From NCBI RefSeq assembly GCF_000018465.1, contig NC_010085.1:480001-512000 (forward strand): a stretch of 32,000 bases of DNA. The letters run 5' to 3'. Below the pieces are notes generated by a model. The model did no database searches, had not been told where the DNA came from, and saw only the letters and a list, made by a program, of their open reading frames with translations. Position 1 is the first letter of the stretch; every line of letters starts with the position of its first letter. Source of the stretch: Nitrosopumilus maritimus SCM1 (GTDB lineage Archaea > Thermoproteota > Nitrososphaeria > Nitrososphaerales > Nitrosopumilaceae). Of the stretch, positions 1 through 32,000 are shown piece after piece. The translations under genes and the position numbers were made by a program.

Positions 1-148
1 TGTAGTCTGGGTTTGAATCAATTTTTTTGAAAATTTCTTTTGCTTTATTTTTATCAATATCACTTGCTTTTCTTAATGAATCAAGTGAAGTAAGAAAACC
101 GTTATCCAAGTCTTCAATTCTTAATTTTCTTATGGTAGACTCGCTCAT
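1..148 (-). CDS. GNAT-family N-acetyltransferase, N-terminal part only (gene continues past the left edge)
   Basis: Not in the ORF track because it is truncated. The reverse-strand ATG at 148..146 gives MSESTIRKLRIEDLDNGFLTSLDSLRKASDIDKNKAKEIFKKIDSNPDY. This opening (IRxL..DL..GFL..L..L) resembles small archaeal GNAT/GNA1-like acetyltransferases. Its ATG overlaps the TGA of the upstream gene (ATGA). Confidence 0.5.
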   Translation of the reverse strand, partial: MSESTIRKLRIEDLDNGFLTSLDSLRKASDIDKNKAKEIFKKIDSNPDY

Positions 149-861
149 TTTTTCCTCTTTTTAGATTTTTTTGCAAATTCTTCATTTGCTTGCTTGTATG
201 ATTCCTTGTTTCCAATATCCATGAATCCTTTTTTTGTAATAAAACCTGAAATCATTTTTTTATTTTTCATTGCTTTTTTGATTACATCATCCATTCCATA
301 TGGTTTGTTTTTTGGAATGTATTTCAAAACATTTGGCTCCATAACATAACATCCCATATTGATATTTGCTTTAATCTCTGGTTTTTCTTCCCAATTAGTT
401 ACTTTGCCTGTTTTTGTGGTATTAATAACCCCATATTGCAAATTTGTTTTGTATTCATACAAACTCATGGTTGTAAATGCTTTCTTTGATTTGTGTTGTT
501 TTATCATGTTTTTGAGACTAAAATCAAAAATTGAATCCCCATACACACAAACAAAAGTATCGTTGATAAAATCTTCTGCAGTTTTGAGTTGACCTGCAGT
601 AGCTAGTGGTTTTTTTGAAACTGCGTATTCTATATTCACCCCAAATTTTTTTCCATCTTTAAAATAATCTTGAATTTTTTCTTTACGATAACTTACACAC
701 AAAACTATTGACTTTACACCATTTCTCTTATTCCAATCAATTAGATGTTCTAGAATTGGCTTTTTACCTAATGGCAGCATGGGTTTTGGAGTTTTTAGCG
801 TTAACGGACGCAATCTTGTGCCTAAACCCCCTGCTAAAATTACTGCTTTCACAAGTATCAT
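145..861 (-). CDS. sugar-1-phosphate nucleotidyltransferase (RmlA/ManC/GlmU-N-terminal family)
   Basis: 238-aa ORF. The N-terminal AVILAGGLGTRLRPLTLKTPKPMLPL is the GxGTRxxPxT nucleotide-binding signature of this family. Sugar specificity cannot be read by eye. Confidence 0.85.
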   Translation of the reverse strand: MILVKAVILAGGLGTRLRPLTLKTPKPMLPLGKKPILEHLIDWNKRNGVKSIVLCVSYRKEKIQDYFKDGKKFGVNIEYAVSKKPLATAGQLKTAEDFINDTFVCVYGDSIFDFSLKNMIKQHKSKKAFTTMSLYEYKTNLQYGVINTTKTGKVTNWEEKPEIKANINMGCYVMEPNVLKYIPKNKPYGMDDVIKKAMKNKKMISGFITKKGFMDIGNKESYKQANEEFAKKSKKRKK

Positions 862-907
862 TTTGTATGTGAGTATTTATGTTCGAGGCTGATTTTATAT
901 CAAAATC

Positions 908-2206
908 TTAACCTTTAATTTTTAATATTTTTTCTAAAACATTTTCTGGAGTTTTACCAAAAACAATAATCATTGGCTCTTTTCCAAAATCCCCTTTATG
1001 AAAAATCACATCCGGGATTTTTTTCGAATTTTTTATTGCAGAATTTATTCCCCATCTAATCGTAGAACCTTTAATTTTAACATGTTTTGGTTCTTTACTA
1101 CGATCATAACTGCTAACTTCTAACTTTGATTTTTTAATTTTTGATAATGTTGTACTTTGATATTTTAAATTAATTGCAGAACAAATTCCTGGATATTTTT
1201 TATTCATTGATAACAATGCAGTTGCCACATGTTTTGAACCTCCATACTTTAAATCCCCTGCAACAAGAACGTTTGTTCCAGCTTTTACAATTCTTCCTGA
1301 AATCCCCAAAACATCTTTTGTAGATTTTGGTCTTTGTTTTGAGAATACAAAATTTGTTTGGCACTCTGGAATATTTTTGTAAATTCCTTTTAATTTTATA
1401 AATTTGGTTATTGCTGATGATAATTCATCTTCAATCTTATTTTTACTTTGTATATCAGTAATGGCAATACCCTTTCCAATTTTTTTTGCATTTTTTATTG
1501 ACTTGTATGTGAATTTCTTTGCAAAATATAGTGATTCTTTGATACTTTTCTTTTTTGCAAGTGAATACACTACTGCAGCTGAGTGGATGCATCCACTGCC
1601 GTGATTAATTTTTGGGATTTTTTCACCTGAAATGATATATTTTGAATTTTTTTCTAGAACAAAATCTGACACTTTCTTTTTTTCTTCAATTCCTGTAATT
1701 GTGACATTTTTTGCTCCCATATTTTGAATCTCTTTTGCCACTTTTTCAGGCGTGTTTTTTGTTGAAATTTTCATTTTTGTAAGTAACTCTGCTTCTTTTT
1801 TGTTTGGTGTAATTATTGTTGCAAGTGGAACGATGTATTTTTGAAAATCTTTCCTTGCATTATTTTCTATTAAACTTCCTCCGGTGGTTGATCTTATTAC
1901 TGGATCAACTACAATTGGAATTTTTAATTTTTTTAATTGTTGGTGTATTATTTTGATAATTTTTGAATTGTATACCATTCCAATTTTAACTCCATTAATT
2001 TTGAAATCTGAAAATACTGATTCTAATTGTTTTTGTAATATTTTAGATGAAACTGGCTCAACCATTCCAAATTTTGAAGTATTCTGACTTGTAATTGCTG
2101 TTATTACAGTTAATGTATGTACTCCTAATGCTGAAAACACTCTGATGTCGCTTTGAATTCCTGCTCCTGATGACGGATCAGAACCGCCAATAGAAAGAAT
2201 GTTCAT
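908..2206 (-). CDS. thiDN: bifunctional hydroxymethylpyrimidine/phosphomethylpyrimidine kinase + ThiN-type thiamine-phosphate synthase (archaeal ThiDN fusion)
   Basis: 432 aa. The N-terminus IGGSDPSSGAGIQSDIRVF is ThiD-like. The ~170-aa C-terminal extension (..YGGSKHVATALL..) is ThiN-like. thiC lies nearby. Confidence 0.88.
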   Translation of the reverse strand: MNILSIGGSDPSSGAGIQSDIRVFSALGVHTLTVITAITSQNTSKFGMVEPVSSKILQKQLESVFSDFKINGVKIGMVYNSKIIKIIHQQLKKLKIPIVVDPVIRSTTGGSLIENNARKDFQKYIVPLATIITPNKKEAELLTKMKISTKNTPEKVAKEIQNMGAKNVTITGIEEKKKVSDFVLEKNSKYIISGEKIPKINHGSGCIHSAAVVYSLAKKKSIKESLYFAKKFTYKSIKNAKKIGKGIAITDIQSKNKIEDELSSAITKFIKLKGIYKNIPECQTNFVFSKQRPKSTKDVLGISGRIVKAGTNVLVAGDLKYGGSKHVATALLSMNKKYPGICSAINLKYQSTTLSKIKKSKLEVSSYDRSKEPKHVKIKGSTIRWGINSAIKNSKKIPDVIFHKGDFGKEPMIIVFGKTPENVLEKILKIKG

Positions 2207-2300
2207 ATCATTTTCACATTTTGAACACTAATCTATTTTTCTTTTTAGTTTGATTCAACATTATGATATTTGTTTTATAGTTTGAAGTTTATTTCACACT

Positions 2301-2492
2301 ATGACTGAAATTCCGATAATTGATGATTCCACTCCTGAAGAATTACGCTGTACTGTATGTTTACTACCTATGCAATACCAAACAAAAAAAGATGGAAAGT
2401 TTTTGTGGCAATGTTTCAAGTGTGGAAAACAATACCTTGTATCTGATAATGTTGATGATTCTGTAGAAGAGAGTTGGAGTCCTCCAAGATAA
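2301..2492 (+). CDS. small zinc-ribbon protein (63 aa), function unknown
   Basis: It has two CxxC pairs (CTVC ... CFKC) about 20 residues apart and an acidic tail. The ATG start follows an AT-rich promoter-like spacer. Confidence 0.6.
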   Translation: MTEIPIIDDSTPEELRCTVCLLPMQYQTKKDGKFLWQCFKCGKQYLVSDNVDDSVEESWSPPR

Positions 2493-2710
2493 TGACTGAA
2501 CTAGATTATACAAAATCCGAAAATCAAAAACTCCGTCAATACATTTCACTAATTAATGCAGAACTTGAATTGTCTCAGAGAGTTTTTGAGATAAGGCAAA
2601 ACTTTGCAAACTCTCCTGACTCTGAGCGTATAATTCAGCCTATTTTGGATAGAATTTCAAAAATTCAATCCGAAAAGACACCTCTTGAAAATGAATTGAA
2701 TCTAAATTAG
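2492..2710 (+). CDS. hypothetical small helical/coiled-coil protein (72 aa)
   Basis: The ORF-track frame is 2474..2710. The ATG at 2492 overlaps the TAA of the preceding gene (TAATG), which suggests coupling. The sequence is heptad-like, with no domain I recognise. Confidence 0.5.
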   Translation: MTELDYTKSENQKLRQYISLINAELELSQRVFEIRQNFANSPDSERIIQPILDRISKIQSEKTPLENELNLN

Positions 2711-2711
2711 T

Positions 2712-2810
2712 TTATTCTGATGATTGAGTTACACAATTAAAAGAGCAGAATTCATCTTTCATACTGTAGAACTCTTTTCCACAATGTCTGCATTCTCTAA
2801 TGGTTCTCAT
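2712..2810 (-). CDS. candidate 32-aa zinc-ribbon micro-protein (below ORF-track cutoff)
   Basis: Manual translation from ATG 2810..2808 to TAA 2714..2712 gives MRTIRECRHCGKEFYSMKDEFCSFNCVTQSSE. It carries CxxC (C7, C10) plus CxxxC (C22, C26). It is convergent with the 2492..2710 gene. Confidence 0.4.
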   Translation of the reverse strand: MRTIRECRHCGKEFYSMKDEFCSFNCVTQSSE

Positions 2811-2941
2811 ACGATACTGTACCACATAATTCCATTTAAAGGCGATCTATTTTCTTAATATAGTGGCAAAAAATTTCATGCGATCAATAAAATTCTGTAA
2901 CGTTATGATTGTTTAAATCAGGCAAACGCCTAGAATATTTT

Positions 2942-4270
2942 ATGGCAACTCAAATGACTGCAGCAAGACGCGGTGTTGCAACTGATGAGATGAAACAAGT
3001 TGCAAAAGATGAGGATGTTACTCTTGATTGGTTAATCCCAAAAATTGCAAAGGGCTCTATAATTATTCCAAGTAATAACTGTAGACCTCAAAAAATTCAT
3101 AATGTTGGAATTGGTAAGGGTTTGAAAACCAAAGTAAACGTAAACATTGGAACTTCTACATTAAACGTAAATCTAGAAGAAGAGATTGAAAAAGCAAAAG
3201 TTGCTGTAAAATATCATGCAGATACTATGATGGATCTTAGTGATGGCGGTGATGTAAAACACATAAGAAAAACTCTGTTAGAAACTGCTCCAATTACTTT
3301 TGGCACTGTTCCAATTTATGAAGCATACAACTATGGTGTTGAAGTACACAAAAACCCATTGAATTTAACTGAAGATGATTATCTAAACGCATTTGAAAAC
3401 AATGCTAAAGATGGCGTTGATTATACTACAATTCACTGTGGAATTACAAAAGACATTGCAAAAAGAATTCTAAAGGTTCAGAGATATGGTGGTGTTGTCA
3501 GTAAAGGAGGCACCATAACTGCCGCATGGATGTTAAAACATGACAAAGAAAATCCCTACTTGACTCATTATGATTATCTTGTGGAGATGGCAAAAAAATA
3601 TGATGTGACTTTTAGCCTTGGAGATGCTCTTAGGCCAGGCTCAATTTTGGACTCTCATGATGAATTACAAGTTCAAGAAATGATTAACATCTCTCAGCTA
3701 ACAAAACGTGCACATGAACAAGATGTTCAAGTGATGGTTGAAGGTCCAGGCCATGTACCATTAAACGAAGTTGCAGCAAATGTTAGACTGGCAAAGTCTT
3801 TGATTGGAGATGTTCCATATTATGTTCTAGGACCTTTAGTAACAGATGTTGCATCTGGACATGATCATATTGCAAGTGCAATTGGTGCCGCTGTATCTGC
3901 AAGTGAAGGTGTTGATCTTTTGTGTTATCTTACTCCTTCAGAACATCTTGCATTACCAAACGCTGAAGAAGTAAAGGCTGGATTAATTGCATATCGAATT
4001 GCAGCACATGCAGGTGATCTTGTAAAAATTCGTGATAAAGCGATCAAATGGGATATGGAGATGACTGAAGCTCGACGTACACTAGATTGGGAAAAACAAC
4101 TTGCATTGTCTATTGATCCTGAAGAAGCTGCTAAAATTCACAGTAGAACAGGCCAACACCCTGGCAATAATGTTCCTTGTACTATGTGCGGAGGTGCATG
4201 TGTTTACATGATGTTGCCTCAACAAAAAAAATACGAGAAAGAAAACGAAAACCTACAACAAATTGAATAA
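2942..4270 (+). CDS. thiC: phosphomethylpyrimidine synthase ThiC (radical SAM)
   Basis: The ORF-track frame starts at TTG 2909. The first ATG at 2942 gives MATQMTAARRGVATDEM.., a typical ThiC N-terminus. The ThiC-like sequence runs the full length and includes the C-terminal Cys triad CTMCGGAC. Confidence 0.93.
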   Translation: MATQMTAARRGVATDEMKQVAKDEDVTLDWLIPKIAKGSIIIPSNNCRPQKIHNVGIGKGLKTKVNVNIGTSTLNVNLEEEIEKAKVAVKYHADTMMDLSDGGDVKHIRKTLLETAPITFGTVPIYEAYNYGVEVHKNPLNLTEDDYLNAFENNAKDGVDYTTIHCGITKDIAKRILKVQRYGGVVSKGGTITAAWMLKHDKENPYLTHYDYLVEMAKKYDVTFSLGDALRPGSILDSHDELQVQEMINISQLTKRAHEQDVQVMVEGPGHVPLNEVAANVRLAKSLIGDVPYYVLGPLVTDVASGHDHIASAIGAAVSASEGVDLLCYLTPSEHLALPNAEEVKAGLIAYRIAAHAGDLVKIRDKAIKWDMEMTEARRTLDWEKQLALSIDPEEAAKIHSRTGQHPGNNVPCTMCGGACVYMMLPQQKKYEKENENLQQIE

Positions 4271-4657
4271 TACTTTGTCAAGACTAGGAACTGTTTCATA
4301 ATTTTTTAATTCCTCAACATTAATCCATTTAAAATCAGAATTTTCCCAATTGAGTTTGATGGTTGGGTTTTTTGCTTCAAATAAAAATGGAAAAATCTTC
4401 CATTCATGATTTTGATATTGTGGTGAATTAACTCTCATCTCTTCAGCTGATTTTAGTAAAGTTATTTCATCTTCTGTAATTCCAACCTCTTCAAATATCT
4501 CGATTTTTGCTCTTTTGAGTGGCTCTTCATTTTTTTCTATAATTCCGCTTATGCCTGCCCACAAACCTTTCATGGTTTTGACGTCAGCACTTCGTTTTAG
4601 AATTAATAATTTTTCATTATCTTTGATAAAAGAAGTAACTATCTTTGTTGAGCGCAT
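4253..4657 (-). CDS. NUDIX hydrolase
   Basis: 134 aa with a Nudix-box-like GIIEKNEEPLKRAKIEIFEEVGI (Gx5Ex7[R->I]EUxEExGU). It lies 5 nt downstream of tyrA on the same strand. Its 3' end overlaps the thiC 3' end by 18 nt (convergent). Confidence 0.8.
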   Translation of the reverse strand: MRSTKIVTSFIKDNEKLLILKRSADVKTMKGLWAGISGIIEKNEEPLKRAKIEIFEEVGITEDEITLLKSAEEMRVNSPQYQNHEWKIFPFLFEAKNPTIKLNWENSDFKWINVEELKNYETVPSLDKVLFNLL

Positions 4658-4662
4658 ATCCG

Positions 4663-5514
4663 TTATTTTTCAACGGCTTTGACCATCTTTGTTAATTTCT
4701 TGTAAGATTCATTGATGTCTGTGTGTTTGGCTAATCTCTCTTGACAGTCTTTGATGTAATTTACTACTTCTTCTGTTTTAGATTCTTGAACATCAGTTAG
4801 TAATCTTCCAATATCTTTCCAAAGCTCTTCTGCTACTCTACGAATTTCTGGATTTGCAATGATTGTTTCAATTAATTCTGGGGATTCTGTCATAATACTT
4901 TCTGCTAATGTTTTTTGAACTCTGAAAGTTGTACCTGACATTTTTTCTGTAAGCAACATTTTTTCGTCTTTTGAAACAATGTTTGCAAAAACTAAATTCA
5001 TTAAATGAGTTAATCCTAAAATAACTGCAATCTTTTTGTCGTGCTCTACTGCATCAATAGTAACAAAGTTTGCTCCTTCAAATAGTGATTTTGTTACCGT
5101 CAATTCTTTTTTTGCATCTTTGATTGGAACTGAAATTATGTTTTGACCTTTGATTGTTTTTACACCTGGTCCAAACATTGGATGTATGCATATTGGATTG
5201 ATTTTTGCAGGCATTTTTGATAGTGCTGAAACAACTTTGGATTTTTCAGATGAAATTTCTATGAGATATGTACCTCGTTTCATTTCTTTTGCAATTAGTC
5301 TGATAATCTCTGGTGTTCTTCTTGTAGGTGTACATAATACAACATAATCTGCTTTGAGAATTGCACCTACTAGAGACTCTGCTTGTATGATTCCTTTGCC
5401 TGGAATTTTATTTTCTGAATCAAAACCTGTTACTTCGAATCCTTTATCTGCAAAATATTTGGCAAACCATTGTCCCATTTGCCCTCCTGCACCAATAACT
5501 GTGACTTTTTTCAT
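4663..5514 (-). CDS. tyrA: prephenate dehydrogenase
   Basis: 283 aa with the N-terminal Rossmann motif VTVIGAGGQMGQWFAKYF. It has a 4-nt overlap with the upstream chorismate mutase/aminotransferase gene and sits in the aromatic pathway string. Confidence 0.85.
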   Translation of the reverse strand: MKKVTVIGAGGQMGQWFAKYFADKGFEVTGFDSENKIPGKGIIQAESLVGAILKADYVVLCTPTRRTPEIIRLIAKEMKRGTYLIEISSEKSKVVSALSKMPAKINPICIHPMFGPGVKTIKGQNIISVPIKDAKKELTVTKSLFEGANFVTIDAVEHDKKIAVILGLTHLMNLVFANIVSKDEKMLLTEKMSGTTFRVQKTLAESIMTESPELIETIIANPEIRRVAEELWKDIGRLLTDVQESKTEEVVNYIKDCQERLAKHTDINESYKKLTKMVKAVEK

Positions 5515-6881
5515 TGATCTTCACTCATAATCTCCTTTAGTATATTCATTCCTTCAATTAGTGTCTTCTCGTCTTGGCATGCAGAAATTCTGATGAAATT
5601 TTTATAATCTCCAAATCCTTCTCCTGGAGCCACTGCCAAACCTCTTTCCAATATGTTATTTGCAAACTGAACTCCGTCAAATCCTTCTTTATTGACTCTA
5701 GCAAAGATGTACATTGCGCCATCTGGAACTATAATATCTAAATTCATTTCATTTGCTTTTTGAATCAATACATCCAGTCTGCTTTGGACTGTTTTATTAT
5801 TGTTGGATGTATCTGCTTCTAATGCCTTCATGGCAATGTATTGTATTGGTTCTGATACATTTGTCAGACACAATGCTTCTAATTTTGACATCTTTTCAAT
5901 AACATTTGCATCTGCAATTGCATATCCTATTCTAAATCCTGTCATTGCATGTGACTTTGAAAATGATTGTGTTACAATACTTTTTTCATAATTGTAACTC
6001 AAGATACTCTTCCAACTTGATTTTACATATTCTGAATAAATCTCGTCACTTAATACATAGAGGTTGTTCTTTTTTGCAATTTCAATAATCTGATCTTGTA
6101 ATTTTTCTGGAAGAATTTTTCCTGTTGGATTGTTTGGATAATTCAGAACAATCATTTTTGTATTTGAGTTAATTGTATTTTGAATTTGTTCTATAGAAGG
6201 TTCCCACTTATTTTCAAAAGATGTGTTTATTGTTCTAACTTTGATTCCTGAATTTAACGCACAATCTTTGTAGGCTGGCCATGCAGGCTCAATTACGACT
6301 ATTTCATCACCTGGATTTAGGAGTGTAGTGATTGCTGTAAAGATTGAGAATCTGGCACCTGGACTAACTATGATATTTTCTTGAGATACATTTGCATTGA
6401 ATTTTTTATTTACATGTTTTGCTAATGCTTCTCTAAAAATTGGCATTCCTTTTGCTTGACCGTATTTTAGAAATCCTTTATCATACACTTCCTCTAATGC
6501 ATCTTTTACAATTGTTGGTGGTAAAAAGTCAGGCTCCCCTACTTCCATATGGATAATATTTTTTCCTTGTTGCTCCAATTCTTTAGCTTTAAGAAATATT
6601 GAAAGATGAGTCTGTTTATTTGATGATTGAACTTTGATTGATTCATTTAATAGAAAATTCAAAAACTTTGTAGCAATTTTTTCATCTAATCCAATCTCTT
6701 GACCTAGTGAAATCACCTTTTCTCTAAGATTATCTTCACGTGATTCATCAGTTACTCCTTTACCAATGTTTTTCTTTACTTCTCCAATCTGTTTTGCAAT
6801 GTCTGTTCTATCTTTGAGCAGCTTTATCATTTGAAGTGTAACTTCGTCCATCTTATTTCGTAAGTCGTTGATATCTGACAT
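5511..6881 (-). CDS. fusion protein: AroQ-type chorismate mutase (N-terminal ~90 aa) + class I pyridoxal-phosphate aminotransferase
   Basis: The N-terminus LRNKMDEVTLQMIKLLKDRTDIAKQIGEVKK...SREDNLREKV is chorismate-mutase-like. The remainder carries the aminotransferase class I motifs NYPNNPTGK and SFSKSHAMTGFRIGY. Confidence 0.85.
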   Translation of the reverse strand: MSDINDLRNKMDEVTLQMIKLLKDRTDIAKQIGEVKKNIGKGVTDESREDNLREKVISLGQEIGLDEKIATKFLNFLLNESIKVQSSNKQTHLSIFLKAKELEQQGKNIIHMEVGEPDFLPPTIVKDALEEVYDKGFLKYGQAKGMPIFREALAKHVNKKFNANVSQENIIVSPGARFSIFTAITTLLNPGDEIVVIEPAWPAYKDCALNSGIKVRTINTSFENKWEPSIEQIQNTINSNTKMIVLNYPNNPTGKILPEKLQDQIIEIAKKNNLYVLSDEIYSEYVKSSWKSILSYNYEKSIVTQSFSKSHAMTGFRIGYAIADANVIEKMSKLEALCLTNVSEPIQYIAMKALEADTSNNNKTVQSRLDVLIQKANEMNLDIIVPDGAMYIFARVNKEGFDGVQFANNILERGLAVAPGEGFGDYKNFIRISACQDEKTLIEGMNILKEIMSEDQ

Positions 6882-6885
6882 TTTC

Positions 6886-7983
6886 TTACAAAACAGGCTT
6901 GATTTGACCCGAAATTAGTGCATGATCTGCAATTGTTAGTGCTACAAGAGAATCAACTACTGGTGGTGCTCTTGGAACGACACATGGATCGTGTCTTCCT
7001 TTCACTTGAAGTGTGGTTTCTTTTTTGGTCTTGATGTCAACAGTACTTTGTTTTTGTGAAATTGATGATGCGGGCTTGAATGCTACTCTCATGGTAATGG
7101 GCATGCCATTTGAGATTCCACCTAATATTCCGCCTGAATTGTTTGTCTTTGTAACAATTTTTCCTCTTTTTATGGTGTACAAATCATTATTTTCTGAACC
7201 GTACATCTCTGAACCTTTGAATCCTGAACCAAACTCTACTCCTTTTACTGATGGAATAGAAAACATTGCTTTACTCAAATCTGATTCTAGTGAACTAAAA
7301 ATTGGTTCTCCTAAACCAACTGGTACATTTGTTGTAATTGATTCAATGATTCCTCCTAATGAATCTCCTTTTTTTCTTGCATCCAAAATACTTGCTCTCA
7401 TCATTTTTGCAGTTTTTGTTTCAGGACACCTTACTTCGTTTTTGTAAATTGAACTTATCATTTTTTCATTGAATTGTCTTTCCATCTTTATTTTTCCAAT
7501 TTGAGATGTGTAAGAATTTGTTTCAATACCTAATGTAACTTTGAGAAGTTTACGTGCAATCGCACCGCCCATTACATGTGTAGCAGTTAATCTTCCTGAA
7601 AATCGTCCTCCTCCTCGGTGGTCATTATATTGATTATATTTCATCATAGCAGGATAGTCTGAATGTCCTGGTCTGAGTTTTGTTTTCAAATTTTCATAAT
7701 CTTTTGATTTTTGATCACTATTCCAAATTACCATTGTTATTGGAGCTCCGGTTGTATGTCCTCTAAACACTCCTGAGATAATCTCTACAACGTCTCCTTC
7801 TTTTCTTTGTGTTGAAATTAGATTTTGACCTGGTTTTCTTTGGTCTAACATTTTTTGAATATCTTTTTCATCAATCTCTAATCCTGCAGGACATCCGTCT
7901 AAAACTGCCCCAATAGATTTTCCATGACTCTCTCCAAAACTTGTCAACACAAGGCGCTGACCAATAGAACTTCCTGACAACAT
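6886..7983 (-). CDS. aroC: chorismate synthase
   Basis: 365 aa. The sequence FGESHGKSIGAVLDGCPAGL ... RPGHSDY ... GRHDPCVVPRA contains classic chorismate synthase signatures. Confidence 0.95.
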   Translation of the reverse strand: MLSGSSIGQRLVLTSFGESHGKSIGAVLDGCPAGLEIDEKDIQKMLDQRKPGQNLISTQRKEGDVVEIISGVFRGHTTGAPITMVIWNSDQKSKDYENLKTKLRPGHSDYPAMMKYNQYNDHRGGGRFSGRLTATHVMGGAIARKLLKVTLGIETNSYTSQIGKIKMERQFNEKMISSIYKNEVRCPETKTAKMMRASILDARKKGDSLGGIIESITTNVPVGLGEPIFSSLESDLSKAMFSIPSVKGVEFGSGFKGSEMYGSENNDLYTIKRGKIVTKTNNSGGILGGISNGMPITMRVAFKPASSISQKQSTVDIKTKKETTLQVKGRHDPCVVPRAPPVVDSLVALTIADHALISGQIKPVL

Positions 7984-8190
7984 ACTATCAAAGCTAAATG
8001 ATGCTTATAATTCCTCATTCTGAATTTTGATAAATTTTGAGACTAGTCTTTGATAATTTTTTAGAATAATCTTATACATATTTGAGATTTACAAAATATG
8101 GGATATTTCATGAAATATTTTCAATATATTCTTAAATATAATAATAACATATAGAATATATGGAAAAACGTGCAAATTTTACTGCATAAT

Positions 8191-8281
8191 TTGCGCGGCC
8201 TTGCGAAAAAGACATGTTATCTACGCAAAAGCGTTGAGGGTGTGGAGAATGCTTTTCACCCTATACAAGGTCGCGCCTTTT
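8191..8281 (+). ncRNA. candidate structured RNA of unknown class (GC-rich island closed by a long-range stem)
   Basis: gcgcggcc (8193-8200) pairs with ggtcgcgc (8269-8276) and extends to 11 bp with ttg/caa. The single wobble (G8198:T8271) is only tolerated on the + strand. There is an inner hairpin agggtg (8237-8242) / caccct (8257-8262). The element is followed by T4 (8278-8281) and T7 (8297-8303) and preceded by a TATA-like atatagaatatat about 30 nt upstream. Strand and ends are uncertain. Confidence 0.3.
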
Positions 8282-8309
8282 ACCCCCTTTAGTTGATTTT
8301 TTTGAAAAA

Positions 8310-9578
8310 TTATTCTGGTTGAATTCTTGCTCCAATCCTATTCATCTCTTCGACGAAATCTGGATAAGAAACTTGGACTGATTCAGGATCTGTTACAACA
8401 CAATTTCCAACATACATTCCTGCAATACAAAACGCCATGAATAGTCTGTGGTCATTTTCAGAATTTAATTCTGCACCGGTAAGATTCTCTGTTGATTCTA
8501 AAATCAAACCATCTTCATTTTCTTGAACTTTAATTCCAAGTTTAACTAACTCTCTTGATGTTATTGCAATTCTGTCTGTCTCTTTTAGTCTTGCATGTTT
8601 TACATTTACAATCTCAATTGGATTTTCTGAATTTAATGCAAGTATTGTTAGTGGTGGTAAAAGATCTGGAGAATTACTCAAATCAAATCTTCCTCCTTTT
8701 AGTTTTTCAGGAGATTTGATTTTAATTTCATCTTCTCCAATATTTACAGTTACTCCTAATTGCTCTAGTATGTCAATAAAGACTTCATCCCCTTGTGGTA
8801 AATTTCCAATATTTCCTTTGATTACAGTTTCATCTCCATTAAGTACTGCTGCTGATAACAATAATGCAAGACTAGAAAAATCAATTGGAACTGTAAATGT
8901 TGCCGCATTGTAAACTTGAGGTGAAATGTTGTATCTTTTATATGGAATTAATGTTTGTACGCTTACTCCAAACTTTCTCATAGTTGCAATGGTGGCATCA
9001 AGATATGGTTTTGATACTAGATTATCTTTAATTGAAAGATTGATTCCCTTTTCAGTCAATGGCGCACTGATTAATAATGCAGAAATGAATTGACTAGAAA
9101 AGTTTCCTGGAATTGTAACATCTCCACCTGAAATCTTTCCTGTAATTTTGATTGGTGGTTTTCCATCAGTTGATTGGCATTGTGCTCCAATACTTGATAG
9201 TGCGTCTAAGAGAGGCTGCATGGGTCTTTTTTGAAGACTCTCATCCCCTGTTAACGTAATCTCTTCTGAAAACAAACTAGCGATTCCTGAGGCTATTCTT
9301 ATTGTGGTTCCTGAATTTTCAGTATTGATTTCAGGCACGATTTTGTCAAATTTTATGGGATTTTTTACAATTATTGATGAATTTTCAATCTCAATGGATG
9401 CTCCAAATTTTTTACATGCTTCAACTGTTGCCATGGTGTCTGCTGATAATAGTACATTTTCCACCTTGCTGCCATTTCCTGCAAGTGATGCAAGAAATAT
9501 TGCTCTATGAGTATAGCTCTTGTTTGAAGGACAAACAATTTGTCCTGAAATTTTTGATTTTTCTACTTTACACTTCAT
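8310..9578 (-). CDS. aroA: 3-phosphoshikimate 1-carboxyvinyltransferase (EPSP synthase)
   Basis: The ORF-track frame extends to 9611. The ATG at 9578 gives MKCKVEKSKISGQIVCPSNKSYTHRAIFLASLA, the usual EPSP synthase opening (PxSKSxxHR). It overlaps the shikimate kinase stop by 11 nt. Confidence 0.92.
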   Translation of the reverse strand: MKCKVEKSKISGQIVCPSNKSYTHRAIFLASLAGNGSKVENVLLSADTMATVEACKKFGASIEIENSSIIVKNPIKFDKIVPEINTENSGTTIRIASGIASLFSEEITLTGDESLQKRPMQPLLDALSSIGAQCQSTDGKPPIKITGKISGGDVTIPGNFSSQFISALLISAPLTEKGINLSIKDNLVSKPYLDATIATMRKFGVSVQTLIPYKRYNISPQVYNAATFTVPIDFSSLALLLSAAVLNGDETVIKGNIGNLPQGDEVFIDILEQLGVTVNIGEDEIKIKSPEKLKGGRFDLSNSPDLLPPLTILALNSENPIEIVNVKHARLKETDRIAITSRELVKLGIKVQENEDGLILESTENLTGAELNSENDHRLFMAFCIAGMYVGNCVVTDPESVQVSYPDFVEEMNRIGARIQPE

Positions 9579-10422
9579 GTACTTCAGCCTTTTTGTTACT
9601 GACTTTTGCAACTATAATTTTTCCTTCTAATGACGAAAATGCTTTTTTGATATTGGATTCATTTTCTTTCTTTGTAATTGCTGCAATTGCTGGACCGTTT
9701 CCTGAAACCGATGCTCCTAAAGCTCCTCGTTCAATTAATCCTGTTATCACATCTGGATTTGAGCTAAGAATTGATGCTGTAGCCAATCCGTTAATTATCA
9801 TTGCTTCCCAATAGTTTGCTTTCTTTGCTAAATCCCAAGCATGATCAAAAACTGATGATAACACTTTGAGTTTTTTTAGATTTCCGCGTTTTCTATTTTT
9901 TGGAATAAATATCACTGCAATCAAATTTGAAGGGCCTTTTTCAAAACTCATTCTTTTCTTTTTTGCATTATCTGTCACATTAAATCCACCATAATAGCAT
10001 GAGCATGCATCATCATATGCTCCAGTAATACTTACTTTGGATTCTATTGATGCATCAACTCCTGCAAGTAGAATTTGTTGATCAGTGAATTTAGATTTGA
10101 AAATTTTTGCACATCCCAATGCGACTGCAGAAGATATTGCACTAGAACTCTTCAATCCATATCCTGTAGGAATTTCTGAATCTAATGTGATGGTTATTTT
10201 GTTTTTCTCAAGGTCTTTTTTTGAAACAATTTTTTCAACTGTTTTGTTGATTAATCTAGAACTGAGTGTTTTGTTTTCTGATTGAATTACTATGCCTTTT
10301 CCCGGAGTTGTCTCTACTATGGCTTCAACCTTTAGGTCTATTCCTAGAGTTGCCCCTTTTTGATTTGCGATTGCATTTACTATTGAAACTGCACCATGAA
10401 CCGTTGCTTTTGCTTTTGCCAT
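9568..10422 (-). CDS. aroK: archaeal GHMP-family shikimate kinase
   Basis: 284 aa with the GHMP kinase motif IPTGYGLKSSSAISSA. It sits between aroE and aroA. Confidence 0.85.
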   Translation of the reverse strand: MAKAKATVHGAVSIVNAIANQKGATLGIDLKVEAIVETTPGKGIVIQSENKTLSSRLINKTVEKIVSKKDLEKNKITITLDSEIPTGYGLKSSSAISSAVALGCAKIFKSKFTDQQILLAGVDASIESKVSITGAYDDACSCYYGGFNVTDNAKKKRMSFEKGPSNLIAVIFIPKNRKRGNLKKLKVLSSVFDHAWDLAKKANYWEAMIINGLATASILSSNPDVITGLIERGALGASVSGNGPAIAAITKKENESNIKKAFSSLEGKIIVAKVSNKKAEVHEV

Positions 10423-11243
10423 CAGAATCCTCCTAACAATGCTTTTTTCATGGCATTATAAGGTGCTTCCATGCCGTGCCAAATCTCAAACGCTCTGACT
10501 GCCTGACCTAATAGCATCTCATATCCAAAAATTATAGTGGCGTTTTTTTCTTTTGCTTTTTTTAGAAAATCTGTATTCATTGGCAAATACACAATATCAT
10601 ACACCACTGTTTTTTCATTAACTCCTTCAAATGATATTGGGCTAGATTCATTTTGCAATCCTATTGATGTTGCATTTACAATAATGTTGTAATCTTTTGC
10701 AGATTCTCCAACTTGGTCTATAGTTATGGCATTTGCATCAAGACTGATTTTTTTTGCAAATTCTACTAGATTATTTGCTTTTTCTATTGTTCTATTTGCA
10801 ATTGTAATGCTTTTTGCTTTTTCTTTTGCAAACCCAGCTACAATTGCTCTTGCAGCACCTCCTGCACCTAACAAAAGTACATTGGAGTTTTCAATCTCTA
10901 TATTTCGTTTCTTTAATGGCTCTAGAAAACCATCCATATCTGTATTGTATCCTTTTAGCACTCCGTCATTGCTTACAACAGTATTTACTGCACCAATCAA
11001 ACTACAAGACTCGTCAATTTTATCCAAATATTTCATCATTTCAATTTTGTGAGGAATAGTTACATTGAATCCTGCAATTTGGATTTTTTTCAAACCTTCA
11101 ATTCCTTCACCTAACTCATCTTTTGGAATTCTATATGCAATGTATGAGCAATCTAGATTTAATTCTCTAAATGCTGCACTGTGGATGTTTGGTGATAAAG
11201 AATGATCAATTGGATCTCCAATAACTGCAAATGTCTTTCCCAT
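10422..11243 (-). CDS. aroE: shikimate 5-dehydrogenase
   Basis: 273 aa with VIGDPIDHSLSPNIHSAAF and the NAD(P)-binding LLLGAGGAARAI. Confidence 0.92.
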   Translation of the reverse strand: MGKTFAVIGDPIDHSLSPNIHSAAFRELNLDCSYIAYRIPKDELGEGIEGLKKIQIAGFNVTIPHKIEMMKYLDKIDESCSLIGAVNTVVSNDGVLKGYNTDMDGFLEPLKKRNIEIENSNVLLLGAGGAARAIVAGFAKEKAKSITIANRTIEKANNLVEFAKKISLDANAITIDQVGESAKDYNIIVNATSIGLQNESSPISFEGVNEKTVVYDIVYLPMNTDFLKKAKEKNATIIFGYEMLLGQAVRAFEIWHGMEAPYNAMKKALLGGF

Positions 11244-11291
11244 AATATCATCGCGTAATATGATTGATTTAAACTCTAATTGTTATGATGA

Positions 11292-11963
11292 TTATTTTTT
11301 CAAGTTAGTGATTTTATTTACTTCGTCAACACTGAACTGACCTGGTGCAACTGGCTTTCCTAGAGAGACATACGTGTATGGACTGCCCAAATACAGGCAC
11401 AAAATCCTTGAAATTCTGCCAAAATCGCCCATTGCAAATGAGATTAGGTTGTTTTTTCCTTTCTTGCTGTATAACTCAAGCATTCTTGTTGAATCATCAG
11501 TTGATTTTGCTGTGCTGACAATTTTTACAAAATTTGAGAATTTACTCATCTGATTCATTTTCTTTTTTAACTCTGCAGAACTTGGAGTTTTCTTAAAGTC
11601 ATGCCATGAAACAAGTAGTTTTGTTTTTGTTGATTTTAGATATTTTACTAGTGATGAATTTCGTTTCAGAGTGTTAAACTCTACATCAAGTAAATACGGA
11701 TTATACTCTGCAATCAGTTTTATTATTGCAATTCTTTCTTTTTCATTTCCTGGAAATTGACCTCCTTCAGTTTTTGGTCTTAAGGTACATACTGATTTTT
11801 TCAAATCTTTTTTGATTAGTTCTAATGTTTGTGGAATTTGTTCAATTTTTAGAAAATCAAATCTTATCTCAACAAAATCTGATTTTTTTAAAGCAATCTT
11901 TAATGTTTGTTTGACTTTGTTAGGTGTTTTTTCTGCAATTGATACACAAGTTTTGTACTTCAT
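11292..11963 (-). CDS. aroD: 3-dehydroquinate dehydratase, type I
   Basis: 223 aa. Its size and position (between DHQ synthase II and aroE) fit, and it has the type I-like pattern (..VEIRFDFL.., ..SWHDF..). Confidence 0.8.
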   Translation of the reverse strand: MKYKTCVSIAEKTPNKVKQTLKIALKKSDFVEIRFDFLKIEQIPQTLELIKKDLKKSVCTLRPKTEGGQFPGNEKERIAIIKLIAEYNPYLLDVEFNTLKRNSSLVKYLKSTKTKLLVSWHDFKKTPSSAELKKKMNQMSKFSNFVKIVSTAKSTDDSTRMLELYSKKGKNNLISFAMGDFGRISRILCLYLGSPYTYVSLGKPVAPGQFSVDEVNKITNLKK

Positions 11964-11964
11964 C

Positions 11965-13026
11965 TTATTTTTCTAAAATATATTCATCTGAAACTTCCAT
12001 ACCAAAATGTCTGCCTGTTGCAGGTTTTGAGTGGACCATTACTGTGTCTCCTTTCTTAAGATGTGTAACTGATACTAGTTGTCCATTTGGTTTTACAAAA
12101 CGAATTGTCTCTGCATCTTGTGCAATTATTCCACCTATCTCTCCTCCGGCCTTTGCTTTGATCATTAGCATTGGTCTTCTCTCAATCTTTGATCTTCCTA
12201 CGGTTGCTCTCCTTGCCTTTCCTTTAGAATTTAGAATTAATACTTCTGAGCCTGTTTCTACCTCTGACAAATAGTTGGTTGTTCCATCTGGAGATAGCGT
12301 GTAGCAGTGTACTGCACCTGCATTGACTCTAAATGGTCTTGGTGATGTAAATGATGATCCAACTGATTCATTATGGACTAAAAACAAAAAGTTTGATCTA
12401 CTTCCAATTAACATTCCTTCTCCTTTGTGAAGCATTGATGCAGTATCTACGCAAACTCTTTCACCATCTCCTACTTCTTTAATGTCAATAATTTTTGCAG
12501 GTTTCATATCGAAACTTCTGGTTCCCAAGTAAACCATGGCTTCTCTTACTTCGTTAATTGATGATGTGTTGAAAATTACCCCATCTACTCCTACTTCTAG
12601 AATTGAAAACATCTTTCTGACCTCTTCAGGTGTTCTTGCTACTGCAAAAATTTTGGTATGTATCTTGTGAAGCTTTGCAATAATGTTCTCTAATGGAATT
12701 ATTTTCCAGTCTTTAACTTCTACAACTACAAAATCTAGACCTTTTTTTGCAATAGTTAAGATATTTTCAATATCTGTATTTGATAACACTTCAAACTTTC
12801 TTCCAACTTTTTTGCCCTTTGGTTTTGTTGCATTTTCTTTTTCAAGAACCACATAGTTGGCATTGTTTGAAGGATAAACTGTTTGTAATTTTGTTTTTTT
12901 CTTTCCTAATTTTTTTGGATCAAGATATATCATTTTGATTCCTTCATCTTCTAATTGTGGCAAAAGTTTGGATAATTGTGCCTGAGAACCTTTTGGGGCA
13001 ATAATTAATTCTCTACTCTTACTCAA
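11965..13026 (-). CDS. aroB': 3-dehydroquinate synthase II (archaeal, ADH-dependent)
   Basis: 353 aa. There is no similarity to bacterial AroB motifs. It overlaps the ADH-synthase gene by 8 nt and abuts aroD. This arrangement and size are typical of the archaeal DHQS-II family. Confidence 0.8.
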   Translation of the reverse strand: MSKSRELIIAPKGSQAQLSKLLPQLEDEGIKMIYLDPKKLGKKKTKLQTVYPSNNANYVVLEKENATKPKGKKVGRKFEVLSNTDIENILTIAKKGLDFVVVEVKDWKIIPLENIIAKLHKIHTKIFAVARTPEEVRKMFSILEVGVDGVIFNTSSINEVREAMVYLGTRSFDMKPAKIIDIKEVGDGERVCVDTASMLHKGEGMLIGSRSNFLFLVHNESVGSSFTSPRPFRVNAGAVHCYTLSPDGTTNYLSEVETGSEVLILNSKGKARRATVGRSKIERRPMLMIKAKAGGEIGGIIAQDAETIRFVKPNGQLVSVTHLKKGDTVMVHSKPATGRHFGMEVSDEYILEK

Positions 13027-13801
13027 TTTTCTTCATTGCTTCCTTTGCTGTACCTTTTCTGAAAATTATTTCGGCTAGTGCTTCTACCATTTTTTCAGGT
13101 GCTTTATGTGCAAAGATGTTTCTTCCATATGTGACACCTTTTGCTCCTGCTGCTATGGCATCTTCAGTCATTTGAAGAATATCTAAATCTGTTTTTGCTT
13201 TTGGTCCGCCTGCAATTACAATTGGAACTGGTGTACTCTTTACAACTTTTGAAAATGAATCAATGTCTCCTGTGTACAATGTCTTAACAATATCTGCTCC
13301 ACATTCTGCTCCAATTCTTGCAACATGTGCAACAACTTCAGGATCATGTGGGTCTTTGATGTTTTCTCCTCTTGGATACATCATTGCTAAGAGTGGCATT
13401 CCCCATCTGTGACATTGATCTGCTGTTAATCCTAATTGTTCTAACATTTCAGGTTCTTCTTTTCCTCCAATGTTGATGTGTAATGAAACACCGTCTGCTC
13501 CTAATGCAACTGCTTCTTTTACAGTACCTGTGAGCATTTTTCGATTTGGTGATAATGATAATGCAGTGCTACTTGAAAAATGAACTAAAACTCCGACTTT
13601 GGGTGGTTTTGGTAATGATTTGATAATTCCTTTGTTAATTATTACACTTGTAAGGCCGTGACCTTCACATTTGTAAATTGTTGATGCTGGGTCTTCAAGA
13701 CCCTCAATAGGACCATTTGAAATTCCATGGTCCATTGGAATACATAACATCTTTCCTTTTCTAAGAATTCGATTAAGTCTAATTTGGTTACCTGATACCA
13801 T
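13019..13801 (-). CDS. aroA': 2-amino-3,7-dideoxy-D-threo-hept-6-ulosonate (ADH) synthase, DhnA-type class I aldolase
   Basis: 260 aa. It has a DhnA/FbaB-type aldolase pattern ([12 protein letters not shown] ... VKTLYTG ... VVIAGGPK). It is the first gene of the shikimate string. Confidence 0.8.
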
Positions 13802-13935
13802 GAGTGGATCTGCTTTTTGTGCCCTACTTAAAAATAACGTGAACCATTAATCTCAAATTCATTGAAATTTGAGCACAAAACCTCAAAGTTTTTTCTATCA
13901 AGGATTAAATAGAATTTCTAAAGGATGAAAGGCAA

Positions 13936-15054
13936 TTGAGTCAGACAACAGAACAATTAGAAAAAAGTGACATTAAAGATATTTTAGAAAATTCTCTTAA
14001 TGGAAAAAGACCTGGTCCTGAAGACTGTATGAGATTGTTGGAGTCTGATGATGTTCATCTAATGGGACTTGTATCTGGCCATTTGACAAGAAAGCAATTT
14101 GGAAAGAAAGCATCTTTTGTCAATAATATTATTTTGAATTACACCAATGTCTGTATTACTGACTGTAAGTTTTGTGCATTTTACAGATCACCTGGTGCTG
14201 ATGATTCTTACACTTTAACTTTGGAACAAATTGAATCACGTGTAAAAACCGCATGGGACATGTTTAAGATCCGACAGGTCTTGATTCAAGGTGGTCATAA
14301 CCCAAATCTGAAAATTGAATACTATGAAGATGCATTTAGAATGATTAGGGAGAAATTCCCTAAAGTTGGTGTACATGGATTGTCAACATCAGAAATTGAC
14401 ATGATTGCAAGAGTTGAAAAATCCTCAACAAAAGAAATTTTATCACGACTCAAAGACGCAGGTTTACAATCAATGCCTGGTGCAGGAGCTGAAATCTTGA
14501 CTGACTCTGTTAAAGAAATCATTAGTCCAAAGAAAATCTCTAGTGATGCTTGGATTAGAATCATGAATGAAGCTCATTCACTTGGAATTCCATCTTCTGC
14601 AACAATGATGTACGGACATGTGGAAAACAAAAATGACATTGTTGAACACTTTTTCAAACTTGTAAAATTACAAGAAAAAACCAAAGGATTCATGGCATTT
14701 ATCCCTTGGAACTTTGAGCCAAACAATACTTTGATGCATGAAGAGGGATTAGTTGAATATGGTACTGGTGGAATTCAACTCTTGAAAATGATTGCAATCT
14801 CTAGATTAATCTTTGATGGACTTATACCTCACATACAATCCTCATGGCTGACAAATGGTATCGGTATGGCACAACTAGCTTTACAGTATGGCGCTGATGA
14901 CTTTGGTGGTACTCTAATTGGAGAAGAAGTAGTTTCATGTACTGGCGCACGCTCAACTGAACTTACTGATAAAATAATCATGGATGCAATTCATCAAATT
15001 GGTTATTCAGTTGAAGAGAGAGATAATTTCTATAATCCTATTTCTGTATCATAG
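13936..15054 (+). CDS. radical SAM enzyme of the MqnC/MqnE/CofH family (probable futalosine-pathway menaquinone biosynthesis)
   Basis: 372 aa with a TTG start. The cluster motif is NYTNVCITDCKFCAFYR (Cx3Cx2C). It is convergent with, and 6 nt overlapping, a UbiD-family decarboxylase. The choice between Mqn and CofH cannot be settled by eye. Confidence 0.75.
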   Translation: MSQTTEQLEKSDIKDILENSLNGKRPGPEDCMRLLESDDVHLMGLVSGHLTRKQFGKKASFVNNIILNYTNVCITDCKFCAFYRSPGADDSYTLTLEQIESRVKTAWDMFKIRQVLIQGGHNPNLKIEYYEDAFRMIREKFPKVGVHGLSTSEIDMIARVEKSSTKEILSRLKDAGLQSMPGAGAEILTDSVKEIISPKKISSDAWIRIMNEAHSLGIPSSATMMYGHVENKNDIVEHFFKLVKLQEKTKGFMAFIPWNFEPNNTLMHEEGLVEYGTGGIQLLKMIAISRLIFDGLIPHIQSSWLTNGIGMAQLALQYGADDFGGTLIGEEVVSCTGARSTELTDKIIMDAIHQIGYSVEERDNFYNPISVS

Positions 15055-16491
15055 TCCATAATCAGACCATTTAGAATCAACTAGATTTTTTGTTTCTTCA
15101 TCAACTTTTACTTGTTGTTGAATCTCTCTTTCATATCCTTCTTCTTTTGTTTTCTGTGTTGCATCAATTCCCATCTTAGAACCTAGATTGACAAGTGGTG
15201 ATGCTGGATCCAGTGTATCTGTTGGAGCATTATTGATTATTGTAGTGTCTCTTGCTGCATCTGCTCTTGTTGTAATTGCCCAAATCACATCATTGATGTC
15301 ATGAACATTGATGTCTTCATCAACTACTACAAACATCTTTGTTAGTGATAACTGCCCCATTCCCCATAATCCCATCATCACTTTTTTTGCTTGACCTGGG
15401 TATCTCTTTTTGATTGAAATTATTGCAAATCCTTGGAACCAACCAGCAGCTGGCATACTGAAATCAACTACTTCTGGATGGAACATCTGAATTAGTGGTA
15501 AGAATGAGCGTTCGATTACTTTTCCAATATATGCATCCTCTAGAATTGGTTTTCCAACTACTGTTGTAACATAGATTGGATTCTTTCTTCTCATAATTCC
15601 TGTTAGTGTGAAAGTTGGATATGGTTCAACTGGTGTATAGTATCCTGTATGATCTCCAAATGGTCCTTCATCTCTGATGTCTGCTGGATCTACGTATCCT
15701 TCCAAAACAATTTCTGCATTTGCTGGAACATCCAAATCAATTGTTTTGCATTTTACAGTTTTGATACCTTCTTTTCGTGTAATTCCTGCAAACAAGTATT
15801 TGTCTAGTCCTTCTGGCACTGGAGCAATTGATGAAAATACTGTTGCAGGTTCTCCACCAATAATTATTGCAGTTGGAATTTTCTCTCCCTTGTCTTTTGA
15901 AATATCTCCGTGATGAGCTCCTCTCTTGTGTTTTTGCCAATGCATTAATGCATGTGTCTTGTCTACAATCTGCATTCTATATACTCCAAGATTCCTAACT
16001 CCTGTTTCTGGATGCTTTGTTGCAACCAGTCCTAATGTGATGAATCGTCCTGCATCATTTGGCCAAGATTTCAAAATTGGCAAATCATCAAATGATGCAT
16101 CAGTAGATGTAGTTTCAGTTACTGGTCCACTAACTTCTGATTTAGGAAACGATGCAGTCATCTTTGAGAGTTCTGGAAGTTTTTTTATTTTGTTTAACAA
16201 ACCTGATGGCACATCCATCTTTGTCATATCTGCAATGCGTTGTCCGATTTCAGTAAAGTCTGTCATTTCAAGTCCTATCTCTAATCTTTTCATAGAACCA
16301 AACGCATTTCCTAAAACTGGCATATCGTAATCTTTTACATCTTCAAAAAGAATTGCAGGTCCGTTTGAATACATCTCTCTTCTCATGATTTCTGCAATTT
16401 CTAAATTAGAGTCCACTTGTGTCTTGACTCTCTTTAATTCTCCATTTTTTTCAAGTTCTGAGATAAACTCTTGAATGTCTTCTATTGGCAC
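15049..16491 (-). CDS. UbiD-family (prenyl-FMN dependent) decarboxylase, menaquinone-biosynthesis type
   Basis: 480 aa with a GTG start. The N-terminus DIQEFISELEKNGELKRVKTQVDSNLEIAEIMRR and overall length are typical of the UbiD family. Confidence 0.85.
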   Translation of the reverse strand: MPIEDIQEFISELEKNGELKRVKTQVDSNLEIAEIMRREMYSNGPAILFEDVKDYDMPVLGNAFGSMKRLEIGLEMTDFTEIGQRIADMTKMDVPSGLLNKIKKLPELSKMTASFPKSEVSGPVTETTSTDASFDDLPILKSWPNDAGRFITLGLVATKHPETGVRNLGVYRMQIVDKTHALMHWQKHKRGAHHGDISKDKGEKIPTAIIIGGEPATVFSSIAPVPEGLDKYLFAGITRKEGIKTVKCKTIDLDVPANAEIVLEGYVDPADIRDEGPFGDHTGYYTPVEPYPTFTLTGIMRRKNPIYVTTVVGKPILEDAYIGKVIERSFLPLIQMFHPEVVDFSMPAAGWFQGFAIISIKKRYPGQAKKVMMGLWGMGQLSLTKMFVVVDEDINVHDINDVIWAITTRADAARDTTIINNAPTDTLDPASPLVNLGSKMGIDATQKTKEEGYEREIQQQVKVDEETKNLVDSKWSDYGL

Positions 16492-16500
16492 ATTAATTCT

Positions 16501-16533
16501 GAATCCAGTTCAAGTATAAGCTTAACTGGATTC
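16501..16533. promoter_or_regulatory. perfect 10-bp inverted repeat with 13-nt spacer in the divergent UbiD/sensor promoter region
   Basis: gaatccagtt (16501-16510) and aactggattc (16524-16533) are exact reverse complements. The spacer caagtataagctt contains a TATA-like tataag and an AAGCTT palindrome. The repeat begins 10 nt upstream of the UbiD GTG. Confidence 0.25.
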
Positions 16534-16618
16534 CATGAATAAATTCTTGAATTGTTTTTATTTTTTTATTAAATAATTCTCTCAAAGTACATAATAGATT
16601 CTATATCTTAGAAATTAC

Positions 16619-19099
16619 ATGAAAAATATTGTCTTTCTGAGTTTTTTGATATTTTTTGTAATGTCTTTTACTCTTGTTGATGTATATGGGCAATCTGATA
16701 ATGAACAATCTTCTGAAATAGTTAGCTGTACTGAAGGTTATGAACTAGTTTCCAAACCTTCTGGTGATTCTTCGATATGTGTGAAATCCTCAAGTCTTGA
16801 GAATTTTCTTGATAGAGGATACACACTTGCTACTTCAACACAAGAGAATCTACGTGTTGGATTGTTATTTTCAACCTCTGGTGATGCCTCAACATATGGA
16901 CTTGAAAGTCAACATGCTGCACTAATTGCTATTGATGATTTCAATGAATATTTGAAATACATTGAAAATGAGCAAATAATCTTAGTTCCTGAGATAGTTT
17001 CTCTCAAAATTGATCCTGAACATACTCTGGAACAAGTAAAAAGAATGCATCTTGATGGAGTAGATGTTTTCATTGGACCTGACACAAGTGCAGAACTTGA
17101 ATTTATGAAATCTTATGTTGATTCTGAGGGATTATTGGTTATTAGCACATCTTCAACTGCACCATCTTTGGCAATCGAAGATAATATTTTCCGACTTGTT
17201 CCTGATGACACACATCAGACTCGATTACTTGCCCTTCTTGCAGAATCTGCCGGCAGTCCTACTGTGTTTCTTTTAGTTCGTGATGATACATGGGGTAATG
17301 ATTTTGCAAGTGCAATTGAAGAATATTATTCAGGAAATGTTTCTATAATACATTATGATCCTGTGTCTCCTCTCTATGAACAAACTTTACAACAATTATC
17401 TGAATCAATTACCGCAGAGATAACTGCCTCAGAAATAACTACCTCCGATTTTAGAGTTGGTATGATTGGCTTTGGTGAATCTGCTGAATTTTTATCTCGC
17501 GCAACTCAATTTGATATACTTGATGATGTGATATGGTTTGGAACTGATTTTACTGCAAATGAGAAAAAAATAACTGAAAATGAAAAAGCCGTTGAATTTG
17601 CACAAAATGTTTCATTTAAAGCGCTTCAGTTTTCAGCTGATATTGAAAGTACTGCTTATCAAGAAATTGAAACAAAACTTTTTGGAAAATTAGGATACTT
17701 ACCAGACATTTATGCATTTACTGCATATGATGCTGTATGGATATTGGGCTTGAGTATGTTAGATGCAGCAAGCACTAATCCAAATGATTTAGCATTAGAA
17801 ATTCCATCTACTATCACTTCTTACAATGGCGCTCTGGGAAATTTGGAATTAAACGACGCTGGTGATTTAGTCTCTGATAATTATGCTGTTTGGTCTATTG
17901 TGGATGGTGCTTGGTACAAAGGCAATTATGCAAAAAATATGGAATCTGGGATAATAGAACTTGTTGAAACTGATTTAGAAGAATTGGCTACTGACGAAAC
18001 TATTTTGGAAAAATCCGCCCCTCCTGCAGATGATGAGATTCCTATAGCACAACCTTCTACTATAGATGATGAGATTCCTATAACACAACCATCTACTGCA
18101 TATGACGAACAATCTATTCTTGTAAACTTGTTAATTGCATTGATTATTGTGGTATCTGCAATTGCGGGATTTGCCATTTGGAAACTTCGAACTCTATCAA
18201 TAAAGTTGAAGAACTTTATTCATACGCAAAAAATTGAACCAACACCAGAACCCGAACCAACACCAGAACCTGAACCAACACCAGAACCTGAACCAACACC
18301 AGAACCTGAACCAACACCAGAACCTGAACCAACACCAGAACCTGAACCAACACCAGAACCTGAACCAACACCAGAACCTGAACCAACACCAGAACCTGAA
18401 CCAACACCAGAACCTGAACCAACACCAGAACCTGAACCAACACCAGAACCTGAACCAACACCAGAACCTGAACCAACACCAGAACCTGAACCAACACCAG
18501 AACCTGAACCAACACCAGAACCTGAACCAACACCAGAACCTGAACCAACACCAGAACCTGAACCAACACCAGAACCTGAACCAACACCAGAACCTGAACC
18601 AACACCAGAACCTGAACCAACACCAGAACCTGAACCAACACCAGAACCTGAACCAGTTGAACCCAAAGACTCTGTTAGACTACTGTCTTCTAAGGAAATT
18701 CTCCAAAAATGTATTCAAACACATTCATCACTTATGACTGATAAAGAAATTGATTTTTCAGATTCATCAATCAAAAATGTGAAGTTTGTATCTAATGAAA
18801 AACCAATTTTAGAAATTTTTTCAAATTTAATTCGTGCTTCTCATCATTTGGTTGGCTCTTATGGTCAAATTGAGATTGGTGTAAATGATGATGAGGACAT
18901 TACATTTTTTGTTAAAGATAACGGAAATGGAATTTCAAAAGAAGAACAAGAGAAAGTTTTTGAGCAAAATGATGGTCCTTTAGGATTGATGGGAACCAAA
19001 GAACTAGTTCAAGATATGGGTGGTAAAATTTGGATTGAAAGTGTTTCTTTCCTAGGAACTACTTTTTATTTTTCAATCCCAGTACATCCTAACTCTTAA
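16619..19099 (+). CDS. membrane sensor: signal/anchor + type I periplasmic-binding-protein (LIVBP-like) ectodomain + TM + (TPEPEP)x23 linker + HATPase_c (GHKL) domain, with no recognisable HisKA/DHp
   Basis: 826 aa with a hydrophobic N-terminus. [32 protein letters not shown] is PBP type I-like. The TM segment is [22 protein letters not shown]. Residues 542-679 are pure TPEPEP. The C-terminus has an N-box FSNLIRAS, G1 DNGNGIS and G2 [12 protein letters not shown]. Confidence 0.8.
18029..18100 (+). repeat. 36-bp in-frame tandem duplication ([12 protein letters not shown] / [12 protein letters not shown]) in the juxtamembrane ectodomain stalk
   Basis: The two units, 18029-18064 and 18065-18100, differ at a few bases. 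Confidence 0.8.
18242..18655 (+). repeat. 18-bp tandem repeat x23 (acaccagaacctgaacca = TPEPEP), in frame within the sensor gene
   Basis: 414 bp divided by 18 gives 23 units. By eye the only deviation is ccc instead of cct in the first unit (18251-18253). Confidence 0.97.
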
Positions 19100-19164
19100 A
19101 ATCACTTTCAAATGATGACATCCCTTTAGATCTAAATTGATAGAATGTTTACGTAAAACCTCAA

Positions 19165-19548
19165 TTACATTGGAGGCAATTCTGTCTTTTTGTCATGTCC
19201 TCCAGAGCCGAATTTACAGTAAAAGCATAATTCTGACTCCATGTACTTTAGTTGCTCAACTTGAATGGCGCCAAGTTTCAGTGCGATTTTTGTGAGAATT
19301 TTGTACTTTAATGGCATTGCTGGAATTACCTCATCCATGTATACTCTGTAATGATCGGGACAAAATTTGAGCGTGACTTTGGCAGGTTCTTTACCCTTCT
19401 CGTTTACTTGTTTTGTAAAGTTGATCTGCTCTCGTATGTATTCGTGTTTTGGGCATGGACAGTCTTTTCCACCTGGGTGTTTGTATGCAGGTGTGTTCTT
19501 CCAGTCAAAATCTGGAAACTCTTTCTCAAAGTCGTCCATGTGATCCAT
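19165..19548 (-). CDS. hypothetical Cys/His-rich protein (127 aa from first ATG)
   Basis: The ORF-track frame begins at TTG 19578. ATG 19548 gives MDHMDDFEKEFPDFDW... The protein contains CPCPKHEY, CPDH and CFYCKFGSGGH clusters and no domain I recognise. It is divergent from the first repeat-protein gene. Confidence 0.55.
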   Translation of the reverse strand: MDHMDDFEKEFPDFDWKNTPAYKHPGGKDCPCPKHEYIREQINFTKQVNEKGKEPAKVTLKFCPDHYRVYMDEVIPAMPLKYKILTKIALKLGAIQVEQLKYMESELCFYCKFGSGGHDKKTELPPM

Positions 19549-19634
19549 TAGCAATTTGTGCTTATAAAACTTGATCAAACTTGTCTATGGTAATAACCCA
19601 AATGCTCATAAACCCCAGATTATCCATCCAGTTC

Positions 19635-20318
19635 ATGGCAGCTGCTAAAAAGCAAACTAAAAAAGATCTTGAAGACAAGATTGCCGAATTAGAAGCAAAG
19701 CTAAACTCACTTTCATCTCAGCTTTCAAAACCAGCTGAAGTGAAACCTGCTGAGACAAAACCAGCTGAAGTGAAACCTGCTGAGACAAAACCTGCTGAGA
19801 CAAAACCTGCAGAAACTAAACCAGCTGAGACAAAACCAGCTGAAACTGCAAAACCAAAACCAACCTTGCCAAAAGGTATGGGTGAAAAACCAGCAGAAGC
19901 TCCTAAACCCGAGGAAGCTCCAAAACCAGCTGAGACAACCGCACAACCTCCAGCAACAGTACAAGATGCTTTAGAGGCCGCATACTATGATGCTCCAATG
20001 ACTGACTTCCATCAGTATAGAGCAAAAGTAACAGGTTATTCTCCAGCTCCTAACAGATACTTTGTTAGAATGACTGCTCCTGTTGGTAAAGTTCCAACAT
20101 CTGATTGGAATCAACAAAAAGCATCAGTCACTGGTTACACAGCATGTTCAAACCAATACTATGCAACAAGAGCAAGATTGGCATATCATCCTGCTGACAA
20201 AAGATTTGGAACTTTTAGTGGAGTTAACATGACTGTTGAAGGCGTTGCTGCACAAGCACAACAAGCACCAACACCAGAACCACCAAAACCAAAAGGTACA
20301 CTTCCAAAAGGTTTCTAA
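19635..20318 (+). CDS. disordered repeat protein, paralog A (KPAE[TV] x8, two [ST]LPKG[FM] motifs, ~85-aa Tyr/Thr-rich core)
   Basis: The ORF-track frame starts at TTG 19581. ATG 19635 gives MAAAKKQTKKDLEDKIAELEAKL, which aligns with the MAAKRKASTKKDLEAKIAELEAKL start of paralog B. The protein ends KPKGTLPKGF-stop. Confidence 0.75.
   Translation: MAAAKKQTKKDLEDKIAELEAKLNSLSSQLSKPAEVKPAETKPAEVKPAETKPAETKPAETKPAETKPAETAKPKPTLPKGMGEKPAEAPKPEEAPKPAETTAQPPATVQDALEAAYYDAPMTDFHQYRAKVTGYSPAPNRYFVRMTAPVGKVPTSDWNQQKASVTGYTACSNQYYATRARLAYHPADKRFGTFSGVNMTVEGVAAQAQQAPTPEPPKPKGTLPKGF
19728..19847 (+). repeat. 15-bp coding tandem repeat x8 (KPAEV/KPAET)
   Basis: aaaccagctgaagtg and aaacctgctgagaca type units run from 19728 to 19847. 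Confidence 0.9.
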
Positions 20319-20386
20319 TTCAAAAACATCTTTTATTTTCTATTTTTAATAATAATATTTTTCTTTGATCATATTCTATACTCTAC

Positions 20387-20578
20387 ATGCCTCCAAAAAC
20401 TATCTGTCCTAATTGTAAACAAAACGAATGGCTTGAAAATCGAGAACTAGGTTATCTTCCAAGAGTGATTAAATTGGATAATGGACAATATGCTGCTGAT
20501 ACTGAAAATGGAACTCATGTGCGAATATGGAGATGTAACAATTGCATGTATGTAATGCAATTTTGGGAACCAGATTAG
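20387..20578 (+). CDS. small zinc-ribbon protein (63 aa), function unknown
   Basis: It has CPNC near the N-terminus and CNNC near the C-terminus. It sits between the two repeat-protein paralogs. Confidence 0.6.
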   Translation: MPPKTICPNCKQNEWLENRELGYLPRVIKLDNGQYAADTENGTHVRIWRCNNCMYVMQFWEPD

Positions 20579-20702
20579 GCAAAAATCATTTTATTTGAAA
20601 TTATAATTTTTACATATTATCAATTGATTTTACGAATTTTTTTCATCAAAGGTTCTCTCACGAACAAAATGTAAATAAACAATGTATTCTCTATTGTAAG
20701 AA

Positions 20703-21698
20703 ATGGCAGCAAAGCGAAAAGCAAGTACAAAAAAAGATCTTGAAGCAAAGATCGCCGAACTCGAAGCAAAACTATCTAAACTATCATCAGAAATTGATGC
20801 CAAACCTGCTGAGACAAAACCAGCTGAAGTGAAACCTGCTGAGACAAAACCAGCTGAAGTGAAACCTGCTGAGACAAAACCAGCTGAAGTGAAACCTGCT
20901 GAGACAAAACCTGCAGAAACTAAACCAGCTGAGACAAAACCAGCTGAAACTGCAAAACCAAAACCAACCTTGCCAAAAGGTATGGGTGAAAAACCAGCAG
21001 AAGCTCCTAAACCAGAGGAATCTCCAAAACCAGCTGAGACAACAGCACAACCTCCAGCAACTCCTAATGAAGCTCTAGAATCTGCATACTATGATGCTCC
21101 AATGACTGACTTCCATCAGTATAGAGCAAAAGTAACAGGTTATTCTCCAGCTCCTAACAGATACTTTGTTAGAATGACTGCTCCTGTTGGTAAAGTTCCA
21201 ACATCTGATTGGAATCAACAAAAAGCATCAGTCACTGGTTACACAGCATGTTCAAACCAATACTATGCAACAAGAGCAAGATTGGCATATCATCCTGCTG
21301 ACAAAAGATTTGGAACTTTTAGTGGAGTTAACATGAGTTTTGATGGTGTTCAAATTAAAGAACAAACACAACAAGCACCTCCACCACCTCCAGAACCTGC
21401 AAAACCAAAAGGTACACTTCCAAAAGGAATGGGTGATGCACCTCAACCTCAAACTACTGCAAGTAGTGGAGATGGAAAATCAAGACAAGAACAACTAGAA
21501 GAGTACGAAAAAGATTACTTGCAAAGAATTGAACAAGAAAAAGCAGAACGTGAACAAGCTTACCAAGAAGCACTTGAAGCTGAAGTTGAAGCAAGAGCTA
21601 AACAAACACGAGGTAGCTTGCCAAAAGGTTTTGAACCCGCACCGGAACCAGAACCAGAACCTGCAAAACCAAAAGGTACACTTCCAAAAGGTTTCTGA
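20703..21698 (+). CDS. disordered repeat protein, paralog B (KPAE[TV] x10, four [ST]LPKG[FM] motifs, same core, extra charged helix)
   Basis: 331 aa with an ATG start. It has the same architecture as 19635..20318, plus the insertion SRQEQLEEYEKDYLQRIEQEKAEREQAYQEALEAEVEARAK. It ends KPKGTLPKGF-stop. Confidence 0.8.
   Translation: MAAKRKASTKKDLEAKIAELEAKLSKLSSEIDAKPAETKPAEVKPAETKPAEVKPAETKPAEVKPAETKPAETKPAETKPAETAKPKPTLPKGMGEKPAEAPKPEESPKPAETTAQPPATPNEALESAYYDAPMTDFHQYRAKVTGYSPAPNRYFVRMTAPVGKVPTSDWNQQKASVTGYTACSNQYYATRARLAYHPADKRFGTFSGVNMSFDGVQIKEQTQQAPPPPPEPAKPKGTLPKGMGDAPQPQTTASSGDGKSRQEQLEEYEKDYLQRIEQEKAEREQAYQEALEAEVEARAKQTRGSLPKGFEPAPEPEPEPAKPKGTLPKGF
20802..20951 (+). repeat. 15-bp coding tandem repeat x10 (KPAET/KPAEV)
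   Basis: These are the same unit types as at 19728-19847, with two more copies. Confidence 0.9.
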
Positions 21699-21720
21699 CC
21701 TTTCACCTTTTTACTTTATT

Positions 21721-22185
21721 TTATTCTAAATTTTTAAAATCTTCAAACACTTGTTTGGAATGTCCTGCCGGTTTTACTTTGGGATATATTTTGAAAATTT
21801 TTCCTTTTTCATCTACAAGAAAAGTGCTTCTCATAACTCCCATGTACTCTCTACCCATGAATTTCTTTAAACCCCAAACCCCAAATGATTTTGAAATCTC
21901 TTTATCCACATCTGCTAATAGTGGAAATTTGATTCCCATTTTGTCACAGAATTTTTTGTGTGAATCCACATCGTCAGGACTGACTCCCACAATTTCAATT
22001 CCTTCCTTTTGAAATTTTTTGTAGTCTTTTGCAAATTCATCTGCCTCAGTTGTACATCCTGGAGTGAAATCTTTTGGATAAAAATAGATGACATGCTTTT
22101 TACCTTTAAAATCTGATGATTTTACTTTATTTCCATTGGAATCACTGACTTCGAATTTTGGAACCTTTTCTCCTTCTTCAATCAT
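21721..22185 (-). CDS. bcp: peroxiredoxin, Bcp type (AhpC/TSA family)
   Basis: 154 aa with the active-site context VIYFYPKDFTPGCTTE. Confidence 0.9.
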   Translation of the reverse strand: MIEEGEKVPKFEVSDSNGNKVKSSDFKGKKHVIYFYPKDFTPGCTTEADEFAKDYKKFQKEGIEIVGVSPDDVDSHKKFCDKMGIKFPLLADVDKEISKSFGVWGLKKFMGREYMGVMRSTFLVDEKGKIFKIYPKVKPAGHSKQVFEDFKNLE

Positions 22186-22285
22186 GTTCTATGATCTAAT
22201 TTTCTGTAATTAATTACTTTTTGACCTCATTTGATCATTAATCTAGTCCGAATCTTTTATATGGAAATTGACGGGGCTTTTGCAT

Positions 22286-22999
22286 ATGGTTAGTCCTAGA
22301 AATTGGCTTGCAGAAGCAATTGCCACATTTGCATTGGTCTTCTTTGGTCCTTTATCTGTGATTCTTGCAGCAGCGGTCTTCGGTGATGGATTAACTATTG
22401 AAGGAATTATTATGATATCTTTGGGCCACGGTGCTGCAATTGCATTTATGGTATATGCATTTGGACATGTTTCTGGTGCTCACATTAATCCTGCAGTGAC
22501 TATTCCAATGATGATAACAAAAAAGATTGGAATTGCAGACGGAATTGGATACATTGTATTTCAAATAATTGGTGCAATCATTGCAACTGGTACTCTAATT
22601 GCTTTGTTCCCTGAGATTGGAAAACCTGTTTTCTGGGGTGCACATGGCGGACCAAGTGAATTACTTGGTGGCAGCTTGATGTCTGGATTAGTACTTGAAA
22701 TGATTATGACCTTCTTCTTAGTTGTTGTAATCTTTATGACTGCCGTTCACAAGAAAGCTCCAAAGAGTGTTTATGGCGCTGTAATTGGTGGCATGGTGTT
22801 CTTACTTCACTTAGTAGGTGTCCCATTAACTGGTGCATCCATGAACCCAGCAAGATCTTTGTCTCCAACATTACTTTCTGGCGATGCCGGATTATGGGAA
22901 GTACAATGGCTCTATTGGGTAGGACCAATCGTCGGTGGTATCATTGCTGGTTTGATAATGAACTACATCTATGTCAATAAAGCCGAAAAAGAAGCATAA
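22286..22999 (+). CDS. aqpM: MIP-family channel (aquaporin/AqpM-like)
   Basis: It carries two NPA boxes (SGAHINPAVT and GASMNPARS) and has six hydrophobic segments. The ORF-track frame starts at TTG 22268. I prefer ATG 22286 (MVSPRNW..), but the start is uncertain. Confidence 0.9.
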   Translation: MVSPRNWLAEAIATFALVFFGPLSVILAAAVFGDGLTIEGIIMISLGHGAAIAFMVYAFGHVSGAHINPAVTIPMMITKKIGIADGIGYIVFQIIGAIIATGTLIALFPEIGKPVFWGAHGGPSELLGGSLMSGLVLEMIMTFFLVVVIFMTAVHKKAPKSVYGAVIGGMVFLLHLVGVPLTGASMNPARSLSPTLLSGDAGLWEVQWLYWVGPIVGGIIAGLIMNYIYVNKAEKEA

Positions 23000-23037
23000 T
23001 CCTAACATTTTTAAAAATTTGAAATATTTTTTCTAGT

Positions 23038-23463
23038 ATGACTTCTGCTGATGAAATATCATCAATGTTTGATGCAGAATCTAAAAAATTTGAAAATTTC
23101 CTCTCAAATGTATCTGATGATATGGGAATATCTGAAATCATAGAGACATACTATCAAGTCATGAATGTGACTTCAATGATTTCTATGCTTAAACAGCAAT
23201 TGGATTCTGAAAATCATAAGACGTTGTTAGAACATATCAAAAAGACTGAACAACTCATATCCGGAAAATTCAACAAAGAAACTCATCCCAAAATTTTAGA
23301 AAATCTATCAAAATCAATTCAAGATATGACCAAGACATTACAATCAAACCCTGATGAAAAAACTAAGGAACAAATTGAAAACGAATCTCAAATGTTTGAA
23401 GAATTAAGAAAAAAAATAAGCACTAAAGAGTTTGTTGAACAATATGACAAAGGATTGGCATGA
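23038..23463 (+). CDS. hypothetical helical protein (141 aa)
   Basis: The ORF is clean and Lys/Glu-rich, with no recognisable motif. Its stop overlaps the next gene's ATG (ATGA). Confidence 0.55.
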   Translation: MTSADEISSMFDAESKKFENFLSNVSDDMGISEIIETYYQVMNVTSMISMLKQQLDSENHKTLLEHIKKTEQLISGKFNKETHPKILENLSKSIQDMTKTLQSNPDEKTKEQIENESQMFEELRKKISTKEFVEQYDKGLA

Positions 23464-24278
23464 TTGTACAACTAGCACAAAATCTTGTTTCTCTAAAAAA
23501 AGAATTTGCAAAAAACTATTCTGGAAAAAGCCAAATGCAAGAAGTCATACCAATTTCTACTTCTGAATCATTTCAAATAAAACAACAAGATTTAGAATTA
23601 TTGCATCAATTTGCTACAAAGAATCCTATCTATTACAATTCGTACGAAGATGTAGTTAATGATACAAAATGTATTGTCTATGAAGGTGATATTAACCGGT
23701 ATTGGTTGAATAGCATTCAACACGGTTCAAGTAATGCTCCTTTTTCTCCAACCTGGATAATGTCTGCTTATGTTGCAGCATTGATGACAAAAGAACTTGG
23801 ATATTTTGAAATTGTTGATATTGGTTCAGGTGATGGCAGAATTGCATTTTGTGCCAAAGTATTGGATATGGAAGCATACAGTATAGAACTTGATGAACAA
23901 TTAGTAGATCTTCAAAAATTACTTGTTACAACACTTGATTTTCATCCATTTTGTTCTGATGCCACAACCTTTGATTATACATCATTGAATCTGAACAATC
24001 CTGCATTCTTTATTGGTGGACTTGCCCAAATGGGTGGTGTTGCTTTGGCAACTGGTGTTATTGAAAAGATTATGTCTCAAGAGTTTTGGAAACAATCTGG
24101 ATGGGTTTTTGCAGGTACTCTCTCTCAAAAATATGCCCCTGATCCAAAAAATGAGGCTGGATGGGGAACTCTAATTGAAAGCAACAAACTCCACAAACTA
24201 CAAACAATTCCTCTCCCCACTGTGTGGACATTTCATGAAACTGACGAAACACCGTACATTTTTGCTGAACCTTTGTAA
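23460..24278 (+). CDS. hypothetical protein with class I SAM-methyltransferase-like motif
   Basis: 272 aa. EIVDIGSGDGRIAFCAKVL resembles motif I, followed by YSIELD (acidic post-beta2 residue). The assignment is tentative. Confidence 0.6.
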   Translation: MIVQLAQNLVSLKKEFAKNYSGKSQMQEVIPISTSESFQIKQQDLELLHQFATKNPIYYNSYEDVVNDTKCIVYEGDINRYWLNSIQHGSSNAPFSPTWIMSAYVAALMTKELGYFEIVDIGSGDGRIAFCAKVLDMEAYSIELDEQLVDLQKLLVTTLDFHPFCSDATTFDYTSLNLNNPAFFIGGLAQMGGVALATGVIEKIMSQEFWKQSGWVFAGTLSQKYAPDPKNEAGWGTLIESNKLHKLQTIPLPTVWTFHETDETPYIFAEPL

Positions 24279-24316
24279 TCGCAATCCAAATTAAGCACAC
24301 ATTTACCAAAGTTTTC

Positions 24317-24391
24317 GGACTCGTTGCATAGCTTGGATAGTGCGAACGCTTGCGGAGCGTTAGGTCGCCGGTTCGAATCCGGTCGGGTCCG
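24317..24391 (+). tRNA. tRNA-Arg (anticodon GCG), 75 nt, no encoded CCA
   Basis: The cloverleaf was folded by hand. Acceptor stem: ggactcg/cgggtcc (one G:U). D stem: gcat/gtgc. Anticodon stem: aacgc/gcgtt with loop ttGCGga. Variable loop: aggtc. T arm: gccgg-ttcgaat-ccggt. Discriminator: G. Confidence 0.93.
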
Positions 24392-24392
24392 C

Positions 24393-24806
24393 TTATTGCA
24401 TCTCTTGTATTTTTCTTCGCTGCTTGTTTTTTGTAACAACTGAAGTTCCAACAGCTTTTGCTACTAGAATTGGAGATTCTAGCAAATCACAAGCTGATTC
24501 TTGATTTGGATCATTGGATGAAGAAATTATCTTAAATGCCTCAAAAATTATTTTTCTACTACTATTACCAACTTTGATAATCTTCCCTACAACTTCTAAA
24601 AAATCTCCTCCATATACTGGTTCAAGGAATTCAACATTTTCGTATGCTCTTAGAAGTCCTTCGTCTCCATCAAGACGAATTGTCAATTCTGTTGCAACAT
24701 CTCCAAAAAGCTTCATTATGTGAGCGCCATCTAGCAGATTCCCTGCATAATGAACATCATTTGCACTAATGCGTACACGTAATTTTACTTCGAGATGAGT
24801 TTCCAC
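24393..24806 (-). CDS. hotdog-fold protein (thioesterase / aminoacyl-CoA ammonia-lyase-like)
   Basis: 137 aa. VHYAGNLLDGAHIMKLFGDVATELTIRLDGDEGLLRAYENVEFLEPVYGGDF resembles small hotdog-fold CoA-ester enzymes. Its stop codon (24395-24393) lies 1 nt from the tRNA 3' end. Confidence 0.65.
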   Translation of the reverse strand: METHLEVKLRVRISANDVHYAGNLLDGAHIMKLFGDVATELTIRLDGDEGLLRAYENVEFLEPVYGGDFLEVVGKIIKVGNSSRKIIFEAFKIISSSNDPNQESACDLLESPILVAKAVGTSVVTKNKQRRKIQEMQ

Positions 24807-24946
24807 AAAATAATCTAATTTTCTTTAGATATTAGGATTTTTCTAAAAATTTAGTTCGTTCTATTGAATCCCTGTTACAACAATGTTCTAAACCACTTTA
24901 TTCATCTTTTACAAAATTCATTAAGCCGTCTCTAGAGTCCCATGTT

Positions 24947-25693
24947 ATGTATGGTGATGCATGGGATGACATGTCTTCTGAATATGATAATTGCGTAGAA
25001 AATAACCCTAATTCTGTCATTTCCAATTTTATCGATAAAGAAATTAAAATCATTTCTAATCTTTGCAAAAATTTTATTCACCCTGAAAAAAAATACACCA
25101 TAATTGATCTTGGCTGTGGGACTGGTAGAGTATTATTTTCTTTGTACAATATTTTAGGAGATTCTATATCTTACTGGGGTCTTGATGCATCAGAACCAAT
25201 GATCAAACTATCAAAAACAAAACAATCTCAGTTGAATTTGAAAAACATCTCCTTTCAAAACTATGATGTCACTGATACCAAAATAGATGAATTATTTGAT
25301 GATGATACTATCAAAATCCCAATGTGTGTTTACAATACTGTAGGTGTCATTCCAATTTCAAAAAGAGAACAATTTTTTGATAATATGAACAGACTAGCAG
25401 GAAAAGATGGATTTGTGTTGTTGTCTGCATTTAATGGCGATGATTTTGCATTTGCATCTCCACAAATCTATCATCCAATGAAAAGTATGGTAAAACAAAT
25501 TGATACAGATTCATTTGATGAAGAAAAATTGGCATTTAGAAACAGTCTTGGATATTATAGTCAGTGGTTCAAAAAAACACAACTTCAACAATTTTTAAAA
25601 TCTGATGTAGATCCTATCCCAATTGAAGTTCCGATTGATGATGTATCTAGAATCCTTGGCCATGTATTTGTTGATAGATTCATAGAAAATTGA
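24947..25693 (+). CDS. class I SAM-dependent methyltransferase
   Basis: 248 aa with motif I IIDLGCGTGRVLFSL and a downstream acidic LDASEPM. Confidence 0.8.
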   Translation: MYGDAWDDMSSEYDNCVENNPNSVISNFIDKEIKIISNLCKNFIHPEKKYTIIDLGCGTGRVLFSLYNILGDSISYWGLDASEPMIKLSKTKQSQLNLKNISFQNYDVTDTKIDELFDDDTIKIPMCVYNTVGVIPISKREQFFDNMNRLAGKDGFVLLSAFNGDDFAFASPQIYHPMKSMVKQIDTDSFDEEKLAFRNSLGYYSQWFKKTQLQQFLKSDVDPIPIEVPIDDVSRILGHVFVDRFIEN

Positions 25694-25749
25694 TTGTGCA
25701 AGACAGTGCAGTCCTATCAGTTAAATCAATTTTTAAATTATTTTCTTTA

Positions 25750-26082
25750 ATGTCTCAAATAGAAGCCCAATACAACGAATTTACCAATTCAATAACTCAG
25801 ACTCTTTCAAATGTTGATGTCGATCTCTTACTCAAGATAATGTATCTTGAAAGAAAACTTCCAGATGCTCCTCCAATGGTTGAATTAACTATTGACTATA
25901 ATTCCGGCACAAATATCCAAAACAAACAAGAAGCAGTTAGAGCAAAATATGGATTCCCAATGAATGCTGGTGAGCATGGATTGACTCTAGTTGGTCGAAT
26001 GACAGTACCATTAATTGAAGAACTCTCTAAAAATCGAGATGTCAAATTCATTTCTGGTAAAGCAACCCCTGCATCATACTGA
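25750..26082 (+). CDS. hypothetical protein (110 aa from first ATG; ORF-track frame begins at TTG 25690)
   Basis: The open frame overlaps the methyltransferase stop if TTG 25690 is used. There are no recognisable motifs and the start is uncertain. Confidence 0.45.
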   Translation: MSQIEAQYNEFTNSITQTLSNVDVDLLLKIMYLERKLPDAPPMVELTIDYNSGTNIQNKQEAVRAKYGFPMNAGEHGLTLVGRMTVPLIEELSKNRDVKFISGKATPASY

Positions 26083-26185
26083 TGCTGGAATTTCTCACTT
26101 TTTCTAAATTTTTAAAATAATCTTTTGTCTATTGTTGGCACTAGAAACTTTTTTCTAATTTAGTTAAAAGCAATCCTGCAGTTTT

Positions 26186-26860
26186 TTGTATTATGAGGAC
26201 ATACACTTCTTGGGGGATCTGTATTTGCGAGGAATATTTGAGTCACTAATTGTATTTGGTATAATGACTGGATTGCTATTGCCAGCAAGATTACTTTTTG
26301 TTGAATTTGTTTCTGATGATTGGTTAGGTTCCTTTGGTATTATCACTGCTATTTCTATGTCTGTCATAATTTTAGCAAAGAAACAGAAATTAGGATTCTT
26401 TGGTTCTATGCTTGAGAGACAAATCTACAAATTTCAAAAGGGAAAACGTGGAATTGTAGTATTTGGTGAATCTGTATTTTTGCTTTTGATTTTAGGTACG
26501 ATGATTGTAGCAATTGATCAAGGTAGCTCAATTCACTCTCAATACATGTTACAAAATTTTGAAACTATTCCAATGATGAATTCTCCAGAACAAGTTTTGG
26601 AAATGACAACTGAAATGAGTCCTACTGATTGGATTGTTGGATTCTTGTTAGCACCTTCAGCATTATTGACTGAATTTCCTAAAATGAGTGCAGCGATTGC
26701 ATCCATTGATCAATCCCTTGATGGATGGTTAATGCATTTTTACACTGTAGGATTTGTAGAATATTTGGAGTTGTTGGGAATTTTGATTTTCTATAGAGTT
26801 TCATTTAAGAGAAAAATCTCTGTTACTGCCAATCAATTGTATGTCAAGGCTGCAATTTAA
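26186..26860 (+). CDS. hypothetical integral membrane protein
   Basis: 224 aa with a TTG start. It has several hydrophobic segments (IVFGIMTGLLLPA, FGIITAISMSVIIL, VFLLLILGTMIVAI, LLGILIFY). Confidence 0.55.
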   Translation: MYYEDIHFLGDLYLRGIFESLIVFGIMTGLLLPARLLFVEFVSDDWLGSFGIITAISMSVIILAKKQKLGFFGSMLERQIYKFQKGKRGIVVFGESVFLLLILGTMIVAIDQGSSIHSQYMLQNFETIPMMNSPEQVLEMTTEMSPTDWIVGFLLAPSALLTEFPKMSAAIASIDQSLDGWLMHFYTVGFVEYLELLGILIFYRVSFKRKISVTANQLYVKAAI

Positions 26861-26913
26861 CATCATTAATTCCTACGATATGATTATCTTAAATATTATA
26901 ACATAATACGACA

Positions 26914-27315
26914 ATGGTGAGTCGCGAAGATTTCAATTCTTCATCAATCAAAGTGCAAGACATTATGACACGTGCACTAATTACCGTAAATCCTAACACA
27001 ACTGCATTGCAGGTGGCAAAAATGATGGAACAAGGAGGAATAGGTGCAGTCATTGTAAAAGATGGTGATGATCTTGTAGGTATTGTTACTGACAGAGATT
27101 ACGCAACAAAGATTGCTGCAAATAATCTTCCTTTTGACACTACTGTTGAGAAAATAATGTCTTCTCCATTAATCACAATTAATCAAGGAGAGCCAATATC
27201 TGCTGCTGCAGAAACAATGGCTAGTAAAAAAATAAGAAAACTTGCAGTATCTGATAATGGTAACATTACTGGAATTATCACTTCTACTGATTTAGTTAAT
27301 CAACTAGCAAAGTAA
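26914..27315 (+). CDS. CBS-domain pair protein
   Basis: 133 aa with two CBS repeats (DIMTRALITVNPNTT...GIVTDRD and KIMSSPLITIN...GIITSTD). Confidence 0.85.
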   Translation: MVSREDFNSSSIKVQDIMTRALITVNPNTTALQVAKMMEQGGIGAVIVKDGDDLVGIVTDRDYATKIAANNLPFDTTVEKIMSSPLITINQGEPISAAAETMASKKIRKLAVSDNGNITGIITSTDLVNQLAK

Positions 27316-27741
27316 CTAGTACGTTTTTGTCTTTCTAAGAAATAACGTAACTGATGCCATATAACATGCAGTAGCAATCATTTCAGAAATTAATGATGCT
27401 ATGAATGGCTCTATTCCAATTTCTAGAAAATAGTAAAAAGTTGGCCATCTTATTCCAAGGTAAACAATTTCTCCTACTCCAAATGATGAAATTAATGCAA
27501 GTAACTCTTTTTTGATTAATTCTCTTTTCATAGATTTGTAACGATCTTTGTTATCCCAATAGAACAATCCTGAAAAAATTCCAAAATAAACAACATATCC
27601 AAAAATTATGGTAAAGGTTGTGTTTAGATAATTGTCGTATCCTGATAACATTTGAGCAAACACTGCAGAAAGTGATGCAGAGATTACAAAACATATGAGA
27701 AAACTCCTGTTGATTCTAAGTAGCTGCTGATTTAGTTTCAT
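27316..27741 (-). CDS. hypothetical small membrane protein (about 4 TM)
   Basis: 141 aa with four hydrophobic stretches. Its stop abuts the stop of the CBS gene (convergent, no gap). Confidence 0.6.
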   Translation of the reverse strand: MKLNQQLLRINRSFLICFVISASLSAVFAQMLSGYDNYLNTTFTIIFGYVVYFGIFSGLFYWDNKDRYKSMKRELIKKELLALISSFGVGEIVYLGIRWPTFYYFLEIGIEPFIASLISEMIATACYMASVTLFLRKTKTY

Positions 27742-27792
27742 GATTTTTCAATAATTTGATAACTAATATTTTGTTAGAGTTTTGAGCAAATT

Positions 27793-28344
27793 ATGAAGCG
27801 ATGCAAATGGGCTACAGAGGAGCCAAACATAACCTATCATGATAAAGAATGGGGAAGACCTCAACATAATGATCAAAAATTATTTGAATTTTTAGTCCTG
27901 GAGGGTGCTCAGGCTGGTCTTTCATGGGTAACTATTCTCAAGCGTCGAAATGGCTACAAAAAAGCATTTTCTGATTTTGATGTCCTCAAAGTTTCAAAAT
28001 ATTCTGAAAAACGAATATTGAAATTATTGCAAGACGAATCCATAATTCGAAACAAACTCAAAATCAATTCTGCAGTAAATAATGCAAAACAATTTCTCAA
28101 AATCCAAGAAGAATTTGGTTCTTTTGACAAATATCTCTGGAGTTTTGTAAATGGAAAACCAATCAAAAATAAATTCAAAAAATTATCTGATTTACCTGCA
28201 TCAACTGAAATATCTGAAAAGCTTAGCAAAGACCTCAAAAAACATGGATTTAGTTTTGTTGGACCTACAATATGTTATGCATTAATGCAGGCAATAGGAA
28301 TGGTCAATGATCATACAACTGAGTGTTTTTTGCATGGAAAATGA
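27793..28344 (+). CDS. tag: DNA-3-methyladenine glycosylase I
   Basis: 183 aa. The sequence CKWATEEPNITYHDKEWGRPQHNDQKLFEFLVLEGAQAGLSW and the C-terminal HTTECF are Tag signatures. Confidence 0.92.
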   Translation: MKRCKWATEEPNITYHDKEWGRPQHNDQKLFEFLVLEGAQAGLSWVTILKRRNGYKKAFSDFDVLKVSKYSEKRILKLLQDESIIRNKLKINSAVNNAKQFLKIQEEFGSFDKYLWSFVNGKPIKNKFKKLSDLPASTEISEKLSKDLKKHGFSFVGPTICYALMQAIGMVNDHTTECFLHGK

Positions 28345-28372
28345 TTTTATTCTCCTACAATCTTGAAAAATT

Positions 28373-28744
28373 ATGGCAGAAGGAACATTTGCAACATCTG
28401 TAACTTGTATGGATGGTAGAATACAACTACCTCTTGCAAAATGGATCAAAGAAAATTATTCTGTTGATTATGTTGATGCAATTACAGAACCAGGTGTTGA
28501 TAAAAAAGTTTCAGACAATTCTGATCTTGAATCCATAAAGACAAAAGTTGGAATTTCAATTAATGCACACAAATCCGAACTAATCGTAGTGTCAGGTCAC
28601 TATGATTGTGCTGGTAACCCAGTTTCAGATGAAGAACACAAATCCCAAATCAAAAAAGGTGTTGAAGTTATTTCATCTTGGAATACTGGTGCTAAAGTTA
28701 TCGGTGTTTGGGTTGACGATACTTGGAATATCAACGTGTTATAG
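28373..28744 (+). CDS. 123-aa protein with beta-carbonic-anhydrase-like zinc-site motifs
   Basis: C12-M-D14-G-R16 matches the CxDxR motif. LIVVSG-H76-YD-C79-AG matches the hhhxGHxxC motif. The spacing of 64 residues is similar to beta-CAs, but the protein is much shorter than known beta-CAs. It lies 4 nt upstream of the transporter gene. Confidence 0.6.
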   Translation: MAEGTFATSVTCMDGRIQLPLAKWIKENYSVDYVDAITEPGVDKKVSDNSDLESIKTKVGISINAHKSELIVVSGHYDCAGNPVSDEEHKSQIKKGVEVISSWNTGAKVIGVWVDDTWNINVL

Positions 28745-28748
28745 AATA

Positions 28749-30014
28749 ATGGGTTCAAAACTTTCTCATTTTTCAAAAACAGCAGGACCTGGAATTTTAT
28801 TTGCTTGTACTGCCATAGGCGTCTCACACTTAATCCAGTCGACTCGTGCTGGCGCTGATTTTGGTTTAATGATCTTGGGGTTTGTTGTGCTTGCAACTGT
28901 GCTCAAATATCCTTTCTTTGAGTTTGGTTCTCGTTATGCAAACTCTACTCAAACAAGTATCATTGATGGATACAAAAAACTTGGAAAGCCAGCACTGTGG
29001 ATGTATTTTATAATCACAATCTGTTCAATGTTTTTTGTAACTGGTGCAGTAGGATTTGTAACTGCTGGATTTTTCGAGAATTTGTTTGGAATTGATTTTC
29101 TTGAAGAGTTCACTGTAGTTATTTTATTTGCAATTTGTGTTGGGATTCTAGCTGTTGGAAAATACAACGTTCTTGATAGTTTGATTAAGATTATTGCAAT
29201 TGTTTTACTTGTCTCAACTGTTTCAGCCTTTTTGTTAGCATTGTATAATGGTCCAATAGAAGAGGTTTCTGGATTTGCTCCAAAAGAACTTTGGAATTTG
29301 ACTGGAATCTTTTTCTTATTAGCATTAATGGGTTGGATGCCTGCTCCTCTTGATCTTTCTAGCTGGAATAGTTTATGGACACTTGAAAGATCAAAACAAA
29401 CTAGTTATCGACCAAAATTAAAAGAAACACTGTTAGAATTCAGATTGGCTTATCTGATAACTGGTATCTTGGCAGTCATGTTTGTTGTATTAGGTACTTT
29501 CATTTTCTATGGTTCAGGTGAAGAATTACCAAACAGTAATTCTAGTTTTGCTCACAAAGTTGTAACATTGTATACTCAGACTATTGGTGAGTGGAGTTAT
29601 GTCGTTATTGCAGCTTCTGCATTTTCTGTAATGTTTGGAACCATAATTGCGTTGTTTGATGGGTATTCTCGTTCCTTACAAAGAACTGTAGAATTGATTT
29701 TTTCTAAAAAAGAAGAGGCAATACGTACAAAATTCAAGACATTTTATGTTATTTTTCTGATCGTTCTGTCGGTTGGCTCATTGATTGTGATTTTCCAATT
29801 TGCAGGAAATCTAAAAGAATTAGTCGATTTTGCTACCGTTTTGTCTTTTGTAGTCGCGCCAGTTATTGCGATATTTAATTTCAGATTGGTTACTGGAAAG
29901 TATCTTCCAAAAGAATCTCAACCTTCAACTCTGTTGAGAATTTTGAGTTTTGCAGGAATTGTATTCCTTAGTGGATTTGCAATATTCTTCTTGGCAATGA
30001 AATTCTTATCATAA
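28749..30014 (+). CDS. Nramp-superfamily-like membrane transporter with non-canonical metal-site residues
   Basis: The ORF-track frame begins at 28602, inside the previous gene. ATG 28749 gives MGSKLSHFSKTAGPGILFACTAIGVSHLIQSTRAGADFG, which aligns by eye to the Nramp TM1 region (GPxF..[9 protein letters not shown]...QAGA.FGY). The protein is 421 aa and multi-TM. Confidence 0.75.
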   Translation: MGSKLSHFSKTAGPGILFACTAIGVSHLIQSTRAGADFGLMILGFVVLATVLKYPFFEFGSRYANSTQTSIIDGYKKLGKPALWMYFIITICSMFFVTGAVGFVTAGFFENLFGIDFLEEFTVVILFAICVGILAVGKYNVLDSLIKIIAIVLLVSTVSAFLLALYNGPIEEVSGFAPKELWNLTGIFFLLALMGWMPAPLDLSSWNSLWTLERSKQTSYRPKLKETLLEFRLAYLITGILAVMFVVLGTFIFYGSGEELPNSNSSFAHKVVTLYTQTIGEWSYVVIAASAFSVMFGTIIALFDGYSRSLQRTVELIFSKKEEAIRTKFKTFYVIFLIVLSVGSLIVIFQFAGNLKELVDFATVLSFVVAPVIAIFNFRLVTGKYLPKESQPSTLLRILSFAGIVFLSGFAIFFLAMKFLS

Positions 30015-30080
30015 TTTGTACCATAAGCTTAGCCTTAGCAAGTTTTTTTAATAGAAAATAACACAATACTTTTGAAAATC

Positions 30081-30596
30081 ATGCGAATTTCTCCAAAAAT
30101 GAAAAAAGCTCTCAATGATCAAATTGCTTTAGAGGCTGCAGCTTCTAATAGCTACTTGGCAATGGCTTCATGGTGTGAAGTTACAGGATACCAAGGCGGT
30201 GCTGATTTTTTTTATGCACAATCTGATGAGGAAAAAACTCACATGCTAAAAATAATCCATTACCTAAATGACATTGGAGCTACCGCAACAATTCCTGCAG
30301 TAAAAGCACCAACAAGTTCTTACAAATCACTTGAAGGTGTAGTTAAAACTGCTCTAAAAAGTGAACAAACTGTTACAAAAGCAATTCACAAAATGGTTGA
30401 ACTCTCTCACAAAGAAAAAGATCATTGCACATATGCATTTTTAGAATGGTTTGTCAACGAACAAGTACAAGAAGAAACAAAATTTGAAACTATATTGCAA
30501 AAATTTGATCTTCTTGGCAGAGACAAATTAGGAATTAATGAAGTAGACAAATTCTTAGCTGCCCAAGCTGGCGATTCTGCTCCTCCTGCAGCTTAG
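30081..30596 (+). CDS. ferritin (non-haem, Ftn-like)
   Basis: ALNDQIALEAAASNSYLAMASWCE...FFYAQSDEEKTHMLKIIHYLND has the ferroxidase-centre pattern. The track start is TTG 30072. ATG 30081 or ATG 30099 are alternative starts. Confidence 0.88.
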   Translation: MRISPKMKKALNDQIALEAAASNSYLAMASWCEVTGYQGGADFFYAQSDEEKTHMLKIIHYLNDIGATATIPAVKAPTSSYKSLEGVVKTALKSEQTVTKAIHKMVELSHKEKDHCTYAFLEWFVNEQVQEETKFETILQKFDLLGRDKLGINEVDKFLAAQAGDSAPPAA

Positions 30597-30599
30597 AAC

Positions 30600-30607
30600 T
30601 TTTTTTT
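30600..30607 (+). terminator. T8 run 4 nt after the ferritin stop (archaeal oligo-T termination signal)
   Basis: The sequence is tag aac tttttttt. Oligo-T tracts are the known archaeal termination signal. Confidence 0.3.
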
Positions 30608-30664
30608 AAAATAATTAACACGGTATTGTTTTCAATTTTGTTTTAATTTCAATTCGCTCTAAAC

Positions 30665-30775
30665 TCTAAGGTTTGTATTTTTCACATTTACAGCCTCGAA
30701 CCATACATTTTCCATTTCCATCCATATGAATTGAATTATCATGATAACATCCAATTATATTATTACTGCACTTCA
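30665..30775 (-). CDS. candidate 36-aa Cys/His-rich micro-protein
   Basis: Manual codon-by-codon translation from ATG 30775 to TAG 30667..30665 gives MKCSNNIIGCYHDNSIHMDGNGKCMVRGCKCEKYKP. It has 5 Cys and 2 His. It is not in the ORF track. Confidence 0.4.
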
Positions 30776-30799
30776 TTTTGATTTTCCTCAAATTAGAAA

Positions 30800-30913
30800 T
30801 TATTTTGACTCGTTATGGTCTTTACCAATGTGAGTAGCAAGGTCAATTACACTACTTCCAAAGTCCTTTCCGCAAAACTTGCAATGAAACGTATACTCAT
30901 TTGACAAGGACAA
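30800..30913 (-). CDS. candidate 37-aa C2H2-like zinc-finger micro-protein (TTG start)
   Basis: Manual translation gives (M)SLSNEYTFHCKFCGKDFGSSVIDLATHIGKDHNESK-stop. The pattern is F-x-C-x2-C-x3-F-x6-L-x2-H-x4-H. There is no in-frame ATG, and TTG occurs at 30913 or 30907. An overlapping ATG frame (MFKNCPCQ.., 25 aa) competes with it. Confidence 0.3.
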   Translation of the reverse strand: MSLSNEYTFHCKFCGKDFGSSVIDLATHIGKDHNESK

Positions 30914-30958
30914 TTCTTGAACATAATATTATTTAAAAAATTTCTAATCTTGATTGAT

Positions 30959-31132
30959 TTATCCGTAAATTAGACAATGTTCGCATTCACAAACATCTTG
31001 TTTTCCTGCTTTCTTCAAACAATTCTTGTGTTGCCCTGCTTGACACTGGACACAAATCTCATCTAGGTTCTCAACAGATGTATATTTTTTTGATTGATCA
31101 AATCCAAAACCTCCATCTTGTGGTCCTACCAT
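30959..31132 (-). CDS. candidate 57-aa Cys/His-rich protein
   Basis: Manual translation from ATG 31132 to TAA 30961..30959 gives MVGPQDGGFGFDQSKKYTSVENLDEICVQCQAGQHKNCLKKAGKQDVCECEHCLIYG. It carries CxxC, H, C, CxCxHC. It falls just under the ORF-track length cutoff. Confidence 0.5.
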   Translation of the reverse strand: MVGPQDGGFGFDQSKKYTSVENLDEICVQCQAGQHKNCLKKAGKQDVCECEHCLIYG

Positions 31133-31163
31133 ATTTTTACATGTATGATGTAGTATTTCTAGT

Positions 31164-31466
31164 TCACTGATTTATTGCAGATTTTATTGTATCAAGTAAT
31201 TCATTTTTATGTTCTTCAATGATTCCTCTTATCTCAAATGAATCAACATATCCTCCAGCTGATGCACGTGTTGCTTTTAGTAAATAATGCAATGCACCCT
31301 CTTCAATTTTTCCAATATAGTATCCATACAAAAAATCTATTTCATTTTCACACTTCCAAATTTTTTTAATGTTTGGAAATGTTTGTTTTATCTCCGAATT
31401 AATTTCTAAAATTCTATTTTTTATGTATTGATCAAGTGATTTTCTAATTGTGGAATCTTGTAACAA
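31164..31466 (-). CDS. hypothetical protein (100 aa, TTG start)
   Basis: It is an ORF-track entry with no in-frame ATG and no recognisable motif. It is on the same strand as, and immediately upstream of, the Cys-rich micro-ORFs. Confidence 0.45.
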   Translation of the reverse strand: MLQDSTIRKSLDQYIKNRILEINSEIKQTFPNIKKIWKCENEIDFLYGYYIGKIEEGALHYLLKATRASAGGYVDSFEIRGIIEEHKNELLDTIKSAINQ

Positions 31467-31492
31467 TTGTAATTTGTTTAGAATCCTTGTTT

Positions 31493-31636
31493 TTAGTCCT
31501 TTTTCTCATCATTGGCATCTTCTGGGTTATCCCACATGTGCATTGTTCCTCTGATCATAAATGAGCCTACGATAATGGCTACTAGCCCTCCTACGATAAA
31601 CACAAAAAATTTACCTACGTCTTTTATGCTTGCCAA
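31493..31636 (-). CDS. possible 47-aa single-TM micro-protein (TTG start)
   Basis: Manual translation gives (M)ASIKDVGKFFVFIVGGLVAIIVGSFMIRGTMHMWDNPEDANDEKKD. It has one clear hydrophobic helix followed by an acidic tail. Support is weak because there is no ATG. Confidence 0.2.
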   Translation of the reverse strand: MASIKDVGKFFVFIVGGLVAIIVGSFMIRGTMHMWDNPEDANDEKKD

Positions 31637-31721
31637 TGATGCTTTATTGTTGTCATTCTAATTATAATTGTCTAAGTGATTCAATTAGATTCAATAATGA
31701 GATTGAAATGAATTTTATCAT

Positions 31722-31820
31722 ATGTCTAGGATTAAACAAATCGCTATTTGGATTGGAATAATCGGTGGAGGAATAGGATTCTTCTTCTTTTCAATAGAAG
31801 CTGCAGAATTTATGCGATAA
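31722..31820 (+). CDS. possible 32-aa single-TM micro-protein
   Basis: ATG 31722 gives MSRIKQIAIWIGIIGGGIGFFFFSIEAAEFMR-stop. It has one hydrophobic Gly-rich helix. Confidence 0.25.
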   Translation: MSRIKQIAIWIGIIGGGIGFFFFSIEAAEFMR

Positions 31821-31860
31821 TTCTCAAAAATTAATTACATCCTAACAACTTGTAAAAATA

Positions 31861-32000
31861 TTGTTTGAAATTACTGAAGAAATCAAGAACTTTTTGAATC
31901 TACAAAAATTAGGTTATGTTGCCACAGTATCTTCCGATGGAATGCCAAACATTTCTCCTAAGGGAACCATAATTGGATGGTCAAAAAACCAATTAGCATT
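31861..32000 (+). CDS. pyridoxamine 5'-phosphate oxidase-family (FMN-binding split barrel) protein, N-terminal part (runs off the right edge)
   Basis: TTG 31861 follows an in-frame TAA at 31843. The translation (M)FEITEEIKNFLNLQKLGYVATVSSDGMPNISPKGTIIGWSKNQLA resembles the usual N-terminus of PNPOx-like proteins. Confidence 0.5.
   Translation, partial: MFEITEEIKNFLNLQKLGYVATVSSDGMPNISPKGTIIGWSKNQLA

Follow-up and report, generated by a model that had tools for sequence, protein, structure and literature searches.

An 826-residue protein encoded in the window, by which we mean the whole 32,000-nucleotide stretch that was analysed, was found to carry an entire CA (HATPase_c) domain of a histidine kinase but no DHp. 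Although key residues of its ATP site are gone, the CA domain is better conserved than any other part of the protein and is under purifying selection. It is joined to a type I periplasmic-binding-protein ectodomain by a single transmembrane helix and an acidic Pro-rich repeat (Table 1), and this membrane protein is confined to one small clade of marine Nitrosopumilus (ammonia-oxidising archaea). A normal sensor kinase is excluded because the phospho-histidine half is missing and key ATP-binding residues have been lost. We put at about an even chance the reading that the domain now serves as a non-catalytic, kinase-derived interaction module (a pseudo-CA) which a flexible leash keeps at the membrane.

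Table 1. Features of the ORF and its protein; coordinates are positions in the window
Feature	Residues	Coordinates	Strand	Basis
Whole ORF, 826 aa, incl. stop codon		16619..19099	+	ORF list; syntenic orthologs L007 and L008 85-87% identical
N-terminal hydrophobic signal/anchor segment	1-24	16619..16690	+	Kyte-Doolittle window 1.94 at residue 1; AlphaFold pLDDT <50
Small two-Cys N-terminal domain (NCBIfam WING-49)	25-69	16691..16825	+	NF058652, E 1.6e-08, 34.5 bits (cut-off 22)
Type I (LivJ/ANF-receptor-like) periplasmic binding protein domain, extracytoplasmic	78-428	16850..17902	+	Pfam, PDB sequence matches, AlphaFold, Foldseek
Acidic disordered stalk	441-498	17939..18112	+	pLDDT <50
Single transmembrane helix	499-521	18113..18181	+	Top hydropathy window of the protein, 2.83 at residue 500; charge -5 outside, +4 inside
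Basic juxtamembrane segment, ~17-18 residues		18182..18235	+	Motif (K/R)LK(N/D)S.H..K conserved in all PBP-TM relatives
Tandem repeat (TPEPEP)23, acidic Pro-rich cytoplasmic tether, 140 aa		18235..18655	+	Tandem Repeats Finder: 18 bp, 23.4 copies, 99% matches
Complete histidine-kinase CA (HATPase_c) domain without DHp	680-826	18656..19096	+	Pfam, AlphaFold, Foldseek, hhalign
Codon GCT (Ala740) at the site of the universal GHKL Mg2+-binding Asn of the N-box	740	18836..18838	+	Canonical 'NLIQNAHDF' vs window 'NLIRASHHL'
G1 box 'DNGNGI', retained	767-772	18917..18934	+	D-N-G-x-G-I invariant in the family and in canonical paralogs
Remnant of the F-box/ATP lid/G2 region, 10 residues		18959..18988	+	12-residue deletion vs canonical 'FKKYGQVESSATRKYGGTGLGL'; alignment and hhalign gap

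The layout given by the original prediction (anchor, LIVBP-like domain, acidic stalk, one transmembrane helix, repeat and HATPase_c domain) was confirmed, with the ORF, Pfam, Tandem Repeats Finder and hydropathy in agreement. Just two hydrophobic segments are present in the 826 residues, at 1-20 and 499-521, and the C-terminal tail is assigned to the cytoplasm because the net charge changes from -5 before the transmembrane helix to +4 after it. The small WING-49 domain was modelled by AlphaFold as a beta-beta-alpha unit (pLDDT 64-85), and a literature search under that name returned nothing. Exact database look-ups of the 826-aa protein and of its relative P0001 gave no record. The juxtamembrane segment was observed in hhalign to align to no part of the canonical DHp.

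The two-lobe Venus-flytrap fold of the type I periplasmic binding proteins was recovered by both Pfam and Foldseek. ANF_receptor (PF01094) matches residues 98-428 with an E-value of 1.7e-27 (96.8 bits, cut-off 25.4) and Peripla_BP_6 (PF13458) matches residues 78-415 with an E-value of 8.6e-18 (65.5 bits, cut-off 31.7), while 4mlc and LivJ were the PDB sequence matches. The core of the domain was modelled with a pLDDT of 85-98 and gave Foldseek TMt values of 0.75-0.82 to Leu-bound binding proteins. A check on the ligand class, which had been proposed with the domain, was settled in part: the ectodomain is placed in the LivJ cluster but no single ligand emerges, as the matches share only 13-20% identity with it and include binders of amino acids, aromatic acids, urea and amides. 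Its fold is that of the LivJ/LivK-type (cluster B, type I) proteins, yet no ABC-transporter genes were found among the window ORFs scanned or beside the paralogs P0018 and P0008, and there is no linkage to permease or ATPase genes that would make this an ABC-transporter substrate-binding protein. The ectodomains of NPR-C, GABA-B and mGlu receptors, which resemble it in their Venus-flytrap form, were also among the Foldseek matches. Natriuretic peptide receptors possess a type I binding-protein ectodomain, one transmembrane helix and a catalytically dead kinase-like domain, and the window protein follows the same order. It differs from them in that its intracellular domain is of the GHKL and not of the eukaryotic protein-kinase fold, and that there is no cyclase. 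As a separate observation on labelling, NCBI names P0001 an 'ABC transporter substrate-binding protein' despite the absence of ABC linkage in the family loci examined.

In the stalk, the DDEIPIxQPST duplication noticed earlier was recovered by Tandem Repeats Finder at 18028-18097 with a period of 36 bp and 1.9 copies. The stalk is also the segment under the weakest constraint in the protein (dN/dS 0.45-0.66).

The repeat on the other side of the membrane comprises 140 residues, of which 50% are Pro, and carries a net charge of -47. Orthologous arrays are built from units of 12, 18 or 24 bp (29.5, 10.6 and 7.0 copies, respectively), and the PE/PT repeat was observed to vary about 7-fold in length, from 19 to 140 aa, between conserved flanks. 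Repeat length is therefore unconstrained, and the proposal of a rigid rod which keeps the ATPase at a set distance does not agree with these orthologs. To judge from the sequences, the repeat is a slippage-prone tether that tolerates length change and not a calibrated rod. Alternating Glu-Pro residues also make up the TonB (EP)n/(KP)n spacer, and residues 532-595 give a weak compositional match to the Pro-rich part of NF008084 (E 2.8e-05, 24 bits against a cut-off of 315), which does not place the protein in the TonB family. A similar compositional match was obtained with the procyclin (EP) repeats of trypanosomes (Trypan_PARP, 35 bits against a cut-off of 100). Both matches are below the family thresholds and, in contrast to TonB and procyclin, the window repeat is cytoplasmic, purely acidic, devoid of a KP half and variable in length over the range given above.

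The tail beyond the repeat matches HATPase_c (PF02518) at residues 730-822 with an E-value of 9.8e-14 (52 bits). No HisKA-type Pfam family was found at E<=1 and matches to NCBIfam kinase models begin no earlier than residue 685, while HisKA was readily detected by Pfam in the positive controls P0134 (E 1.9e-13) and P0131 (E 7e-12). Against the canonical paralogs, hhalign gave a probability of 100% over the CA columns only and left 94 DHp columns without a counterpart. In the AlphaFold model of the 151-aa tail fragment (pLDDT 88, pTM 0.84), strand beta-1 begins already at residue 12, so that no DHp/HisKA domain with a phospho-acceptor His lies directly N-terminal of the CA domain. The model has the Bergerat fold and was matched by Foldseek, with TM scores of 0.83-0.87, to the isolated ThkA CA domain, HK853 and ZraS. 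The loss of the DHp/H-box put forward by the original prediction is thus upheld: the HAMP-HisKA of the closest paralogs is replaced by 17 juxtamembrane residues, the repeat and a further 11-12 residues or so before beta-1. The motif 'EELSSKEIL' marks the junction, since in the paralogous kinases P0131-P0137 it directly follows 'ITHDLKQPL' and a DHp of ~70 aa, whereas in the repeat-bearing family it comes right after the repeat.

Two histidines were considered as phospho-acceptors and both were rejected. His702 of the QTHSSL motif, which had been noted earlier as the only His of this stretch, is located within helix alpha-1 of the CA domain, and the corresponding 'KTHSP' is kept in canonical paralogs that have an H-box of their own. 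His535 is absent from L001 and P0004. No ortholog with an intact DHp was found among 221 binding-domain homologs, 1.84 billion representatives and 185,579 species genomes. The exhaustive scan of the representatives returned only 2 clusters at E<1e-30, and the species genomes contained 4 loci in which the binding domain of the family occurs with a transmembrane helix and the repeat, three of them with the CA domain. Nor does the protein belong with the GHKL Ser/Thr kinases and anti-sigma factors (SpoIIAB/RsbW), as there is no HATPase_c_2 match and the nearest relatives, at 50% identity, are HisKA kinases.

Canonical Nitrosopumilus kinases (P0131-P0137 and a 964-aa kinase in L044) have CA domains which are 50-53% identical to that of the window protein, with the same order of secondary structures and the same signature of EELSSKEIL, KTHS, IEIGV, GGKIW.ES and GT.F.F.IP. 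These kinases possess the HisKA motif 'ITHDLKQPL' (E ~1e-12 to 1e-13), the N-box Asn and a full F/G2 lid, all of which are missing from the window protein, and they carry dCache, PAS or HAMP sensors and no PE repeat where the window protein has a binding-protein domain. The CA domain was presumably captured from an ordinary dCache-HAMP-HisKA-HATPase_c kinase.

Among the N, G1 and G2 boxes that had been read from the translation, G1 stands, but Ala740 occupies the site of the N-box Asn and 12 residues are deleted from the F-box/lid/G2 segment. An intact set of N-box Asn, G1, F-box and G2 is therefore not present, and only G1 and the G3 Thr, which is invariant in the family, are kept. Members of the family were observed to have A, T, C or N at the N-box Asn position, with the subclade of L003 and L009 keeping Asn, and the N(0) position also varies between N, P and T. 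The lid deletion ranges from 9 to 13 residues and removes 'GGTGLGL', and the remnant shows no secondary structure in the model (fragment residues 106-115). The HATPase_c score amounts to 52 bits in the window protein against 90-98 bits in the paralogs. As the sequences read, the decayed ATP-site positions drift freely among the relatives, the protein would be unable to autophosphorylate, and productive ATP binding or hydrolysis is most likely absent. The degenerate module is the best fit of the alternatives offered earlier, given the loss of the N-box Asn and the deletion of the lid/G2 segment. Residual nucleotide binding could persist because G1 DNGxGI and the G3 Thr are invariant, and DosS shows that a shortened lid alone is no bar to ATP binding (PMC10312584).

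Constraint on the domain was found to be stronger than on the rest of the protein. Its dN/dS of 0.13-0.23 departs from neutrality (p = 1.5e-3 and 1.3e-7, binomial test) and is lower than the 0.32-0.34 of the binding domain, and its amino acid identity is 90-93% as against 85-87% for the N-terminal 539 residues, binding domain included. The CA domain is retained in relatives down to ~50% identity, and it stays in frame and foldable in lineages where dS is saturated. Overall, constraint is weak because the gene evolves faster than the genes beside it, with a dN/dS of ~0.3 against 0.01-0.05 and a non-synonymous rate 5-10x theirs.

In the reading that we favour, the CA domain would survive as a non-catalytic pseudo-CA on a leash of 20-140 residues at the membrane. 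By analogy, it could there engage the canonical two-component systems of the cell, at their DHp or receiver proteins, and act as a decoy, scaffold or recruiter. An outside ligand would then act only via clustering or oligomerisation, because a disordered and variable linker cannot pass on a piston or rotation movement. A more specific form, cross-regulation in which the dead CA domain docks onto DHp or REC domains when clustered and switches kinase against phosphatase states, in the way of a Sda/KipI-like decoy, appears unlikely. Nitrosopumilus cells are ~0.2 micrometres wide, and the polyproline-II rise per residue gives the leash a contour of up to ~40 nm. If this more specific form is true, such a leash would sweep a sizeable share of the cytoplasm. 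Ammonia-oxidising archaea encode many orphan receiver proteins (PMC5847659).

It is possible, although we lean against it, that only the binding domain, stalk and transmembrane helix are functional and that the repeat and CA domain are leftovers of a fusion or deletion. Many Nitrosopumilaceae paralogs consist of one or two binding domains without a kinase part, and P0003, P0004 and L010 have the binding domain, transmembrane helix and juxtamembrane motif in common, after which P0003 ends and the other two continue into different tails. The fast evolution of the gene relative to its neighbours and the decay of the catalytic motifs would also agree with a vestigial tail. However, the conservation of the CA domain, the most conserved segment, with a dN/dS significantly below 1 and a foldable frame at saturated dS, argues against this, and the tails of P0004 and L010 may be mis-assemblies through the repeat, where the L010 scaffold contains N. 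Mis-assembly of the window gene itself, in the repeat or at the junction between binding domain and kinase part, is extremely improbable. Short-read contigs do break, gap or gain a stop in the repeat (L001, L003, L004, L005 and L006), the perfect 420-bp array exceeds the short-read length, and the copy number of 23 is as assembled. Nevertheless, syntenic orthologs also carry a PE/PT repeat, as the original prediction had made a condition for its reading: the binding domain, transmembrane helix, repeat and CA domain follow in the same order, with identical flanking synteny, in two complete long-read MAG chromosomes, L007 (NZ_OZ253550) and L008 (NZ_OZ253671), and in L009. The frame is preserved across arrays, and their differences in unit and length are in keeping with real slippage.

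A tethered CA domain that is still an ATPase, and that would reach its targets on the long leash and phosphorylate a separate DHp or HPt protein or the DHp of another kinase, is also improbable. Isolated CA domains can reportedly phosphorylate a DHp in trans, as in the two-domain reconstitution of EnvZ and in CheA3/CheA4 of Rhodobacter, and the CA fold is here complete and confidently modelled. The invariance of G1 'DNGxGI' and the G3 Thr points in the same direction, as do the binding of ATP by DosS with its short lid (PMC10312584) and the presence in archaea of 'HisKA, no HATPase' proteins (PMC5847659). Trans-kinase activity is unlikely, however, because the ATP site is decayed: the window clade has Ala at the site of the Mg2+-binding Asn, where relatives show T, C or N, the N(0) position may be N, P or T, and the G2 loop is deleted or unconserved. 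In addition, 'HisKA, no HATPase' proteins occur mainly in Archaeoglobi and Methanomicrobia (PMC5847659), and no candidate substrate gene lies near among the window ORFs scanned.

A precedent for the proposed pseudo-CA is DivL of Caulobacter, in which a histidine-kinase fold is repurposed for non-catalytic work (PMC4211667). In DivL, too, a kinase fold that no longer catalyses serves for binding or sensing, and its structure 4q20 gave Foldseek TM scores of 0.82-0.83, but it keeps a DHp (with Tyr for His) in a dimeric PAS-DHp-CA arrangement, whereas the window protein has no DHp and its CA domain sits on a disordered leash. The archaeal two-component census of Galperin et al. 2018 (PMC5847659) describes a 'HisKA, no HATPase' class of HK-like proteins, found mainly in the two groups named above and not in Thaumarchaeota. 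These are also incomplete archaeal HK-like proteins that are presumed to be non-enzymatic, mostly cytoplasmic with PAS/GAF domains, and they form the exact converse of the window protein, with the DHp present and the CA domain absent. As the census reports only this converse class, the claim that the layout is undescribed is consistent with the literature consulted. The window protein offers a natural case in which a CA domain has parted from any DHp, hangs on a receptor by a tether and has stayed under selection after loss of its catalytic residues. A regulatory decoy or scaffold would add a principle to two-component signalling and give a handle on the little-studied signalling of ammonia-oxidising archaea, while a vestigial tail would be mainly an example of domain decay.

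The earlier remark that no response regulator is encoded in the window was borne out, as no REC domain was found in the ORFs scanned (nearly all of those of >=100 aa and two shorter ones). The same ORFs contain no HisKA or ABC-transporter domains. That no kinase, REC or HisKA-only partner gene was found among them weighs against the favoured reading. A free-standing 'HATPase_c only' family, suggested by matches of 119-158 aa, was rejected, since all four of the members traced (P0121, P0122, P0123 and P0127) are gene-calling artefacts. The ORF is broken within the PE repeat by a stop or by gaps of N in L001, L003 and L004-L006, and in L002 a PAS kinase of the ordinary kind is frameshifted. Short-read assemblies break the gene at its repeat and generate spurious stand-alone 'kinase' ORFs, and the names 'ABC transporter substrate-binding protein' and 'signal transduction histidine kinase' given to relatives present an annotation problem.

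The layout given in the original prediction was recovered with the ORF list, Tandem Repeats Finder, Pfam and hydropathy (see the table), and Peripla_BP_6 was also matched in the 826-aa ORF by Pfam. Only two hydrophobic segments were found, at residues 1-20 and 499-521, and the net charge is -5 before and +4 after the second of these, which places the repeat and the CA (HATPase_c) domain in the cytoplasm. The repeat of 140 aa is 50% proline with a net charge of -47. The protein very probably has an external binding domain and, on the cytoplasmic side, a CA domain without DHp (the HisKA half of a histidine kinase) on an acidic leash of variable length. The WING-49 mini-domain near the N-terminus was modelled by AlphaFold2 as a beta-beta-alpha unit, and a literature search on it turned up nothing. 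The juxtamembrane motif is kept in all relatives with the binding domain and TM helix, also where the tail is a different one; its His (H535) is missing from the relative at locus L001 and from the homolog P0004.

Features of the protein and of its neighbourhood (window coordinates)
Feature	Window position	Strand	Residues	Source or detail
Whole ORF, 826 aa	16619-19099	+		ORF list
WING-49, two-Cys mini-domain	16691-16825		25-69	NCBIfam NF058652; 34.5 bits, cut-off 22
ANF_receptor			98-428	Pfam, E 1.7e-27
Micro-repeat in binding domain	17410-17445			15 bp x 2.4
Stalk duplication	18028-18097			36 bp; Tandem Repeats Finder
Juxtamembrane motif	18182-18235			(K/R)LK(N/D)S.H(I/M).K
Tandem repeat, (TPEPEP)23	18235-18655			18 bp x 23.4 copies, 99% matches; Tandem Repeats Finder
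HATPase_c			730-822	Pfam, E 9.8e-14
Ala740 codon	18836-18838		740	Mg2+-binding Asn position
Cys-rich protein, 137 aa	19165-19578	-		98.5% conserved; no Pfam match
KPAET paralog	19581-20318	+		15-bp repeats; no Pfam family
CxxC...CxxC ORF, 63 aa	20387-20578	+		after first KPAET paralog
KPAET paralog	20703-21698	+		15-bp repeats; no Pfam family

No HisKA-type family was matched by Pfam in the protein even at E<=1, and NCBIfam kinase equivalogs align to it no earlier than about residue 685-699, with the portion of those models lying after the DHp. When the last 151 residues were searched exhaustively with HMMER against 1.84 billion representative proteins, only two clusters came out at E<1e-30, followed by thaumarchaeal kinases (P0131-P0137) of 50-53% identity and ordinary dCache/PAS-HAMP-HisKA-HATPase_c architecture; three canonical kinases of this kind stand consecutively in one Nitrosopumilus genome (L044). 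HisKA was found in P0134 (E 1.9e-13) and P0131 (E 7e-12), and therefore Pfam would have seen a DHp in the window protein. In the alignment, these paralogs carry EFVAMITHDLKQPL... and a hairpin of ~70 residues immediately N-terminal to EELSSKEIL, and LLSSKEIL of the window protein begins 9 residues past the repeat. Family columns 28-169 pair with canonical columns 95-248 in hhalign (probability 100%), which leaves unpaired 94 DHp columns of the canonical kinases and 27 juxtamembrane and pre-CA columns of the family. The AlphaFold2 model of residues 676-826 (pLDDT 88, pTM 0.84) has the full CA topology with beta-1 from fragment residue 12, and Foldseek matched it to the CA domains of ZraS, HK853, WalK and DivL, the isolated ThkA CA being covered end to end (TM 0.83-0.87). 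There is no physical room for a DHp, and its absence with that of the H-box, as first read from the translation, was confirmed by Pfam, NCBIfam, hhalign, the model and the paralog alignment. His702 (QTHSS) belongs to helix alpha-1 of the CA domain, and paralogs having their own H-box conserve it equally.

The original prediction also assigned an N-box, G1 and G2 to the CA domain. Only G1 stood in the alignment and in hhalign, and the degeneracy of the domain had been missed. The canonical N-box NLIQNAHDF is NLIRASHHL in the window protein, where the universal GHKL Mg2+-binding Asn is Ala740. Across the family this position is A, A, A, T, C or N, and the first N-box Asn is N, N, N, P, T or T. 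In all family members 9-13 residues are deleted, and with them go the last part of the F-box, the ATP lid and the G2 loop, such that KKYGQVESSATRKYGGTGLGL is reduced to EQNDGPLGL in the window protein and to IDDSSNL in the relative at L003. G1 (DNGxGI) and the G3 Thr are invariant. The HATPase_c score is 52 bits as against 90-98 bits in the paralogs. Judged from these alignments, the Mg-ATP-contacting positions drift as would be expected if catalysis had been lost in a common ancestor. Beside amoC, amoA and amoB on a Nitrosopumilaceae contig (L002, 5100-6429), we observed a PAS-DHp-CA kinase split over two overlapping frames, in which the CA motifs are intact and the phospho-acceptor His is replaced by Lys (H-box MTVAKESQVPI versus canonical AMITHDLKQPL); this could be either a pseudo-kinase of a second kind or a pseudogene.

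A search of 185,579 genomes, one for each species, gave three relatives at full length and a fourth locus, L010, in which the binding domain, TM helix and repeat are followed by a different tail on a scaffold containing N. The full-length relatives are L007 (NZ_OZ253550, a complete Nitrosopumilus MAG chromosome; 85% identity), L008 (NZ_OZ253671, complete chromosome; 87%; the same protein as P0001) and L009 (NORP47; 51%). The window array, as assembled, corresponds to 10.6 copies of 18 bp with different codons in L007 (~72 aa), 7.0 copies of 24 bp (EPEPEPTP) in L008 (56 aa) and 29.5 copies of 12 bp (EPTP) in L009 (~120 aa), and the linker of the homolog P0002 is 19 aa with no regular array. Each array is internally homogeneous (96-99%) and unlike those of other lineages, which is the sequence signature that ongoing replication slippage would leave. 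An artefact, the reservation first attached to the repeat, would explain the array as a product of assembly. Short-read metagenome assemblies do break at the array with N gaps or a stop codon, from which gene callers derive spurious free-standing "histidine kinase" ORFs of 119-158 aa (P0121-P0123); L007 and L008 carry arrays on complete chromosomes, and this explanation has a negligible probability. At the site of the micro-repeat in the binding domain, orthologs have another unit (EMNPSEMNPS in L008), so the gene is slippage-prone at several sites. P0004 (L081, 4001-5998) and L010 (23-2005) share the binding domain, TM helix, juxtamembrane motif and PE repeat with the window protein and differ beyond. 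The P0004 tail, GGGCLIATAAYG..., is an anchor-like module with which the double-binding-domain protein P0033 also ends, and the L010 tail is unrelated. Either tails are truly exchanged at the repeat, or the assemblies went wrong across it.

Nei-Gojobori dN/dS of the window gene against L007 and L008 was 0.23 and 0.13 for the CA domain (binomial p = 1.5e-3 and 1.3e-7 against neutrality), 0.34 and 0.32 for the binding domain, 0.66 and 0.45 for the stalk and TM helix, and 0.01-0.05 for flanking genes. Within the protein, conservation is highest in the CA domain (90-93% aa identity versus 85-87% for the N-terminal 539 residues), and this domain remains in frame even in lineages whose dS is saturated (L001, L009). 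The tail is not decaying, and purifying selection acts on its fold; a reading as an anchored binding protein with a vestigial tail, with which the drifting nucleotide contacts would be compatible, is rather unlikely. An active trans-kinase would draw on the invariant G1 and on the finding in DosS that a short ATP lid alone does not preclude ATP binding (PMC10312584). CA domains of the DosS type retain the N-box Asn, Arg and His (PMC10312584), and such activity appears improbable here. We infer that the protein is unable to autophosphorylate and that it probably makes no use of ATP, and a non-catalytic status is likely. Both a genuine CA fold and a genuine binding-protein fold of type I are present. 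Tested for the DHp/His and the nucleotide motifs, the protein fell short on both and therefore lies outside the sensor histidine kinase family.

A receptor with a non-catalytic, DHp-less CA domain on a leash serving as an interaction module is the overall reading, in which our confidence is evenly divided. The linker, disordered or of polyproline-II type, would be unable to transmit the piston or rotation movements of helices by which canonical kinases signal; as 19-140 linker residues are tolerated among orthologs, outside-to-inside coupling would then have to be by clustering or local concentration. For a conserved dead CA domain the most economical role would be protein-protein interaction with the machinery of its origin, and candidate partners are the DHp of paralogous kinases or the abundant Nitrosopumilus REC-only proteins (28/33-34 response regulators; PMC5847659). 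The specific role of decoy or scaffold is tentative. A kinase fold put to new use as a binding module has a precedent in DivL (PMC4211667). In the archaeal two-component census the opposite class, "HisKA, no HATPase", is described and the present layout is not (PMC5847659); this layout is distributed in only a handful of marine Nitrosopumilus lineages. The likeness of the repeat to TonB and procyclin is compositional only and below family thresholds.

In an AlphaFold2 model of residues 1-500, the core is predicted at a pLDDT of 85-98, and the N-terminal 33 residues and the stalk are disordered. This model matches Leu-bound LivJ-type binding proteins (TMt 0.75-0.82), proteins that bind aromatic acids, urea or amides, and Venus-flytrap domains from the NPR-C, GABA-B and mGlu receptors, all at 13-20% identity. 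No ABC-transporter genes were found beside the window gene, P0018 or P0008, and the NCBI name "ABC transporter substrate-binding protein" (P0001) is therefore unsupported by gene context. Among the window ORFs scanned, no REC, HisKA or ABC-transporter domains were found, in agreement with the earlier statement that the window encodes no response regulator. Neighbours of the binding-domain/CA gene include shikimate, thiamine and menaquinone biosynthesis genes, AhpC and an aquaporin. The synteny kept in the window clade comprises a radical-SAM Mqn enzyme, UbiD, the binding-domain/CA gene, the convergent Cys-rich gene, the KPAET paralogs, AhpC and MIP. Neighbour proteins are 96-98.5% identical and the binding-domain/CA gene evolves far faster overall: its dN against L007 and L008 is 5-10 times that of its neighbours, yet its dS is lower (0.15-0.27 versus 0.24-0.63), which might be due to codon bias or recombination. 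The Cys-rich gene is convergent with it in all of L004, L005, L007 and L008. The tandem KPAET paralogs, with a recurring PKGTLPKGF, are kept in L004, L007 and L008 at only 87-90% identity versus 96-98% for housekeeping neighbours, and in L004 the CxxC ORF follows both copies.

What the first reader, a model, noticed from the sequence alone, without database searches (positions are those of the whole stretch)
19635..21698. Tandem paralogs of an unrecognisable disordered protein carrying reiterated [ST]LPKG[FM] motifs: possible multivalent scaffold system
Two same-strand genes (227 and 331 aa) share a modular design visible in translation. (i) A Lys-rich N-terminus and an amphipathic helix KKDLE[DA]KIAELEAKL. 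(ii) 8 versus 10 KPAE[TV] pentapeptides. (iii) KPKPTLPKGMG followed by a second Pro/Glu/Ala spacer. (iv) An ~85-aa Tyr/Thr-rich core with an internal duplication (AKVTGYSPAPNRYF / ASVTGYTACSNQYY). (v) A C-terminus ending exactly ...KPKGTLPKGF-stop. Paralog B adds a charged helix (SRQEQLEEYEKDYLQRIEQEKAEREQAYQEALEAEVEARAK) and two further motif copies. The motif therefore occurs 2x in A and 4x in B, always after basic residues and within low-complexity sequence. A 27-nt unit aaaaccaaaaggtacacttccaaaagg encoding it is repeated verbatim at 20285, 21401 and 21665. There is no signal peptide, TM segment or known domain. Short linear motifs reiterated on flexible Pro-rich spacers are the design principle of multivalent scaffolds such as carboxysome CsoS2/CcmM or pyrenoid EPYC1. 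A scaffold or condensate role with an unknown LPKGF-binding partner is my hypothesis, not an observation. A Zn-ribbon gene sits between the paralogs and a Cys/His-rich gene is divergent from the first.
Basis: partly seen in the sequence, partly recalled or inferred. Interest (0 to 1): 0.75.

Follow-up and report, generated by a model that had tools for sequence, protein, structure and literature searches.

The report
Orphan archaeal proteins with repeated docking motif
Two neighbouring genes of the marine ammonia-oxidising archaeon Nitrosopumilus maritimus encode mostly floppy proteins that carry 2 and 4 copies of a strictly conserved short peptide (…GTLPKGF, the last copy always at the very end of the protein); they belong to an uncharacterised, wrongly labelled family found only in this archaeal group and most likely act as multi-armed adaptors for a partner that is still unknown.

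Summary
The window is N. maritimus SCM1. Gene A (19635-20318, 227 aa, Nmar_0558) and gene B (20703-21698, 331 aa) are 84% identical paralogs.

Both share this layout:
- a basic N-terminal tail followed by a 3-heptad coiled coil
- KPAE[TV] linkers
- an aromatic core made of two ~34-aa repeats
- 2 (A) or 4 (B) copies of [KR]G[TS]LPKG[FM]

Main results:
- **Range:** the family is narrow, with 178 representatives among 1.84 billion proteins. Every named hit is Nitrosopumilaceae.
- **Annotation:** it has no Pfam, NCBIfam, PDB-sequence or Foldseek match. Its public "trans-sialidase" label is unfounded.
- **Selection on the motif:** 316 instances are encoded by 184 different 21-mers but only 31 peptides. 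Copy number ranges from 0 to 10.
- **C-terminal copy:** the last copy ends the protein exactly in 247 of 256 full-length members.
- **Structure prediction:** AlphaFold gives two confident helices, a moderately confident core (pLDDT 71-84) and disordered linkers.
- **Paralog evolution:** gene conversion keeps the A and B cores about 100% identical within each genome.

The partner, any condensate behaviour and expression remain untested. The carboxysome and pyrenoid comparisons are analogy only. This is a genuinely uncharacterised family of moderate interest.

The parts
19165..19539 (-). Divergently transcribed, highly conserved Cys/His-rich orphan gene (124 aa from MDDFEKE; the mechanical ORF runs to 19578). 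Invariant residues are C-P-C-P-K-H, F-C-P-D-H and C-F-Y-C. It is a candidate regulator or partner, untested.
   Evidence: 436 homolog clusters, top 120 at least 73% identical, no Pfam. It sits next to the family gene in most loci, including lineages where the family gene is only about 35-45% identical. It is absent next to the family gene in L085.
19562..19616 (.). Conserved intergenic promoter region. It holds a TATA-like TTATAAAA (19562-19569), positioned for the minus-strand Cys/His gene, and the block AACCCAAATGCTCATAAACCCC (19595-19616), whose CATAAA lies about 25 nt upstream of the gene A ATG.
   Evidence: runs of contiguous invariant bases across 16 Nitrosopumilus loci. The function as promoters is inferred from archaeal TATA spacing. 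The database start of Nmar_0558 (243 aa) reads through this block.
19635..20318 (+). Gene A (short form, 227 aa, Nmar_0558).
19659..19724 (+). A: coiled-coil helix KKDLEDKIAELEAKLNSLSSQL, preceded by the basic tail MAAAKKQT.
   Evidence: pLDDT 84-89. In one heptad register 6 of 7 a/d positions are hydrophobic. The tail is always basic across the family, with up to 26 K/R in 54 residues.
19726..19846 (+). A: KPAE[TV] linker, a 15-nt tandem array of 8 units.
   Evidence: pLDDT below 50. Linker sequence is not conserved among relatives.
19860..19880 (+). A: internal motif copy PTLPKGM.
19956..20231 (+). A: aromatic core made of two ~34-aa repeats (AKVTGYSPAPNRYF at 20022-20063; ASVTGYTACSNQYY at 20121-20162). 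The most conserved block is K..VTGYT..SNQYFATR.RLAYHP.DK.F.
   Evidence: invariant G, Y, A; near-invariant R, W, K, Y, T, T, R, R, H, P, K, F. pLDDT 71-84 in the equivalent region of B.
20295..20315 (+). A: C-terminal motif GTLPKGF, followed directly by the stop codon.
   Evidence: the motif is at the exact C-terminus in 247 of 256 family members.
20387..20578 (+). Zn-ribbon gene (63 aa, CPNC...CNNC) between the paralogs.
   Evidence: It is present in many Nitrosopumilus loci, and the [A + Zn-ribbon] unit is reiterated up to 3x (L068). It is replaced by an unrelated 53-aa family mini-paralog in L080.
20703..21698 (+). Gene B (long form, 331 aa).
   Evidence: The long form with the helix is found in the most diverged members.
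20730..20795 (+). B: coiled-coil helix KKDLEAKIAELEAKLSKLSSEI.
   Evidence: pLDDT about 92.
20802..20948 (+). B: KPAE[TV] linker, 10 units.
20964..20984 (+). B: motif copy 1, PTLPKGM.
21060..21335 (+). B: aromatic twin-repeat core. It is 100% identical in DNA to A over at least 240 nt.
21411..21431 (+). B: motif copy 2, GTLPKGM. It is homologous to the C-terminus of A.
21477..21605 (+). B: acidic helix KSRQEQLEEYEKDYLQRIEQEK...ARAKQ. The conserved part is L-E-x-Y-E-x-(D/E)-Y-L-x-R.
   Evidence: pLDDT 91-96. Conserved in distant relatives. Net charge -5.
21612..21632 (+). B: motif copy 3, GSLPKGF.
   Evidence: It starts 21 aa before the start of the last copy; the family mode for this spacing is 20-22 aa.
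21675..21695 (+). B: C-terminal motif GTLPKGF, followed directly by the stop codon.

Best explanation
A and B are the short and long isoforms of a Nitrosopumilaceae-specific cytoplasmic adaptor or tether protein.

**Shown**
- Each chain has a short basic tail followed by a three-heptad leucine-zipper-type helix.
- Long linkers that are not conserved in sequence are predicted to be disordered.
- There is a conserved core made of two aromatic ~34-aa repeats.
- Several copies of the peptide [KR]-G-[TS]-L-P-K-G-[F/M] are under strong purifying selection. The best-conserved copy, always ending in Phe, sits at the free C-terminus.
- The long isoform adds a conserved acidic helix and a pair of motifs about 20 residues apart.

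**Inferred**
- The zipper makes dimers or trimers, possibly mixed A/B because the helices are near-identical. One particle would then display roughly 4-12 docking peptides on flexible arms.
- These peptides bind a conserved partner, or several subunits of an oligomeric partner, with avidity.
- The basic tail and/or the aromatic core attach the particle to a second component.
- Copy number, and therefore valency, is tuned by slippage and duplication.
- Gene conversion keeps the core of both isoforms identical, so they address the same second component.

The identity of the partner is unknown.
For: - **Motif conservation:** GTLPKGF-COOH is found in 117 of 120 close homologs. Variants are retained in relatives of 35-50% identity.
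- **Codon-level selection:** 316 instances are encoded by 184 DNA 21-mers but only 31 peptides. Leu uses all six codons with only 2 Met replacements. Pro is retained in 316 of 316 and Lys in 313 of 316.
- **Position rule:** the last copy is at the exact C-terminus in 247 of 256 members and ends in Phe in 249 of 256. Internal copies accept F, M, S or T.
- **Spacing:** the last two copies lie 20-22 aa apart in 79 of 115 cases.
- **Copy number:** 0-10 per protein.
- **Linkers:** they are disordered and not conserved (pLDDT below 50; alignments).
- **Coiled coil:** pLDDT about 90, a clean heptad register, and sub-threshold matches only to coiled-coil families and designed trimeric coils.
- **Basic tail:** it is basic in every member examined (median 4 K/R against 1 D/E) and has a net charge of at least +3 in 152 of 249 members.
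- **A core-less relative:** a 53-aa paralog keeps only the helix and the motif, so the motif module can work in trans.
- **Motif specificity:** the motif is absent from all other ORFs in 812 kb of flanking Nitrosopumilaceae DNA.
- **Concerted evolution of the core:** seen in 24 loci that carry at least two family genes.
Against: - No partner was identified, and no complex prediction or experiment was possible.
- No expression or abundance data were found.
- Gene neighbourhood gives no functional hint beyond the conserved Cys/His gene, because the whole region (UbiD...peroxiredoxin, aquaporin) is syntenic housekeeping.
- In one lineage the gene sits elsewhere without the Cys/His gene.
- Conservation of a peptide is equally compatible with a modification or processing site.
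- The core model is only moderately confident and has no fold match.
Confidence: 0.42

Rival explanations
1. Self-associating network (condensate or gel). The LPKGF peptides bind the aromatic twin-repeat core of neighbouring molecules. Coiled-coil oligomers carrying several 'stickers' would then polymerise into a mesh or droplet without needing an external partner.
For: - Motif and core co-occur, and both are confined to this family.
- Gene conversion keeps the cores of both isoforms identical, as expected if every motif must fit every core.
- The core is rich in Y, N, Q, T, S and G.
- Motif regions have somewhat higher pLDDT (about 60) than the linkers (about 43) in the monomer model.
Against: - A 53-aa paralog lacks the core yet keeps the motif.
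- The core is strictly conserved in sequence, unlike typical low-complexity stickers.
- Members with a single motif copy exist: 23 of 105 ORFs.
- No contact information could be retrieved from the models.
Confidence: 0.15
2. Nucleic-acid- or membrane-anchored recruiter. The basic tail plus leucine zipper acts like a basic-zipper DNA/RNA clamp, or as a polyanionic-lipid binder. The disordered arms with LPKGF motifs recruit a factor to the nucleoid, ribosome or membrane. Untested partner candidates include the hexameric CdvC/Vps4 MIT domain and trimeric PCNA.
For: - The N-terminal tail is always basic and expands to 26 K/R in 54 residues in diverged lineages.
- Three members give sub-threshold bZIP_2 matches (best E = 0.007).
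- The arrangement of a basic region directly followed by a heptad zipper is visible in the sequence.
- A C-terminal motif behind a Pro-rich linker resembles, by design only, the MIM/PIP-type tails of ESCRT-III and replication proteins (established knowledge, not tested here).
Against: - In N. maritimus the tail has only 4-5 basic residues.
- The bZIP signature residues are absent and the scores fall below the Pfam cut-offs.
- The motif does not match the published PIP (Qxx[LIM]xx[FY][FY]) or MIM1/MIM2 consensus sequences (own knowledge).
- The family is missing from other Thaumarchaeota that share Cdv and PCNA.
Confidence: 0.12
3. The motif is a site for an enzyme rather than a docking peptide. 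It would be a recurring recognition sequence for proteolytic processing or for a post-translational modification of Lys or Pro. The natural C-terminus would mimic the product end (...LPKGF).
For: - The last copy ends exactly at the C-terminus in 247 of 256 members, so cleavage after each internal copy would produce ends like the natural one.
- The Pro-Lys-Gly context resembles the X-Lys-Gly and X-Pro-Gly sites of collagen hydroxylases (own knowledge, analogy only).
Against: - No protease, hydroxylase or transferase gene is linked to the locus in any lineage.
- Internal copies often end in M, S or T rather than F.
- The protein is cytoplasmic, with no signal peptide.
Confidence: 0.08
4. Non-specific protective or spacer protein of the hydrophilin/LEA type. 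Its disordered, highly hydrophilic chain would buffer stress next to the peroxiredoxin and aquaporin genes. The motif would have no docking role.
For: - Extreme hydrophilicity (GRAVY -0.9 to -1.1).
- Repetitive linkers.
- Conserved adjacency to the peroxiredoxin and MIP genes.
Against: - No LEA or hydrophilin family match.
- Gly content is only 4-5%.
- Strict residue-level conservation of the motif, its C-terminal placement and the aromatic core is not expected for a bulk-property protein.
- The adjacency is part of a long syntenic block.
Confidence: 0.07
5. The database labels are right: the protein is a trans-sialidase, or it is a secreted cell-surface protein with a PGF-CTERM or LPXTG-like sorting signal.
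For: - The NCBI/UniRef name is 'trans-sialidase'.
- LPKGF superficially resembles LPXTG and PGF.
Against: - No sialidase or BNR domain, and no Asp-box or FRIP motif.
- No signal peptide and no hydrophobic segment after the motif; the protein ends at Phe.
- The label most likely stems from repeat or low-complexity similarity.
Confidence: 0.01

Closest known systems
Multivalent disordered scaffolds built from reiterated short motifs (carboxysome CsoS2, pyrenoid EPYC1, CcmM)
   Same: The design principle is shared: flexible linkers that are not conserved in sequence, several copies of a short conserved peptide, and variable copy number. CsoS2 also exists as short and long isoforms (own knowledge). 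Here the short (A) and long (B) forms come from two genes.
   Different: There is no sequence or profile similarity; CsoS2_M and all other Pfam models are silent. No Rubisco, shell or carbonic-anhydrase genes are nearby. Ammonia-oxidising archaea fix carbon through the 3-hydroxypropionate/4-hydroxybutyrate cycle without a known compartment (established knowledge). The partner is unknown. This family also has an oligomerising coiled coil and a folded aromatic core.
Proteins with a conserved C-terminal docking peptide behind a disordered linker (bacterial SSB tip, FtsZ C-terminal peptide, archaeal ribosomal stalk aP1, ESCRT-III MIM tails such as IST1)
   Same: An ordered or oligomerising N-terminal part is followed by a Pro/Ala-rich flexible linker and an invariant short peptide at the extreme C-terminus with a terminal aromatic or hydrophobic residue. 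Tandem C-terminal elements about 20 residues apart occur in IST1 (own knowledge).
   Different: There is no homology. The motif sequence differs from all these consensus peptides. Internal extra copies (up to 9) are unusual for those families.
Trans-sialidase (the name carried in NCBI/UniRef records)
   Same: Only a repeat-rich, Pro/Thr/Ala-rich low-complexity region, reminiscent of the C-terminal repeats of trypanosome trans-sialidases (own knowledge).
   Different: There is no catalytic beta-propeller, no Asp-boxes and no secretion signal. The label is a mis-annotation.
Basic-region leucine zipper (bZIP)
   Same: A basic stretch is directly followed by a heptad Leu/Ile repeat. There are sub-threshold bZIP_2 hits in 3 of 32 members.
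   Different: The scores are far below the cut-off, the bZIP signature residues are missing, the zipper has only 3 heptads, and bZIP is a eukaryotic family.

Membership tests
Sialidase / trans-sialidase | Six-bladed beta-propeller catalytic domain (Pfam sialidase/BNR models) with Asp-box and FRIP motifs | tested here: not met
   hmmscan of A, B and 30 relatives against Pfam at E<=1 lists no sialidase or BNR family among A's and B's own hits or the 25 most-shared families shown. NCBIfam also finds none.
Sialidase / trans-sialidase | Secreted or surface-anchored (signal peptide) | tested here: not met
   The N-terminus MAAAKKQTKKDLE... has no hydrophobic stretch. GRAVY is -0.86 (A) and -1.08 (B).
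CsoS2-type carboxysome scaffold | CsoS2 repeat regions (Pfam CsoS2_M; [VI][TS]G triplets with paired Cys) | tested here: not met
   No CsoS2_M hit appears at E<=1 among A's and B's own hits or the 25 most-shared families shown. VTGY occurs only twice and there is a single Cys.
CsoS2-type carboxysome scaffold | Encoded in a carboxysome operon with Rubisco and shell genes | tested here: not met
   The neighbours are UbiD, an orphan Cys/His protein, a Zn-ribbon, peroxiredoxin and MIP, and this holds across more than 70 loci.
PGF-CTERM / archaeosortase substrates | N-terminal signal peptide, plus a C-terminal PGF motif followed by a transmembrane helix and a basic tail | tested here: not met
   The protein ends at ...LPKGF with the stop codon directly after it. 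There is no hydrophobic segment. The motif also occurs internally.
Sortase LPXTG substrates | LPXTG, then a hydrophobic stretch, then a positively charged tail, plus a signal peptide | tested here: not met
   The motif is LPKG[FM] with no Thr at position 4. Nothing follows it and there is no signal peptide.
bZIP | Basic DNA-contact region with signature residues, contiguous with a leucine zipper, scoring above the Pfam cut-off | tested here: inconclusive
   The basic tail and heptad zipper are present. bZIP_2 matches only 3 of 32 members, with a best E of 0.007, below gathering.
LEA / hydrophilin stress proteins | Match to an LEA family, or the hydrophilin criteria (Gly above 6%, high hydrophilicity) | tested here: not met
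   No LEA family match among A's and B's own hits or the 25 most-shared families shown. Gly is 4.4% (A) and 5.1% (B).
Generic multivalent SLiM-bearing disordered adaptor (functional class, not a homologous family) | A short motif conserved within otherwise rapidly diverging, disordered sequence | tested here: met
   for conservation; for linker pLDDT below 50.
Generic multivalent SLiM-bearing disordered adaptor (functional class, not a homologous family) | Several copies per chain and/or oligomerisation giving multivalency | tested here: met
   There are 2 and 4 copies here and 0-10 across the family. The coiled coil is predicted with pLDDT about 90 and a clean heptad register. The oligomeric state itself is not testable here.
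Generic multivalent SLiM-bearing disordered adaptor (functional class, not a homologous family) | A defined partner domain that binds the motif | not testable with these tools
No interaction data were found in the literature.

The most novel reading that the evidence does not exclude
A and B form a lineage-specific, coiled-coil-nucleated multivalent scaffold. Through the C-terminal GTLPKGF 'hook' and the aromatic core, it would organise a core cellular machine of marine ammonia-oxidising archaea into a membraneless assembly. Candidate machines are a metabolic enzyme set, the Cdv division apparatus and the nucleoid. This would be the first SLiM-driven condensate or scaffold system described in Thaumarchaeota, with the adjacent ultra-conserved Cys/His protein as its client or regulator.
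Probability: 0.12. Interest if true: 0.8.

Novelty: new variant of a known kind. Interest (0 to 1): 0.52.

Why it matters
Nitrosopumilaceae are among the most abundant microbes in the ocean and drive marine nitrification, yet much of their cell biology rests on unannotated genes.

This family is:
- conserved across the named and sampled lineages of the group (Nitrosopumilus, Nitrosarchaeum, Nitrosotenuis, Nitrosoabyssus and a diverged marine lineage)
- absent from all named hits outside that group
- mislabelled in public databases

Its motif is so strictly maintained that a specific, equally conserved partner should exist. Identifying that partner would assign function to at least two orphan families at once: this one and possibly the neighbouring Cys/His protein. 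It would also give one of the few worked examples of short-linear-motif biology and multivalent scaffolding in archaea.

The short/long isoform pair kept identical by gene conversion is also a clean case of concerted evolution in a streamlined genome.

Tried and rejected
**Homology searches that found nothing**
- Pfam, NCBIfam, PHROGs and PADLOC scans of A, B, the Zn-ribbon and the Cys/His protein gave only sub-threshold coiled-coil or Zn-ribbon noise.
- A PDB sequence search with the family profile returned designed coiled coils and a 23-residue chance match to CFA/I fimbrial subunit B. The Cys/His protein had no hits. The Zn-ribbon gave a weak match to Gloeobacter Glr2806 with no significant stretch.
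- Viral contigs hold no relative. The motif-plus-stop DNA pattern gave 5 meaningless short ORFs.

**Structure prediction**
- The first AlphaFold run, with a shallow alignment of close homologs, gave an uninformative core (pLDDT 40-58). It was superseded by the diverse alignment.

**Literature and expression**
- Locus tags Nmar_0556-0562 appear in no searchable full text.
- 'trans-sialidase' combined with Nitrosopumilus or Thaumarchaeota gave nothing relevant.
- The supplements of three N. maritimus proteomics or structure papers contain no mention. Qin et al. 2018 is not held.
- A paper on highly expressed disordered proteins concerned MG-II Euryarchaeota, not this family.
- A search for the peptide itself only surfaced the coincidental TLPKGF in the SARS-CoV-2 nucleocapsid.
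- Exact-sequence look-ups of A and B in the contig collection found no record, so no transcript-assembly evidence was obtained.

**Other checks**
- Rfam and tRNA scans show no RNA element in the locus. The sigma-70 promoter and terminator scan is not informative for an archaeon.
- Readings rejected on the sequence evidence: sialidase, PGF-CTERM and LPXTG sorting signals, CsoS2 homology, and LEA/hydrophilin.
- The Pleurobrachia (EukProt) hit P0259 and the Gram-positive KPVET surface protein P0180 are repeat or low-complexity matches, not family members.

Full report
**Identity of the window and of the genes**

- Gene A is 19635-20318 (+), 227 aa from the ATG. Gene B is 20703-21698 (+), 331 aa.
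- They are 84% identical, E = 3e-132.
- The database model of A (243 aa) starts 16 codons further upstream. Those codons overlap an intergenic block whose bases are contiguously invariant across 16 Nitrosopumilus loci (AACCCAAATG.ACATAAACCCC).
- That block has the spacing expected for an archaeal TATA element about 25 nt before the ATG. MAAAKK is therefore the more likely start.

**Check of the observation**

Every sequence statement was reproduced.
- The KPAE[TV] arrays have 8 units in A and 10 in B. At the DNA level they are 15-nt tandem repeats.
- LPKG[FM] occurs twice in A and four times in B. No composition-preserving shuffle out of 200,000 reached those counts.
- The 27-nt unit is exact at 20285, 21401 and 21665.
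- The B-specific acidic helix, the Zn-ribbon ORF and the divergent Cys/His ORF are all present.
- No hydrophobic segment exists.

One qualification applies. The DNA-level identity mostly reflects gene conversion.
- A 19980-20249 and B 21084-21353 are 100% identical, as are 19802-19891 and 20906-20995.
- The N-terminal helix region is only 67-87% identical and the promoters about 50%.

**The family**
- An exhaustive HMMER search of 1.84 billion representative proteins found 178 with E <= 1e-3 and 43 with E <= 1e-30. The weakest are fragments or low-complexity matches.
- A genome scan found 213 confirmed loci. The 80 shown are all from Nitrosopumilaceae-type genomes. The one record titled Nitrososphaeraceae (L018) has a UbiD 91% identical to that of N. 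maritimus.
- Every hit but one that carries an organism name comes from Nitrosopumilus, Nitrosarchaeum, Nitrosotenuis or unnamed Nitrosopumilaceae. The exception is a 2.3-kb contig in a MAG titled Salinimicrobium sediminis (P0334), which was not followed up.
- No Pfam, NCBIfam, PHROG or PADLOC model matches beyond sub-threshold coiled-coil hits to the N-terminal helix.
- The PDB sequence search and the Foldseek searches are also empty.
- The widespread 'trans-sialidase' name has no basis in the sequence.

**Anatomy, from alignments and structure prediction**

Alignments of close and distant members define six modules.
1. **Basic tail.** It has 4-5 K/R in N. maritimus and up to 26 K/R in 54 residues elsewhere.
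2. **Coiled-coil helix.** TKKDLE.KIA.LE.KL..LS places Leu/Ile at 6 of 7 a/d heptad positions and has pLDDT about 90.
3. **N-terminal linker.** Its sequence is not conserved (KPAET here; PPPP, QQQ or EKPKAE elsewhere). It carries 0-9 motif copies.
4. **Aromatic core.** It consists of two ~34-aa repeats. In diverged lineages both read WN.QK..(V/I)TG(Y/F)T.P.N.YF. The second repeat, K..VTGYT.PSNQYFATR.RLAYHP.DK.F, is the most conserved part of the protein.
5. **Pro-rich linker** with a motif copy.
6. **Long-form extension.** Long forms add a conserved helix, KS.xxxLE.YE.(D/E)YL.R(L/I)EQ, followed by one or two further motif copies.

The structure predictions depended strongly on alignment depth.
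- With a shallow alignment AlphaFold left the core unresolved (pLDDT 40-58).
- With 80 diverse sequences the core reached 71-84 and the B helix 91-96. The linkers stayed below 50.
- The core model consists of short helices and has no detectable fold relative.

Long forms occur in the most diverged lineages. The long architecture is therefore probably ancestral and the short form a truncation.

**Is the motif a real short linear motif?**

Yes, on four counts.
1. **Depth of conservation.**
   - GTLPKGF ends 117 of 120 close homologs.
   - Relatives at 35-50% identity retain GSMPKGW(KPS), GTLPAG[FW]KP, GAMPKGF, GSLPQGF or GATLPKGF.
2. **Selection at the protein level.**
   - In 105 family ORFs from the fetched loci, 316 instances are encoded by 184 distinct 21-mers but only 31 peptides.
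   - Leu uses all six codons and is replaced only twice, by Met.
   - Pro is invariant, and Lys is retained in 313 of 316 instances.
3. **Positional rules.**
   - The extended consensus is [PSK]-[KR]-G-[TS]-L-P-K-G-[FM].
   - The last copy is at the exact C-terminus in 247 of 256 full-length members and ends in Phe in 249 of 256. Internal copies accept F, M, S or T.
   - The last two copies start 20-22 residues apart in 79 of 115 long forms.
4. **Specificity.** The motif is absent from every other ORF in 812 kb of surrounding Nitrosopumilaceae DNA.

Copy number ranges from 0 to 10. A sponge-associated lineage (L083, Nitrosoabyssus) has four doubled GTLPKGTLPKG units.

**Genomic context**
- In more than 60 loci the order is UbiD(-), Cys/His gene(-), then the family genes, peroxiredoxin(-), MIP(+).
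- The family genes form the pattern [short form + Zn-ribbon] repeated 0-3 times, followed by the long form.
- The same order holds next to relatives of only about 35-45% identity.
- One lineage has the gene elsewhere without the Cys/His gene.
- Because the whole block is syntenic, adjacency alone is weak evidence of functional linkage.

The Cys/His protein is still notable.
- It is an orphan with the same narrow taxonomic range: 436 clusters, no Pfam.
- It is far more conserved than A and B (top 120 hits at least 73% identical).
- It has invariant CPCPKH, FCPDH and CFYC elements.
- It is separated from gene A by a conserved short promoter region.
- It is a reasonable candidate regulator or client, but this was not tested.

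In a Nitrosopelagicus-like lineage (an assignment inferred, not verified) several features differ.
- The Zn-ribbon position is occupied by a 53-aa core-less paralog: GPHAHDEK, a helix, then GATLPKGFIKDAKANTGH.
- The N-linker LPKG copies are replaced by GGPH[GA]HDEK.

**Concerted evolution**
- In 24 loci with two or more family genes, the 90-aa cores of the short and long copies are 95-100% identical in DNA in 28 of the 29 copy pairs compared (mostly 1.00; the one exception, L001, is 93%). Third codon positions range 0.88-1.00, also mostly 1.00.
- Cores differ by 10-40% between genomes.
- The short/long pair is therefore old, since it is present in diverged lineages. Its shared part is continuously homogenised.
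- This fits both isoforms having to address the same component. It may also simply reflect frequent conversion between tandem repeats.

**Most likely mechanism**

The combination seen here is the architecture of a multivalent adaptor or tether:
- an oligomerising coiled coil
- flexible arms that are not conserved in sequence
- a reiterated, strictly conserved peptide whose strongest version is a free C-terminal ...GTLPKGF
- a second conserved module (the core), with or without the acidic helix

I commit to that reading at about 0.4 confidence. The anatomy and the selection on the motif are shown. Oligomerisation, docking, avidity and the anchoring role of the basic tail or core are inferred. 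The partner is unknown.

The rivals are ranked in the dedicated fields:
- self-association through motif-core binding, giving a condensate or gel
- a nucleic-acid- or membrane-anchored recruiter
- a processing or modification site
- a bulk-property stress protein
- the database label

**Comparison with known systems**
- The resemblance to CsoS2, EPYC1 and CcmM is one of design only. There is no homology, no carbon-fixation context, and no partner has been found.
- A second useful comparison is with proteins that present a conserved C-terminal peptide behind a disordered linker (SSB, FtsZ, the ribosomal stalk, ESCRT-III MIM tails). Again, only the layout is shared.
- Sialidase, PGF-CTERM, LPXTG and LEA memberships fail defining features. 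The bZIP test is inconclusive and sub-threshold.

**Novelty and verdict**

No paper in the searchable library mentions these genes. The family is uncharacterised and mis-annotated.
- It is best filed as a new, non-homologous variant of a known design class: motif-bearing disordered adaptors.
- It is not a new kind of system, because no function has been demonstrated.
- Interest is moderate. The group is ecologically dominant and the motif rules are unusually clean, so the hypothesis is directly testable. Nothing found here overturns current understanding.

Noticed in passing
window 19802-20249 versus 20906-21353; loci L001-L081: Concerted evolution. The short and long paralogs share cores that are about 100% identical in DNA within each genome (24 loci). 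The cores differ by 10-40% between genomes. The N-terminal helix and promoter regions are not homogenised.
   Followed up: yes
window 19587-19634: The public gene model of Nmar_0558 (243 aa) probably starts 16 codons too early. The extra codons (MLINPRLSIQF) overlap a DNA block that is contiguously invariant across 16 genomes and looks like the TATA/BRE region of gene A. Several metagenomic models repeat the same over-extension (MYINPGLTIQ...).
   Followed up: partly
window 19165-19539 (-): An orphan 124-aa Cys/His protein restricted to Nitrosopumilales. Its top 120 homologs are at least 73% identical and it has no Pfam family. It has invariant CPCPKH, FCPDH and CFYC elements, which makes it a likely metal-binding protein. 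Some of its clusters hold thousands of metagenomic members.
   Followed up: partly
window 18235-18655 (inside the 826-aa ORF 16619-19099): A near-perfect 18-nt tandem repeat of 23.4 copies (99% matches). It encodes an (EPTPEP)n linker in an 826-aa ORF, downstream of a hydrophobic segment. From the sequence by eye the ORF looks like a secreted sensor with a kinase-like C-terminus; no domain search was run on it. In other genomes that keep this ORF (for example L001) the tblastn match breaks at this region; most genomes lack the ORF altogether.
   Followed up: no
L080 3892-4053 (-), 4183-4905 (-), 2058-2921 (-): A diverged marine lineage has a 53-aa core-less mini-paralog. It consists of GPHAHDEK, a helix, then GATLPKGFIKDAKANTGH. 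The lineage replaces the N-linker LPKG copies with His-containing GGPH[GA]HDEK and adds a conserved C-terminal AKANTGH. A flavodoxin gene is inserted between the paralogs.
   Followed up: partly
L068 5894-10003: One Nitrosopumilus genome carries the unit [short form + Zn-ribbon] three times before the long form, so the whole unit amplifies in tandem. L064 has three family genes without Zn-ribbons.
   Followed up: partly
L082 2672-2908 (-), L083 5377-5607 (-): In two diverged lineages a 76-78-aa Cys-rich ORF (CxxCxGxG-type, DnaJ-like zinc-finger pattern) lies between the Cys/His gene and UbiD. It is unrelated to the window's Zn-ribbon.
   Followed up: no
database records: The name 'trans-sialidase' has spread through NCBI and UniRef for this family. 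JGI calls some members 'ribosomal protein L29', which is a coiled-coil artefact. Neither name is supported by any domain.
   Followed up: yes
P0259 (EukProt, Pleurobrachia bachei): A 331-aa ctenophore model with six HVTGYQ.IRDQYFLIRSVPAP repeats scores E = 2.7e-7 against the family profile. It is probably a translated repeat with a chance resemblance to the VTGY...QYF unit.
   Followed up: no
literature: The hexapeptide TLPKGF also occurs in the RNA-binding N-terminal domain of the SARS-CoV-2 nucleocapsid (…GTTLPKGFYAE…). It is treated as coincidence.
   Followed up: no
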